Part shown: positions 1-64,000 of the stretch, piece after piece
Position numbering within the stretch: the first letter of the stretch is position 1
How the letters are laid out: each line of letters starts with the position of its first letter
Source: an uncultured Chloroflexia bacterium
GTDB taxonomy: Bacteria; Chloroflexota; Limnocylindria; Limnocylindrales; CSP1-4
Direction: 5' to 3'
Length of the DNA: 64,000 nucleotides
Assembly (NCBI GenBank): GCA_963712745.1
Contig: CAVQJC010000001.1
Span: 452,320 to 516,319 of the forward strand
Made by a program: the position numbers and the translations under genes
The notes under the pieces: generated by a model
Databases searched by the model: none
The model's input: the letters and a program-made list of their open reading frames with translations, nothing else
Told to the model about the DNA's origin: nothing

Positions 1-343
1 TGCAGCAGCTGCGGGGACCTTCCTTGCATCGGAACAGCCACCCACCGCCATCGTCGCTGCGGATGCCAACGAAGGCCTGGGCGTCTGGCACACCCTGGTG
101 GCGCGAGGACTGTCCGTGCCGGGTGACATCTCGCTCATCGCCATCCACCGTCTGCCCGCGGAAGGCTATCGTGTGCCCTCGATGAGCTGCATCGAGATGC
201 CGCTACGAAGGCTCGGTCGCAGGGCCATGGAGCTGGTACTCGACACACCCTGGAACGCGCGCATCCACGAGGTCATCGGCGATGAGCTGATCATCATCGA
301 AGGCGACACCGTGGCGAGCAGATACCAGGGCCGGTCCTCGTAG
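1..343 (+). CDS. LacI-family transcriptional regulator, C-terminal part (5' end outside window)
   Basis: Frame reads ...PPTAIVAADANEG...RGLSVPGDISLI...PSMSCIEMPLRRLGRRAMELVL, the typical LacI/GalR sugar-binding C-terminus. Confidence 0.8.
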   Translation, partial: AAAAGTFLASEQPPTAIVAADANEGLGVWHTLVARGLSVPGDISLIAIHRLPAEGYRVPSMSCIEMPLRRLGRRAMELVLDTPWNARIHEVIGDELIIIEGDTVASRYQGRSS

Positions 344-367
344 ACGAGAAAGCAGGAGGACGAGCGC

Positions 368-1378
368 GTGGGCTTCGATTCCTTCGAGCGAGTCAAGCTG
401 GGCAGGACTGACGTGGAGGTGACTCGACTGGGTTTCGGCAGTGCTGAGATCGGCGGGCTCTACGAGTCGGTCACCGAGCAACAGGCCGGGACGCTGATCG
501 CGCACATGTGGGACCGGGGCGTTCGCTACTTCGACTCTGCTCCACTGTATGGCTATGGCACCGCTGAAACTCGCGTGGGCAACGGCCTGCGCACGCATGC
601 GCGCGACGAGTACACGCTCTCGACCAAGGTTGGCCGTCTGCTGGTGCCGGTCGATCCGGTGGCCGACAGGGACGCCGAGGGTCGGCTCAAACCGGGTGAA
701 GCGGACTTCTTCTATGGCGATATCCCGGCGGTGCAGATCCGCTACGACTACTCACGCGATGGGGTCTTGCGGTCGGTCGAGGAAAGCCTGGAACGACTCG
801 GGCTCGACCGCATCGACATCCTCTATATCCACGATAGCGACGAAGATCTCTTCCTGGCCTACCCGGCGGTCCACGAGCTGCGTGAACAGGGCGTCATCGG
901 TGCCGTCGGTGCGGGCATGAACCAGATCGAGATGACCCTGCAGTTCGCCAAGGAGGCCGACTTCGATGTCTTCATGCTCGCGGGCCGCTATACGCTCCTT
1001 GAGCAGCCCGCGCTCGCCGAGCTGTTGCCACTGTGTGTCGAGAAGGACATCTCGATCGTCATCGCCGGGGTCATGAACAGCGGCATCCTCGCGAACCCGC
1101 AGCTGGGTGCGCGCTACGACTACATCCAGGCACCAGCCGTGCTGATCGAGCGGGCGCAAAGCATCGCGGCGGTTTGCGAGCGCCATGGCGTGTCGCTCAA
1201 GACGGCGGCGATCCAGTTCCCCCTGGCACATCCGGCGGTGGCATCGATCGCGGCGGGCGTTCGCACCATCGAGCATTTCGACGACTACCCCGCAGCCATG
1301 ACCACCGACGTACCTTCTCAGCTCTGGGACGAGCTACGCCATGAAGGTCTGATCCCAGCTGACGCCCCGACCCCGTAG
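368..1378 (+). CDS. Aldo/keto reductase (D-threo-aldose/L-fucose dehydrogenase-like)
   Basis: Intact 336 aa ORF; LGFGSA, FDSAPLYGYG, STKVGR, DILYIHD, LAGRYTLL motifs; AGGAGG RBS upstream. Confidence 0.9.
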   Translation: MGFDSFERVKLGRTDVEVTRLGFGSAEIGGLYESVTEQQAGTLIAHMWDRGVRYFDSAPLYGYGTAETRVGNGLRTHARDEYTLSTKVGRLLVPVDPVADRDAEGRLKPGEADFFYGDIPAVQIRYDYSRDGVLRSVEESLERLGLDRIDILYIHDSDEDLFLAYPAVHELREQGVIGAVGAGMNQIEMTLQFAKEADFDVFMLAGRYTLLEQPALAELLPLCVEKDISIVIAGVMNSGILANPQLGARYDYIQAPAVLIERAQSIAAVCERHGVSLKTAAIQFPLAHPAVASIAAGVRTIEHFDDYPAAMTTDVPSQLWDELRHEGLIPADAPTP

Positions 1379-1380
1379 GC

Positions 1381-2633
1381 TCAGCCGGCAGAGGCCAGAC
1401 GTCCTTCGAGGTCCTTGGCGACGGCACCGGCGTGGATCACCACGGCCACGTTCTGTGGATCCGCGAGCAGCGACACCTCGTCCAGCGGCTGGCCCTTCAC
1501 GAGGACAAGGTCGGCCTGCTTGCCCTCCTCGATGGTGCCGATCTCGTGCTGCAGGCCGAACAACTCCGCGTTCGTTCGCGTCGCGCTGATGATGGCGCGA
1601 TGGGCACCCATAACGCGTGCCTTGTACATGATCTCCTCGCCGCGTCGCCCCTGCCCTGGCCCGACCACGTCGGATCCCGAGGCGATGGCTACGCCAGCAG
1701 CATCGGCCTTGCGCACTGATCTCATAGGCGGCTGCAGCGATCTCGCGCATCCGCGTCGCCTTCTCGGGCGTCAGGCCCCAGCGCTCGGGATCGGCCTGGA
1801 TGACCTCCATGGCCTGCAGCGTCGGCACCATGAAGGTACCCAGCTCTGCCATGCGGGCGGCCGTGGTCGGCTCCATGACCGTGCCGTGTTCGATGGAACG
1901 AACGCCGGCCTCGATGGCCACATCCATGGCCGCGCTCGTGTGACAGTGCGCCAGCACGTAGGTGCCCCAGCCGCGCGCAACCTCTACGGCCACGGCGATC
2001 TCCGCCATCGAGAGCTGCACGCTATCGAACGGATCGGTCGGGCGAGACGATGCCACCGGATGCGAGCAGCTTGATCTGCGTCGCCCCACGGCGAAGCTGC
2101 TCGCGAGCTGCCTTGCGGACCTCGTCGACCCCATCGGCGATGACGTGACCGGCGACCAGCCCAGGGATGGTCTCACTGGCGTGCAGGGCCTGGTGCTGCA
2201 ATCGACCGTCGCCGTGCCCGCCGGTCTGCGAGATGACCGAGCCCGAGGGCAGGATCCGGGGACCCTGGAGATGCCCTGCGGCGACGGCGGCTGCCCAGGC
2301 TGGCTCTAGCCCGCCCGCGTCGCGCACCGTGGTAAAGCCTTCATCGAGCGCCCCCTCGACCATCTGGGCCACGGCCAGGACATGCACGATCCAGGAGTCG
2401 TTGGTATGCGCAGCGCCAGCGCCCAGGAGCGCGAGATGCACGTGTGCGTCGGTCAGGCCGGGCAGCAGCGTGCAGCCGGCACCATCGATGACCGGCGTGC
2501 CGGCCGCGATGACCGACCGCTCGGCTCCGATCTTGCTGATGCGGCCATCCTCCACGAGCACGTCGTGGCGGCCCTCGGGTTCGCGGCCCGTCGCATCGAG
2601 CACGGCCACGTCGCGGATGACGAGCCGGCTCAC
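1381..2633 (-). CDS. Metal-dependent amidohydrolase (prolidase-like), frameshifted
   Basis: Fragments 2022-2699, 1334-2176 and 1381-1725 give LLPGLTDAHVH, SQTGGHGD, AHCH, SIEHG, GSD, GTIEEGKQADLVLV. Confidence 0.85.
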
Positions 2634-4445
2634 GACCCCGGCTCGATCATCGGGTGAGCATCGGGTTCGATCATGGGCCGACCTCCGGGCGTGTCCCAAC
2701 CGACGGGCTTGGGCTCGGCCGGGTGGTCGCCGGCACGCAGACGCGCGCGTCTCAGCCTCGTCAACGGTGCCAGCTGGCCAGGTCGATGGCGACCCCGTAC
2801 TCGCGGGCTGCGGCCTCGACGCGTCACGTAGCCGTCGAGCACGTCTTCGAGGACCGCCGCGGTGTCGCGCTCGAAGGGGTCACCCCAGCCGCCACCACCA
2901 CCGCTGTTGTTGACGAGCACCTCGCCCTCGAACATCGGCCGATAGTGGCCACCGGCGACGCGCTCCTTGTCCGTACCCGGGTTGAGGATGACGTGGTTGT
3001 TCTCGCCGCTGACACCCTTGCCGATAGCCCACGGCCGCGTGCTCGTCTTGTAGACGATCGAGGCGGAGAAGGAATCGGCGAGGAAGTGATAGCGTGCGAC
3101 CGACACCCAGGCCGCCGCGCTGCTTGCCCGGTCCGCCGGTATCGGGGCGCAGGCCGTAGTGGCTGATGAACATCGGGGACTTCTGTCTCGAGGACCTCGA
3201 CAGGGTTGTTGCGAGCACCCGATTCGGTGATCGCCATGATGCCGTTCTCGCCATCGCCACCGGCGTGGGCGCCGAAGCCGATGCCCTCGTTGGTGGCTTC
3301 CACCCAGAAGCGGTTGTTACGTGGGTTCATGCCCAGGCCCATCATCGAGCAGACATCAGAGCCCGAGCTGGCGGGGATGATGTCGGGCATACCCTGCGCG
3401 AGCGCCTTGGTGATGACCTCGCCCATCAGCAGGCCGGGCCACAAGGTGAACGTGGGCGCCGGCGGCTGGGCGTTGAACAGCTCGCCCTCGGGGGCGATCA
3501 CACGCAACGGACGGAAGTCGCCTTCGTTGGCCGGCGTATTCGGCGTGGTCAGGCCCTTGAAGATGAGGCCGCTCGTCGATTCGGTCAGGCCCAGCGGCAC
3601 GTTGATCGGCCCCTTGGCCGCTTTCGATCGAGCCGCTCCAGTCGACGACCATCTCGTCGGCCGAGACAGTCACCGTCGCCTTCATCTTGACGAGGCCCTC
3701 CTCCACGCCGTCGCCGTCGACGTAGTCCTCGGCGGTCCAGGTGCCCGGCGTCAGCTTGGCCAGTCCGATGCGAGCCATGCGCTCGCCGTGGTCCAGGAAC
3801 TGCGCGACAGGCCTCCTCGTACGTCTCCCGCCCATAGCGTTCGATGATCTCGGCGGTGCGCACCTCGCCGATGCGACAGGCCGAGATCTGCGCGAAGAGA
3901 TCGCCGATGACGTGGTTGGGCAGCCGACTGTTGAACTTCAGGATGTTGATGATGTCGGTCTGCAGCTCGCCCTCGCGGAAGATGCGCGTGCCCGGGAAGA
4001 CGATGCCCTCCTGGTACATGTCCGTCGTGTCCATCGAGTAACCGGCGTGCTTCTGCTTGAGGTCCAGCCAGTGGATGCGGACACCGGTGAAACCCACCAG
4101 ATCGCCCTGCGCGAAGATCGGCGAGGTGACGAAGACATCGAGGGTGTGCGCTGACGACCAGTAGGGGTAGTTGAAGATGTACGCGTCGCCCTTCTTGAAA
4201 TTGTCGACACCGATGAAGTCGATGAGGCGGTGCAGGGCGCGGTCATTCGCGCGCGTGAAGATGGTGATGCCCGGCGCCTCCGCCAGCTCGCGGCCTTCGA
4301 TGTCATAGACGCCCACGCCGAAGTCCTTGATCTCATAGACCACGGTGTTGTAGGAGGTGCGCATCAGGTTGGTGGCCATCTCGTTGGACACCGACAGCAG
4401 CCGGTTGCGGATGACCTCGGTGGTGATCGGATCGACCGTCGTCAT
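2630..4445 (-). CDS. Hydantoinase B / oxoprolinase family protein, frameshifted
   Basis: VDPITTEVIRNRL...LMRTSYN...DF, HWLD, QEG, NNPVEVLE, GGPGKQRGG, GGGGWGDPFER across several ORF fragments. Confidence 0.9.
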
Positions 4446-4449
4446 GGCG

Positions 4450-6537
4450 TCAGCCCTCGTCCTTCGTGCGTGGAGGCGGCCTCTGGCGCGACCTCGATGA
4501 TGAGTTCGCCGTGGTCACCCGACGGCACAGCGTGTCGCCGGCGTGGACCACGGTCGTGGCCGTGAGCTCCTCGATGATGACGGGGCCCTCCAGCCGCTGG
4601 CCGCGACCGAGCGCCTCGCGCCGCAGCACCGCGTATTCCTGGACGGCCGAGGCATGGCGGTGGACCGCCCGCGCCCCGACCGCGGCCGCGTCCGGATCAC
4701 CGGGACCGGCCAGCGGTAGCTGCGGCCGCGGCACACGTCCGATGGCTCGGAGCCGCGCGGTGACGATCTCGACGGCGTCCTCGCTGCGGTGTCCGTAGCG
4801 TTCCTCGTGCATGGCCGCGAACTTCTCGGGCAGGGCCGCGAGCTGCTCGTCGGTGACCTCGATCGCGTCCAGCGGCACCTCGACGGTATGCTCCTGTCCC
4901 TGGAAGCGCATGTCGGCCGACGGCCGCAGCTCCTGCTGGTCCTCGGCGAAGCCGTCGCTGGCGAGGGCGGAGCGAGCGCGCTCGGCGAGCGGCACCATCA
5001 GGCTGGTCAGGTCGCTGGTGCTCATCTCGCTGACGGTGGCCACTGATGTCTGCGCGAAGTCATGGACCACGTCGGTCATGAGCATGCCGTAGGCGCTGAA
5101 TGCCCCTGGTCCCGGCGGAACGATGACCCGCGGGATGCGCAGCTCCCGGGCCACGTCGAGGGCGACGAAGCCGCCCCCGCCGCCGTAGGAGAGCAGGGCG
5201 AAGTTGGCCGGGTCGTGGCCCTGCTCGACGGTGATCTCGCGGACCGCGCCGGTGATGCGCGCGGTCACGAACTCGAGGATGCCGCGCGCGACGGTCATGA
5301 CGTCCAGCCCCAGCGAGCCGGCGACGTCGGCGATGGCTTTCTCAGCCAGGCTGCGATCAAGCTGGAGCTCGCCGCCGAGCGCCGTTGCTTCACCCAGGTA
5401 GCCGATGAGCAAGGCCGCGTCGGTCACGGTGGCCTGCGTGCCGCCCTTGCCGTAGCTGGCCGGTCCGGGCGACGCCCCGGCGCTCTTGGGGCCGACCTGC
5501 ATGTGGCCGGCCTCGTCGATCCAGGCGATGGAGCCGCCGCCAGCGCCGATGGTCTTGATGTTCAGGGCCGGCACCGCGATGGCCTGGCCCTCGAAGTCGC
5601 GCCTCCGTCACCGTGGTGGGATGGCCGCCGACGATGAGCGAGGCATCCAGGCTGGTGCCGCCCATGTCGATGGTGATGAGATCGGGCTCATCGACCAACG
5701 GGCCGACAGCCGCTGCACCGATGACGCCGGCTGCCGGGCCACTGAGCACCATGTGTGCTGGCTGGTCCATGGCCGTCTCCACGGTCATGGCGCCACCGCC
5801 TGAGCGCGTGATCAGGAAGCGACCCGTGAAGCCGGCCTCATCGAGGCGAGCCGCGCAGTCGCTCCAGGTAGCGGCGCACGATGGGCTTGGTATAGGCGTC
5901 GATGACGGTCGTACTGGTGCGCTCGTACTCGCGGTACTCCCGCACCAGCCGATGCGACAGGCTGATCTCCAGGTCCGGGGCGACCTCACGCAGGACCGCC
6001 GCCATGGCCAGCTCGTGGTCGGGGTTGGCGTACGAGTGCAGGAACGCCACCGCCACGGACTTCGCGCCACTCTCAAGCACGAGCTGGGCCACCCGCCGTC
6101 GCATCGGCCTCATCGAACGGCGTGTGCACGTCGCCGGTGTAGAGCATCCGCTCATCGACCTCGAAGGCGCGCCGACGCGGCAACAGGTTCGGCGGTTTGC
6201 GGTACTTGAAGTCGTACATGACCTTGCGGTCCGTGCGAGCGAGCTCGTAGACGTCGCGAAAGCCCTTGGTGGTCACGAGGGCGACCACGGCCCCCGTGCG
6301 CGTGAGCAGCGCGTTGAGCGCCAGCGTCGTGCCGTGCACGAAGTAGGAGATGTCGGACAGGGCCACCTCGGCCTTGCCCATGGCGGCGATCACACCGCGG
6401 GCGGGATCGTCCGGCGTCGTGGAGGTCTTCTCGAACCGCGCGGCACGCCCCTCCTCGTCGAGGATGGCCACGTCGGTGAACGTGCCGCCGACGTCGATGG
6501 CCAGGCGTACTCGCCGGATCCCGGGTTCTGCAGTCAT
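4450..6537 (-). CDS. Hydantoinase A / oxoprolinase family protein, frameshifted
   Basis: IDVGGTFTD, HGTTLALNALL, REYERTSTT, LSGPAAG, DMGGTS, IGAGGGSIA, VGPKSAGASPGPASY, TVTDA. Confidence 0.9.
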
Positions 6538-6538
6538 G

Positions 6539-7555
6539 TCAGCGCCTCCTGCCCCGCGCGGCGCTCAGGCCGACCGCGGCGATGATGATGAGACCCGTTA
6601 CGAGGTCCTTGAGGAATGGATCGATGTTGAGGATGTTGAAGCCGTTGCCGATGAGCGCCAGCAGATAGACACCGGCGATCGAGCGCCAGATGGCGCCTTT
6701 GCCGCCGTAGATGCTGGTGCCGCCGAGGATAATGGCTGCGATGGCCTGCAGTGCGATGCCCTCGCCGGTCTGTGGCTGGCCACTGGCGATGCGAGACACC
6801 GTGATGGCCCCAGCGATGCCCGCCGCCAGGCCGCTCAGCGCGAACGTCGCGATACGCACGCGATTGACACGCACGCCACTCAGCACAGCCGCTTCTTCGT
6901 TGCCACCGAGCGCGTAGATGTAGCGGCCCAGGGGCGTCGCGTCGAGGATGACCCACATCGCCGCAGCAAAGGCCAGGAAGACGAGCACGGCGTAGTTGAG
7001 ACCCTCGATCTTGGCCCGGCCAAGTTGCGCGAACTCCGGATATGCGGTCACCGAGATGAGGAACCCGCCGGTGATGAACAGCGCGAACCCGCCATAGACG
7101 AGGCTGGTCGCGAGGGTGGCCAGGAACGAGTGGATGCGCAGCCCGACGATGACGAGGCCGTTGGTGACACCCAGCACGACACCGACCACGGGCGCCAGCA
7201 GCAGACCCAGCGTGGGGTCGACATTGACCGCGACCCAGGCGGCGAAGACGGCGGCCACGCCCACGATGGCGCCCGTGGACAGGTCGAAGCCGCCGCCGAT
7301 GATGACCAGCGTGCCAGCGCACGCGACGATGGCCAGGGGCGCGTTCTGGTTCAGGATGTTGAAGATGTTCTGCGTGGACAGGAACGCCGGACTCGCGAAG
7401 CTCAGCCAGACGAAGACGATGCCCAGCAGGACGAGCACGGCGTACTCCGCGAGGAACTCGAAGACGCGCGTGCTGGTCTTCGGCCGGTGCGCCTCGCTGG
7501 GTGTGCCCGGCGGGGATGCCTCGGGAGCGACTTCGGGGGCGAGTACCTGGCTCAC
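6539..7555 (-). CDS. Sugar-type (RbsC-like) ABC transporter permease
   Basis: Hydrophobic ORF with GGFDLS, GRYIYALGGNEEAAVLSGV, IAAIILGGTS; GTG start chosen at 7555. Confidence 0.9.
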   Translation of the reverse strand: MSQVLAPEVAPEASPPGTPSEAHRPKTSTRVFEFLAEYAVLVLLGIVFVWLSFASPAFLSTQNIFNILNQNAPLAIVACAGTLVIIGGGFDLSTGAIVGVAAVFAAWVAVNVDPTLGLLLAPVVGVVLGVTNGLVIVGLRIHSFLATLATSLVYGGFALFITGGFLISVTAYPEFAQLGRAKIEGLNYAVLVFLAFAAAMWVILDATPLGRYIYALGGNEEAAVLSGVRVNRVRIATFALSGLAAGIAGAITVSRIASGQPQTGEGIALQAIAAIILGGTSIYGGKGAIWRSIAGVYLLALIGNGFNILNIDPFLKDLVTGLIIIAAVGLSAARGRRR

Positions 7556-7577
7556 TGCGGCGCCCCGCTCACGCGGC

Positions 7578-9107
7578 TCATGCGGCCTGCACGCCATCGA
7601 GGCCGAAGAGCCGGAAGATCACCTCGTCCATGGACACCTCCGTGGGGTCCACCCAATCGACGGTGCGTCCCGCATGCATCAGGTAGACGCGATGCGAAAG
7701 GGCCATCACCTCCTCCAGTTCCGAAGAGACGATGACGATGGCGATGCCTTCGTGGGCGAGGCCGACGATGAGCTCGTAGATGTTGCGCTTCGCGCCGATG
7801 TCGACCCCTCGCGTCGGCTCGTCGAGGAGCAGCACCCGGGGCGTGGCATTGAGCCACTTGGCGAACAGCACCTTCTGCTGGTTGCCCCCGGAGAAGACGC
7901 CGACATCGCCTTCGGTGATGCGCGGCACGATGTCGAGGTCCTCGACGAGCTTGCCTACGCCTGACTTCTCGGCCGAGCGCGATACCAGGCCAGCTCGCAC
8001 GAACTGTCGCAGGTCGGTGAGGGTCACATTGCTGCGCACCGTCATGCCGGCGATGAGACCCTGGCCGCGCCGGTCTTCCGGGATCATGCCCAGGCCACGC
8101 TGGACCGAGCCATACGGCGAGCGCGATGGGTAGGGCTGTCCGGCGAGGTGCACGCTCCCGCCGTCTGCCCGGTCAGCACCGAAGATCGCCCGCAACGCCT
8201 CGGAGCGGCCGCTCCCGACCAGGCCGGCGATGCCGACGATCTCACCGGGCTCGACCTCCAGGCTCACATCGGTCACGGCCATGCCCGCAGCGAGGTGTTC
8301 CACGCGCAGAGCGGGCGGTTCGGAGGTCGTCTCCGGCACGGGCGCCGTCGGGAAGGTCATTTCCAGCGAGCGGCCGAGCATGCCTGAAACGAGGCTCTCC
8401 TTGGTCTCATCGGCAGCGGGACCGGTCCTGATGACGCGTCCGTCCCGCATGACGGTGACGGTCTGGCACGTGTCGAGCACCTCTTCGAGGAAGTGGCTCA
8501 CGTAGATGACCGTGCGCTGGTCCTCTCGCAGCCAGGCGATGACATCGAAGAGGTGCCGCGATTCATCGATGCTCAACGCCGAGGTGGGTTCGTCCATGAT
8601 GATGAGGCGGGCATCGCGAGCGAGCGCGCGCAGGATCTCCACCTTCTGCTGGTCGGCGATGCGCAGATCCCTCACCCGGGCGCGCCCGTCAAGGCGAAAC
8701 GATGGCCGCTCGTTGAGCGCCTCGAAGCGCGCCTGGATGGAACCATCGAACAGCCCGAAGCGGTGCTGCTCGATGCCCAGGAAGACGTTCTGCGCCACGC
8801 TCAACTCCGGGACCAGCGAGAGTTCCTGGTGGATCATGGCGATGCCGTTGGCCAGTGCCAGCCGGGGAGACCAGCCACCGACGTGGGTCCCGAACGCCGT
8901 GAAGTCGCCCTCGTCGCGTTCGTAGATCCCGCCGATGATCTTGCCTAGCGTCGACTTGCCGGCACCATTCTGGCCGACGAGCGCATGCGCTTCGCCGGCC
9001 GCGATGTCCAGATCGATGGCAGCCAGAGCTTGTGTGGCTCCGAAGCGCTTGGAGACGCCTCGGAGCCGTACGGCTGCTTCCGGCAAGGGCTTAGCCCTGC
9101 CACTCAC
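7578..9107 (-). CDS. Sugar-type (RbsA-like) ABC transporter ATP-binding protein
   Basis: Two ABC domains: GQNGAGKST, MDEPT, GLVGSGRSE, SGGNQQK, LDEPTRGVD. Confidence 0.95.
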   Translation of the reverse strand: MSGRAKPLPEAAVRLRGVSKRFGATQALAAIDLDIAAGEAHALVGQNGAGKSTLGKIIGGIYERDEGDFTAFGTHVGGWSPRLALANGIAMIHQELSLVPELSVAQNVFLGIEQHRFGLFDGSIQARFEALNERPSFRLDGRARVRDLRIADQQKVEILRALARDARLIIMDEPTSALSIDESRHLFDVIAWLREDQRTVIYVSHFLEEVLDTCQTVTVMRDGRVIRTGPAADETKESLVSGMLGRSLEMTFPTAPVPETTSEPPALRVEHLAAGMAVTDVSLEVEPGEIVGIAGLVGSGRSEALRAIFGADRADGGSVHLAGQPYPSRSPYGSVQRGLGMIPEDRRGQGLIAGMTVRSNVTLTDLRQFVRAGLVSRSAEKSGVGKLVEDLDIVPRITEGDVGVFSGGNQQKVLFAKWLNATPRVLLLDEPTRGVDIGAKRNIYELIVGLAHEGIAIVIVSSELEEVMALSHRVYLMHAGRTVDWVDPTEVSMDEVIFRLFGLDGVQAA

Positions 9108-10098
9108 CCATGAAGTCAGGGTTATCGATCAGGTCCTGCGTGGTCACGATCGGTCCGATCTCGACGAAGGTGTCCATGTTGATGACGGCCTCGTGGTCCT
9201 CGCCTGCGAGATCAGCCAGCAGGAGCTTGGTCGCCTCGGCACCCATGGTCTTGGGGTAGTTGGCGTAGGTCGCATCCCAGCGGCCGGCCCGGATCGCGTC
9301 GATGGCTTCCTGCGTCGCGCCGCCACCGATGAGGAACATGGACTCCAGGTCCAGACCTGCGTCGATGATGGCGATCTCCGCACCCGAGAGGTGCTGGTCG
9401 GCGTTGGAGAGGACCGCGTCGACCTGCGGGTTCGACTGCAGGATGTCCTGCATCACGGTCAGCGATGCATCGCGGTCGTAGTTGCCTTCGCCGGTCGCGA
9501 CGACAACGATGTTGTCGTGCTCGGCGAGCACGCTGGTGAAGGCTTCATAGCGCACGTTGTCGAAGGGGAACTGCAGCTGGCCGATGAGGATGACCACGTT
9601 GCAGGGGTCCTTGTCGGCGCAGTACTCGACGACCGCGTCGGCCTCGAGCTTGGCGCCATCAGCCGGCGGGCCGGCCACGGTGCCGACGATGCCATCGACC
9701 TGCGGCTCCAGCGTGGTCAGATCCGGACCGATCGGGAAGAGCGTCGTGACGGTGGGGATGCCGCCGTTGTTGAAAGCGTCGGCGACCGCCGAGCCGATGC
9801 CCACGGTGTCGTTCGCGAGCAACACGAAACCATCGTAGTTACCCGACGCGACGGCGTCCTCGATCTGGGCCAGCTGCACCTCGGCGCTGAACTGCCCATC
9901 GAATAGCTCGGCCTCGACGCCCATCTCGGCGGCAACTTCTTGCACGCCTTCCCAGATCGCCTGGTTGTAGCCGTTCTGACTGGACGAGGCGAAGAATGCG
10001 ATGCGTGTCGCATCGTCCTGTGCGAAGGCGCCAGCGGCGCTGGTGACGGCCAAGGCCGCCGCCAACATGAGCCCCGTGCCGAGCTTGAATGTGCGCAT
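9091..10098 (-). CDS. Sugar-type ABC transporter substrate-binding protein
   Basis: GAGGAGG RBS before ATG 10098; signal peptide MRTFKLGTGLMLAAALAVTSAAGAFA; RbsB-like periplasmic binding motifs. Confidence 0.9.
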   Translation of the reverse strand: MRTFKLGTGLMLAAALAVTSAAGAFAQDDATRIAFFASSSQNGYNQAIWEGVQEVAAEMGVEAELFDGQFSAEVQLAQIEDAVASGNYDGFVLLANDTVGIGSAVADAFNNGGIPTVTTLFPIGPDLTTLEPQVDGIVGTVAGPPADGAKLEADAVVEYCADKDPCNVVILIGQLQFPFDNVRYEAFTSVLAEHDNIVVVATGEGNYDRDASLTVMQDILQSNPQVDAVLSNADQHLSGAEIAIIDAGLDLESMFLIGGGATQEAIDAIRAGRWDATYANYPKTMGAEATKLLLADLAGEDHEAVINMDTFVEIGPIVTTQDLIDNPDFMGEWQG

Positions 10099-10196
10099 AT
10101 CCAAATGCCTCCTCAGGCTATCGAAGTCTGGCGGCTGCCCCTCCCAGTCGAGCTGATTGACCCGACAAGCCGCGTGCGAGGCATAGTCGCACGAAC

Positions 10197-10211
10197 TGAC
10201 AAACGATTCCA
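10197..10211. promoter_or_regulatory. Possible LacI-family operator
   Basis: TGACAAACGATTCCA, an imperfect palindrome centred on CG, about 100 bp upstream of the ABC operon; a LacI gene lies in the same cluster. Confidence 0.4.
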
Positions 10212-10269
10212 GCCAAGAACAGCGACGAAGCGGCACGGAGAGGTGACGAATTGCCAGGCGCCTGCGCAC

Positions 10270-11100
10270 TCAGGTCGTCAGCAGGATGAGCACGACGAAG
10301 ACGATGGCCGCGATGAGGCGATAGGCGATGAAGATGCCGGTACTGTGGGTGCGCAGGTAACGCAGCAGAAAGCCGATGGCGATCCAGCCTGAGACTGCCG
10401 CAGCGATGACACCGGCCGCGAGGACCGCCACGTCCACGTCACCGATCGAGCCATCCACGAAATGGCGCGCCTTCCAGAGTCCCGCGCCCGCGATGATGGG
10501 GATGCCCATGAGGAAGGCGAAGCGCGCTGCGGCTTCCCGCTCGAGGCCACGGAAGAGGCCGGCCGCGAGGGTGATGCCCGAACGGCTGATGCCGGGAAAC
10601 AGTGCCAGCGCCTGGGCCGTGCCGATGACCGCGGCATCAGCGAAGCTGCTCTGATCGAGGTTCCTGTCGCGCGTGCCGAAACGCTCAGCCAGCCACAGGA
10701 TGGCCGCCCCGACGACCAGCATCAACGGGATCACGATGAGCGACTCGCGGAAGAACGAATCGAAGAAGTCCTCCAACAGGAGTCCCAGCAGCGACGCCGG
10801 GATGATGGTGACGAGCAATACCCAGGCGAGCTTGCGCTTGGGATCGCCAGCGAGGCTGCGCTCACGGATCGAGGCCCAACCGGCCCCGATCAACTCGAGG
10901 GCGTCGCGCCAGAAGTAGGCCAATAGCGCAGCGAGCGTGCCCATGTGCAGCATCACCACGAACTCGGCGCTATTGATGAGCGCGTCATCCCAGCCCAGGA
11001 CCTCGGGCAGCAGGATGAGATGCGCCGACGACGAGATAGGCAGGAACTCGGTCAGTCCCTGCACGATCCCGATGATGATGGCCTCGATGATCGGGTCCAA
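10270..11100 (-). CDS. uppP: Undecaprenyl-diphosphate phosphatase
   Basis: IVQGLTEFLPISSSAHL and ALFPGISRSG motifs. Confidence 0.95.
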   Translation of the reverse strand: MDPIIEAIIIGIVQGLTEFLPISSSAHLILLPEVLGWDDALINSAEFVVMLHMGTLAALLAYFWRDALELIGAGWASIRERSLAGDPKRKLAWVLLVTIIPASLLGLLLEDFFDSFFRESLIVIPLMLVVGAAILWLAERFGTRDRNLDQSSFADAAVIGTAQALALFPGISRSGITLAAGLFRGLEREAAARFAFLMGIPIIAGAGLWKARHFVDGSIGDVDVAVLAAGVIAAAVSGWIAIGFLLRYLRTHSTGIFIAYRLIAAIVFVVLILLTT

Positions 11101-11158
11101 GTAGACCTCCGTTGGGCCGGTCGGTCAGCACCGGCCATACGGAGGCTCGGACGCTGGT

Positions 11159-13365
11159 CTAGCGGATGAAGAGTGGCGCGAATACGAGCGCCAGTGTCGC
11201 GAGCAGCTTCACCAGCACGTGCAACGAAGGACCGGCGGTGTCCTTGAACGGATCACCCACGGTATCCCCGACGACCGCGGCGGCATGAGCATCGGAGCCT
11301 TTGCCAAGGACGTTGCCGTCGTCATCGGTGAGGTTACCTGCTTCGATGTATTTCTTCGCGTTGTCCCACGCGCCGCCGCTGTTGTTGAGGTACGTGGCCG
11401 TGAGCACGCCCACGATGGTGCCGACCATGAGCAGGCCAGCCACAGCCTCGTAGCCCAGGATGAGTCCCACGGCGAGTGGCGTGGCGACCGCTACGACCCC
11501 GGGCGGGATCATCTGGCGCAGTGCCGACTTGGTCGTGATGTCAACCACGCGCGAGTAGTCGGGTCGCTGGCTGTAGTCCATGATCCCAGGCATCTCGCGG
11601 AACTGGCGGCGCACCTCCACGATGATGTCTGCGGCAGCCGTGCCCACGGCCCGGATGGCCAGCGCACTGAAGACGTACACCAGCATGGCCGCGATGAAGG
11701 CGGCCACGAAGACCGAGACGTTGGCGAGGTTGACCGAGTCCATCAAGGGCAGGCCGCGCGCGAAGAGCCCGATATTGACCTTGTCGATATAGGCCTGGAA
11801 GAGCAGGAACGCCGCAAGGCTGGCCGAGGCGATGGCGAAGCCCTTGGTGAGCGCCTTGGTGGTATTACCGACAGCATCGAGCTTGTCGGTGATCTCGCGC
11901 GCGGAGCCCTCGGCCTTGGAGAACTCGGCGATGCCTCCAGCGTTGTCCGTGATCGGCCCGAACGTGTCCATGGCCAGGATGTAGGCAGTGGTCATGAGCA
12001 TGCCCATGGTCGCGACAGCGGTACCGAAGACGCCGCCCACGTTGGTGCCATCCTCCCGCACGAGACCAGCCTGTTCGCCCAGCCAGAAGCTGATCAGCAG
12101 CGCAGTGCCGATGACGATGGCAGTCACGAAGGTGGTCTCGAAGCCCACCGCGGTACCGGCGATGATATTGGTCGCTGGGCCCGTCTTGGAGGCTTCGGCG
12201 ATGTCCTTGACGGGACGCCACGAACCGGCGGTATAGAACTGCGTGATGTAGACGAAGGCGACGCTGGTCGCGAGGCCGACGACGCCGGCGAGGAAGAACC
12301 ACACCCAGGTGGGGATGTCGTAGTTGCCAGTGTGCACGCCGGTGTTGAGCATCACGAAGCTGACGATGAGGATGCCGACCACCGAGAGCAGGGTCGTGGC
12401 CCAATAGCCTCGGTTGAGGATGTGCATGGGGTCCTCGTCCTCGCTGCCACGCACGAAGTACATCGCCGCGATCGTGGCCAGCAAGCCGAACGCTCGCACC
12501 ACGAGCGGGAAGAAGATCCAGGCTTCGGGGTTGGGCCAGCCTGCGGCTGCGGCGATGAGGTAGATCGCCGCGCCCAGGATCATCGCGCCGATGTTCTCGG
12601 CCGCGGTCGATTCGAAGAGGTCGGCGCCGCGGCCAGCGCAGTCGCCGACGTTGTCGCCCACGAGGTCGGCGATGACGGCCGCATTGCGTGGGTCGTCCTC
12701 AGGGATGCCCTTCTCGACCTTGCCTACGAGGTCGGCGCCGACGTCAGCGGCCTTGGTGTAGATGCCACCGCCAAGTTGGGCGAAGAGCGCTACGAATGAG
12801 GCTCCGAAGCCAAAGCCCACGATGAGGAACGGCGCGATGGCGTAGGTGACCTCGCCGATGATGGCCTCATACGCGGTGAAGATGCCCCACACGCCGAGCA
12901 GCGAGAGCGCGACCACGAGGAAGCCGGATACAGCGCCGCCGCGCATGGCGACCTGGACGGCCTCGACGAGGCTGTGTCGCGCTGCTGCCGCGGTGGGTAC
13001 GTTGGCGCGAACGCTGACCCACATGCCGATGATGCCCGAAGCCATCGAGGCGCGGCACCGACGAGGAAAGCGACGCCGGTCATGATGCCGAGCTCGAGCC
13101 CGAAGATGGACGTCTCGGCGACTTCCTCGGTCTCGACGAGGGTGATGATGGCGGCCACCACGAAGGTGCCCACGATCGCGAGGATGGCGATGGTCGAGTA
13201 CTGCCGCTTGATGAAGGCGTTGGCGCCTTCGAGGATGGTGCCGCCAACGTCCTGCATCGCCTGCGGCCCCTTGTCGCGCGAGAGCACGTCACGAGCCAGC
13301 CAGATGGCGAAGATGATCGCCGCGATACCGGCGATGGGGATGATCCAATAGGTCGGGTTGGACAC
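11159..13365 (-). CDS. hppA: Membrane-bound H+-translocating pyrophosphatase, K+-independent type (one frameshift near 13050)
   Basis: GGGIYTKAADVGADLVGKVE, EDDPRN, DNVGD, GNTTKA (Lys variant), GDTVGDPFKDT; N-terminus in ORF 12790-13386. Confidence 0.93.
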
Positions 13366-13589
13366 GGCCGCGCAGGCCCCCTTCATGGAGGCGTCTCGCG
13401 CGTGGATGCACGACTAATTGGCGCATGTGCCCGGGACCGCCTCATTGGCGTAGTTCGGCGATAGTAGGTGCCACGCACCTCGGGTCTGCCTCAATTTTGC
13501 AGACCCGGCAGTTGCCGTCGCGGGCTGAGCGGCAGCGATCGGTCGGGCCATCGGTCATCACTGGGTGGTCCACCGGGAGCAGGCAGTGG

Positions 13590-13685
13590 GCACCACCGTG
13601 GTCGGCGGGAGTCTCTCTTGACTCAGCTCGCACCACCGTGGGCGGCGGGAGTCGGCACTGACTTGGCGAGCACCAGCGTGGGTCG
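13590..13685. repeat. Degenerate 40-bp-period direct repeat (about 2.4 units) in intergenic DNA
   Basis: gcaccaccgtggtcggcgggagtc at 13590, gcaccaccgtgggcggcgggagtc at 13630, gcaccagcgtgg at 13670. Confidence 0.75.
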
Positions 13686-13898
13686 TTTGGTGCGGCCCAC
13701 GACTGAAATGGCACGACACTTGGACGGTTCGATGCTTCCAAGCCTGAGATGGCCGGGCGCCGGCGCGATCCAGGCACCTTGGGCATCGCCTGGATCGACG
13801 GCGTTGCTACCTGAGTCTTGTGCGACTAGCGCTTGGTTCCGACGCGGATCCTATGGAGCGACAGCGCATCACCCGGCGCCGGGCGCGGTCGGTGATGT

Positions 13899-14356
13899 CT
13901 AGTCCTCGATGATCCAGGCGTCGACGCTGCGGCTGTAGTCGAGGAGCTCCGCCATCAGCGAACCAGAGGGCCAGCTCCTGGGCGGCGTTCTCCGGGCTAT
14001 CGGAGGCGTGCACCAGGTTCATGCCGGTCTCAAGCGCGAGATCGCCGCGGATCGATGCCGCCGGCGGCCTCATGGGGTCGCGTCGCACCGTTGACGGAGC
14101 GACACACCGCGATGGCATTGGTACCTTCCACGGCCATGGCCACGAGCGGTGACGAGATGATGAACTCGACGAGGCCGCCGAAGAATGGCTTGTCGGCGTG
14201 CACGGCGTAGTGCGTTTCGGCCAGCTCGCGGTCGACCTGGACCAGCTTGAGGCCGACGATACGCAGGCCACGCTGCTCATAGCGGTCGATGATGCGGCCG
14301 ATGAGCTGGCGCTGGACGCCGTCGGGCTTGATCAGGACAAGGGTGCGTTCGCTCAT
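13899..14356 (-). CDS. ndk: Nucleoside diphosphate kinase, frameshifted
   Basis: [42 protein letters not shown]. Confidence 0.95.
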
Positions 14357-16168
14357 GGGGTTCCTTCCGGAGTCGACCCAGGTACCAGGGCCTGATGGGC
14401 TAGTTGGTAGGCCGCTGCCGCCTCGGCTTCGCGACCGAGAAGACGGTACGCATCACCGCGCACGAGGTGGATGGTGGCGAGACCAGCGCTGCCGGATTGG
14501 CGCTGGCCACGGCCTTGTCGGCGGCTGACAGGATGATAGGCGCGAGCGCCGGATCCAGTCGCAACAGCACGCCGAGACGCTCGCTGGCGGCGACGACATG
14601 CCCTGCGCGACAGCACGGTCGACCTGCTCGAGCTCAAGCCCGGCGAGTCTGCCGCTCATCACGATGTCTGTCGTCGAGGTCGGCCCAGCGGGTCGCTGGA
14701 TCGCACCGCGGCCTGACGGCATCGTCGCTGCGGCCGCTCGGTCGTCGTAGCTCTTCGGGAGCCGGCTTCTGCAAGTCTGCTGCGACCCATGTCTGCGGTG
14801 TCGGCGCGACGACTTCGCTGCCGCCGACGAGCAGGCCCCAGCGCCCCGGGTCATTGGCCCCGATAGTCCATCCAGCCCGCGTCGGGTTCTGGCCAGATCG
14901 GGCTTCGCGGCTGACCGGCGAAGAGGATGTCGCCTGCACCCCCGATACGATCGAGCACGATGCCGGCCCGGTGACTGGCCGCCTGACGCTCACATCGCCG
15001 ACACGATCGAGGTCCTCAGCCACGATCAGCAGGGCCAGCGGTTCGTCACCGCCTGAGGCTTCGTGCGCCCGGGCCGCCTCCCCCGCACCTTCGGTGTCGC
15101 CACTTCGCCAACGCACCTCTGCCAGGTCGGCCATGGCTTCGGCATCGAGCGTGCCGGCTCCGGCCATCTGCTCCAGTGCGGCACGAGCGAGCGGCAGGAG
15201 CCCGCCACGTAGATGCACCCGCGCGAGACGAGCACCACTGGTGCGCTCGAGTGCCGCGGCCTGATCGTCGGTCGGACCCGGCAACGGTTCGACCTTGATG
15301 CGCGCCACGGCCCTGGACGACCGCACCGGAGTCGGCGCGGGCCGGGGCGCGCCGCAGCGGACCCGGGCACACCTTCCGGAGGCATCCGGCCGGGCACCAT
15401 GGGCACGGCCCCTGGAGCTGCCGCTGGTCCGGGCCGACGGAGACGGACGGGCCCTGAGTGGGACCGGGCGGCGCATCGCGCCGGGCGGTGGCATGGCGCC
15501 GGGTGGTGGCATGGCGCCGGGCGGTGGCATCGCGCCGGGCGGTGGTGGCATGGCGCCGGGGGCTGGTGGCATGGCGCCGGGGGCTGGTGGCATGGCGCCG
15601 GGCGGCGGTGGCATCGGCGCCGGGGGGTGGCATGCGCGCCGGGGGGTGGTGGCATGGCGCCGGGCGGTGGTGGCATGGCGCCGGGTGGTGGCGGCATCGG
15701 CGCCGGGTGGCAGCTGGCCTGGCTGCGACGGCCGGGGGGGCGGCAGGGCGCCGGAGGCGGCACCGGTCCGGGTGGCGGTGGCATGGCGCCGGGGGGTGGC
15801 TGGCCCGGCATGCGCCGGGGCGGTGGCATCCGTGGTGGCATGCGCCGGGTGGTGGCGGCATCGGGTCCGAGCGTTTGAGGCGGCCCCATAGGATGCGAAG
15901 GTGGGATCGGGGGTACGCCCAGATCAGGGCCACTGAGCGTCGAGAGCGACTGGCCTTGCGGTGCCGCCTCGGGCACTTCGAGGCTTGATCGGACGTGTCG
16001 GCGTGGCGGGACGTGTCGGGCTGCTCGGACGTTTCGATATCGATCACATCGACGCGCTGGCGCCTCAGCCTGGACCGTCGGCGCTGGCCGCTTCCCCGTC
16101 GGCGGCAATCGCCTCGTGGTGGGCGGCTGGATCGCCTCGTCGTCGGCGGGTCGTTCCTGTTCGCTCAT
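14353..16168 (-). CDS. Hypothetical protein: Pro/Gly/Met-rich N-terminal half and helical (TPR-like) C-terminus, frameshifted
   Basis: ATG at 16168 (MSEQERPADD) overlaps the M16 stop; PPPGAM repeats; C-terminal ARLARVHLRGGLLPLARAALE...HLVRGDAYRLLGREAEAAAAY; ends overlapping the ndk start. Confidence 0.65.
15476..15860 (-). repeat. Coding tandem repeat of 18-21 nt units encoding PPP(P)GAM
   Basis: Many ggtggcatggcgccggg units on the + strand. Confidence 0.9.
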
Positions 16169-17427
16169 GGCAATCGCAAGGCCTTGTCGAGTCCGCGCGA
16201 AGCCACATCGCTCCCGATGACTGCGGCACACAGCGATTCGTCAGTGAATAGTCGCCCGGCAAGTGCGTGTATGTCGTCTGCCGTGACAGCCCGGAGCGCT
16301 TCGATCACTTCTTCTGCGGTCATCACACGCTCGTGCAGTGCTTCCTGCGTCCCCAGGAACGTCGCCATCGCGCGAGACTCCTCCAATCGCAGTTCAAGGC
16401 GGCCCAGCGTGTAGTTGCGAGCCCGCTCGAGCTCCGCCGGCGTGACGATCTCATCACGCAACTTCGAGAACTCCGCCAGGACTGCCTCCATCGCCGGCTT
16501 GACATCATCGGCATCTACGCCCATGTACACCTGCAGGGTGCCGCAATCAGCGTAGTCCGTCTGGAATGAATGCACGTCGTAGCAGAGACCCTCGTCCTCG
16601 CGGATCTTGAGGAACAATCGCGAAGCGGCCCCATCACCCAGCACCGTATTGAGCAGGTCGAGCGTCCACTGGTCGCGATGATCACGCGGCAGTGCCGCGA
16701 TGCCCACGCATACGTGAGCCTGTGATGTGTCGCGCTGTGCGAGCCGAAGTCGCTCCAGGGGCACGCTGGGAGCCGGCACATACGCCTGGGCACGGCCGCT
16801 GCCTCGCCCGAAGAAACGCTCTACCAGGGCTACCGCATCGGCATGGCTGATATCGCCGGCCATGGCCACGACCATATTCGAGGGGGCATAGCCAGCCCCC
16901 CAGAACTCGCGGATGTCGTCGTCGGTCAGCGAGCGCACGGTCTCTTCGTCCCCAGCGATCTCCCAGCCCATCGGCGTATCACCAAAATAGGCCTCATCCC
17001 AGATGTTGAAGATGAACTGAGCGGGGTCGTCGCGGAACGAGTGGATCTCGTCGATGATGATCTCGCGCTCGTGGGCGATGTCCTCCGAACGCAGCAGCGG
17101 CCGCAAGGTCAACTCCGCGAGCACATGCACCGCTTGCTCTGCTTCGCGGATGGGTAGTCGGGCCCAGTAGGTCGTCGTCTCGCGGTCGGTCGCGGCGTTT
17201 GACGAGCCGCCCACGCCTTCGATGGCTTCGGAGATGAGGCGCGTAGTGGCCAATGCCTGGGTGCCCTTGAACGTGATGTGCTCCATGAAGTGGGCCAGTC
17301 CGGCCTTCTCGCGCACCTCCTCGCGAGACCCGACCATCACATAGACAGCCACCGACAGTGAACGCGTGCCGGGCAGGCGGGCGGAGATGACGCGCGGCCC
17401 CCCGGGCAGCGCGGTACGTTCGAACAT
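16165..17427 (-). CDS. M16 (pitrilysin/insulinase) family zinc peptidase
   Basis: Inverted zinc motif HFMEH-ITFKGT, SNAATDRE, SRLFLKIREDEGLCY. Confidence 0.93.
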   Translation of the reverse strand: MFERTALPGGPRVISARLPGTRSLSVAVYVMVGSREEVREKAGLAHFMEHITFKGTQALATTRLISEAIEGVGGSSNAATDRETTTYWARLPIREAEQAVHVLAELTLRPLLRSEDIAHEREIIIDEIHSFRDDPAQFIFNIWDEAYFGDTPMGWEIAGDEETVRSLTDDDIREFWGAGYAPSNMVVAMAGDISHADAVALVERFFGRGSGRAQAYVPAPSVPLERLRLAQRDTSQAHVCVGIAALPRDHRDQWTLDLLNTVLGDGAASRLFLKIREDEGLCYDVHSFQTDYADCGTLQVYMGVDADDVKPAMEAVLAEFSKLRDEIVTPAELERARNYTLGRLELRLEESRAMATFLGTQEALHERVMTAEEVIEALRAVTADDIHALAGRLFTDESLCAAVIGSDVASRGLDKALRLP

Positions 17428-17487
17428 GGATTGGCCATGCTACACGGGGTCGGCCTCAGACCTGCTGCGCCCGTGACGAGACCCGGC

Positions 17488-17985
17488 TCAGCCCTCGGAG
17501 GGGGGCTCTCCGGTGGGCGGCTCGCTGGGGGGCGGCACGTCGCGGTCGGGCGACTGATAGTCAGTGATATCGAAGCTGCCCAACTCCATCTGGATGTAGC
17601 CAGGCGCGGATTGAAAGGGCAACGGTTCCTGCACCGCATCGCCGTCCTCGCCAGGCGCAGATGGCACGAACTCGAGCACCACGCGCTCATCACTCTGGAC
17701 CAGGATGTAGGTGATGAGCTGATCAGGCCGCGTCTCGAACTCGAGGTGTTCCCAGGAGGCGACGCTCAGACAGATCGAGAGGGGCGTGAAGAAAGAGGCC
17801 ACGTCTGGACGGTCGGCCACGATGCGCTCGACCCAGCCGGTGCCGTGTGCGACGACCTTGCCAGCGCGCAGATAGCGATATGCCACGGTCTGGCGCAGCA
17901 GGGGGCGGAGTAGGTGATAGATGTCGACGGGGTTCGAGACAAGGCCACTGTTGACGAAGAACTTGGCCGGTGGCTCGCTCGACAC
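17488..17985 (-). CDS. Hypothetical protein
   Basis: AGGAGGGG RBS before GTG 17985; uninterrupted ORF with globular composition and an acidic Pro-rich tail; co-oriented with the M16 peptidase. Confidence 0.7.
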   Translation of the reverse strand: MSSEPPAKFFVNSGLVSNPVDIYHLLRPLLRQTVAYRYLRAGKVVAHGTGWVERIVADRPDVASFFTPLSICLSVASWEHLEFETRPDQLITYILVQSDERVVLEFVPSAPGEDGDAVQEPLPFQSAPGYIQMELGSFDITDYQSPDRDVPPPSEPPTGEPPSEG

Positions 17986-18099
17986 GCACCCCTCCTGACG
18001 ATGCAGCCCGCGCCCGTTCGGACCGAGATGGACGACTGTCCGATGGTATCGCAGGCCCATGGTCTGGGTGAGGCGAGGTTGCAGGCCTATCATCGGGGC

Positions 18100-18921
18100 G
18101 TGATCATCGCTGTCGATATCGGCAATAGCGCCGCCAAGGCCGCCCTGGTGAGTGGTGCCAGCGTGCGCGATTCTGGGCGCCTCGACACCTCGGTCGGCTC
18201 CGGCACCGACCTCGCCGACGGCTTGCGCGTGCTAGCCGGAAGCATCGAGCCGGGACCCACGGCGATCGTGGCGGTGAGCGTGGTGGACCGCTGGACAGAA
18301 CGGCTCGAACGTGCCGCGGACCAGTTGGGACTCTCGCTGACGGTGGTGGCGGCGAGCCACGTGCCCATCGGCACCGCGCTGTTGCGCCCTGACCAGACGG
18401 GACCTGATCGTCTCGTGGCCGCATGGGCAGCGGCGGTCATCCACGGCGTACCCGTGATCGTCGTGGACCTGGGCACGGCAACCACCGTCGATGCCGTCGA
18501 CGCCGACGGCTTCTTCCTCGGCGGGGCCATCCTGCCTGGCCTGGGCCTGGCGGCCGACGCCCTCGCTGATGGCACCGCGCGCCTTCCGCGCATCGAGCTC
18601 CGGCTGCCGGCCGACGCCATCGGTCGTGACACGACCACGGCGATCCAAAGCGGCGTCGTGCTTGGCCACCTCGGGGCTGTGCGCGAGCTGACCCAGCGCA
18701 TGCAGGCACGCATGCGCACGGACCCCGGAGCCGCACCGGCGCGAGTCATCGTGACTGGCGGCCACGCCAGTGCTGACTGGGCCCGCCGCGCCTGGCTACA
18801 ACCGGCGACCGCCGAGCTGCCGCCGATCGCACACGAGCTGGACCCGGACCTGGTCCTCAAGGGCCTCGGCCTGCTCGCCGAGCAGCTCGTGGGCCGGCCC
18901 ACCACGCAGTCAACGGCGTGA
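18100..18921 (+). CDS. coaX: Type III pantothenate kinase
   Basis: IAVDIGNS, GPDR, VVDLGTATTVD, GGAILPG, TGG. Confidence 0.92.
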   Translation: MIIAVDIGNSAAKAALVSGASVRDSGRLDTSVGSGTDLADGLRVLAGSIEPGPTAIVAVSVVDRWTERLERAADQLGLSLTVVAASHVPIGTALLRPDQTGPDRLVAAWAAAVIHGVPVIVVDLGTATTVDAVDADGFFLGGAILPGLGLAADALADGTARLPRIELRLPADAIGRDTTTAIQSGVVLGHLGAVRELTQRMQARMRTDPGAAPARVIVTGGHASADWARRAWLQPATAELPPIAHELDPDLVLKGLGLLAEQLVGRPTTQSTA

Positions 18922-20258
18922 ACCGCCCGCTCGAAGGACGCCTCGTCCTGCTTGGCGTGACCGGCTCGATCTCGGCCTACAAGGCTGCCGAATTGGTGCG
19001 CCAGCTCATCGCCGCAGGCGCTGACGTCCAGGTCATGATGAGCCGCACCGCGACCGCCTTCATCGGGCCGCTGACGCTGGAGACGCTCTCGGGTCACGCA
19101 GTCATGCTCGACCCACTGGAGTTGCTGCCGGACCGTCGTATCGGTCATATCGTGGCGGCAGACGCAGCCGACGCCATCCTGGTGGCACCCGCCACGGCTC
19201 GATGGCTGGGCGCCATGGCCAACGGCCTTGCCGACGACATCATCACCGCCACGTGCCTGGCCACGACCGCTCCAGTCATCTTCGCGCCAGCCATGGACGG
19301 TGAGATGTACGCCCATCCAGCCACCGTCGCTAACGTTCAACGCCTGGTCGACTTCGGCTACGCGCTGGTGGAACCCGGGGAGGGTCCGCTGGCATCGGGC
19401 CAGGTCGGTGTTGGCCGCCTCGCGGAACTACCGACGCTAGTTGACGCCGTCGTGACGGCCATGGCCGGGCGCCCCGTGCGGCAGCCAGATGCGGCCCTGC
19501 GTCCTCCAGCAGCGATCACGGCTCATCCGCCTGATCTGATCGGCTGGCACATCGTCGTCAGCGCCGGAGGCACGGCCGAGCCGATCGACCCGGTGCGCTT
19601 CATCGGCAATCGCTCGAGTGGCAAGATGGGCATGGCCATCGCCGCTGCCGCCCTGCAACGAGGTGCGCGTGTCACGCTCATTCGTGGCACCACCAGCGTC
19701 GAGCCGCCGGAAGGCGCGCATGTCGTTCCCGCCACGACTGCGGCGTCGATGCGCGAGGCCGTTCTCGATGCGCTGCCAGGAGCGGACGCGCTGATCATGG
19801 CTGCCGCGGTGGCCGACTTCCGGCCGAAGCAGGCCGCCGACACGAAGCTCGCCCGCGCTGCCGGCCTGACGCTCGAACTGGAACCCACCAGCGACATCCT
19901 CGCAGAGGCCGCTGTGCATGCCCGTGACGAGAAGGCGAGCAGCGGACGACGGCCACTCATCGTGGGCTTCGCGGCTGAGACCGGTTCTCTGGCGCGGGCC
20001 CCGGAGAAGGCGGCACGCAAGGGCGTCGACCTACTCGTGGCCAACGACGTGGCTGAGCCAGGTGCGGGCTTCGGGACCGATACGAACCACGTCACGCTGA
20101 TCGTGCCCGGACAGCCACCCGAAGCGTGGGCGCCAGCTAGCAAGGCACAGATCGCGCACGACCTGCTGGATCGCCTGATCGCGATCCGGGCAGCGACCGC
20201 TTCCGATACGTTGCCACTGACGCACGAAGCCAGCGAACGTGCATCATTGGGCACATGA
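18918..20258 (+). CDS. coaBC: Phosphopantothenoylcysteine decarboxylase / phosphopantothenate-cysteine ligase
   Basis: GVTGSISAYKA, APAM, GGTAEPIDPVRFIGNRSSGKMG, AAVADF, VGFAAET, VANDV. Confidence 0.95.
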   Translation: MNRPLEGRLVLLGVTGSISAYKAAELVRQLIAAGADVQVMMSRTATAFIGPLTLETLSGHAVMLDPLELLPDRRIGHIVAADAADAILVAPATARWLGAMANGLADDIITATCLATTAPVIFAPAMDGEMYAHPATVANVQRLVDFGYALVEPGEGPLASGQVGVGRLAELPTLVDAVVTAMAGRPVRQPDAALRPPAAITAHPPDLIGWHIVVSAGGTAEPIDPVRFIGNRSSGKMGMAIAAAALQRGARVTLIRGTTSVEPPEGAHVVPATTAASMREAVLDALPGADALIMAAAVADFRPKQAADTKLARAAGLTLELEPTSDILAEAAVHARDEKASSGRRPLIVGFAAETGSLARAPEKAARKGVDLLVANDVAEPGAGFGTDTNHVTLIVPGQPPEAWAPASKAQIAHDLLDRLIAIRAATASDTLPLTHEASERASLGT

Positions 20259-21199
20259 GCGCCAGCAAACCCGTTCGCCGCATCACCCTCTCCGATATCG
20301 CGCGGATGCATGCCGCGGGCGAACGCTTCGCCACCATCACCGCCTACGACTATCCCCACCGCTCGCATCGTCGATGAGGCGGGTATCCCACTCATCCTCG
20401 TGGGCGACTCGCTGGGCATGGTCATGCTCGGCTACGACTCGACCGTGCGGGTCAACATCGAAGAGATGCTGCATCACACCCGCGCCGTGGCACGCGGTGC
20501 CAAACACGCCCTGGTCGTGGGCGACATGCCGTTCCTCTCGTACGGCGTGTCGCTGGAAGACTCGGTCGAGCACGCTGGCCGTTTCCTGCACGAGGCCCAC
20601 GCACAGGCGGTCAAGGTCGAGGGCGGCGTGCGCTCGGCCCGAACCATCGAGGCCATCGTGGCCAGCGGCATCCCGGTGATGGCGCATATCGGCCTGACGC
20701 CCCAGGCGGTCAACCAGTTGGGCGGGTTCCAAGGTGCAGGGCAAATCGAAGGAGTCGGCGCGCAGCCTCATCGCTGACGCCATCGCGGTCCAGGAGGCTG
20801 GCGCCTTCGCGGTCGTGCTGGAGCTCGTACCGGCGGAGCTGGCGCGCGCCATCACCGAGCGGCTGTCCATCCCGACCATCGGTATCGGCGCCGGCCCGCA
20901 TACCTCTGCCGAGATCCAGGTCATCACCGACATCATCGGGCTTGACACAGGATTTCACGCCACGCCACGCACGCCACTTCGGTGAGGTCGGCGTGGCCAT
21001 CGCGGCCGCTGTGTCTGCATACCGCGATGCGGTCGTCGCCGGCGATTTCCCGGGGCCAGCCGAGTCCAGCTCGATGGACGCCGAACTGCTCGATGAAGTC
21101 CTCGGCAAGGGCAACCTCGACCGCATCGATGAGACCTCGCCATCCCGCTCGACCACGACCTCTAGCGACCCGGCTCGCAGCGCCGCACGCCGACCATGA
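20255..21199 (+). CDS. panB: 3-methyl-2-oxobutanoate hydroxymethyltransferase, frameshifted
   Basis: [38 protein letters not shown] across fragments. Confidence 0.92.
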
Positions 21200-21218
21200 C
21201 CGCCCACGATCGCGCTTG

Positions 21219-22073
21219 ATGCAGGTGCTGCGTACCCGCTCGGAGCTGCGTGCCGCCATGCCGAGGTCAGCCTCGGCCCGTGGGCCTGGTGCCGACCATG
21301 GGTGGGCTCCACGCCGGGCATCGAGCGCTGATGCGAGCGGGCGCGCGCAGACAACGAGACGATCGTGGTGACCATCTTCGTCAATCCCCGCCAGTTCGGT
21401 GAGGCTGCCGACTTCGATCCGCTATCCGCGCGACCGCGACCGCTGATCTCGCGATCTGCGAGGCCGAGCGCATCGACGTGGTCTGGACACCGAGGTGGAC
21501 GAGGTCTATCCGCCAGGCTTCGACACGAGCGTGACGTCGGCGCCGTGTCGCGGCCGCTCGAGGGTGCCGCGCGGCCCGGTCACTTCGAAGGCGTCGCGAC
21601 CGTGGTGGCCATCCTGTTCTCGCTGGTCGGTGCCGAGCGTGCCTACTTCGGACGCAAGGATGCACAACAGGTCGTCGTGGTCACGCGCATGGCCGCCGAC
21701 CTCGGCCTGCCCGACCCGTCGTGGTCCCCTGCCCGACCGTGCGCGCATCTGACGGCCTCGCGCTGTCATCCCGCAACGTCCGACCTCACCGCCAGCCGAG
21801 CGACGTGCCGCGCCGGTGCTGCATCGCGCGCTCGAGGCCGCGCGCGCGATGCCTGGCTGGCAGGCGAACGCAGTGGCGATCGTGCTGCGTGGCCTGATGG
21901 CCGAGATCCTGGCCATGCGAGCCGCTCGCCCAGGTCGAGTACGTGTCCTGCGCCGACCCGCGACGCTGCAGGAACTAGAGCAGCTCGATCGACGGCCCGG
22001 CGCTGTTGTCGCTGGCCGCCATCTTCGGGACGACACGACTCATCGACAATGAACTCTCGGCATGGAGGACTGA
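21219..22073 (+). CDS. panC: Pantoate-beta-alanine ligase, frameshifted
   Basis: MQVLRT, GLVPTMG.LH.GH, IFVNPRQF, LEGAARPGHFEGVATVV, YFGRKDAQQ, TRLIDN. Confidence 0.9.
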
Positions 22074-22076
22074 CAC

Positions 22077-23023
22077 TTGCGTATCGCAGCCGCACAGATC
22101 CATCAGGTGTGGGGCCGACCAGACGCCGGCGCAGAGCGCGTGGCCGACTGGATCGGCACGGCTGGCGCGGAGGGCATCGACCTGCTCGCGTTCGGCGAGA
22201 CCCACCTGGGCGGCTACCCGTTCTGGATGTCGATGACCGACGGCGCGCGCTTCGATGACGCCGGCCAGAAGCACGCCTACGCGGCGTATCTGGACGCGGC
22301 CGTCGAGCTCGACAGCCAGCCCATGCGGCTGATCGCCGGGCGGTCGCGGACCAGCGCGTATTCACCTACTCGGCATCGCCGAGCGCGGTGCCGACACGGC
22401 TCGAGGCAGCGTCTTCGCGACACTCGTCGCGATCGACCCGGACCGCGGCATCGTGAGCGCCCACCGAAAGGTCATGCCGACCTACGAGGAGCGCCTCGCC
22501 TGGGCGGCCGGCGACGGCAACGGCCTGCGCGTCCACACCGTGACCGGGCGTGACGGTGACACGCTGCGAGTGGGTGGGCTCAATTGCTGGGAGAACTGGC
22601 TACCGCAGGCCCGCCTGGCGATGTACGCCGGCGGCGAAGACATCCACGTGAGTGCCTGGCCCGGCGAGCAGCCAGCTGACGCAGGACATCACTCGCTTCA
22701 TCGCGCGCGAGGGTCGCGTCTATTCACTGGCGGCGGGCAGCCTGCTGTCTCGCGCGCCGATGTGCCCGACACGTTCCCGCTCGCTGACCAGCTCGAGGAC
22801 GGCGACTGGGCCGATGGCGGCTCGGCCATCGCTGGTCCGGATGGCAGCTGGATCGAAGCGCCGCATGCCGGCGACGAGGGCCTCGTCATGGCCGATGTCG
22901 ATGCCGCCCGGGTGCGCGAGGAACGCCAGAACTTCGATCCCACGGGGCACTACGGCCGGCCCGACATCTTCGACCTGCGCGTCGATCGGACCGGCGCAAA
23001 GCGGTGGCCGTCTTCAGCGATGA
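22077..23023 (+). CDS. Nitrilase (carbon-nitrogen hydrolase, branch 1-like), frameshifted
   Basis: E-K-C triad contexts [28 protein letters not shown]; [13 protein letters not shown]. Confidence 0.88.
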
Positions 23024-23140
23024 TCCTCGGGTCCCTTGAGCGCATCGCTCATCGAGCTGGCACCGCGGGCAAGCCGCTGCAGCCCACCGCGCACGAGCTG
23101 AGCGGAACGCGACTGACCGACCGACGTGCGCTCGAGCACG

Positions 23141-24346
23141 TCACTGGCTCCGACCAGACGCACCTGACACGCCTGCCGGTGACCCGCAGGCGCAGCAGCA
23201 GCGATTCGACGTCGAAGTGCTCGGCCACGAGCCGCTTGATCTCATCGATCTTGGCGCCGTCGGCTGGATGGGTCTTGACCAGCAGGTCATGGACCTCACT
23301 CGCGACCGGTAGGTCTCGTCCTCGACCAGATAGGCGAACAGGCCGGCCTCACGGATGGCCACGAGATCCCGCTCACGCGGCCGGTAGCCGCCCGAGAAGA
23401 CCATGCCCGACGAGCGAGGTCGCGGCCGGGTCGTCGGCGATACGACCGAAGCGCGAGCGGTGGCGCAGGCGGTCGAGCAATCGCGGTTCACGGTCGAGCG
23501 CCTGCTGCGTGCGGTTCGCCGCGATGGTGGCGTGGATGACGTCCTCACGGTCGCCTGGCACGATGAGCAGGCTGCCAGGTCCGATCCGCTCGAGCACGTG
23601 GCGCGGTTGCATCGCGCCGATGGCCACGTGTTCGATGGCGCGGTCCAGGTCATCGCCCTCGTGCAGGACCTCGCCGGGCAACTGTTCGATGAGCATCGCG
23701 AGGTCGGATTCGACAGGATCGGACGATACGGCAGCACGCCCAGCAGCTCGATGTCGTGCAGGGCCAGGCCACGTCGCAGGATGTCGGGCAGGGAGGGATG
23801 CGCGTCGGCGTCGACCTTGTTGATGACCGCGCCGACGACCGGGACACACCGCGACGTGCGAAGAGGGCCCGATTGAGCACGATCTCATCGATCGGGCGGC
23901 CCACGCCGGCCTCGCTGACGATCACGGCCGAGGCGCCCAGCCGGGCCGCGACATCCGCGTTGGAGAGGCCGATGACCGAGCCCACGCCCGCATGTCCGGT
24001 GCCCTCGATGAGCAGCGCCTGCGCGGTCGCTGGACGACCGTCGGTGCGCCTCGCTGATGCGGAGGCCCGAGGTCCTCGACGACCTCGCCCGATGAACGAC
24101 TTGGTGAAGCCGCGCGGGATGTGGACCGGGCTCATCACCTCGAGCGGGTCGCCCGATGCCGAAGACCGAGCGCATCAGGATGGCGTCTTCGTCGGCCGGC
24201 GTGCCGTCCACGATGGCGTAGCGTTGGCCGACCGGCTTCATGAACCCGGTCGAGAGCCCTCGATCGAGCATCGCCGCGAGCAATCCGAGGGCGAAGGTCG
24301 TCTTGCCACGGTTCATGCCGGTGGCTGCCAGATAGACCTGTCGCAT
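23141..24346 (-). CDS. BioD-like AAA / DRTGG-domain protein (Pta N-terminal-like), frameshifted
   Basis: [49 protein letters not shown]. Confidence 0.8.
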
Positions 24347-24369
24347 GCGCCACAGGGTACGGCGCCGGC

Positions 24370-24999
24370 ATGCCGGCTAGCATCGAGCCGTGCATGCCGT
24401 CGTCTTCGACCTGGGTGGCGTCCTGGTCGACTGGAACCCACGCTACCTGCTGCGTGAGGTCATGCCCGGGCGCGAGGCCGAGATGGAGACGATCCTCGCC
24501 GACGTCATCAACCACGAGTGGAACCTCGCGCGCGATGCCGGCGATTCGTGGCCCGACGCGATCGCGGCACTGACCAGGCCGAGTACCCGCAGTGGGCCGA
24601 CATCTTCCGGGCGTACGACGATCGCTGGGGCGAGACGCTGGGTGGTTCACACGAGGCGACCGTGGCCGTGCTCAAGGAGCTCAAGGCGGCTGGCACGCCG
24701 CTCTACGCGCTCAGCAACTGGTCGGCCGAGAAGTTCCCGGAGGCGGAAGCTCGCTTCGACTGGCTGGACGATTTCGACGACATCATCGTTTCCGGCCGCG
24801 TCGGGATGGTCAAGCCGGATGCCGAAGATCTTCGAGCACATGCTCGAGCGGTTCGACCTGAAGGCATCGGATGTGTTCTTCATCGATGACAACGAACCGA
24901 ACGTCGCGAAGCGCTCGCGCGATGGGCATCCACGCGCACCACTTTCGGGAGGCTGCCGAACTTCGCGCGGACCTCATATCCGAAGGATTGTTGGCATGA
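24370..24999 (+). CDS. HAD-superfamily phosphatase, frameshifted
   Basis: VVFDLGGVLVDWNP, YALSNWSAE, VKPD, FIDD. Confidence 0.85.
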
Positions 25000-25150
25000 G
25001 TCAAAATCCTCAACGTTCGGCAGTGCACCGCCGTGGCCCATACGAGCCGGGCTCCCGGTACCGACAGCCCACCGCTCTCGCTGCTGTGCCTTCGTATCCT
25101 TTGGGCTTCAGCCCAGTGTCCCAGACGGCACACACAGGAAGGAAACGCGT

Positions 25151-25882
25151 ATGTACAGGTTCAGGACCCTGGCGCTCGCGGCCGCGACCGTCGCATTCGT
25201 CGTGAGTGCCTTCGGGGCACCAGCCACGGCGGCCTTCGGCAAGGGCAGTATCGCGGTCGTCAACGGCCGACCCGGACCGAAGCTCGACTTCTGTATCGGC
25301 AACTTCAAGATCAGGCGCAACCTGTCCTACGGCGGCAAGACCTTCCGACAGCTCCCCATGGGCGACAAGGTGCTACGCGCGTACGTGGCCAACGGCACGT
25401 CGAGGTGTCGCGGCATCAAGGTGGCACAGTATCCGTTCACGCTGGTCGATGGTGGTGACCTGACCTTCGTGGTCACGCGCAAATCGCCGAACAGGGTCGT
25501 GGTGTATGACAACACCGGGCTCGGCTCGGTGCAGCCGATCGGACCGGTGGTGCCAGTCATCGTCGTCCTGACGCGCACGGCCGCCGACCTGGTCGCAGTC
25601 AATGTCTAGTTCGTTTGTGGCAGCCAATTCCCGATACTCCCATCGGCCCGTCGCTCCTTCCGGTCTGGATCAAGGGCGATCAGTTTCTCTACACCAGCGG
25701 CACTCCGGGTATGAATGGCAGGTCCGCGCCACGTTCCCCGAGAAGACCAGGTCGATCGCGGTGGCCAGTCGGCAGGAGCTGAAGGTCGGTCGTCGCTACG
25801 AGTGGATCCTCGTGGGCACCAATGGCAGGAACGCCAGGTGGGTCAAGTTCAGCCGACCCGTCTTCGAGTCGGGCCCCAGTGA
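25151..25882 (+). CDS. Secreted beta-rich protein, paralogue A (possibly DUF4397-like), frameshifted near 25600
   Basis: AGGAAGG RBS; signal peptide MYRFRTLALAAATVAFVVSAFGAPATA; continues to RRYEWILVGTNGRNARWVKFSRP. Confidence 0.7.
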
Positions 25883-25926
25883 GTCGCTCCGAGTCGATCC
25901 CAGCGCACACCGAGGGAGAGAGACAG

Positions 25927-26830
25927 ATGCACAGGTTCAGGACCCTGGCGCTCGCGGTCGCGACCGTCGCGCTCGTGGTGAGTGCCTTCGGGGCACCAGC
26001 CACGGCAGCCTTGGGCAAGGGCAGTATCGCGGTCGTCAACGGCCGACCCGGTCCCAAGCTCGACTTCTGTATCGGCAACTTCAAGATCAGGCGCAACGTC
26101 GTACGGCCGGGCGGCCTTCCGACAGCTCAACATGGGCGACAAGGTGCTACGGGCGTATGTGGCCAACGGCACGTCGAGGTGTCGCGGCACCAAGGTGGCG
26201 CAGTATGCCTTCACCCTGGCTGATGGCGGTGACCTCACCTTCGTGGTGACACGGCTCAACCCGAACAGGGTCGTGGTGTATGACAACACCGGGCTCGGCT
26301 CGCTGCAGCCGACCGGACCCGGTGTGGAACCTCTTCGTGATGGTGACGCGCACGGCCTCGGACCTGGCCGCGGTGAACGTCTACCAGCGCTACTGGCAAC
26401 CGAGTCCCGACACGATCATCGACGCCGTCACCTGGCTCCCTGGTCACGCGCAAATCGCCGAACAAGGTCGTGGTCTATGACAACGCCGGCTTCGGGTCCG
26501 TCCAGCCGATCGGACCTCGGTATCCCAACGTGGCCATCCCCGTACTCCGGACCGCTGCCGATCTCGCTGCAGTCAACGTGTACTACCGTATCTGGCAACC
26601 CATCCCCGACACGCCATTGGGCCGAGCGTGAACCCGATGGGTGAAGGGGGACTCGATAGCCAGCTCCTGTCGCGGGCATCGAATGGCAGCTCCGCGCCAC
26701 GTTCCCCGAGAAGACCAGGTCGATCGCGGTGGCCAAGCGCCAGGAGTTGAAGATCGGGCGCCGAGTGGATCCTCGTGGGGCAACGGCAGGAACGCCGGTG
26801 GGTAAGTTCAGCGAGCGACCGGACGTCTGA
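25927..26830 (+). CDS. Secreted protein paralogue B, joined at about 26440 to the 3' part of a third copy, frameshifted
   Basis: 5' about 350 nt nearly identical to paralogue A; the VTRKSPNxVVVYDN segment recurs at 26442. Confidence 0.65.
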
Positions 26831-26908
26831 CGAGCTGGGTCACGTAGGGAGGTCAGCGTACAAGGCGGAGCCTCGGTTCGCCGGTTGCGAACCGGGCCGT
26901 CCTCGCAG

Positions 26909-27531
26909 TCAGGCGCGCTCGCGACATCGCCAGCTTGCGCTCGATGCGGTCGAGGCCCGTCCTTGAGCCGGGCGAGTGTCTCGGGGTCGATGGTGTCCTC
27001 GTCGGTGTGCGGCCCGAGGCGATCGAGGATGTCCGCCATCAGGCCATAGAAGACGTGGGCATCGGCGATGAAGAACTGCGGTTCGTTGTTGTAGCGCACG
27101 AGCGTCAGCCGTCCCTGTAGCACGCTGGCGCTCATCGACGTTGGCGATCTGCGTCGAGAAGTCGTGGCCCTGGATGCCGTCGGGGTTGTTGAGGAAGTTG
27201 AGCGCGTTGTCGATGGCCAGATCCGAAGCGCGCCCGCCACGCACGCAGGCGCTCGAGGGTCTCCGGCGCCACCCGTACCTCGGCGACCTGGTCGAAGACC
27301 TCGGGCGAGACCGTCAGCAGCCCCACCAGCGTGGTGCCGGCGCGGGCACCCAGCATCACCTGCAGCGAGCGCTCGAGCGTGAAGACCTCGGAGTCGAAGC
27401 GCGGGCTGGTGATGACGTCGGTCGAGCAGGTCCTCGACGTTGTCGAGCGCGCTCGTCTCGCCCAGCGCCTCGGAGAGCTGCTGGACCTCTTCCTTGAACA
27501 GGAATTGCTCTTCGTGGTCGAGTCGGTCCAT
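26909..27531 (-). CDS. Hypothetical protein, frameshifted
   Basis: MDRLDHEEQFLFKEEVQQLSEALG starts after a GAAGG RBS just downstream of the gdh stop; protein-like fragments continue to about 26909. Confidence 0.6.
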
Positions 27532-27548
27532 GGTCGCCTTCGAGCTGA

Positions 27549-28819
27549 CTAGGGATAGAGACCGCGCAGCGCGGTCGCCGAGGCGACGCGATCGACGGCC
27601 AGCAGGTACGAGGCCAGCGCATGTCGATGTTCTCACGCTGCTGCCATGCGCAGGACTTCGCCGAACGGCGCGGACCATGATCTCGGTCAGCTTGGCGTTG
27701 ACGATCTCCTCGGACCACTGGTCCCGGTTGAGATCCTGGACCCACTCGAAGTAGGAGACCGTCACGCCGCCGGCGTTGCAGAGGATGTCGGGGATGACGA
27801 AGACGCCGTTGCGTGCAAGAACGACGTCCGCATCGGGCGTGGTGGGGCCGTTGCCGATCTCGGCGAGGATCCTCGGCCTGCACGCGCTCGACGTTGTCGG
27901 CAGTGATCTGGTTCTCCAGCGCCGCCGGCGCCAGGATGTCCACGTCCAGCTCGAGGATGGCCTCGTTGCTGATGGGCCGCGTGCCCGGGAAGCCGACCAC
28001 CGAACCGTGCTCGGCCTTCCAGTCGCGCACAGCCCGGATGTCCAGGCCGCCCGATCCGTGGATGCCGCCGCTGCGAGTCGGAGACCGCCACCACGCGTGG
28101 CGCCCATCTCGGCGAGCAGCGAGGCGGCGGTCGCGCCGGCATTGCCGAAGCCCTGGATCGCCACGGTGGCCCCGATGATGTCCAGGTCGAGATAGCGCGC
28201 GGCTTCGGCGATGGTCACCACGGCACCGCGACCGGTGGCCTCCACCCGGCCCTCCGAGCCACCCAGGCTGATGGGCTTGCCGGTGACCACGCCGGGCACG
28301 GTGTAGCCGACGTGCATCGAGTAGGTGTCCATGATCCAGGCCATGGTCTGGGCGTTGGTGTTCATGTCGGGCGCCGGGATGTCCTTCTCCGGGCCGATGA
28401 AGACACTGATCTCGGTGGTGAAGCGTCGGGTCAGGCCTTCGAGCTCACGCGATCGACAGCGCCTTGGGGTCGACGCGTACGCCGCCCTTGCCGCCGCCGT
28501 AGGGGATGCCCACCACGGCGCACTTCCAGCTCATCCACATGGCCAGCGCGCGGACCTCGTTGAGGTTCACGTCCTGGTGGTAGCGCAGGCCGCCCTTGGC
28601 CGGACCGCGGCCCAGGTTGTGCTGCACGCGGAAGCCCTCGAAGACGCGGACGCTGCCGTCGTCCATGTGTACCGGGAAGGTCACGGTCAACTCACGACGA
28701 GGTTCGCGCAGGACCGCGCGCAGCCCGGCATCGAGGCCGAGTCGGTCGGCGGCGAGATCGAACTGACGCTGTGCCACCGCCCATGAGTCGAGCTGTGGAG
28801 CGATCTTCGAGATGGTCAT
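27549..28819 (-). CDS. gdhA: Glu/Leu/Phe/Val dehydrogenase (glutamate dehydrogenase), frameshifted
   Basis: [67 protein letters not shown]; ends LYP*. Confidence 0.93.
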
Positions 28820-28953
28820 CGCGACAACAACCTCCAGACTGCGAGCGCCGGGCCAAGCGTAGCTGGGGCGGGCGGGCTCGCATGCACGTCAACGCCACGC
28901 GAGTGTACCGCCGTCGGCCGCCTGCGGCCGTCGATGTGACCGACGGACCTCGT

Positions 28954-29803
28954 TCAGGCCGTGCGGATGAGCGCGACGCCGATCATGCCCGGGCCCGACG
29001 TGGGTACCCGCCACCGGGCCGGTCAGCCCGATCTCGATGGCGTCTCGGTCGAGGCCAGATGCCCTGGCCAGCTCGTCGGCGAACGCGTCCATGCCGGGCG
29101 TCATCGTGTGCAGCGCGACGGCCCGCTCCAGCGGCCGCTCGGTGGCCAGCTCCAGCATGCGCGCGCGCGCCTTGCCCGAGGTGCGCTTCTTGTCAGCGGT
29201 CGCGACGGCACCGTCCTCGACGAAGAGGATGGGCTTGATGGACAGCACGCTGCCGAGGAGCGCCGACGCCCGGCCGATGCGACCGCCCTTCTGGAGGTAC
29301 TCGAGCGTATCGACGCTGAAGTAGATGCCCGAGCGCATGCGCACGTCGCGCACGTAGGCCGCGACCTCGCCTGGCGTGGCCCCGCGGCGGCGAGCTTCGG
29401 CAGCACCCTCGGCCATCATCGCGAGGCCATGCGTGGTGGTCATCGAAATCGAAGACCTCGACCTGGCCGTCGCGCGAAGGCCTTGGCGCCCTGCACCGCC
29501 GCTGCGTAGGTGGCCGACAGGCGCTGGCTGATGGTGATGCAGACGACGCCGCTCGCACCAGCCTCGAAGGCCTCCCGGTAGGTCGCCTCGAAGTCAGCCG
29601 GATTCGGCGCCGCGGTCCTGGGGAACGGCGCACCGGGTGCGGTCAGCCGTTCGAAGAAGGCCTCGTTGCTGAGTTCGGTCACCGCGTCGAACGTCTGCGT
29701 CACCGAAGCTGACCGTGAGCGGCACGAGCCTGATGCCAGCGGCGGCCGCCCGCTCCGGCAGCAGGTCGGAGGACGTGTCGGTGACGATCGCGACGCGTGC
29801 CAT
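28954..29803 (-). CDS. DegV family fatty-acid-binding protein, frameshifted
   Basis: IVTDTSSDL, TAAPNP, ISQRLSATY, LEYLQKGGRIG, IKPIL, GTHVGPG. Confidence 0.92.
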
Positions 29804-29843
29804 CGACCCATCCTATTCGTACGCGCAAGTGCGGCGACGCGGC

Positions 29844-31075
29844 CTAGCGACCCGCTCGACGGCCATCGCCACCGAGCCGCCGCCACCGAGACAGAGCGTG
29901 GCCAGTCCGTAGCGGGCCTCACGTCGTTGTAGCTCGTGGAGCAGCGTGGTCACGATGCGGGCACCCGACGCACCGATGGGATGCCCCAGGGCGATGGCAC
30001 CCCCGTTGACGTTGACGCGCGACCAGTCGAAGCCCAGCTCGCGACCATCGGCGAGGACCTGCGCCGCGAACGCCTCGTTGATCTCGATGAGGTCGAAGTC
30101 GTCGATGGCCAGGTCGGTCCGCTCCAGCAAGCCGCCGCACCCCGTGATCGGCGCCAGGAACAGCCACTTGGGCGCCACCTCGGCCTGGGCGTAGCCGACG
30201 ATGCGCGCCATCGGACGCAGGCCCGTAGCGCTCCACGGCGCGTTCGCTGGCCACGACCGTCGCCGCGGCTCCGTCGGTGATGCCAGGGGCGTTGCCGGCG
30301 GTGACCGAAGCCGTCGCCGTCGCCCTCGTCTCCGAAGGGCAGGTCGAAGGCCGGGCGCAGGCGACCAAGCGCCTCGGCAGATGTCTCGCGGCGCGGGCCC
30401 TCATCCGTGTCGACGGTGACCTCCGTGCCCTTGCGTCCCGGCACGTCGAGCGGCACCAAGCTCTCGCTCGAAGCGACCCTCGTCGATGGCTGCGATGGCC
30501 TTCTGGTGGCTGGCCAGCGCGAAGGCATCCTGGTCCTCGCGCGAGACGTGCTCGCGGATGGCGACACGTTCGGCGTGGGTGCCCATGTGGCAGTCCTCGA
30601 TGGCGCACCACAGCCCGTCGGAGACGGTCGCATCGATGAGTCGGCCGTCGCCCAGGCGATAGCCGAAGCGCGCCCCGGGCAGCAGATGCGGGCCGCCGCT
30701 CATCGATTCCATGCCGCCCGCCACGACGACCTCGGCATCGCCGGCCTTGATGGCGGCAGCCGCGAGCATGATCGCCTTCAGGCCGGAGCCGCAGACGCGG
30801 TTGATGGTGGTCGCGCTGAGCGTCACCGGCAGTCCGGCATCGAGGCCGGCCTGACGTGCCGGCGCCTGGCCAGCACCGGCCTGGATGACCTGGCCCATGA
30901 GCAGCTCGTCGATCGCTTCCGGGCGGGACTGCCCGCTCGCTCGACGGCAGCGGCGATGGCCACGCCGCCCAGGTGGGTGGCCGGCACGCCGCGTGAGCGC
31001 GCCGCCGAGCTTGCCGATGGGCGTCCGCGCGGCCGAGACGATGTAGACCGGGACGTCGGGCTGAGCAGATGACAT
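29844..31075 (-). CDS. Acetyl-CoA C-acetyltransferase (thiolase), frameshifted
   Basis: [66 protein letters not shown]. Confidence 0.93.
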
Positions 31076-31111
31076 CGCCGTCGGATGCTACACCCGGGTA
31101 CGATGCCGACC

Positions 31112-31868
31112 ATGACGACGACCCTCCCGCAAGCACTGCCTGGTCACCGGTGGCTCGTCCGGCATCGGCTATGCGGTGGCCGAGCGAGCTGCGCGACGAC
31201 GGCTGGCAGCGTGACCTCGCTCTCGCGCCGCGCGATCGCTCCGGAGGGCGTACGGACCGTCGTCGGGTGATGCCGCCGATGTCGGCGACCTGGAGCGTGC
31301 GGTCGACGCCGCGGTCGACGCCCGACGGCGGGCTTCGACGGGCTCGTGTGTGCGGCCGGCCTACCGCCCAGTCGGCCCTGGGACGATCCCGACCACTGGA
31401 GCGAGATCATCCGCGTCGACCTCACGGCCGCATGGCAGGCTTCCCGTCTGGCCTGGTCGGCGCTGCGCTCGGCGGGTGGCGCGGTCGTGCTGCTCGGCAG
31501 CATCGTGGGCAGCGGCCGAGGGTTCGACGCGTTCGCCCGCCTATGCGGCGGCCAAGGCGGGCATCGAGGGACTGGGGCGCTCACTCGCGCTCATCGGCGC
31601 GAAGGAAGGCGTGCGCGTGAACGTGCTGGCGCCCGGCGCCATCGATACGCCCTTCGACGAGACACTCTTCCCGGCGCACGATCGCCCCGACGTACCGCTC
31701 GGCCGTATGGGCACCGCGCACGAGGTGGCCGGCGTGGCCACCTTCCTGCTCTCGAGCGCAGGCCGCGTACGTCAGTGGCGCGGTGTGGCGCGTCGATGGC
31801 GGCCGCACGGCGGTCTCGCCGACGACGTCGGCCGGCGGGCAGCTCCCGAGGAGCACACCAAATCGTGA
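31112..31868 (+). CDS. Short-chain dehydrogenase/reductase, frameshifted
   Basis: ALVTGGSSGIG, YAAAKAG, VRVNVLAPGAIDT, PLGRMG, VDGG. Confidence 0.85.
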
Positions 31869-32480
31869 GCGATTCGAAGGCGCCTGGCGAGAGGATCCGG
31901 CACGGCACCCGGGGACGTGACGCCGGGCCAGGCTCGTCGGAACGTGGCGTCGGCATCAGCGCCGGTCGTCTACGACAACGACTGGATCACCGTCTACCAC
32001 GACGACGTCGCCCGGCCCAATGGCTCGCCGGCATCTACGGCGTGGTGCATTTCCGGAACATCGCGGTCGGCGTGGTCGCCATCGATGCGCTCGATCGCGT
32101 AGCCCTCGTCGGCCAGCACCGCTACGCCATCGACGAGATGTCATGGGAGATCCCGGAAGGTGGCTCGCCACATGGCGAGGAGCCACTCGAGCGGTGCCCG
32201 GCGGGAATTGCGCGAGGAGACGGGTCTGTCAGCGGCCAGATGGCAGTCGATGGGGCGCTACCACCTTTCCAACTCGGTCAGCGACGAAGTCGCGTATCTG
32301 TATCCTGGCCACCGAACTGACCGCCGGCGAGTCGTCCCCCGACGAGACAGAGGACCTGGTCCTGCGCTGGATGCCCTTCGACGAAGCATGGCCATGATCG
32401 CTGCTGGTCGAGATCACCGATGCCATGTCGGTACTGGGCCTCCAACGTGTGGCTCTCGAACGGTCTCTGGCCGACGGTGA
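31865..32480 (+). CDS. NUDIX hydrolase (ADP-ribose pyrophosphatase-like), frameshifted
   Basis: VYDNDWI, GQHRY, WEIPEGG...ARRELREETG Nudix box. Confidence 0.85.
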
Positions 32481-32563
32481 TGGCTGCGGCTCTGGAGCGC
32501 GCGACGGGCGGCAGTCTCGGACACCAGGATGGCAACAGACGAGGCTCCGGGCAACGAGCCAGA

Positions 32564-32592
32564 TTGACAGGCGTGCCACCGGCCGCTAGTGT
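32564..32592 (+). promoter_or_regulatory. Sigma70-type promoter of the aro operon leader
   Basis: TTGACA (32564-32569), 17-bp spacer, TAGTGT (32587-32592). Confidence 0.8.
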
Positions 32593-32602
32593 GCCAAGTC
32601 GC

Positions 32603-32629
32603 ATGACCTCTTATTGGTATTTTAGCTAG
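32603..32629 (+). CDS. Attenuator leader peptide MTSYWYFS
   Basis: ATG ACC TCT TAT TGG TAT TTT AGC TAG; four consecutive aromatic codons, AT-rich in a GC-rich genome, between the promoter and the terminator preceding DAHP synthase. Confidence 0.85.
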   Translation: MTSYWYFS

Positions 32630-32707
32630 CGGGTACGAGGCGGCCGGGTAGATCCCGGCGGCAAAGGCAGTCGTGCCCGCAACGCAGGAGCCCACCAGGG
32701 CACCTGC
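32629..32707 (+). promoter_or_regulatory. Attenuator alternative structures (protector stem / antiterminator)
   Basis: gcgggtacga (32629-38) pairs with tcgtgcccgc (32671-80); alternatively gcag-tc-gtgccc (32667-78) pairs with gggcac-ctgc (32698-707), the terminator 3' arm. Confidence 0.7.
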
Positions 32708-32714
32708 GTTTTTT
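32681..32714 (+). terminator. Intrinsic terminator of the attenuator
   Basis: aacgcagg-a-gccc / acca loop / gggc-a-cctgcgtt followed by a T-tract. Confidence 0.88.
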
Positions 32715-32770
32715 GTTTCCCGCGGGGGACCCGACCATGACCAAACGAAGCGGACGAGGGTGGTGAAGAG

Positions 32771-34164
32771 ATGATCATCGTGATGCGCACAGAGGCGGAC
32801 CAGGAGGAGATCGACGCGGTCAAGCAGGCCGTCGCCGACGAGGGCCTGGAAACGTACGTCATGGTGGGCGAGGAGCGCACCGTCATGGGCGTGGTCGGCG
32901 TAGGTGTCGAGCGAGTCCAGCACGTCGAGGTCATGCCCGGCGTGGAACAGGTCATCCGCGTCAGTAAGCCCTACAAGCTCGCGAGCAACGAGCATCACCC
33001 GGACCGCACGCGCATCCGCGTCGGCAACATCGAGATCGGCGCTGGCGCGCCCATCGCGATCGATCGCTGGTCCATGTGCCGTCGAATCGCGCGAGCAGGT
33101 CCTCGCGACGGCACGCTGGGTCAAGCGTGAAGGAGCCTCGATGCTGCGTGGTGGCGCCTTCAAGCCACGTTCGTCGCCCTACGCCTTCCAAGGCCTCGGC
33201 ATCGAAGGCCTCAAGTTGCTCGCGGAGGCGCGCGAGGAGACCGGCCTGCCGGTCGTCAGCGAGATCGACCGATCCAGCCCATGTGGGCGTCTTCGATGAA
33301 TACGTCGACATGCTCCAGGTGGGCGCCCGCAACATGGCCAACTTCGTCTTGCTCAAAGCGGTCGGCAAGAGCAGCAAACCCGTGCTGCTCAAGCGTGGCA
33401 TAAGTGCCACTATCGAGGAGTGGCTCATGGCGGCTGAGTACATCCTCTCGGCCGGCAACCCCAACGTCATCCTCTGCGAGCGTGGTATCCGTACCTTCGA
33501 GACGGCCACACGCAATACCCTGGATCTGTCGGCCGTCCCGGTCGTGCAGGAACGCACGCACTTGCCGGTGATGGTCGATCCATCCCACGGCACCGGCCAT
33601 CGACCGCTCGTGCGGCCGCTCGCGGTCGCCGGAGCTGCCGTCGGGGCCGACGGCATCATCATCGAGGTCCACCCCGATCCGCCCACCGCTCGATCGGACT
33701 CGGAGCAGTCGCTCTCATTCCCCGAATTCGGCGATCTGATGGACGACCTGCGTCGCCAGGAGTACCTGCGCCGGCCGACCGCACCGGGTGTACAGGTACC
33801 GGTCGATGTGCCCGTTGAACGGCGCCGTCTGCGTGGCCGTATCGATGACGTCGACGCCCGGATCGTCGCACTCATCGACGAGCGGGCCCAGCTATCGGTG
33901 GCCGTGCAGCAGTCGCGCAAGAGCGGCGAACACGGGCACGACGTGGGCCGCGAACGGGAGTTGCTCGAACGAGCCGCCAACGCCGAGGGCGGTGTCTTGC
34001 TGCCCGAGGAACGCGAGCAGGTCTTCAGCAGCATCCTGCGGGTTTCCCGCTCCGCTCAACGTCGCAGTGCGGCCGCTGCGGCAGCTGCGTCGGGAGTGGC
34101 CGCGCCGGCCGAAGCCGACGAAAGCGAGGTGGCGACAGCAGCCGCGAGCAGCGCCGCCCAGTGA
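32771..34164 (+). CDS. aroF: DAHP synthase type I-beta with N-terminal regulatory domain and C-terminal AroQ-type chorismate mutase domain, frameshifted
   Basis: MIIVMR...[68 protein letters not shown]; then [20 protein letters not shown]...DVGRERELL. Confidence 0.92.
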
Positions 34165-35516
34165 CATCGGTCGTCTCTGGAGCGACCGATCCGGCGTATC
34201 CCGGGCGAGTCACAGCGGCGGCCGGACTCGACGGCACGTTACGACTGCCGGCTGACAAGTCCGTAGCTCACCGTGCGCTGCTGTTCAACGCCATGGGCAC
34301 GGGGCAGGCCGAAGATCACGCTCTATCGCCCCGGCGATGACGTCATCTCGACGATCGAGGCGCTGCGCTCGCTCGGCGCGGTGGTGTCCGTTGCAGCCGA
34401 GAGTGACGGCATCACCCGAGTCCAGCTACAGGGTGGCGGCAGCGACGACGGAGCGATGTTGCCTGGACCGGGGGGTGAGACCCTGGACTGCGGCAACTCC
34501 GGCACGGCCATGCGCCTGTTCGCCGGTGCGCTCGCCGGTCGCCCGGGCAGCGCCACTCTCGATCGGCGATGCCTCGCTGTCCGTACGGCCCATGGAGCGG
34601 ATCGCGCGGCCGCTCCGAGAGAGCGGCGCACACATCAGTACGAGTGACGGGCATGCACCCCTGGTCATCGAGGGGCAGCAGCCGCTGCGGGCAATCCGAC
34701 ACGACCTGCCGGTCGCGAGTGCCCAGGTGCTCGGCTGTCTCGCGCTCGCGGGACTCGCTGCCGAGGGTACGACCACCATCCCGTGCCCGGACCGACGCGC
34801 GACCACAGCGAACGCATGCTGGCCTGGCTGGGAGCGCCGGTCCGACGTGACGGCCTTACGACCACGGTTTCCGGAGGGCCGGCTTCAAGGCGCGCTCGAT
34901 GACCGCACCTGGCGATATCTCGTCTGCGGCGGCATGGCTGGTGGCCGGTGCGCTTCATCCACATGCGGTCGTTCGGCTGGAGGGCGTCGGCCTGAACCCT
35001 TCACGCATCGGCATCATCGAGGTGCTGCAGGAGATGGGCGCAGATATCGCGGTCGCGAGCCCGACGCCGACGCGACCGCAGGACCTGAGCCGGTGGGCCG
35101 TATCACTGTCCGTGGCGGGCGTCAGCTCAGGGCATCCGCATCGTCGGCGATCGCGTCGCCGACATCATCGACGAGTTGCCGCTCATCGGCGTGGCCATGG
35201 CCGCCGCCGAGGGACCCAGTGAGCTGCGCGATGCGGCCGAGCTGCGGGTCAAGGAATCGGATCGCATCGCACTCGTGGTAGCCAACCTGGTGGCCATCGG
35301 AGCCGCGGCCGAGGAACTGCCCGATGGCTGGCGTGTGCGTCGCGGCAAGGCGCCGAGATGCGCACATCGCATACCGAGAGTGACCATCGCATCGCGATGT
35401 CCTTCGCCATCGCCGCCTTGACGGGCATAGCGGGTACCGTTGAGATCGACGACCCGGCGTGTGCGGCTGTCTCGTATCCGACCTTCTGGACCGACCTGGA
35501 GAAACTAAGCCGATGA
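34161..35516 (+). CDS. aroA: 3-phosphoshikimate 1-carboxyvinyltransferase (EPSP synthase), frameshifted
   Basis: [72 protein letters not shown]. Confidence 0.92.
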
Positions 35517-36801
35517 CCCTGCGACGACTACGACTCCTTACTGCTGGTGAGTCGCATGGGCCTGGCCTGTCAGGCATCCTCGACGGGCTGCCGGCGCAGC
35601 TGCGAGTCTCGACGAAGAAGGTCGATGCCGAGCTGGCCCGCCGCCAGCACGGTTACGGCAGTGGCCGGCGCATGCTCATCGAGCAGGACCGCGTGGTGTG
35701 GACAGCCGGCTTGCGCTTCGGCCGCACGCTGGGCTCGCCCCTGGCCTTCAGCATCCCCAACCGTGATTGGGACAGCTGGCAGGAACGCATGTCGGTGGAG
35801 CCGACCGCCGGGTCCAGCCGGCCCAAGCCGATCACCCTCGCACGACCCGGCCACGCTGACCTCGCGGGCGCCATCAAGTACGACACCGGCGACATCCGCG
35901 ACGTGCTGGAACGTGCCTCGGCTCGATCGACGGCTCCGCGCGTCGCGGCTGGGGCAGTCTGCCGCCAGTTGCTCGAGGAGTGCGGCGTGACCATCTGGTC
36001 GTTCGTCGATCAGCTCGGTCCGGTGCGCGCGTTCGATGGGGCGGACGAGCCCGTCACGCGGGTCCCCCACGGATGGGCCGCCCAGGACCGCGAGGGTCCG
36101 AGCCCGCTGCGTTGCCCCGACCCGGTGGCCGAGCGTGCCATGATCGAGGAAGTCGATGCGGCCATCGAGGCCGGCAATTCGGTCGGTGGTTCGTTCGTGG
36201 TGGTGGCGGAGGGCATGCCCGTGGGCATCGGCTCCAACGCGGAGTGGGACACTCGCATCGACACGGCCATCGCCGCGGTGTTGATGGGCATCCAGGCGGT
36301 CAAGGGCGTCGAGATCGGTCTGGGCTTCGGCATGGTCGGCCGGCGCGGCAGCGCCGTGCACGATGAGGTCGAGCCGGACGAGCCCGGGCTGGGTGCGCAA
36401 GACCAACCGGGCCGGCGGCACGGAAGGCGGCATGAGCAACGGCGCCTCGATCGTGGCACGCGTTGCGGTCAAGCCGGTCTCGACCTTGCGCAAGCCGCTC
36501 GATGCGGTCGATCTGGAGACCGGTCAGGTCCGACGTGCCCACATCGAGCGCAGTGACGTGGCCATCATCCCGCGCGCCGCGGTGGTGGGTGAAGGCATGC
36601 TCGCGATCGCACTGGCCGACGCTCTGCTGGCCGACCTCGGCGGCGACACGATGGCCGACCTGAAGGCCGCGGTGCGACGACGCCGCAAGCGTGCTGCGGG
36701 TCCCCGGGGCGGCCTTGGCGGCGACACCAGCGGAGCACCTTTCGGCCCTGCCCGACAATGCGGCCGCCGAGGCCTCACCGATCGCCGGCGTCGACGCTTG
36801 A
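35513..36801 (+). CDS. aroC: Chorismate synthase, frameshifted
   Basis: LTAGESHG, RRQHGYGSGRRM, RPGHAD, LERASARSTA, KGVEIG, TNRAGGTEGGMSNG, KPVST, ERSD. Confidence 0.95.
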
Positions 36802-37587
36802 ACGCTGGCGCGCTGACGTTTCGGCTCCTCGGGCACGGCATCGCCTATTCGGCGTCCCCAGCGATGATGGCGGCTGCCTTCGCCAGCTTGGACCTGCCGC
36901 ATCGATACGTGCTCGCTGACGTGCCGGCGGATGATGTCGCTGCCACGATCGCGCTGCTGCGCCGGGTCGATGCGGGCGGCGCCAACGTGACCGTGCCATA
37001 CAAAGCTGCCGTGGCGGCCCTCGTCGACGAGACCTCCGAGGCCGCCCGTGAAACCGACGCCGTTAATACCGTGGTGCGCGATGGCGCGCGGCTCATCGGA
37101 CACAACACGGACCTACCGGCGACCGTGGATGCCATCGAGCGCCTCTGCCCCAGAGGCGTGCGGTCACGCGCTCGTGCTCGGCGCGGGGGGTGCCGGGCGC
37201 GCTGTCCAGGTGGCCCTCCGCAAGGCCGGGGCCGAGCGCATCAGCGTGCTGCGACGCTCAGATGGTTCGATGGCGCGCCTGGCCGATGAGATCGCCGGTG
37301 CGGACGTGCTTGTCAATGCCACCCCGGTCGGGACAGGCGATGACGAGACACCGGTGCCACTGGCGTTGCTGCGGGCCGACCTGCCCGTGCTCGACCTGGT
37401 CTACCGCCCCAGCCCCACACGCCTGGTACGCGAAGCCCGCGCAGCCGGCGCCAGTGCCGAGGCAGGTGCGGCCATCCTGCTGGGACAGGCGTGGCGCTCG
37501 CTGGAGCTGTGGCTGGGCCGGCCCGCTCCCGTCGAGGTCATGCGCGCGGCGCTCCAGGCGGAACTCGGGGGTCAGGCCGATGCCTGA
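36798..37587 (+). CDS. aroE: Shikimate dehydrogenase, frameshifted
   Basis: LLGHGIAYSASP, GANVTVPYK, AVNT, GHNTD, VLGAGGAGRA, NATPVG, DLVY. Confidence 0.92.
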
Positions 37588-39184
37588 CGCGATCGTGCTC
37601 GTGGGCCTCTCGGGCAGCGGTAAATCGACCATCGGACGACTGGTCGCTCAGCGCCTGGCACGCACCTTCATCGACCTGGATACGGCGATCAAGCAGCGTG
37701 AGGGCGCCTCGCCGGCCAACCTGATCACCCGGCACGGAGAGGCGCATTTTCGCGAGCTCGAGGCCGGTGCGGTCCAGGCGGCAGCCGCGGTCGAAGGCGC
37801 TGTCATCGCGACCGGGGGTGGCGCCGTCATCGACCCGCTTAATCGCTGGGCCCTGTGGCACGCCGGCAGCGTGGTGTGGCTCGATGCTCCCGGAGATGTG
37901 CTCGTGGTGCGACTCACGGCCGATGATGAAGAGCGGCCTCTCCTCACCGACGATACCCTGGCGGGGCTGGCGGACCTGCGTCGACAGCGCCTGCCCTACT
38001 ACCGCGCCGCCGACCACCGTATCGATGCCACGGGCGACCAGAACGCGGTGGCCGAGGCTGTCATCACGGCCGTCGCAACGAGCGGGACCTCCGCCCGCCG
38101 ACTCTTCGATGCGGAGCTCAGACGCGATCACCCCATGGGCCCCCGCGAGGCTCGCGTCGTGCTCGGCAGCGGGCTGGACGCCGACGCAGTCGAAGCTATC
38201 ATCGGGCCGGCCAGCAGTGGCGCGCCCGTAGTCGTGGGTGACCGACGAGCGGCTGCAGCGTTGCCAGGTTTGATGCGGGCGTTGCCGACCGAACGCCGCC
38301 TGCTGATCGCCACGGGCGAGCGACAGAAGCGGTTGCGCACAGTGGAGAAGCTGCTCGAGGCGGCGAGCGCCATGGGTGCCGAACGTGGCGATGCCTGGAT
38401 CGGCGTGGGTGGTGGCACGACCACGGACATGGTCGGCGCGGCGGCGGCGCTGTACCTGCGTGGTGTGCCCTTCGTCGCCCTGCCGACGACCTGGCTGGGC
38501 ATGACCGACGCTGCCATCGGTGGCAAGGTCGGGGTGGACCTCTCAGCAGCCAAGAACGCCGCTGGCGCCTTCTGGCCGCCGGTCGCGATCGTCGCCGATG
38601 TAGCCAGCGTAAACACGCTGCCGCGAGCGCGACGGCTTGACGGCATGGCGGAGTCGCTCAAGAGCGGGCTCATCGGGGACCCCGATCTGTGGCACCTCGT
38701 GGAGACGCGTGGCCGGGCGGCGCTGCACAGCGATGAGGCAGCGCGCTATGCCGCCATCGATCGCTCGGTGCGCTTGAAGCTTGGGGTCGTGGATCGCGAC
38801 CCCTTCGAGCTGGGCGAGCGGCGCCACCTCAACCTGGGCCATACCCTCGGTCATGCGCTCGAGGTCGAAAGCCGTTATCGGCTGCCGCATGGCCAAGCGG
38901 TCGTGCTGGGTCTTCGCGCGGTGGCCGCCATGGCCCAAGGACGCGGCGCTGAGCCCGGGCTCGACCAACGCATCGACAGCGTCGTGAGTTCGCTTGGCTA
39001 CGCACTCCGGCGTGCCTTCGATGCCTCCGCCGTCATCGCCGCGCTGCGGACCGACAAGAAGCGCCACAAGGGTCGCCAGCGCTGGATCCTGCCTATGGCT
39101 GTGGGGCGCATGAGCGAGGTCGATGACGTTACCGATGCCGAGCTCGAGGCTGCCCTGCGCGTCATCAGCAGCGAGGCCAGCTGA
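37580..39184 (+). CDS. aroKB: Bifunctional shikimate kinase / 3-dehydroquinate synthase
   Basis: GLSGSGKST, DLD, FRELE, ATGGG, ERPLL; then in the same frame GGGTTTD, PTT, DAAIGGKVG, ESLKSG, LNLGHTLGHALE, HGQAV, DKK. Confidence 0.92.
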   Translation: MPDAIVLVGLSGSGKSTIGRLVAQRLARTFIDLDTAIKQREGASPANLITRHGEAHFRELEAGAVQAAAAVEGAVIATGGGAVIDPLNRWALWHAGSVVWLDAPGDVLVVRLTADDEERPLLTDDTLAGLADLRRQRLPYYRAADHRIDATGDQNAVAEAVITAVATSGTSARRLFDAELRRDHPMGPREARVVLGSGLDADAVEAIIGPASSGAPVVVGDRRAAAALPGLMRALPTERRLLIATGERQKRLRTVEKLLEAASAMGAERGDAWIGVGGGTTTDMVGAAAALYLRGVPFVALPTTWLGMTDAAIGGKVGVDLSAAKNAAGAFWPPVAIVADVASVNTLPRARRLDGMAESLKSGLIGDPDLWHLVETRGRAALHSDEAARYAAIDRSVRLKLGVVDRDPFELGERRHLNLGHTLGHALEVESRYRLPHGQAVVLGLRAVAAMAQGRGAEPGLDQRIDSVVSSLGYALRRAFDASAVIAALRTDKKRHKGRQRWILPMAVGRMSEVDDVTDAELEAALRVISSEAS

Positions 39185-39618
39185 TGAGGATCCTGCTGCT
39201 CAACGGCCCCAACCTGGGACGCCTCGGCAAGCGCCAGCCGGAGATCTACGGCAGCACCACGCTGGCCGAGGTCGAGCAGGCCTGCGCCGCTCATGCCGCG
39301 GGGCTCGGCCATGACCTCAGCGCGCTGCAATCGAACCATGAGGGTGCGCTCATCGACCGCATCGAGGTGCGTGACTACGACGCGATCGTCATCAACCCGG
39401 GTGCGCTGACGCACTATGCCTATGCACTCCACGACGCGCTGCTGGGTGCCGAATGCCCCATCGTGGAGATCCACATCAGCGACATCATGGCGCGCGAGGA
39501 GTGGCGCCATGTCTCGGTCATCGAGCCGGTCGTGAGCCATCGCATCATGGGACACGGTTGGCGTGGGTACCTCGAAGCCATCGACTTCCTGAACGATCAG
39601 GCCGTCCGGCCCGCCTGA
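39184..39618 (+). CDS. aroQ: Type II 3-dehydroquinate dehydratase
   Basis: LNGPNLGRLGKRQPEIYG, QSNHEG, NPGALTH, EIHIS. Confidence 0.95.
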   Translation: MRILLLNGPNLGRLGKRQPEIYGSTTLAEVEQACAAHAAGLGHDLSALQSNHEGALIDRIEVRDYDAIVINPGALTHYAYALHDALLGAECPIVEIHISDIMAREEWRHVSVIEPVVSHRIMGHGWRGYLEAIDFLNDQAVRPA

Positions 39619-39644
39619 TCCCTTTCGCTCCTGAGGACCTCGCC

Positions 39645-41083
39645 ATGACCCCACAACTCCCGCGTCCCGGTCTTGCCGGCGTCGCTGCCATCGAGATCAG
39701 TGCCGACACCATCTCACCCGTAGCCGCCGCGCTGCGCCTCCACCATCACGATCGACTCGCCTTCATCCTCGAATCCGTCGAGGGTGGCGCGCGCTACGGC
39801 CGCTACTCGATGGTCGGCGTGCGCGGTCGCATCCTCTCGGTCGATGGTGAAGAGGCCATCGTGCGAAGTCACGATTACACCGAGCTCGAACGCTTCCCCG
39901 CGTTCGACCCGTTGGAAGCCTTGCGGCGCCTACTGCCGGAGGCAGCCAGTCATCCCGACCTGCCGGTCTCGCTGGCGTCTGGCGTGGGCTACCTCGCGTA
40001 TGAGGCTGCGGCACGCTGGGAGCCCAAGTTGCCGGTGCCCCAGGCCAAGCCCATCGACCTGCCGCTGGCGCTCTTCCACCTGCCCGACGTGCTCATCATC
40101 TTCGACCACCTCGCGCAGACCGCCACGCTCGCGACGATCGATGGGCCAGCGGCGCAGAGGCGTCTCGAGACTGCCTCCGCGATGCTGACGCAGCCGAGTC
40201 CCGATGAGGGCATCGTGCCGATCCCGGGTGACCGAGCGCGGCACCAGCCACCGCTGGCCGATCCGGTCTATGAAGCCGGCGTGGCCAGCCTGGTCGCTGA
40301 CATCCGCGCGGGCGAGATGCTGCAGACGGTGCTGGCACGCCGCTTCTCGATGCCCTGCTCGGTCGGCCCACTGGAGATCTATCGCTCGCTGCGACGCATC
40401 AACCCCTCCCCGCACCTCTTCGCTATCGACCTGGGTCCGGGGCGTGCGCTCATCGGTGCCTCCCCGGAACTGCTGGTCAGCGTGCGCGACGGGGTCGTGG
40501 CCACGCGGCCACTCGCGGGGACACGGCCGCGCTCCGCGGATCCCGTCGAGGACCAGGCGCTGGAAGTAGAACTACTGGCAGACGAGAAGGAGCTGTCCGA
40601 GCACGCCATGCTCGTCGACCTTGCCCGTAACGACGTCGGCCGGGTGGCCACGCCCGGAAGCGTACGGGTGCCATCGCTGCATGCCATCGAGCGCTACTCG
40701 CACGTCATGCATATCGTCAGTGAGGTCGAGGGCGACCTGGCCGAAGGACGCGATGCCTTCGATGCGGTGCGGGCCGTATTCCCCGCCGGCACGCTGAGCG
40801 GCGCACCCAAGGTGCGGGCGATGCAGGCGATCGCGGCGCTCGAGCAGGAACAGCGTGGGCCATACGGTGGCGCCGTCGGCTTCCTCTCGCCGGATGACGT
40901 CGAGATCGCCATCACCATCCGCGCCATGGTGCTCGATGACGGGGTTGCCCATGTCCAGGCCGGCGCCGGTATCGTGGCTGACTCGATACCTCAGCGCGAA
41001 TCTGCCGAAGTCGCGGCCAAGGCTGGTTCGACGCTCGCCGCCCTCGCCGAAGCCGAGGCCATCTATGGAATGGAGACCGACCG

Positions 41084-41087
<4 letters not shown>
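39645..41087 (+). CDS. trpE: Anthranilate synthase component I family (chorismate-binding)
   Basis: FILES, GRYS, YRSLRRINPSP, ASPE, PLAGTRPR, EHAMLVDLARND, YSHVMHIVS, FPAGTLSGAPKVRAM, QAGAGIVADS. Confidence 0.85.
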
Positions 41088-41695
<608 letters not shown>

Positions 41696-41726
41696 TCGGC
41701 GCAGCCCTGGACCGGCGGCCACGCAG

Positions 41727-42909
41727 ATGATGAAGGTCACGGTCGCGGAGCGTCGGGCCCGCGTCGGCGCACGTCACCGCGTCGCGCCGCGGCACCGCGC
41801 GGTATCGGTCAACGAGGTCGCGCAAGACCTCGTGTGTCTGCACGCGACGGACCCGGCGTCGGTCTACCTCTCAGCCTGGTCGCGCCTGCGAGAACCGTCC
41901 CACGAGGCGGTCGATGAGGCGCTCTACCGCGATCGCGATGTGGTGCGCATGCTGGCCATGCGGCGCACGATGTTCGTGGTTGCCGTCGAGGAGATTCCCG
42001 TCCTGCACGCGGCCACTTCGAAGGCCTTGGCGCGGCGCGAACGCAAGCGCAACGAGGATTACGCCGCGTTGCTTGACGACGTGGTCGACGCGAAGCGCTG
42101 GCTACGTGAAGCGGAGAGCGAGACGCTGGCCTTTCTGCACGAGCACGGCGAGGCCAGCGCCCAGGAACTCTCGGCGGCCCTGCCCGCCCTGGCGCGCAAG
42201 GTGCGCGTGAGCGCGGGCAAGAAGTACGAGGGCGATATCGGCATGTCCAGCCGCATCCTCATCGTGCTCGCGCTCGAAGGTCTCGTCGTGCGCGGGTGCC
42301 CACGTGGCACCTGGCTCAGCACCCAGTATCGCTGGGCAACGGTCGAGGACTGGCTCGGGGCACCGATGGCCGAGGTGCCTGTCGAGAAAGCACAAGCCAC
42401 GCTCATCGAACGCTGGCTGGGCCGCTTCGGGCCCGGCACCGAGCAGGACGTGCGCTGGTGGACCGGTTTGACCGCCCGGGAAGTGCGCGTGGGCCTCGCG
42501 AGCATCGGTGCCGTCGAGGTGGACCTCGACGGCGAGAAGGGCTATCTGTTGCCAGACGATCTGGCGCCAACGCCGCCACTCGAGACATGGGTCGCGCTCC
42601 TGCCGTCGCTGGACCCCACCACGATGGGCTGGCAGTCGCGCGACTGGTACCTCGGTGCGCACAAGCCGGCGATCTTCGACTCTATGGGCAACGCCGGTCC
42701 CACCATCTGGTGCGATGGGCGCATCGTGGGCGGCTGGGCCATCCGCGCTGGGGGCAGCGTAGCGACACAGGCTCCTCGAGGATGTCGGCAGCGAGATGAC
42801 CGCCGCGATCGATCGCGAGGTCGAACGCATGTCGCGCCTGCTCGGTGCACTGCGGGTCTCTCCCCGCTTCCCGTCACCGCTCCACAAAGAGCTCGCCCCC
42901 AAGACCTGA
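41727..42909 (+). CDS. Winged-helix DNA-binding protein, AlkZ/YcaQ glycosylase-like; 3' end frameshifted
   Basis: LHATDPASVYLSAWSR, AMRRTMF, WLGRFGPGT..D..WWTG, LLPSLDP, DGRIVGGW. Confidence 0.8.
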
Positions 42910-42992
42910 CGGAACCCGCCAGGCGTGCAAGCGCACTGGGCACCACCGCTCGCAGGATGTGCCGGGCTACGGCCGCGACGACCGCAGGGGCT

Positions 42993-44003
42993 TCACCCGG
43001 CTATCAGTCGGTCGGCTGCCTCATAGGGGTCCAGTTCGTAGCGCGCTACGGCCTCAAGGATGGCATCGACGGCGGCCTGGTCAGGGCCGGACCACAAGGC
43101 AGTTCGGGCACGTTCCGCCACGATGCTCTCGATCTGGAGACGCGCCCGGGCCAACCGCCTCTCGAGTGGCCGTGCTGCGCTGGCGTATCTGCGATGGTGC
43201 TGGTCGAGCGCCCCGAGCAGCTCGGCCGTACCGGCGCCGGTAAGACCTGAGGCAAGGCGAACATCCGGACGCTTGGGACGTGGGCGACCCTTGGCGATGG
43301 CGGCTGCATCAGCGGCAGCGCTGACGCTCAGCATCGCCTGCAACTGCGCGGCCGTGCGGTCGGCGCCAGGCCGATCGGACTTGTTGACCACGACGATATC
43401 GGCCACCTCGAGCAAGCCAGCCTTGATGGCCTGGACCTCGTCGCCCATCTCGGGTGCCTGCACCACGAGCGTGGTGTCGGCGATGGCGGCCACCTCGACT
43501 TCACTTTGCCCGGTGCCCACGGTCTCGATGAAGATGAGTTTGAAGCCGCAAGCGGCGAGGACCGCAGCTGCCTCAGCGGTGGTGCCGGCGAGGCCACCGA
43601 GGTGTCCGCGCGAGGCCATCGAGCGGATGAACACGTCGCCGTCAGCGGCATACTGCTGCATCCGGATGCGGTCACCCAGGATGGCGCCGCCGGTCACAGG
43701 ACTGGATGGGTCGATGGCCAGCACGGCCACCGCGCGATCAGCCTTGCGTGCCTCCGCGACGAGTGCGGATACAAGCGTGGATTTGCCACTCCCGGGAGGT
43801 CCGGTCACACCGACCAGCTGTGCCCCGATGGCACTCGAGAAAAGCAACCGCAGAGCCTCCTCCGCGACGGACGATCTCGATTCGACCGCCGTGAGCAAGC
43901 GTGTCAGCGCCAGACGTGAGCCAGATCGAGCATCTTGGGCAAGGCGAATACCTGCTCCGCTCGCACTCGGAACCGTCGCCCCGTCCACGCGCGGAGTGAT
44001 CAC
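42993..44003 (-). CDS. meaB: Methylmalonyl-CoA mutase-associated GTPase MeaB
   Basis: [61 protein letters not shown]. Confidence 0.93.
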
Positions 44004-44407
44004 CCCGTGCGCTGCGTCACGTGGTCGCGCATGTACTCGGCGATCTCGCCGATGCTGGTGCCGGGACCGAAGATGGCCGCGACTCCGGCTGCCTGGAGGT
44101 CCGGGATGTCCTCCGCCGGGATGATGCCCCCCGCGGTCACCAGGACATCGCCCATGCCCGCCTCGCGCAGCAATTCACAGATCCGCGGCAGCAGCGTCAT
44201 GTGGGCTCCCGAAAGGATCGACAGGCCGACCACGTCGACGTCTTCCTGGAGCGCTGCACTCGCGACCATCTCGGGCGTCTGTCGCAAGCCCGTGTAGACG
44301 ACCTCGAAGCCTTCGTCGCGCAGGCCGCGGGCGAGCACCTTGGCGCCACGATCGTGGCCGTCGAGCCCGGGCTTGGCGATGAGTACCTTGAGCGGTCGAT
44401 CTGTCAT
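44000..44407 (-). CDS. Cobalamin-binding domain protein (acyl-CoA mutase small subunit)
   Basis: [13 protein letters not shown] (DxHxxG), [18 protein letters not shown]. Confidence 0.93.
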
Positions 44408-44430
44408 CGCGCTGATGGTAGGCCGTCGCG

Positions 44431-45006
44431 CTAGGGCGCGCCGGCTGATGGTCGCTGCAGATGGCTGAAGAATTCGGCGCGAGTCTTGTCGCTGCTGCGG
44501 AACAGACCCAGCACGGCCGAGGTGGTCATGACCATGCCCGGCTTGCGCACCCCGCGCATGCTCGCACACATGTGTGTCGCCTCCACCACCACGCCCACGC
44601 CCTGCGGCCGCAGTTGGGCCATCAGGAAGTCCGCGACCTGTTGCGTCAGGCGCTCCTGAACCTGAAGGCGTCGCGCGTACATGTCGACCACCCGCGGGAT
44701 CTTGGACAGGCCGATGACCCGGCCATCGGGGATGTAGGCGACCGAGGCGGTACCAGCGAACGGCAACATGTGGTGCTCACAGAGCGAATGGAAACTGATG
44801 TCCTTGACCACGACCATCTCGCTGTAGTCGACGTCGAAGACGGCATCGTTGAGGATCTCACGAGGGTCCATGCCGTAACCAGCGGTCAACTCGGCGTACA
44901 TGCGGCGTACGCGAGACGGGGTATCGGCCAGGCCTGAGCGGTCGGGATCCTCGCCGATCTCGGTCAGGATCTGGCGAACGGCGGACTCGATGAGCACCTC
45001 GGTCAT
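44431..45006 (-). CDS. folE: GTP cyclohydrolase I
   Basis: [47 protein letters not shown]. Confidence 0.96.
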
Positions 45007-45043
45007 GGGCCTGGTATCTCCGCGTGTGGCGCCTGGTGTGGCG

Positions 45044-45262
45044 TCAGGACCCAGGCTTCTGACTCGGGTCGGTCGATTCGGTCGAAGCGGGGGGCTCGTT
45101 CAAGTCATCCCTCAGGGCGCTGGGGATTTCCTCGCGCGCACTCTTGACGGTCCTGCCGAGGGCTTCGCCGATGCGCGGCAGCATCTTGGGCCCACGCGCC
45201 ATGAGCACGAAGATGAGCACGACGACGAGGATGATCAGCAGTTCTGGTCCCACGATGCGCAC
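45044..45262 (-). CDS. tatA: Twin-arginine translocase TatA/E family subunit
   Basis: [34 protein letters not shown]; start codon uncertain. Confidence 0.75.
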
Positions 45263-45281
45263 ATGGTACAGCGCACGGCTG

Positions 45282-46187
45282 CTACCAACCCGCCATGCGT
45301 GAGATCGCATCACTGACGCCCTTCGCCCGGTAGCGCATCAGGTCATGACCGACACCGACGAAGCGCTCGACCTCGATCGGCGACAGGCCAGCAGCCAAAC
45401 GCGCGCTGCTGACATCTTCGAGTGCGAGGTTGCGTTCTCGCTCGTCTTCGTCATCGACCGCACCACTACTGGCCACCAGCGCCAGCACCGGACAGCGCAC
45501 GTCTGCGAGTACCTCGAGGGGCCGATAGAGGTACATCGCCTCGACGACTCGCCGCTGCACCGAGGCCTTGACCACGGAGCGCACATGCCCAGCATGTTTC
45601 TCGTTGACCTGGGCGCGCGCTGCGAGCTCCTGATCGGCGTCCCAGCTGGCCGGGTCGAAGTCGCGGCGATCGTCGAGGTACGCCTGCATCGAAGTCATCA
45701 CCTCGGGCGGGTCCTCGATCTGCGCGAGCAACTCGGTGGCTGACATGCGCGTGGCCTCGGCCATCTCTTCCCAGCCACCGTCGACGAGGGCGACGGCAGC
45801 CACGCTCTCTGGTTGCTGCACCACCATCTCCGCTGCGATCATGGCGCCCAGGCCGTGACCCGCGACCATCGCCGCGGGCCCGTCGACCACGGCGCCCCAA
45901 CCGCGTCCGGCCATCACGGTGAGCACATCGAGTGCCAGCGATTCCAGGTCATAGCCGGCCAACGGCGCATCCGAGGCCCCGTGCCCTCGCAGGTCGACGG
46001 CCACCACGGGGTGGTCGGTCGCTAGCAGGCGTGCGACTGGCAACCAGGTCCAGGCGGTGCGCATAAGGCCGTGCACGAGCACGATCGGCCTGCCCGTGGC
46101 CTCGCTCGGCCAGTCGAGATAGTGCATCTGCTCGCCGGTCTGCAAGCGCACGACCATGGACTGGGGCTCGACTGCATCGGCTGGCAC
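45282..46187 (-). CDS. Alpha/beta-fold hydrolase
   Basis: VLVHG, DLRGHG, GHGLG (nucleophile Ser appears replaced by Gly), LVDGG, GHD. Confidence 0.8.
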   Translation of the reverse strand: MPADAVEPQSMVVRLQTGEQMHYLDWPSEATGRPIVLVHGLMRTAWTWLPVARLLATDHPVVAVDLRGHGASDAPLAGYDLESLALDVLTVMAGRGWGAVVDGPAAMVAGHGLGAMIAAEMVVQQPESVAAVALVDGGWEEMAEATRMSATELLAQIEDPPEVMTSMQAYLDDRRDFDPASWDADQELAARAQVNEKHAGHVRSVVKASVQRRVVEAMYLYRPLEVLADVRCPVLALVASSGAVDDEDERERNLALEDVSSARLAAGLSPIEVERFVGVGHDLMRYRAKGVSDAISRMAGW

Positions 46188-46250
46188 GGATCAAGCATAG
46201 GTCTCGGGCACTCACGCATGCATCGGCGCCACCGTGACATCCTGAAGCGC

Positions 46251-46619
46251 ATGTCCCGTCCCACAAGCAGCAAGCCCACGCCAGAGCAGCCCGATCGATT
46301 CGAAGCGCTGGTCGAACACGCCATCGACAGCCTGCCTGCACAGTTCCAGCGTCTGCTGGCCGATGTGGCCATCGTCATCGAGGACATGCCACCCGCAGGC
46401 GCGAACCTGTATGGGCTCTATGAGGGTGTGCCAGGTATCGAATGGGGTGCGGACATGGCACCGTACCCCAACAAGATCACGCTGTTCCAGCGGCCCCTCG
46501 AGATGGACTTCCGTGACCCCGCTGAATTGGCCGAACAGGTACGTCGGACGCTCATCCACGAACTGGCCCACCATGCCGGCATCACCGACGAACGCTTGCA
46601 CGAACTCGACTACGACTGA
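46251..46619 (+). CDS. Zincin-like metallopeptidase family protein
   Basis: LYGLYEGVP, KITLFQRP, TLIHELAHHAGI (HExxH). Confidence 0.88.
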   Translation: MSRPTSSKPTPEQPDRFEALVEHAIDSLPAQFQRLLADVAIVIEDMPPAGANLYGLYEGVPGIEWGADMAPYPNKITLFQRPLEMDFRDPAELAEQVRRTLIHELAHHAGITDERLHELDYD

Positions 46620-46712
46620 GGCGCGCGCCCAGCAGCTCATCCACCGCGGTCGTGTCACGCTAGCGTCACATCTCCACTTGCGTGCTTGCGCAAATGATGA
46701 GAACATCCTCGC

Positions 46713-47042
46713 ATGACGACACCAGTCGACACCGGGCTCTCCCACACGGGCGGGACCGAGCTAACGTCAGATGTGGAACGCCAGCGCTTCGCTGAGATCA
46801 GCCGTGCGCTGGCCGACCCCAAGAGGCTCTGCGTGCTGGAGATCCTGGCGAGTGGCGAACACTCGGTCGGCGATCTCTCACGCGAAGCCAGCTGTCACGT
46901 CCCGAACATGAGCCAGCATCTTGCCGTCCTGCGGTCGGCCGGCCTGGTGGCTTCTCGCCGCGAGGGCAGCACCGTCTTCTATCGCCTTACTGATCCCCGG
47001 ATCCTTGAGGCATATCGATTGATCCAATCGGTGGCGCGCTAG
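46713..47042 (+). CDS. ArsR/SmtB family transcriptional regulator
   Basis: ALADPKRLCVL, SVGDL, SQHLAVLRSAGLV, REG..VFY. Confidence 0.92.
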   Translation: MTTPVDTGLSHTGGTELTSDVERQRFAEISRALADPKRLCVLEILASGEHSVGDLSREASCHVPNMSQHLAVLRSAGLVASRREGSTVFYRLTDPRILEAYRLIQSVAR

Positions 47043-47104
47043 CGACCCCGATCGCCACACAGGCGACAAGGAACCGCATTCGGCGGGGAAAGGAACACAG
47101 CAAC

Positions 47105-47485
47105 ATGGCTATCAAGGTAGCGACGGATGCGACGTTCGAGGAGTTGGTCCTCAAGAACGACAAGCCGGTCGTGGTCGACTTCTGGGCCGTCTGGTGCGGC
47201 CCATGCAAGCTGGTCGCGCCGGAGATGGAGAAGATCGCCGAGAAGTACGACGGCGTGGTCGATGTCGTGAAGGTCGATGTCGATGCCAATCCGGGCCTCT
47301 CGCAGGCCTACCAGATCATGAGCATCCCGACCATCGCTTACTTCAAGCCGGGCGACCAGCCCAAGGGCGTCGTGGGCTTCCAGCCCATGGAGCAGTTGGA
47401 GAAGAAGTTCGAGCTGGCGGATGTGGCCGCTGCTGCGCTCACGAGCGGTGCCGCTGACGGCAATGAGGCCTCCAGCGCCGCATAA
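47105..47485 (+). CDS. trxA: Thioredoxin
   Basis: VDFWAVWCGPCK, SIPT. Confidence 0.96.
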   Translation: MAIKVATDATFEELVLKNDKPVVVDFWAVWCGPCKLVAPEMEKIAEKYDGVVDVVKVDVDANPGLSQAYQIMSIPTIAYFKPGDQPKGVVGFQPMEQLEKKFELADVAAAALTSGAADGNEASSAA

Positions 47486-47506
47486 CCTGCGACTCGCGCT
47501 CGCTCT

Positions 47507-47532
47507 GACGCCCCGGGTCCACCCGGGGCGTC
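47507..47532. terminator. Hairpin between convergent genes
   Basis: gacgccccggg-tcca-cccggggcgtc, 11-bp stem. Confidence 0.6.
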
Positions 47533-47535
47533 GTG

Positions 47536-47860
47536 CTACGTGGCCTGGAGCGCGTGGCGCCAGCCGGTCACGAACCAGGCCTCGGCCCGGTCCACCACGT
47601 GGCGCTCGTCGGATGTCGGCGTGAAGCGGATCCAGCCGGCCTCGTCCGGAAGGTGGTCCGTGTCAGGAGTGCGCAGGGCGGCTTCGGCGATATCCGCCGG
47701 CAGGCGGATATCGAGTGACCCTCGATGAGGCGCGCGCGAACACGACCTCGCCACGGGCGTAGCTGGTGACCTCGCCATCGACGGACGTCGAGACCCCGTC
47801 GAGCTCTTCGGCCAGGCCGTCAGCAAGGGCGTCAAGCGCTGGATCCTGGGGCGATGTCAT
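47536..47860 (-). CDS. Hypothetical protein, frameshifted
   Basis: MTSPQDPALDAL...YARGEVVFA plus LDIRLPADIAEAALRTPDT...GWIRF...DRAEAWF. Confidence 0.6.
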
Positions 47861-47933
47861 GCGATGTGTCACTCCTCGTATCGGTCGGTCGTGCCATCTT
47901 ACGTACCTGCCGCTCGATCAAGGAGGCCAATCG

Positions 47934-48245
47934 ATGTTCATCGCACTCGTCCATGTCCACGTCAAGCCGGACCACGTGGACCAGTTCCTCGACCTTATCC
48001 GCGCCAACCACAACGGCTCGGTCCAGGAACCTGGCTGCATCCGCTTCGATGTAGCTCGCTCGGTCGATGACCCCAACCGCTTCGTGCTCTGGGAGTGGTA
48101 CGTCGATGCACGGGCAGCGCAGGCGCACAAGGAAACACCCCACTACCTGGCATTCAAGGCCGCAGCAGCCGAGATGATGGCCGAGGAGCGCATCAGCGTG
48201 CGCTACGAGGGACTCTTCCCGGAGCTGGGAGCACACTCCGGGTGA
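47934..48245 (+). CDS. Antibiotic biosynthesis monooxygenase (LsrG-like)
   Basis: AAGGAGG RBS; VKPDHVDQF, EPGCIRFDV, AHKETPHY. Confidence 0.88.
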   Translation: MFIALVHVHVKPDHVDQFLDLIRANHNGSVQEPGCIRFDVARSVDDPNRFVLWEWYVDARAAQAHKETPHYLAFKAAAAEMMAEERISVRYEGLFPELGAHSG

Positions 48246-49451
48246 GCAACGCCCTGGGGCCATTCCAGATCGGGCGCCTGCCGCGCATCACGTTCGGAGC
48301 CGGCCGATTCGCGGAGGTACCGGCGATCGTGGCCGGCCATGGCAACGTGGTCCTGCTGGTGACGGGTGGTCACTCGTTTCGCGCTTCGGCACGCTTTGCA
48401 TCGCTCAAGCGCGAACTCTCGTCGGCGGGCGTGACGCTCGCGGGTAGCGTTTCGATCGGTGGCGAGCCCGGACCGGACATGATCGAGGCGGCCATCGAGC
48501 GATACCACGGTGCCGGCGTGGAAGTCGTGCTGGGGGTGGGCGGTGGCAGTGTCCTCGATGCATCCAAGGCTATCGCCGGCCTGCTGCATAGTGAGACCAA
48601 CCTGATGGACCACCTCGAGGGCGTCGGCCGCGGTGTGCCCTACGCAGGCCCCGCGGTGCCGGTGGTAGCGGTGCCCACGACCGCCGGCACAGGTTCAGAG
48701 GCGACCCGCAACGCCGTCATCAGCTCACGCGGTCCGCAGGGCTACAAGCGTTCGTTCCGAGACGAGCGGCTGGTGCCCTCGGACGCGATCGATCGATCCG
48801 GATCTGCTCGCAGGTGCTCCACGCGGCTTGATCGCGGCCAACGGCCTCGATGCGCTGACGCAGCTGCTCGAGTCGTTTACGTCGCAGCGGGCGACGCCCT
48901 TCACCGATGGCTTGGCACGCTCCGGCCTGCAGGCTGCTCGGCATGGACTGCTGACCTGGCACCGAGACCCAGACGGCGTGGAGGCCTCCGCAGCCCGCAG
49001 CCAGATGGCCTATGCGGCGCTGCTGTCGGGCATCTGCCTGGCCAATGCCGGCCTAGGTGCCGTGCATGGTCTGGCCAGCCCACTTGGAGCGCAGTTGCCC
49101 ATCCCGCACGGCATCGCCTGTGGCGCGGTGTTGTGGCAGACCATCCGCACCAATATCGAGGCCCTCGACGAGCGTGACGCCACGTCCCCTGCCCTGACGC
49201 GCTATGCCGAACTCGGGCGCCTCCTGTCCGACGTGTCGGCACGCGCCAGCGACCAGGTGGCTCGCACGGCGCTGGTCGATACGTTGCGCGAGTGGACCGA
49301 GCGGCTCGAGGTTCCAGGCTTGTCCGCCTTCGGCATGCGTGCCGATGACATCGCTGCGGTCGTGGCTGACGCACCCGGCAGCAGCATGCGCACGAACCCC
49401 ATCGTGCTGAGCGATGCCGAACTGACGGTCATCCTGAGCGAGGCGCTCTAG
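48242..49451 (+). CDS. Iron-containing alcohol dehydrogenase, frameshifted
   Basis: GGGSVLDASKA, VPTTAGTGSEAT, GLDALTQLLES, GLGAVHGLA, PHG. Confidence 0.92.
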
Positions 49452-49470
49452 CCTGAGCGAGGCGCTCTAG
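49433..49470 (+). repeat. Perfect 19-bp tandem duplication of the ADH 3' end
   Basis: cctgagcgaggcgctctag at 49433-49451 and again at 49452-49470. Confidence 0.9.
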
Positions 49471-49625
49471 TTCGACCACTCACACCCGCTAGGGCTCGAA
49501 CAGCACTTGGCGCGCCTGCTAGGGTTCCTGCTGGGTCGATCAAAGGGTGCCTCGGAGAGGGTCGGTCGTCTTCGGGGTCAAGGTGGTTCGCCCCTCCATC
49601 GGACCGACGAATGCAGGAGGATCCC

Positions 49626-50701
49626 ATGGCTCATCGACAAGGACGTTCGCTGGCACGACCGCGCCTGCGGCCACTGGCATTGCTGGTCGCGACGTCGCTC
49701 GCAGCGACGCTGGCGACCACCGCGGGAACGGTCGCGCAATCCACTGACTACTACGGCTGCATCACTACCGACGCAGACTTGATCAACGTCGGTACGGGGA
49801 CGGCTCCGGCTGGACTGTGTCTCACGGACGAAACGCTCATCGAGTGGAACGCCGAAGGGCCCCCCGGCCCAGCAGGCGAGCAGGGGCCTGCCGGCCCGCA
49901 AGGCGAGCAGGGCCCCGCGGGCGAGCGGGCCGGCGGGCGAGCAGGGCCCGGCGGGGCCGGCAGGACCGGTCGGACCGCCTGGTCCAGTCGGAGCCGATGG
50001 CGCTGCCGGGCCAGTTGGCCCCACTGGCATGCAGGGAGAGCCGGGGGTCACCGGTGAGCAGGGCCCCGCGGGCGAGCCCGGGCCGCAGGGTGAGCAGGGG
50101 CCGCAGGGTGAGCAGGGGCCGCAGGGCGAGCAGGGGCCGCAGGGTGAGCCAGGGGCCGCAGGGTGAGCCCGGGCCACAGGGTGAACCAGGAACGCAGGGT
50201 GCGCCCGGGCCACAGGGTGAGCAGGGTGCGCCCGGGCCACAGGGTGAGCAGGGGCCAGCAGCCGACCTGGGCGGAGTGGTCGTGCTCGGTGAGGACAATC
50301 AGTCGCCCACCAGGACCATCGTGCGTTCAGTCCTGGGCACCGCCATCTGGGGCATCGGCTCGGGCCCGCTCGGCGGTGGGCTGGCGGGTGTGTCCGCTGA
50401 GGGCGTGGGCGTGCTGGCCAGCAGCCCGAGCGGCTATGGCCTGCGCGTGGCGCGTGGTCGCATCAAGGTCGATGAGGCCGCTGGCATCGCGACCGTGCCA
50501 CGACGTCTGAGGGGTGTCGTCGTCGACCCCGGCCTGGACATCAATGCCGATACGGTCGTGCTGGTGACCCCCGCCAGCGATCTCGGCAAGCGCAGTTTCT
50601 GGGTGCGCAAGGACACCGAAGAGGATGTCTTCGTCATCCGCGTCTCGGCACCCACTCGCGAGCCGCTCGAGTTCAACTGGCTGATAGTCGAAAAGGGCTA
50701 G
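49626..50701 (+). CDS. Secreted collagen-like protein, frameshifted
   Basis: AGGAGG RBS; signal peptide; small Cys-containing N-domain; Gly-X-Y repeats (GPQGEQ/GEPGPQ) at about 49855-50260; beta-rich C-domain. Confidence 0.85.
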
Positions 50702-51138
50702 TGGCCCTCACGAGGATGGACGGGGGGCGCCGACCCAGGAGCCCCGGATCGGCCCGTCCGAAACGACCTCGGGGCATCTGGCCCGCCCCGCGCGTTCGGG
50801 GTGGGCCCGGCCTTGGTCGCTGGAAACGATGGTCCCCCCTGCCGGGGAGGATGGCGCCATTGTATCGACGCGCAGCGATGCCTAGCCTTTGGGTTGCCGT
50901 CGTCCTTGACGCTGGTACGGGCCCTGAGGCGTCGATCACCGGGCCTGGAACGAAACGCGATCGAAGCTGACGAATATGGTGGGCGACCAGCACCGTGCAG
51001 CGGGGCAAGCACCATGAGCAGCCGATCGCCGTCTCCAGGTCACGAGTCGAGTAACAGGTACAACCGGCTAGCTCCGAGCTTGTAGCAGCGAGGAGGGTCG
51101 CGACGGCGAGGTTATCTTTCCTTGCATCGATCGAGATC

Positions 51139-51173
51139 GAGTCGCCCGGCAGGCGGACAAGCCGGGCGACTCG
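51139..51173. terminator. Strong hairpin downstream of the J-domain gene
   Basis: gagtcgcccggc-aggcggacaa-gccgggcgactc. Confidence 0.6.
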
Positions 51174-51190
51174 GATCGATCCCTGACTCT

Positions 51191-51939
51191 CTAGGCCTCG
51201 GCCATTCTTGCGCGGCGCTCGACGCCCCGCTCATCGAGATCAGTGGCGACCACGCGCGCGCACATCACTAGGTCTCGATCGCGCGTGATGGTGCTGGCGA
51301 TCCAATCGATGTAGGTGGGTTCCCGCTCAGCCACGTCACCCAGGGTGAGCCGTGGAACCGCCCGAAACCGAGCACGGTCGCGCGCGCCTCGGCCAGCGTC
51401 GGCAGCTGGACGCGGGATGGATCGATCGATCGATAGACCGGTCCATTGGGCGCGCTGGCGCGCAGGTTGGGCGGATGACGGTACTCACGCCACTCGTCCT
51501 GCGATTTACGCCAGCCATCGGCGGGCGTGCGGTCGAGCGCGGGCGATGCTGCTCGGCCCGGCCATGGTGCACGGTGGTGTTGCGCGCGCGGAAGAGCGCC
51601 GACGTGTCGAAGCGAGCGGTGACCGGGCGGGTGGGCGGGGGTGGCGGCGGCCCGCGCTCGACGTCCCTGAGCATCGGCACCGGCGTAGCGTTCGCGACGC
51701 GCCTGCGGCGTCGAGTCGTAGCGGGCACGACGGACCGGGTCCCGCAGGACGTCGTAGGCCGCGTTGATGCGGGCCATGCGCGTCGTGAGGCGCTCGCGTT
51801 CACGGTCGTCGGCGCCGGCGCGGTCGGGATGATGCTCGCTCGCCATCTCACGCCAGCGTCGCTTGACTTCCTCGGCGGACGCGTCATGCGGCACATCGAG
51901 GACGCGGTAGGGATCGCCGCGGAACGTCGGACCAGACAC
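51191..51939 (-). CDS. J-domain (DnaJ-like) protein with C-terminal FGRxxG-x-YxxW domain, frameshifted
   Basis: DPYRVLDV...HHPD...MARINAAYDVLRDP; C-terminus VLGFGRFHG.TLGDVAEREPTYIDWI. Confidence 0.82.
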
Positions 51940-52032
51940 GATTCCGAGGCTACCACGGTAGCCGCCGGAAGCCGATGGCCGAAGGCGCGCTCGGCGATCG
52001 GAGCCGAGCCGTGCCTTGGTATCGTGCCACGC

Positions 52033-53134
52033 ATGCGCTTGCCTCTCGAACCGCCGATCGCAGCCCATGCTGGCAAAGCCAGCAGCGACCTCCCGGCAGC
52101 GGCGACACGTGGTCGTACGAGCCCAAGTGGGACGGCTTTCGCGCCATCGTGTTCCGCGATGGTGACGAGCTGCTCATCCAGAGCCGTGACGGCAAGCCGC
52201 TCGATCGCTACTTCCCGGAACTGGCCGCGCCACTCAAGGCCAATCTGCCGGAGCGCTGCATCATGGATGGCGAGGTCGTCATCGCGGGTGGCGAACGCCT
52301 CGACTTCGACGCCCTGCTCCTGCGCATCCACCCGGCCGCATCTCGCGTCGCGATGCTGGCCGAGGCAGTCGCCGGCGTCATTCGTCGCCTGGGACCTGCT
52401 GGCGCTCGATGACACGAGCCTGCTGGACTTGCCCCAAGTCAGCGCGCCGCCAGTACTGGAGGCAGGCTCTCAGGAAGCCCGTCCGCCGCATCCACCTGAC
52501 ACCGTTGACCCGCGACCGGGCGGTCGCGGCGGACTGGTTCTCGCGTTTCGAGGGCGCCGGGCCTCGACGGCGTCATCGCCAAGGAGGACACGGCCCTCTA
52601 CGAACCCGGCAAGCGGCGCATGATCAAGATCAAGCACGTACGCACGGCCGACTGCGTGGTGGCTGGGTTTCGCTGGCACAGGAATGGGCCAGGCACGCAC
52701 ATCGGCTCCCTGATCCTCGGGTCTGTTCGACGAGGACGATGTGCTCCACCACGTGGGCGTCACGTCTTCCTTCACATGGGATCGACGAGCCGCACTGGTG
52801 GATGAACTGGCCCCGTTGCGGGACGGATGCCCTCGACGACCATCCGTGGCAGGAATGGGCCGCCTGGTCAGGCGATCAAGCGGACTCCGGGCAGCGTATG
52901 CCCGGCGCGACCTCGCGCTGGAACCGTGGCAAGGACCTGTCCTGGGAGCCACTCCGGATCGAGCGTGTCTGCGAGGTCGCCTACGACCATCTGCAGGGCG
53001 ATCGCTTTCGGCATGCCACCACGTTCCGCCGCTGGCGGCCGGATAGGTCTCCCGCTGATTGTCGATACGACCAACTGGAGGCCACGGCCCCGTACGAATT
53101 GCAGCGCATCTTTGCCGATGGGTACGTTGCGTGA
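52033..53134 (+). CDS. ligC: ATP-dependent DNA ligase (LigC-like), frameshifted
   Basis: PPIAxMLAK, YEPKWDGFR, YFPEL, DGEVV, YEPGKR.MIKIKH.RTADCVVAGFRWH, SRWN.GKDL.W.PL, RFRH...RWRPDR. Confidence 0.88.
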
Positions 53135-53192
53135 TAGTAAAGTGGACTGATGAGGCGAGTACACTGGCGACTGCCTACCAGGGAGGAGCTCG

Positions 53193-54404
53193 ATGGATCA
53201 GAACGCGGCGCGAGACGACGCGACAAGTGCCCAGCCACCAGGCAATGGGGGGAGTAGCCAAGCATCAGGCTGGAATCAGCCCGAGCAGGCTGCTCAGGAT
53301 CCGGCACAAGCCGGACTGACGGCTGGCGATGCAGGACAAGAGGCGGTCGCCGAGTATGCGGCCTGGTCAGCGGATGCTGGCTATCAGCAGCAAGCGCCCG
53401 CCCAACAGACCTTTTCGGCTCCCCAGCCGCAATCGGCGACCTACACCGATCCTTCGCTGACAGCGGCTCCGGCGGACCAGCAGGCATACGCACAGCAGCA
53501 GCAGCAAGCGTATGACCAGCAGGCGTATCAGCAGCAGTACGCGCAGCAGCCGTACGACCAGCAGGCATACGCACAGCAGCAGCAGCAAGCGTATGACCAG
53601 CAGGCGTATCAGCAGCAGTACGCGCAGCAGCCGTACGACCAGCAGGCCTATCAGCAGCAGCCGCAAGCGTATGACCAGCAACAGTACGCGCAGCAGCCGT
53701 ACGACCAGCAGGCCTACGCACAGCAGCAGTACGCGCAGCAGCAGTACGCACAGCAGCAGTACGCACAGCAGCAATACGCGCAGCAGCCGTATGACCAGCA
53801 GGCGTATCAGCAGCAGCAATACGCGCAGCAGGGCTACCAGCAACCTCCCGGGCAGCCCTACGCCTACGCGCAACCCGGGCAGTGGCCTGGCCAGGAGCAG
53901 TACTGGGAACAGGGTGAGACCGGCTACGGCCGCGCATTCATCGCCGTCCTGGCTGGCTTCGTGTTGCTCACCTGGGGCGTCCTGTTCGGCGTCGTCGGAG
54001 CGCTCGTGCTCTACCTGGGTAAGCTCGCCGAGCTGACGCAGGACCTCACCTTGAGCGCAGACGTGCAGAAGCTCGTAACCGACTTCGACGAGCAGTCCAC
54101 CGCCATCGGCGGCATCCTCCTGATCCTCGGACTCATGCAAGTCATCGGCGCCGTCGGCATCTGGGCCCACCGCAGGTGGGGCCGCGCCTTCGGGATGGTG
54201 CTTGGTCTGCTTGGTGCGATCTGGGGCGTCGGCATCCTCATCGCGGCCGTCGGCTTCGAGGCACTGGACGTCGGCTTCGATGTGGCCGTCAAGGGCGAGG
54301 AAAGCTCGACCGCGGGCGGCTTGCTCGTGCTGGGAACCTACCTGCTCGTGCTGGTGGCGATGATCGTCGGCAGACGACACTTCCGTAAGCGGGGCGTAGC
54401 CTAG
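53193..54404 (+). CDS. Membrane protein with long Gln/Tyr-rich low-complexity N-terminus and about 4 TM helices
   Basis: Intact 403 aa ORF with GGAGG RBS; (YAQQQ/YDQQA)n followed by hydrophobic helices. Confidence 0.85.
   Translation: MDQNAARDDATSAQPPGNGGSSQASGWNQPEQAAQDPAQAGLTAGDAGQEAVAEYAAWSADAGYQQQAPAQQTFSAPQPQSATYTDPSLTAAPADQQAYAQQQQQAYDQQAYQQQYAQQPYDQQAYAQQQQQAYDQQAYQQQYAQQPYDQQAYQQQPQAYDQQQYAQQPYDQQAYAQQQYAQQQYAQQQYAQQQYAQQPYDQQAYQQQQYAQQGYQQPPGQPYAYAQPGQWPGQEQYWEQGETGYGRAFIAVLAGFVLLTWGVLFGVVGALVLYLGKLAELTQDLTLSADVQKLVTDFDEQSTAIGGILLILGLMQVIGAVGIWAHRRWGRAFGMVLGLLGAIWGVGILIAAVGFEALDVGFDVAVKGEESSTAGGLLVLGTYLLVLVAMIVGRRHFRKRGVA
53475..53840 (+). repeat. Coding Q/Y-rich repeats including an exact 81-bp tandem duplication
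   Basis: Unit starting gaccagcaggcatacgca at 53475 and 53556; 15-nt cagcagtacgc units follow. Confidence 0.9.
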
Positions 54405-54428
54405 GCACGGCCCCGATCAACGACAGGT

Positions 54429-54468
54429 CGATGAGACCTCCGGAAACCCGGAGGTCTCATCGTTGTTT
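54429..54468. terminator. Intrinsic terminator between convergent genes
   Basis: cgatgagacctccgg-aaac-ccggaggtctcatcg, 15-bp stem, followed by ttgttt. Confidence 0.8.
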
Positions 54469-54537
54469 CAGGCCCTGGACGCGAGTCGGCCGCGCGCACC
54501 TCTTCGTTGTGTGGTGCTGCCCGTCCTCCTCGAGGCA

Positions 54538-54867
54538 CTACTTCGCGGGCAGACTCTCCGCGTAGGCCACGCCCTCGTCGACCCAGGCACTCAACGTCGC
54601 CTCGTCCTCGAGGGAGGCCTGATCGACCACGATCCAGCCGATCATCGGGCGAGTCGTGAAAGCCATGGTTCGAGCACCCGGGCGTGCGACTGCCTCGGCA
54701 TGCGCGGCCTTGCCGACACGAACCATCAACTCGTCTCTGTGCACGCCGACGGCCATGTTGCCGCCAACCATAAAGACGAGACCACCGAACATGGCCTTCT
54801 CGACCAGAGCGGGGTGGTTCCGGATACGGGCACGAATCCGTCCCGCGAGCGCGACGTCGTAGTTCAT
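54538..54867 (-). CDS. TfoX/Sxy N-terminal domain protein
   Basis: YDVALAGRIR, EKAMFGGLVFMVGGNM, LMVRVG, RPMIGW, SLPAK. Confidence 0.88.
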   Translation of the reverse strand: MNYDVALAGRIRARIRNHPALVEKAMFGGLVFMVGGNMAVGVHRDELMVRVGKAAHAEAVARPGARTMAFTTRPMIGWIVVDQASLEDEATLSAWVDEGVAYAESLPAK

Positions 54868-56166
54868 GAGCCCTCGATCTCGCGGTAGGCCGCCCAGGGG
54901 TCGTAATCAGGCTCGACTTCTTCCTGCGACGGACGCAGGACCTCGGGCACGTGCTCGAGGTTGATGCGGATGCGAGTCCAGGTCGTACTTCGGCCGCGCA
55001 TAGCGTCGACGAGGATATCGGCGGGCTCCAGGCGTGTGACCACTTCAGGGTGGCGGGCCTTCCAGCGCTCCAGGCCCGCCAGCGCGTCTTCCTTCTGCGC
55101 CGCACGCGAGATCTCGATGAGTGGCTTGGTTGACTTGCGGCGACCGGTTGGCGATGCGGCGTCCCCTGCCTTGCGCTTCGATGGCTGCACGCGTGGAGGC
55201 TCGCCGGCCTGTTTGCGGTAGTGCGGTGGCCACGGGGCATCACCCTCCCCCGCTGCCTCGTGCCGGGCCGATAGCTCGAGCAGCGCCTCGAGCGACCCGG
55301 CCGCTTCATCGATGCCTTCGGCCCGGTCGCCGTGCTGGGCGAACAGGGCCGGCACGGTGGCCAGCGTGAAGTCCTCGGCCTCCACGTCTGGCACCTCGTC
55401 CCAGGTCAGCGGCATCGACACGCGTGCGTCGGGCGTGGGGCGCACCGAGTAGGCCGAGGCGACCGTACGATCCTTGGCGTTCTGGTTGTAGTCAAGGAAG
55501 ACGCCGTGGCGTTCCTCCTTCCACCACTTGCTGGTGGCGAGACTGGGGGCTCGCTGCTCCACATCGCGGGCCAAGGCCAGGGCCGCGCGGCGTACATCAC
55601 GATATGACCAGCGCGGTTCGATGCGAACGTTGATGTGGATGCCTCGCGACCCGGACGTCTTGGGCCAGCCCACCAAGCCGACGGCTTGCGAGCGCTTCGC
55701 GGGTCACGAGCGTCACCTCGCGGATCTGCGACCACGGCACACCGGGCACCGGGTCGAGGTCGACGCGCAGTTCGTCGGGGTGGTCGAGGTCCTCGGCACG
55801 TACCGGATGTGGGTTGAGGTCCAGGCACCCGAGGTTGGCCACCCAGGCCAGCGACGCCGCGTCGCGCAGGACGATCTCCTCGGCCGTGCGACCGGAAGGG
55901 AAATCGAGCACCACGCTATCGAGCCAGTCGGGCCGATTGTCCGGAGCCCGCTTCTGGAAGAAGAAGTCGCCAGCGGCGCCGTTGACGAAACGCTTGAGCG
56001 CCATGGGCCGGCCGCCGGCGCCACGCAGAGCGCCCTCTGCGACCGCGAGGTAGTAGCGCACCAGGTCCAGTTTGGTGTACCCGGGTCCGGCCCAGTAGAC
56101 CTTGTCCGGGTTGGTGACCTTGACCTCGCGCCCCTCTACCTGGAGGAGCTCGAACTTGGAGGCCAC
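54864..56166 (-). CDS. Stand-alone AEP primase-polymerase (LigD polymerase / Prim-PolC-like), frameshifted
   Basis: TNPDKV, TKLDLVRYY, FFQKR, DELRVDLDP, KTSGSRGIH, WWKEERHGVFLDYNQNAKDRT, AYSVR. Confidence 0.9.
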
Positions 56167-56169
56167 GGG

Positions 56170-56706
56170 CTAGGCCTCGGCGTCTCCGTCGGCGGTGGCC
56201 GCCTGCTCATCGAGCCAGCGTTGGCGGTCCATGCGCAGGATCTCGAGTGTCTCCGCGACGCCGGCCCAACCGTCGATCTCGACCGATTTGTCTTCCAGGT
56301 TCTTGTAGGTATGGAAGAACTGCTCGATCTCCTTGAGCTTGTGCGGCGAGACCTGCCGGAGCGCCTCGAGGTGCGCATAGACAGGATCGGCCAAAGCCAC
56401 ACAGAGCACCTTGAAGTCGACGCCCTTCTCGTCGGCCATCTTGAGCACACCCACCGGTCGCGCCCAGACATGACATCCCGGGAAGGTGCGCTCATCGATG
56501 AGCAGCATGGCGTCGGTGTGGTCGCCGTCGTCGGCGCGGGTGCCTTCGATGAAGCCGTAGTCAAAGTTGTAGTAGACCGCCGACGAAAGCACCCGGTCGA
56601 GGCGGATGACCTTGGCTTCTTCGTCGTATTCGTACTTGTTACGGCTGCCTGCCGGGATCTCGACGACGACTTCCATGACGGCAGGAAAGCCCAGCGATTC
56701 GTTCAT
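56170..56706 (-). CDS. ppa: Soluble family I inorganic pyrophosphatase
   Basis: VEIPAGSRNKYEYD, LDRVL, YGFI..T..DDGD, DEKGVDFK, FF..YK.LE. Confidence 0.93.
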   Translation of the reverse strand: MNESLGFPAVMEVVVEIPAGSRNKYEYDEEAKVIRLDRVLSSAVYYNFDYGFIEGTRADDGDHTDAMLLIDERTFPGCHVWARPVGVLKMADEKGVDFKVLCVALADPVYAHLEALRQVSPHKLKEIEQFFHTYKNLEDKSVEIDGWAGVAETLEILRMDRQRWLDEQAATADGDAEA

Positions 56707-56746
56707 GCCTGCAGTCTAGGGCTCAGACGGCCGATACACTCATGCC

Positions 56747-57266
56747 ATGGACACCGTTACCGACATCCGCAACATCCGCGTCATCCGTGACTATCGCCCG
56801 CAGCCGCTCACCGAAGAGGAAGTGCGTGCCGTGGTCGATGCCGCGCGCAAGACCGGCTCATCGAAGAACGATCAGGCCTGGGACTTCATCACCATCCGCG
56901 ACCCACGCTCGCTCGAGCGCCTCTCGGGTGTCACGCCCAACGCCAAGCATCTGCCGAGCGCCGGTGCCGCCATCGCTCAGATCGTCGATGCGCCGAACCC
57001 CGACCACGCCCGCTCGGTGCTTTGGGACCTTGGGCGCGCGGCCCAGAACATGATGCTGGCTGCCTGGGCCATGGGCATCGGTTCCTGCCCCATCACCGTG
57101 CGAGAATTCGACCTGGCCGCCGATGTACTGGCCCTGCCATGCCGATAAGCAGTGCCAGTACCTCATCGCGCTGGGCTGGCCGGCTGACCCGGATGAACTC
57201 AGGCGCAAGCCGCGCGCAGGCGGGCGCAAGTCGTTCGAGGATGTGGTCCACACAGAGCGTTGGTAG
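56747..57266 (+). CDS. Nitroreductase family protein, frameshifted
   Basis: R.IRDY, SSKNDQAWDF, DLGRAAQNMMLAAW..GIGSC, IALGWP. Confidence 0.87.
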
Positions 57267-57307
57267 ACCGCGGGCCGCCTCGCAACCCGAGACAGAAGGA
57301 GAGCGCG

Positions 57308-57668
57308 ATGATCGCAAGACTGTGGTGATGGCCGCAGGCGTCGTCGCAGCAGCGGCCGGTGCGGCGACGTGGGCCAGGCGCCGCCCAGGTACGGAAGTCG
57401 GAAGGGTCGCACCACCAGCACAGCCAGCCGCGACATCCGTCGGCGCGAGACCACGACCGATGCGGGCGATAACGCTTCAGGACATCAAGGGCATCGGCGA
57501 GCGTGAGCGAGCAACGCCTCAGCGCTATCGGTGTGACCACGTTCGCACAGATCGCCGCATGGTCGGACGATGACTCGAGCGTGTCGCAACGGACATCAAG
57601 GTCAGCGCTGAGCGCATCAGGCGCGAAGACTGGGTAGGTCAGGCACGCACGTTCACGAAGGCGCTAGC
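57308..57668 (+). CDS. Small membrane-anchored helix-hairpin-helix protein, frameshifted
   Basis: AAGGAG RBS; hydrophobic N-terminus; LQDIKGIG...IGVTTFAQIAAWS...RIRREDWVGQA. Confidence 0.65.
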
Positions 57669-58100
57669 CGCCCGTTCGATAGCGATGACGAACGGGCCCC
57701 ACGACCGATCGTGAGCGAGCACTGAGCCGGGCGCCCAGCGGTGTTGGGCTGATGCGACGCTTCGACACGCCGCCGATGCCTGTCCGTTCCACGTAGACGG
57801 CACATAGACCCTCGCCGTGACGCGCCAGAAAGGCCGCCAGTCGACCCTCGGTGTCGGGTTCCTCGGCTACCAGCACCGACGCTCCGATGTGCACGCTGAC
57901 TGCCTGCCCCCCAGGAGTCGGGTCTCGCCGGCCGGACGGAAGGGCGCGCCGCGTCTTCGATGGTGCCGCTCAAGGTCGACCGTGGCCCAGCACAACCGAC
58001 CACGAGCGTCGCCCTCGTGCAGCTGGCCGGGCAGACCAGATCGGCCAGGCGGTGGCTACGACAGCCGACATCGAGGCCGCGCAAGCATCGGACGACATCG
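57664..58100 (-). CDS. Hypothetical protein (possible VOC/glyoxalase-like fold), frameshifted; start uncertain
   Basis: GWATVDL... and VAEEPDTEGRLAAFLARHGEGLCAVYV. Confidence 0.5.
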
Positions 58101-58144
58101 GCGAGCTCGCGCAGGCGATCCGGCCGACGGACGTCAGAGCGACG

Positions 58145-59359
58145 TCAGGCGACTCCTCGAAGCCCTGTGCCGGCAAGGCCGCACGACGTAGCGGCTTGTC
58201 CTCGCGATAGCCCAGCAGGTAGTCGGCCTGGATGAGCGTGTGCAGCTGGCTGGTGCCCTCGTAGATGACCGCGGCCTTGGAGTTGCGCAGGTAGCGCTCC
58301 ACGGGATACTCGTTCGAGTAGCCGTAGGCGCCGTGGATCTGGATGGCGTCGAGCGCGGAGCGCACCGCGTGCTCGGTGGCGTGCCACTTCGCGAGGCTCG
58401 TTTCGCGCGTGTTGCGCTTGCCGTGGTTCTTGAGGTAGGCCGCCTGCAGACACAGCAGCCGACCGGCCTCGATGCCGGCACCCATGTTCGCGATCATCTG
58501 CTTGACCAGCTGATGCTCGCCGATCTGCGAGCCGAACGTCTCGCGCTCGGCATGCGTACCGCAGCGACGCATCGAGACATGCCTGGGCCAGGCCCGACCG
58601 CCCCGGTCGCGACGGTGAAACGACCCTGGTCGATGGCGCTCATGGCGATGCTGAAGCCTTCGCCTTCTTCGCCGATGCGGTTCTCGATGCGGCACGCGCA
58701 CGTCGTCCATGCGTGATGCCACCGGTGTTGCCGGCGTGGATGCCCATCTTGCCGTGGATGGTCTCGGTGCTGAGACCGGCCATGCCTCGCTCCAGGAGGA
58801 ATGCAGTGATGCCGCGGTGGCGCTTGGACCGATCGACGCGGCGAAGACCAGGAAATGGTCGGCCAGGTCGGCCAGGCTGATCCACAGCTTCGAGCCGTTG
58901 AGCACATACGAGTCGCCATCGCGACGAGCGGTGCGTCGCGAGCGACGCGGCGTCGGTGCCAGCCCCGGGCTCGGTCAGCGCGAAGGTGGCCAGCTTCTCG
59001 CCGCGCGCCTGCGGCACCAGCCAGCGCTGCTTCTGTTCCTCGGTGGCCCACTGCATCAGCGTCAGCGAGTTGAGCGCCGACGTGCACGCTCATGACCACA
59101 CGAAAGGCCGTGTCGGCACGCTCCAGCTCCTCGCACAGGATCGGCGAAGCTGACGTAGTCCATGCCCGCACCGCCCCAGCGCTCCCAGATCGGCGCGCCC
59201 AGGAAGCCCGATCCGGCCATCTTCTCGATGACGTCGCGGCGGACCTCACCCTTGGCGTCCCACTCGCGGATGTACGGGCTGATCTCGGCCTGCACGAAGT
59301 CGCGCACCGCCTCGCGGACGAGCAGGTTCTCAGGAGGTCAGGGATAGGTCGATGGACAT
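58145..59359 (-). CDS. Acyl-CoA dehydrogenase, frameshifted
   Basis: FALTEPGAGTDA, LNGSKLWIS, RETFG.QIG..QL, SLAKW, QIHGAYGY..EYPVERY, IYEGTSQ. Confidence 0.92.
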
Positions 59360-59534
59360 GCACGCTCCCTCGAGGACAGCGCCCGAAAGGGCCGTTGGCA
59401 GTTCAGGGCTACATCGTACGCGCAACAAGGCAGCAGACACAGCAGCGCCGCCGGTCACGTGTCCGACGGCGCGAAGCAGAGAGCGAGTCAGGTGCGGCAG
59501 GGCATCGCCGACCTGAGGTGTACCGCTCGAGGGC

Positions 59535-59729
59535 TTAGCGGTTCCTCGCCAGGAACGTCATCACGTCTTCCAGGCGGAAGCGACGATCGCCTCGCTTGCA
59601 GACGCGATAGAAGGGCAATTCGCCTCGGTCGCCGAGACGCTTGACTGTGTTGACATGTAGGTGGAGGAGCTCTGCGACCTCGCTCGCGGTGAGCATCGGT
59701 CCAAGATCGTTGGCTGCCATGGACGCCAT
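59535..59729 (-). CDS. Small excisionase/BldC-like helix-turn-helix protein
   Basis: MLTASEVAELLHLHVNTVKRLGDRGELPFYRV..RGDRRFRLEDV; an upstream in-frame start is also possible. Confidence 0.85.
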   Translation of the reverse strand: MASMAANDLGPMLTASEVAELLHLHVNTVKRLGDRGELPFYRVCKRGDRRFRLEDVMTFLARNR

Positions 59730-59961
59730 GTTGCGTTCACTAACCTCGCGTTCAGTGGGCTGCTGGACGGTGCTCGGCGGAAGACTCGATCCAGTGAAAT
59801 CGAGAGCACCTTGATCGATGAGGTCACGTGTGATGTGGTCCATCGAGGTGTTGATACGCATGGTGGCGTCCGCACCCACCCGCAACAACCCGTACTACGG
59901 TCCGGGGCGACTGGTACAGAACCCCCGTTGCTCGTCCGCACCGCCCCGAACGTGATCCCCG

Positions 59962-62356
59962 CTAGGCCTGCGCTAGCCAGAGCAGGCTCATGTCGTCCAC
60001 GCTGATGTCCGTCTTTTCGAGACCGACCTCGAGCGGCTCGATGCTGCTCGCCTTCTCGGACCATTCCGCGTCGATGTCCGCGATGGCCTCCTGAAGATCG
60101 TTCTCGAGATCCTCGATGGCCAGGTTCTTCTCGTCGATGCGGTTCACGATGGTGCTGATGCGCTGGGCCGAGGATTGGCCACGCGTAGCCGCCCGACCAG
60201 CTGAGCGCGCTATCGTCGCGGTGCTGGTGCGGCCGCCGAGGATGCTGCCCAGCACGGAGCTGCCGATGGAGATGAAATCCTGGTTGCGACGATTGCGCAC
60301 GTCGGCCTGGAGCTCGGCGACACGATCCTCGTACTGCGCGATGGCCTTGTTGAGGGCCTCCATCCTGGAGGTCAGGCGGTCGCGGATGACGGCCGCCTCC
60401 TTGTCCTTGGCGTCGTCGGCGGCGGCCTCGCAACGTTGAGCGAAGGCCTCTGGCGTCTCACCCGCGCGCGAATAGAGTTTGAGCGGTCGATTGACCTGGA
60501 GCGTCATGGTCTGCTCTCGATAGAGGTGGTCCTTGAGCTCCTTGGTGGCGCTACGGAAGAACGAGCTCTTCCCGATGGGCGCGTCGGACAGGACGTAGAC
60601 AGCACCGTCGGGAGCCTCGGAGCGTAGGTCGCGCTCGTCGTAGTCGATGTGGACGGCCGCGCCCCAATCGACCTCGCTACGCGTGACGCCAACGACCGCC
60701 TCCCACTCCACGGTCTCGCGCAGATCGGCCTTGGTGTCATCGAAGATCATGCGTACCCGTGCGATCAGACGTCGGTGATAGCCGTGGACTGCCGGCAACG
60801 GCGCCTGCCTCGGCGGCCCATGGCGCAGCGGGGTCGAGGTAGCGCACCGGGACACCCTCGGCTACCTCTGGCGCCACCAACGTCTCGTCGTCGGCGAGCA
60901 GCACTGCGCCTGCATCAGCGAGCGCGTCGCCGATAGTTACACTGACGGCACCCGACTCGAGCACACCGATCCGGACTCGTGGGCCATCAGTCGTTTGATC
61001 TGATCACGCGTCAGCGGGCCCGCCAGGTAGGACATGGCCCAGCGCGTGCCGAAGCGGACCGGCTGGCTGGCACGCGTGCTGTGGAAGAGGAACTGTCGCT
61101 TGTCGAGCGCCGAGATGGTCGCATCGATGGCGCGGCTGTATCGACGTCGCCAGCTGGCGGAGGTCATGCCATCGAGCAAGCGCGCCTTGTCGCGCTCCGT
61201 CTGCAAGCGGCCGATCATCCAGGTGCCCAGCGTTGCTGATGGCCTTGTAGTCCATGTCGACGGGGTTCTGGGTCGACAGCACCATGCCCACGCCATGCGC
61301 ACGAGCCTGCTTGAGGATGGTCAGGATGGGCTTCTTGGCGGGCGGTGTCGCGGTGGGTGGCACGTAGCCGAAGACCTCGTCCATGTAGATGAGGGCTCGC
61401 AGGTCGCCGGTACCTGACTCGGCTGCCGAGTCCAGGTGACCATGCGCGAGAGGACCAGCGTGACCACGAACATGCGCTCCGCTTCGGACAGATGGGCCAC
61501 CGAGACGATGGCCGCCTGGGGACGCCCGTCGATCCGCAGGAGCGTCTCGATGTCCAGCTCGCGACCCTGGTTCCATGCAGCGAAGGAGGGCGAGGCCAGC
61601 AGGCCGTTGAGCTTGAGGGCCAGGGCAGACCGGTCCGCGGGCGGATAGAAGGTATCGAGATCGAGCACGCCGAGTTTGCGCATCGGCGGGTCCTGGATCT
61701 GACCGAGCAGCCTGGCCAGGTCGAGGTCGTGCCCCTGCGTCCAGCTCCGCTCGATGAGATTGGCGATGAGGATGTGCTCCGGGCTCGCGAGCGGGTCGGC
61801 GGCGATGCCGATGAGCCCGAGCAGGCGCCGACGTGAAGCCCTCCACCTCGTCGCGCAGGACCTCGATGTCGGCGGCCGCGGGCGGGTGCCTTGAGCGAAC
61901 CGATGAGGTTGAGGGGCACGCCCGCGGTGGAACCCGGCGTGTAGATGGTGAAGCCGGCACGACTCCGCAGCTCGGCGATGCGCTCCGGGCCGATACCTGA
62001 TCGCGCCAGGCCGTCCCGCCAGGTCTGCGCGGTGCTGGCAGCGCAACTCATCAGGGCTGATGCCGGCCCTGGCTGCGGCGCTCTCCTCGACCCAGGGACG
62101 GAAGTCGGCCGCACGCAGCTCCGGAAACGTCAGCAGCAGGTTGCCCATGTCGCCCTTGGGATCGATGATCGAGGCACGGGATGCCTTGCAGCAGAGCGCA
62201 TCCTCGAGCAGGTCGATGCCCGAGCCCGGTCTTGCCCGATCCGGTCATGCCGACGATGACCCCGTGCGTGGTCAGATCAGCGGGATCAAGGGACGATGTT
62301 GCGTCATCGTCCAGCCGGTGGCCGACGAACAGCTGGTCGGTCGGGATATCAGCCAT
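59962..62356 (-). CDS. HerA/FtsK-like ATPase (DUF87-type) with C-terminal coiled coil, frameshifted
   Basis: [17 protein letters not shown] (Walker A), IYMDE (Walker B), [26 protein letters not shown]. Confidence 0.87.
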
Positions 62357-62639
62357 CGATCGCTCCTCCGGGAAGCAGGCGTCAGCGGCGCTGCAGACTC
62401 AGGTTAGCTGTTCAGGGTGATGTCGCATAGACTCAGCCGCCCGGGACGACCGGAGAGGTCCTGCAACGGAAGGACGGCCTGGCACAAGCACGCAGCCCGC
62501 CATGGGCGCTGCCATCGGCGTCGACCCGCGCCGTTCGTCCTGATCGCCCGGACGGCGGCGGCCGTCAGCGTTGGCGTCGGCGGGCGCGTCTCGTCAGGGA
62601 CACGGACGACGCGCTGACGGTGCCGCCGACTGGGTCCGG

Positions 62640-63400
62640 GTCACGCCCCACGGGCACCTCCGCAGCATCCTGGATGCGGTCCGGCGTCGTCGGCTTCGAG
62701 ACCTCTGGGCCCGAGCCCATGATGGTCGCCGCGACGATGATCTCGGCAGCACAACCTTGCTGCCATCGCGACTGAGGGCGAGCGGCTCCTCGGATTCGTG
62801 CACAGCGATCCCGGGCGGCCCGTGCCGCATTATCGAAAGTGGACCTTGCGCGACCTCATCGCGCATGTGGCGTCGATCCATGCACGGACGACACTCGTGT
62901 GTACCACGCTGCCCCAGGAGAGCCCCTCGCCGATGACCCTGCCGGAGGGCCGCGACCCGTGCGATTGGTACGCGGAGACCCTGCCAGCCATGATCGAGGC
63001 ATTGCGGGACGTGGACCCGGGTGCCCTGGGGTGGACGCTGTTCTCGGACCGCAGGGTGAGCACCTGGGAGCGCCGCATGGTCATCGAGACCGGCGTGCAT
63101 CGCTGGGATGCACAGATGCGATCGAGGAGCCGGAGCCACTGCTGCCCATCGTGGCCAGACATGGACTCGAGGAGTTCAGTGACCTGTGGCTGCCCCAGGC
63201 TGGGTGACGTACCGACGCTCGCGGTCGAGGTCGTGGACCTCGGAGGGACGTGGATCTTCGGCGATGGCGAGCCTCGGTTCAGGGTGACCGGGACCGCCTC
63301 GGATATCTACCTGCGCCTGATGGCCCGCGGCGCGGTCCGTCTGCCGGCGCCATGGGAAGCGGCCGTCGACGCGATGCCGACACCGCAAGGAGCGGCCTGA
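62640..63400 (+). CDS. Maleylpyruvate isomerase / DinB-family thiol-dependent enzyme, frameshifted; start uncertain
   Basis: VPHY..WTLRDLIAHV, RRMVIET.VHRWDA, VTGTASDIYL.L..R. Confidence 0.75.
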
Positions 63401-63468
63401 GGATCCGCAGGCCGGTGGCACGGCCTGAGGCACCAGCAGCGCTCGGTAGCTGTATCCGAGTGCCCCCG

Positions 63469-64000
63469 ATGGGCCTTTCGTCCCAGTGGGACCCGTCCGC
63501 AGTGCCGCTATCCTCACTGGATGGCCTCGCCACCCTGTATCGCATCCTCATGGTCGACCGGCGAGCGACGTCGGATGTGATCGGCGCTGCCTACCGCGTC
63601 CTCGCGAAGCGATACCACCCTGATCACGACCCAGCCGCGAGGCCGCGAGCCGGATGTCGGAGCTCAACCAGGCCTATGCCGTCCTGCGCGACCCGGAGAA
63701 GCGCGCGACGTACGACGAGCTGCTCGGGGAGGAGGAAGGCGGCCATCGTCGCCCGACCGCACCGAGTGCCATCAACGCCAAGTACGAGGACGGCTATGGA
63801 GCGTGCGAGACCGCTCGGAGCCGGTGCCACAGAGCGCCGTCTTCGGTGAAGCCGGGCCCCCGCCGAGCTATCCACCGGCATCGGGCACCGTGCTCTCGTT
63901 CGGGCGCTACCGCGGCTGGACGATCACCCAGGTGGCCAAGGACCGGGAGTACCTCGAATGGCTGGCGCGGACCCAGGCCGGCCGGACCTACAGTCGCGAA
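63469..64000 (+). CDS. Second J-domain protein with C-terminal FGRYRG domain (frameshifted, runs off window)
   Basis: LYRIL.V...AAYRVLAKRYHPD...ELNQAYAVLRDPEKRATYD; GTVLSFGRYRGWTITQVAKDREYLEWLART. Confidence 0.82.

Follow-up and report, generated by a model that had tools for sequence, protein, structure and literature searches.

A short leader with Trp, Phe and Tyr codons ahead of the aromatic amino acid operon of Limnocylindria: a probable ribosome-read sensor linked to a predicted terminator

The locus and its distribution

The window, i.e. the whole stretch of DNA that was analysed, comprises 64,000 nt from an uncultured Chloroflexia bacterium (GTDB lineage Bacteria; Chloroflexota; Limnocylindria; Limnocylindrales; CSP1-4) and corresponds to positions 452,320-516,319 of the forward strand of contig CAVQJC010000001.1 in assembly GCA_963712745.1. 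It encodes an operon that begins with a ferredoxin-like-domain DAHP synthase fused to chorismate mutase (ATG at 32771) and further includes EPSP synthase, chorismate synthase, shikimate dehydrogenase, a shikimate kinase-DHQ synthase fusion, a type II dehydroquinase and anthranilate synthase I and II (trpEG), all assigned by Pfam matches. This content amounts to all seven shikimate steps and both branch-point enzymes. The features discussed below are:

32564..32592, forward strand: promoter, read in the sequence and conserved as a pattern (-35 TTGACA at 32564-69, 17-nt spacer, -10 TAGTGT at 32587-92)
32603..32629, forward strand: leader ORF ATG ACC TCT TAT TGG TAT TTT AGC TAG (MTSYWYFS*), read in the sequence and conserved in 49 leaders
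32612..32623, forward strand: sensor codons TAT TGG TAT TTT (Tyr Trp Tyr Phe), with Trp and the next two codons (32615-32623) as conserved core
32629..32680, forward strand: helix P1, from fold and covariation (lower stem 32629-38/32671-80, nested hairpin 32640-62, 3' bulge 32663-70)
32666..32677, forward strand: small alternative hairpin M (GGCA GUCG UGCC), present in the predicted structure each time P1 has its 5' strand covered
32681..32718, forward strand: predicted intrinsic terminator, from fold and covariation (32681-88 and 32690-93 with 32698-701 and 32703-10)
32771..41695, forward strand: aromatic operon, from the DAHP synthase through anthranilate synthase I and II, from Pfam matches

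The general arrangement that a sequence-only reading of this DNA had described, a mini-ORF, a stem and a terminator ahead of the whole common aromatic pathway, is thus supported by the Pfam matches and by conservation, and all features listed in that reading were found again at their given positions. Several of the operon genes are frame-broken in the contig of the window. A second copy of the leader, on contig C2 of the same assembly, precedes an intact DAHP synthase, and the syntenic operon there looks intact as well. The third DAHP synthase of the assembly (contig C4) is without such a leader, and a genome-wide search for the layout (TTGACN, 16-18 nt, TAnnnT, 5-12 nt, a start codon, an ORF of 4-30 codons and a T-run) matched only the two aro leaders.

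Within the genus, 32 of 36 other genomes carry the leader DNA, and a covariance model also matched it in a second family of the class, where 16 of 50 genomes gave a hit. Both counts overstate independence because the genomes are kin. The DAHP synthases of leader-bearing genomes are only 62-73% identical. It is because of this conservation, and not because of the one sequence in the window, that the element can be regarded as more than a product of chance. Three weak matches of the model (L132, L133 and L135) were discarded as partial hairpin matches in unrelated sequence.

Promoter and leader reading frame

The promoter lies where it had been placed from the letters alone, with TTGACA and TAGTGT separated by 17 bp. 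Among the 47 leaders (of 49 distinct ones) that could be parsed by pattern, the -35 box is TTGACA in 46 and TTGACT in one, spacers are 17 or 18 nt long, and all -10 boxes fit TAnnnT; in the two unparsed leaders (L015 and L121) TTGACA and TAnnnT were seen by eye. The -10 box of the window matches TATAAT at three of six positions, and a simple consensus scanner flagged neither promoter nor terminator in the window.

The ATG of the leader ORF (32603) is found 10 nt past the -10 box, and no Shine-Dalgarno-like purine run stands ahead of it. The distance from the end of the -10 box to the ATG is 8-12 nt in the 47 of 49 leaders that were parsed. With a transcription start predicted only a few bases from the ATG, the ORF is probably leaderless or nearly so, in agreement with what had been concluded from the window. 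ATG, frame and UAG stop are kept in all 49 distinct type-1 leaders; the ORF has eight sense codons in 31 of them and nine in 18, its length shifting by whole codons only, and codons 2-4 vary freely. In the three type-2 leaders the stop is UGA and lies inside the 5' strand of P1. A second ORF, starting from GUG at 32673 behind the SD-like AGAGG of the bulge, was rejected because its frame is unconserved: in 48 leaders (L032 was left out, its DAHP synthase start being unmatched by the pattern) this frame ends at the ATGA of the DAHP synthase in 15 cases and earlier in 16, and runs on in 17.

The conserved part of the ORF is its aromatic core. A Trp codon is present in all 49 distinct leaders, the codon after it specifies Phe or Tyr in 45 and the one further on in all 49, while the codon preceding Trp is aromatic in 34. 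Synonymous TAT/TAC and TTT/TTC both occur, the order of Phe and Tyr is swapped between clades, and the last residue can be S, A, G, V, T, I or R. As Trp, Phe and Tyr are all present in 47 of 49 leaders (counted by hand from the printed list), a single sensor for all three aromatic amino acids, as proposed from the one sequence, seems a fair reading of the codon pattern.

Two abutting helices

The minimum free energy (MFE) fold of 32593-32725 (RNAfold) has -61.5 kcal/mol and is more stable than expected from shuffled sequences (z = -3.87; 1 of 200 shuffles was equally stable). It contains the stem 32629-38/32671-80 with its enclosed gccggg/cccggc hairpin and the T-tailed terminator 32681-714, both of which had been recognised by eye and both of which are now backed by covariation. 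P1 (-33.2 kcal/mol) has a GC-rich base, GCGGG/CCCGC, whose first nucleotide is the G of the UAG stop, and its nested hairpin consists of 32643-48/32654-59 plus 32640-41/32661-62. The terminator stem (-20.9 kcal/mol) carries one mismatch and is followed by a U-run at 32709-14, a G and three further U (U6GU3); from the U-run it is 57 nt to the ATG of the DAHP synthase, close to the 55 nt estimated before.

Across the alignment, which was fitted to the structure of the model so that the pairing counts depend on it, pairing holds in 99.0% of 1416 cells, and both partners have changed in 13 of 28 pairs; together with the invariant Trp codon, this bears out the expectation that related genomes would hold a conserved aromatic short ORF and covarying stems. 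None of 500 shuffles reached the observed pairing values, and slid controls were 31.8-47.6% paired. The cells are paired to 99.6% in the lower stem of P1 (three pairs changed on both sides), to 99.2% in its nested hairpin (five pairs) and to 98.2% in the terminator (five pairs), where it is the upper stem that covaries. The P1 stem, the nested hairpin and the terminator are therefore supported by covariation, with the qualification that the lower stems of P1 and terminator barely vary and their pairing rests on few events (GC/CG swaps in the three type-2 sequences and one GC-to-AU change). Hairpin M could pair in 96.4% of cells, but its columns are near-invariant and hence provide no covariation support. 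Other conserved alternative helices of at least 4 bp were searched for across the alignment, and nothing convincing was found. The bulge motif GCAGAGG, a candidate decoy for the 3' strand of the terminator, occurs in type-1 leaders and in L041 and is absent from L130 and L131.

In the window there is no unpaired base between P1 and terminator; of 52 MFE folds, 40 have a gap of 0 nt and 45 one of no more than 1 nt. The basal five base pairs have a median energy of -14.8 kcal/mol in P1 vs -8.6 kcal/mol in the terminator, the base of P1 being the stronger one in 38 of 45 scorable folds.

P1 is almost unchanged in its lower stem and bulge, as is the terminator in its lower stem, among genomes whose DAHP synthases have diverged considerably, whereas free covariation is seen in the nested hairpin and in the upper stem of the terminator. 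This could also be taken to mean that P1 is bound in trans by a protein, a tRNA or a small ligand, or that it acts on the polymerase like phage put RNA, and that such an interaction sets termination, with the ORF only modulating access. However, no conserved candidate regulator gene was seen beside the leader in the loci that were read, the conserved aromatic codons already account for a sensor, and no Rfam family scored above its threshold; we hold this explanation to be quite unlikely. Rfam leader families had no match up to E = 10 in 31500-33500, Trp_leader (RF00513) gave no match genome-wide although the E. coli control was found, and for the T-box no match was obtained at E up to 10. The usual T-box is about twice as long as the leader, which measures about 115 nt. 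The best match was to Atu_C8 (RF02502, a Rhizobiales sRNA), over the whole model at 32598-32724 with 27.5 bits (E = 0.0082) against a gathering score of 50. Our literature search on Atu_C8 returned nothing relevant, and the rnTrpL paper, in its available parts, gave no link (PMC6614838).

Two public RNA runs hold 0.08 and 0.05 of the sampled words, in contigs only. Within the covered parts, mapping them on the leader yielded one bridging contig and no transcript ends. This contig of 190 nt from an RNA library is identical to the window from 32610 across the terminator to 32798; it is possibly DNA carry-over and is a weak hint that read-through RNA exists.

Position of the ribosome relative to P1

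The 5' strand of P1 starts 14, 11 and 8 nt past the first base of the W, Y and F codons, respectively. The distance of 8 nt between the first base of the last sensor codon and P1 is kept in 49/49 type-1 and 3/3 type-2 leaders, and it recurs in an unrelated Trp4 leader (L136) from another Chloroflexota family, in which the 3' end of P1 overlaps the terminator base. According to part of a study on the bacterial mRNA channel, the channel holds 11 nt past the first P-site base, and stem-loops 11-12 nt downstream remain folded at its entrance (PMC7282821). Because of this channel length, a ribosome at W, F or Y would leave P1 closed, and one at the stop codon would open about 7 bp of it.

This geometry argues against the role that P1 had been given before. 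As a protector (1:2) stem it would have its 5' strand covered by a ribosome stalled at one of the Tyr, Trp and Phe codons, and this would free an antiterminator, formed by 32667-78 with 32698-707 or, in a variant of the scheme, by the 3' strand of P1 with the 5' strand of the terminator. The invariant Trp codon, at its distance of 14 nt, is out of covering reach, and the ribosome predicted to cover and open P1 is the one at the stop codon, i.e. that of the replete state, which reverses the proposed logic.

Search for a base-paired antiterminator

The complementarity between 32667-78 and 32698-707 does exist in the window (10 bp with a 2-nt bulge, -15.8 kcal/mol), but as an antiterminator we reject it: it is unconserved and 5 kcal/mol weaker than the terminator. 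In the alignment 69.6% of its cells are paired, as against 69.7% on average in shuffled columns (408 of 500 shuffles do at least as well), and key pairs are standard in only 10/48 and 13/50 sequences. It also competes for the 3' strand of the terminator, with which the nearer 5' strand pairs before, and therefore cannot form first.

For a more general search, a truncated-transcript (co-transcriptional) masking test was used that scores the paired fraction of the terminator 5' strand in each ribosome state. As a control, E. coli trpL gave paired fractions of 0.06, 0.62 and 0.01 with a gain of -9.3 kcal/mol, so that its antiterminator was recovered. The same test found none for a ribosome at the sensor codons of our leaders (median 0.30, 2 of 52 above 0.5, -1.5 kcal/mol), contrary to the earlier view that stalling there frees one. 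When the 5' strand of P1 is covered, the fraction reaches only 0.41-0.42; hairpin M appears once masking extends to 32633 or further. A weak hairpin between P1's 3' strand and the 5' strand of the terminator is then also possible (median gain over 52 leaders -3.8 kcal/mol, range -1.4 to -8.2), which speaks for the protector-stem scheme. Taken together, we consider that scheme very unlikely. Under equilibrium masking of the full-length leader, 50 of 52 leaders kept a terminator probability of at least 0.9 whichever of the three ribosome states was imposed; this test was not used as evidence because it also misses the known switch of E. coli trpL (0.94-0.96).

Since a stall-formed antiterminator that shares bases with the terminator was not found, the element is not filed as a classical alternative-hairpin attenuator; it would only work like one. 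The undetectable base-paired antiterminator might instead point to the absence of any switch, i.e. a constitutive leaky terminator, or an sRNA or peptide with another role, the codons being kept for the function of the peptide. That terminated leader RNAs can act in trans is described for rhizobia in part of PMC6614838. Yet W, F and Y at fixed positions right before a helix and a terminator are a signature of attenuation, aromatic-rich leaders recur before DAHP synthases of unrelated lineages (see below), and a strong constitutive terminator ahead of nine biosynthetic genes would be wasteful. We regard this possibility as highly improbable.

Proposed mechanism

On the basis of the conserved codons and structures, the element is very probably a ribosome-read sensor of aromatic amino acid supply for the DAHP synthase-shikimate-trpEG operon. 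The explanation we favour, with a probability of roughly 0.5, is that of a ribosome-read attenuator in which closed P1 would correspond to read-through, and a ribosome that has moved past the sensor codons would open P1 and thereby cause termination. A ribosome would translate the eight-codon ORF, in which Trp, Tyr/Phe and Phe/Tyr precede one spacer codon and the stop. If Trp-, Phe- or Tyr-tRNA were scarce, it would wait at a sensor codon, reaching just to the base of P1, and P1 could close as soon as its 3' strand is made. With all three tRNAs charged, the ribosome would proceed to the spacer and stop codons and occupy or unzip P1 at its GC-rich base; P1's 3' strand would then form hairpin M or stay single-stranded, and the terminator would be completed. 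Any single shortage would delay the ribosome and so produce OR logic. P1 directly abuts the 5' strand of the terminator, and the terminator base might be barred from the exit channel of the polymerase unless several pairs of P1 are open.

The sequences show the ORF with its conservation and the helices with their positions. From this arrangement we infer that the ORF is translated, that starvation evokes a response, in which direction the switch works and, most of all, by what means a closed P1 interferes with the terminator. For the last point a steric, non-overlapping antiterminator could be envisaged: the abutting GC-clamped helix, at a gap of 0-1 nt, would keep the terminator base from forming in the exit channel, until a ribosome that has passed one Trp, Phe and Tyr codon each unzips the clamp and permits termination. 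This we put forward tentatively and with some doubt. Against the favoured attenuator model stands the fact that P1 and terminator share no nucleotides in type-1 leaders; as nearest-neighbour folding lets both helices form and coexist, the block of the terminator by closed P1 rests on the steric argument. To our knowledge there is no experimental precedent for a closed abutting helix that blocks a terminator, and in riboswitches in the 'off' state a closed helix lies few bases upstream of a working terminator, which also counts against a steric block. For trp, timing values of the same order are given in part of PMC1183508 (50 nt/s, 15 codons/s and release at 1/s). With release at about 1/s the ribosome may leave the stop codon before the terminator is made, and high basal read-through may result.

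Alternatively, termination might require something other than tRNA charging to keep a ribosome at the stop codon, e.g. a TnaC-like aromatic peptide that slows release together with free aromatics, or the leader might report overall translation capacity; in both cases the peptide or initiation would be the sensor instead of hungry codons. The stop codon is indeed the position that opens P1, the ORF is leaderless and very short, and untranslated RNA folds with P1 closed. But the order of Phe and Tyr, the residue before Trp and the last residue all vary, and type-1 ORFs end with UAG, type-2 ORFs with UGA, which fits codon content better than a specific peptide; moreover, a chain of 8-9 residues is short for a tunnel sensor. 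Pairing of the aromatic codons with the terminator 5' strand (helix P0), which is found in MFE folds of the untranslated truncated RNA, has no stability advantage over that of ORFs with shuffled letters (median z +0.51; 0 of 51 below -1.64), and we rejected P0 as a selected helix. An explanation of this kind appears unlikely to us.

Relation to known leaders

Attenuation by leader peptides is textbook knowledge. Codons for several end products with OR logic occur in the enterobacterial ilvGMEDA (Ile, Leu, Val) and thr (Thr, Ile) leaders, which are longer, contain codon runs and form classical alternative hairpins, unlike the element described here with its one codon (at most two) per amino acid. 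It shares with E. coli trpL and pheL the leader ORF carrying codons for end products and the terminator, and here too ribosome and polymerase would race each other. In the proposed mechanism the 5' strand of P1 would be comparable to region 2 of trpL, free when the ribosome is stalled and covered when it is at the stop; unlike in trpL and pheL, we detected neither a region 1:2 pairing nor an antiterminator that shares terminator bases.

The general idea of an aromatic leader before a DAHP synthase is already known from Corynebacterium. In C. glutamicum a leader with Phe-Tyr-Phe (aroR) is located upstream of aroF, and ribosome stalling raises read-through; the response is reported to be to Phe only, according to the parts available of both papers (PMC11802643, PMC4046766). 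Actinobacterial leaders may be without a ribosome-binding site, for which part of PMC4046766 cites a reference on ilvB. We liken the two systems by function only, both being short aromatic-codon leaders before a DAHP synthase. Unlike aroR, which belongs to another phylum and has no Trp codon, the Limnocylindria leader has an invariant Trp, addresses three amino acids within 8-9 codons and precedes the whole common pathway with chorismate mutase and trpEG. Leaderless sensor ORFs are also described, in part of bioRxiv 10.1101/834739, for mycobacteria, where polycysteine short ORFs act as amino acid sensors at the 5' end of operons and free the next gene's Shine-Dalgarno sequence, and so act on its translation initiation, without a terminator; as far as that source goes, our element is alike in its leaderless sensor ORF and differs in being followed by an intrinsic terminator.

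No report of attenuation in Limnocylindria, a class of uncultured Chloroflexota, was found in our literature searches, and the conserved leaders would extend ribosome-mediated attenuation to this group. With 8-9 leaderless codons and essentially one codon each for Trp, Phe and Tyr, it is the most compact form known to us and might constitute a clean natural OR gate that reads three amino acids in front of one operon. As the usual antiterminator is missing and the spacing of sensor, helix and terminator is rigid, it could serve as a simple test case of whether an abutting helix can block an intrinsic terminator. It might also be used as an annotation marker for aromatic-pathway operons or as a compact part for synthetic biosensors.

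In a wider survey, aromatic-rich leaders were found before DAHP synthase in 15 of 71 loci, compared with 0 of 71 when the opposite strand was read and a rate of 3.9% in shuffles. They precede type I-beta DAHP synthases in Desulfobacterota, Nitrospirota and other Chloroflexota, and no published description of them was found. These leaders of 23-34 codons are rich in F, W and Y with many aromatic codons and are followed by a terminator. They share with the Limnocylindria element the downstream gene family and a regulatory strand about 8 nt past the last sensor codon, although no sequence similarity is evident. They possess a Shine-Dalgarno-independent but clear base-paired antiterminator, in which the codons VCPS pair with the 5' strand of the terminator. 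The Desulfobacterota leaders offer an independent parallel in favour of the proposed mechanism: it is the strand just 3' of the aromatic codons that pairs with the terminator 5' strand, and in five of the seven tested this pairing is seen while the ribosome stands at the last aromatic codon and declines once it is at the stop.

Leader Region and Its Fold

The aromatic operon of the window is preceded by a short leader, and the parts of the region are the following:

32564-32569, + strand: -35 box TTGACA, read in the sequence
32587-32592, + strand: -10 box TAGTGT, after a 17-nt spacer
32603-32629, + strand: leader ORF ATG ACC TCT TAT TGG TAT TTT AGC TAG (MTSYWYFS, then stop)
32629-32638 with 32671-32680: lower stem of P1, the helix that begins at the last base of the leader stop codon (RNAfold)
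32640-32662: nested hairpin of P1 (RNAfold)
32663-32670: 8-nt bulge of P1 (RNAfold)
32681-32710: terminator hairpin directly after P1, then U6 G U3 (RNAfold)
32771, + strand: start ATG of DAHP synthase
32771-41695, + strand: operon, genes all co-directional (Pfam): ferredoxin-like-domain DAHP synthase fused to chorismate mutase (gene 1); EPSP synthase; chorismate synthase; shikimate dehydrogenase; shikimate kinase fused to dehydroquinate synthase; type II dehydroquinase; anthranilate synthase I and II at the end

The leader ATG lies ten bases past the -10 box, and no Shine-Dalgarno-like run is present upstream of it. The fold of 32593-32725 has a predicted energy of -61.5 kcal/mol (RNAfold; z = -3.87 against 200 shuffles, 1/200 of which was equally stable). 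Promoter, ORF, stems and terminator, as described in an earlier sequence-only reading, are all present by inspection and RNAfold. A simple consensus scanner missed both promoter and terminator, and the case for the element therefore rests on conservation. No Rfam family covers the leader, the best being Atu_C8 with 27.5 bits against a threshold of 50. This sub-threshold match (RF02502, an sRNA of Rhizobiales) spans the full model at window 32598-32724 (E = 0.008), and in the model, too, a helix encloses a hairpin and a terminator comes next.

Conservation of Codons, Promoter and Helices

We compared 49 distinct leaders of the window's kind (type 1, with a UAG stop), leaving out duplicates and two unpublished loci. 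The ORF and its aromatic codons, whose conservation in relatives the sequence-only reading had named as a check, are indeed kept: ATG and UAG occur in 49/49, with 8 sense codons in 31 leaders and 9 in 18, and TGG is the fourth codon ahead of the stop in 49/49. Trp is followed by Tyr or Phe in 45/49 and by Ser in the other 4, then by Phe or Tyr in 49/49, and is directly preceded by an aromatic codon in 34/49, while the final sense codon is small and variable and codons 2-4 are free to vary. Synonymous TAT/TAC and TTT/TTC are both used, one clade has the order W-Y-F where others have W-F-Y or W-Y-Y, and all three aromatic amino acids are found in 47/49 (counted by hand from the list). Judging from the sequences, this appears to be the signature of a translated sensor set by codon content, not of a conserved RNA motif.

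The promoter pattern parsed 47/49 leaders, the other two showing the same boxes by eye. Within these 47, the -35 box is TTGACA in 46 and TTGACT in 1, and 8-12 nt (mode 10) separate the end of the -10 box from the ATG, so that the 5' untranslated part comprises at most a few bases. Leaderless ORFs with Cys codons, acting translationally, have been described in mycobacteria (10.1101/834739).

The 142-nt leader was matched in 32/36 other genomes of the genus and, by short and probably spurious matches, in 3/24 genomes of a sister family (the genomes compared are uncultured and mutually related, so that these and the following counts represent kin, not independent events). A covariance model based on 35 distinct leaders matched 21 of 151 genomes of the class, including the window's own. 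Matches were found in 16/50 genomes of a second family (two of the 16 are flagged unpublished and count towards the present tallies alone) and in 4/44 genomes of other genera of the own family (window's genome excluded), the latter being two weak full-length type-2 relatives (UGA stop inside the P1 5' strand) and two partial hairpins in unrelated sequence; elsewhere in the class the model matched 0/6, 0/49 and 0/1 genomes by family. Among 151 genomes of the phylum, the sole match beyond the class was weak and fell on a different, Trp-only leader.

For the structure, 52 leaders (49 type-1 and three type-2) were fitted to the covariance model. Standard pairs fill 99.0% of 1416 cells, although fitting to a structure biases an alignment in its favor; column shuffles matched the observed pairing values in 0/500 cases, and partners slid by 1-3 columns were paired in 31.8-47.6%. 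The covarying stems that were expected of the element are evident, with both-sided changes at 13/28 pairs, and an independent MAFFT/RNAalifold analysis of 35 sequences returned the same three helices. Covariation is free in the nested hairpin and the upper terminator stem. The lower stems of P1 and the terminator are nearly invariant, so that the evidence for their pairing comes from a handful of events, namely a single GC-to-AU change and the GC/CG swaps that the three type-2 sequences show. Binding of a trans-acting factor or of polymerase could also be the role of the invariant P1, which we consider improbable.

Conserved codons and helices thus support the identification of the element as a tri-aromatic leader-peptide attenuator, and in a very compact form that is new here. 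The closest described system, aroR-aroF of Corynebacterium glutamicum, in which the aroR leader (Phe-Tyr-Phe) precedes aroF (PMC11802643, PMC4046766), shares the aromatic leader, and putative attenuators upstream of aromatic supraoperons have been listed generically (PMC1173090). In the full-text literature, with subscription journals outside its scope, we found neither an account of the Limnocylindria element nor an aromatic-pathway leader-peptide attenuator for Chloroflexota.

Search for an Antiterminator

The sequence-only reading holds as regards the attenuator, but not in its mechanism, since the antiterminator that it proposed (32667-78 with 32698-707) is not conserved. This pairing is weaker than the terminator (-15.8 vs -20.9 kcal/mol), and because it uses the terminator 3' strand, competition from the nearer 5' strand has set in by the time it could form. 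Of its cells over 51 distinct sequences, 69.6% are paired (shuffle mean 69.7%, with 408/500 shuffles reaching the observed value), and for two of the ten pairs just 10/48 and 13/50 sequences have a standard pair.

When full leaders were folded with the RNA behind the ribosome masked, the terminator stayed at 0.9 or above in 50/52; this test was discounted, as it did not reveal the switch of the E. coli trpL control either (0.94-0.96). Textbook trpL behavior was reproduced with truncated transcripts, in which the RNA ends just ahead of the terminator 3' strand and is folded with ribosome states masked: the terminator 5' strand of trpL was paired at 0.06 without ribosome, at 0.62 with a ribosome at either Trp codon (gain -9.3 kcal/mol) and at 0.01 with a ribosome at the stop codon.

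Pairing of the terminator 5' strand in truncated transcripts of the 52 leaders
No ribosome: median 0.54
Ribosome at the sensor codons (Trp and the next two): median 0.30 (2/52 above 0.5); median gain -1.5 kcal/mol
Ribosome covering the P1 5' strand: median 0.41-0.42; median gain -3.8 kcal/mol (-1.4 to -8.2)

By this folding, validated on trpL, a classical antiterminator was undetectable in the 52 leaders. The value of 0.54 without ribosome arises because U-rich aromatic codons pair with the purine-rich terminator 5' strand; as a selected helix this pairing was rejected, shuffled ORF letters performing equally (median z +0.51, 0/51 below -1.64). A second ORF, starting at GUG 32673 behind an AGAGG bulge, was also rejected, as it ends at the DAHP synthase ATGA in 15/48, earlier in 16/48 and runs on in 17/48.

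Spacing of Codons and Helices and Direction of the Switch

P1 starts at the G of UAG, and the three sensor codons begin 14, 11 and 8 nt upstream of it. The bacterial mRNA channel holds 11 nt past the first base of the P-site codon (PMC7282821), and P1 therefore stays closed while a ribosome awaits Trp-, Tyr- or Phe-tRNA. When the last sensor codon occupies the A site, the first P1 pair is exactly at the channel entrance; when the stop codon does, the ribosome must keep about 7 of the 10 lower P1 pairs open. A protector role of P1 like that of region 1, as earlier assigned, does not fit a helix that the waiting ribosome leaves closed and the stop-codon ribosome opens at its base. The arrangement instead resembles region 2 of the trp leader, which stays accessible while the ribosome is stalled and is covered once it has reached the stop (PMC1183508).

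Type-2 leaders, found in other genera of the family (MTRFYWFTDPA at L130, VQAHHFLFMDPA at L131 and MSTFFFYRTPA at L041, each followed by a stop), again have a last aromatic codon that begins 8 nt before P1; in one type-2 leader most aromatic codons are gone (F-L-F-M). A Trp-only leader of another Chloroflexota family (MACRTHLSNRLGWWWWRSSLASARLA, then stop; L136:1474-1640) precedes a DAHP synthase homologue (51% identical) and represents an unrelated, Trp-specific paralogue of the same idea as the Limnocylindria element. Here 8 nt separate the first base of the last Trp codon from the start of the stem, the ORF continues through the stem, and the stem 3' end overlaps the terminator base, opening of the stem extending the terminator from 7 to 13 bp. 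Desulfobacterota and Nitrospirota possess a separate conserved family of F/W/Y-rich leaders of 23-34 codons ending in VCPSxRRx and a stop, within 400 nt upstream of the DAHP synthase match (L046, L049, L052, L053, L065, L069, L071, L073, L084, L101), on which we found no paper in the literature. Codons GUCUGCCCAUCG of this family are complementary to the terminator 5' strand AUGGGUAGAC. In the Desulfobacterota leaders the complementary strand is the one just past the aromatic codons (VCPS), and in 5/7 tested it pairs when the ribosome sits at the last aromatic codon and is less paired once the ribosome has reached the stop. Aromatic-rich leader ORFs precede 15/71 type I-beta DAHP synthase loci of other lineages (controls: 0/71 on the opposite strand, 3.9% of shuffles).

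From the codon-helix spacing and these three groups of comparison leaders we take closed P1 to be the read-through state, a reading with moderate support. Termination would then be permitted by a ribosome that has moved beyond the W, F and Y codons, and shortage of any one aromatic amino acid would delay that ribosome, resulting in OR logic.

The gap between P1 and terminator is 0 nt in 40/52 and at most 1 nt in 45/52 MFE folds, and type-1 leaders have no bases common to both helices. The basal terminator pairs would have to form inside the RNA exit channel of the polymerase, which a rigid helix joined without linker to the terminator 5' strand could not enter; as such a helix cannot follow, either the P1 base or the terminator base would have to remain open. 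We propose that the abutting P1 acts as a steric block on the terminator. For the basal five pairs, P1 has a median of -14.8 and the terminator of -8.6 kcal/mol, the P1 base being stronger in 38/45 scorable folds (in the remaining 7/52, left out of the scoring, the MFE fold had different outer pairs). With the P1 base held open, its freed 3' strand might form a small hairpin (GGCA-NNNN-UGCC) or a linker, and the terminator would complete. To our knowledge, a steric antiterminator of this abutting-helix type has no experimental demonstration, and in riboswitches a closed helix few bases upstream of a working terminator is tolerated. Rigid spacing yet no overlapping antiterminator is an unusual property, and cheap to test.

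At a release rate of about 1/s, as used for trp (PMC1183508), the ribosome may often be gone too early. The leader might alternatively sense release inhibition or translation capacity; this is unlikely, if slightly less so than the binding role considered for P1. Two public RNA runs cover small shares of the region, as contigs only. A 190-nt contig among them is identical to window 32610-32798, across the terminator into DAHP synthase, which weakly hints at read-through RNA, DNA carry-over being another possible source. The leader could also be read as a constitutive leaky terminator, the least probable of the alternatives.

The Operon and Its Second Copy

A single leader stands ahead of all seven common steps and both branch-point enzymes. 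Several operon genes of the window contain frame breaks, within 32771-37600: DAHP synthase is spread over three frames (switches near 33055-61 and 33266-68), and EPSP synthase, chorismate synthase and shikimate dehydrogenase are also divided between frames. Either assembly indel errors or a decaying copy could account for this, and the window's own copy may be damaged or mis-assembled. The whole operon is also present on another contig of the same assembly (G000, C2:140140-149268, L002), syntenic and with 65-85% protein identity. There DAHP synthase-chorismate mutase is intact (456 aa), and the copy has its own leader, MHQYWYFS followed by a stop, whose DNA is 82% identical to that of the window. 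Most relatives have one operon copy; the second could stem from two populations binned together (the assembly is 84.6% complete with 5.0% contamination) or from a large duplication. A third DAHP synthase (C4:33121-34110), 56% identical and without the chorismate mutase part, has neither leader ORF nor terminator upstream. Directly after trpG, on the same strand, the window encodes an AlkZ-like DNA glycosylase (41727-43250).
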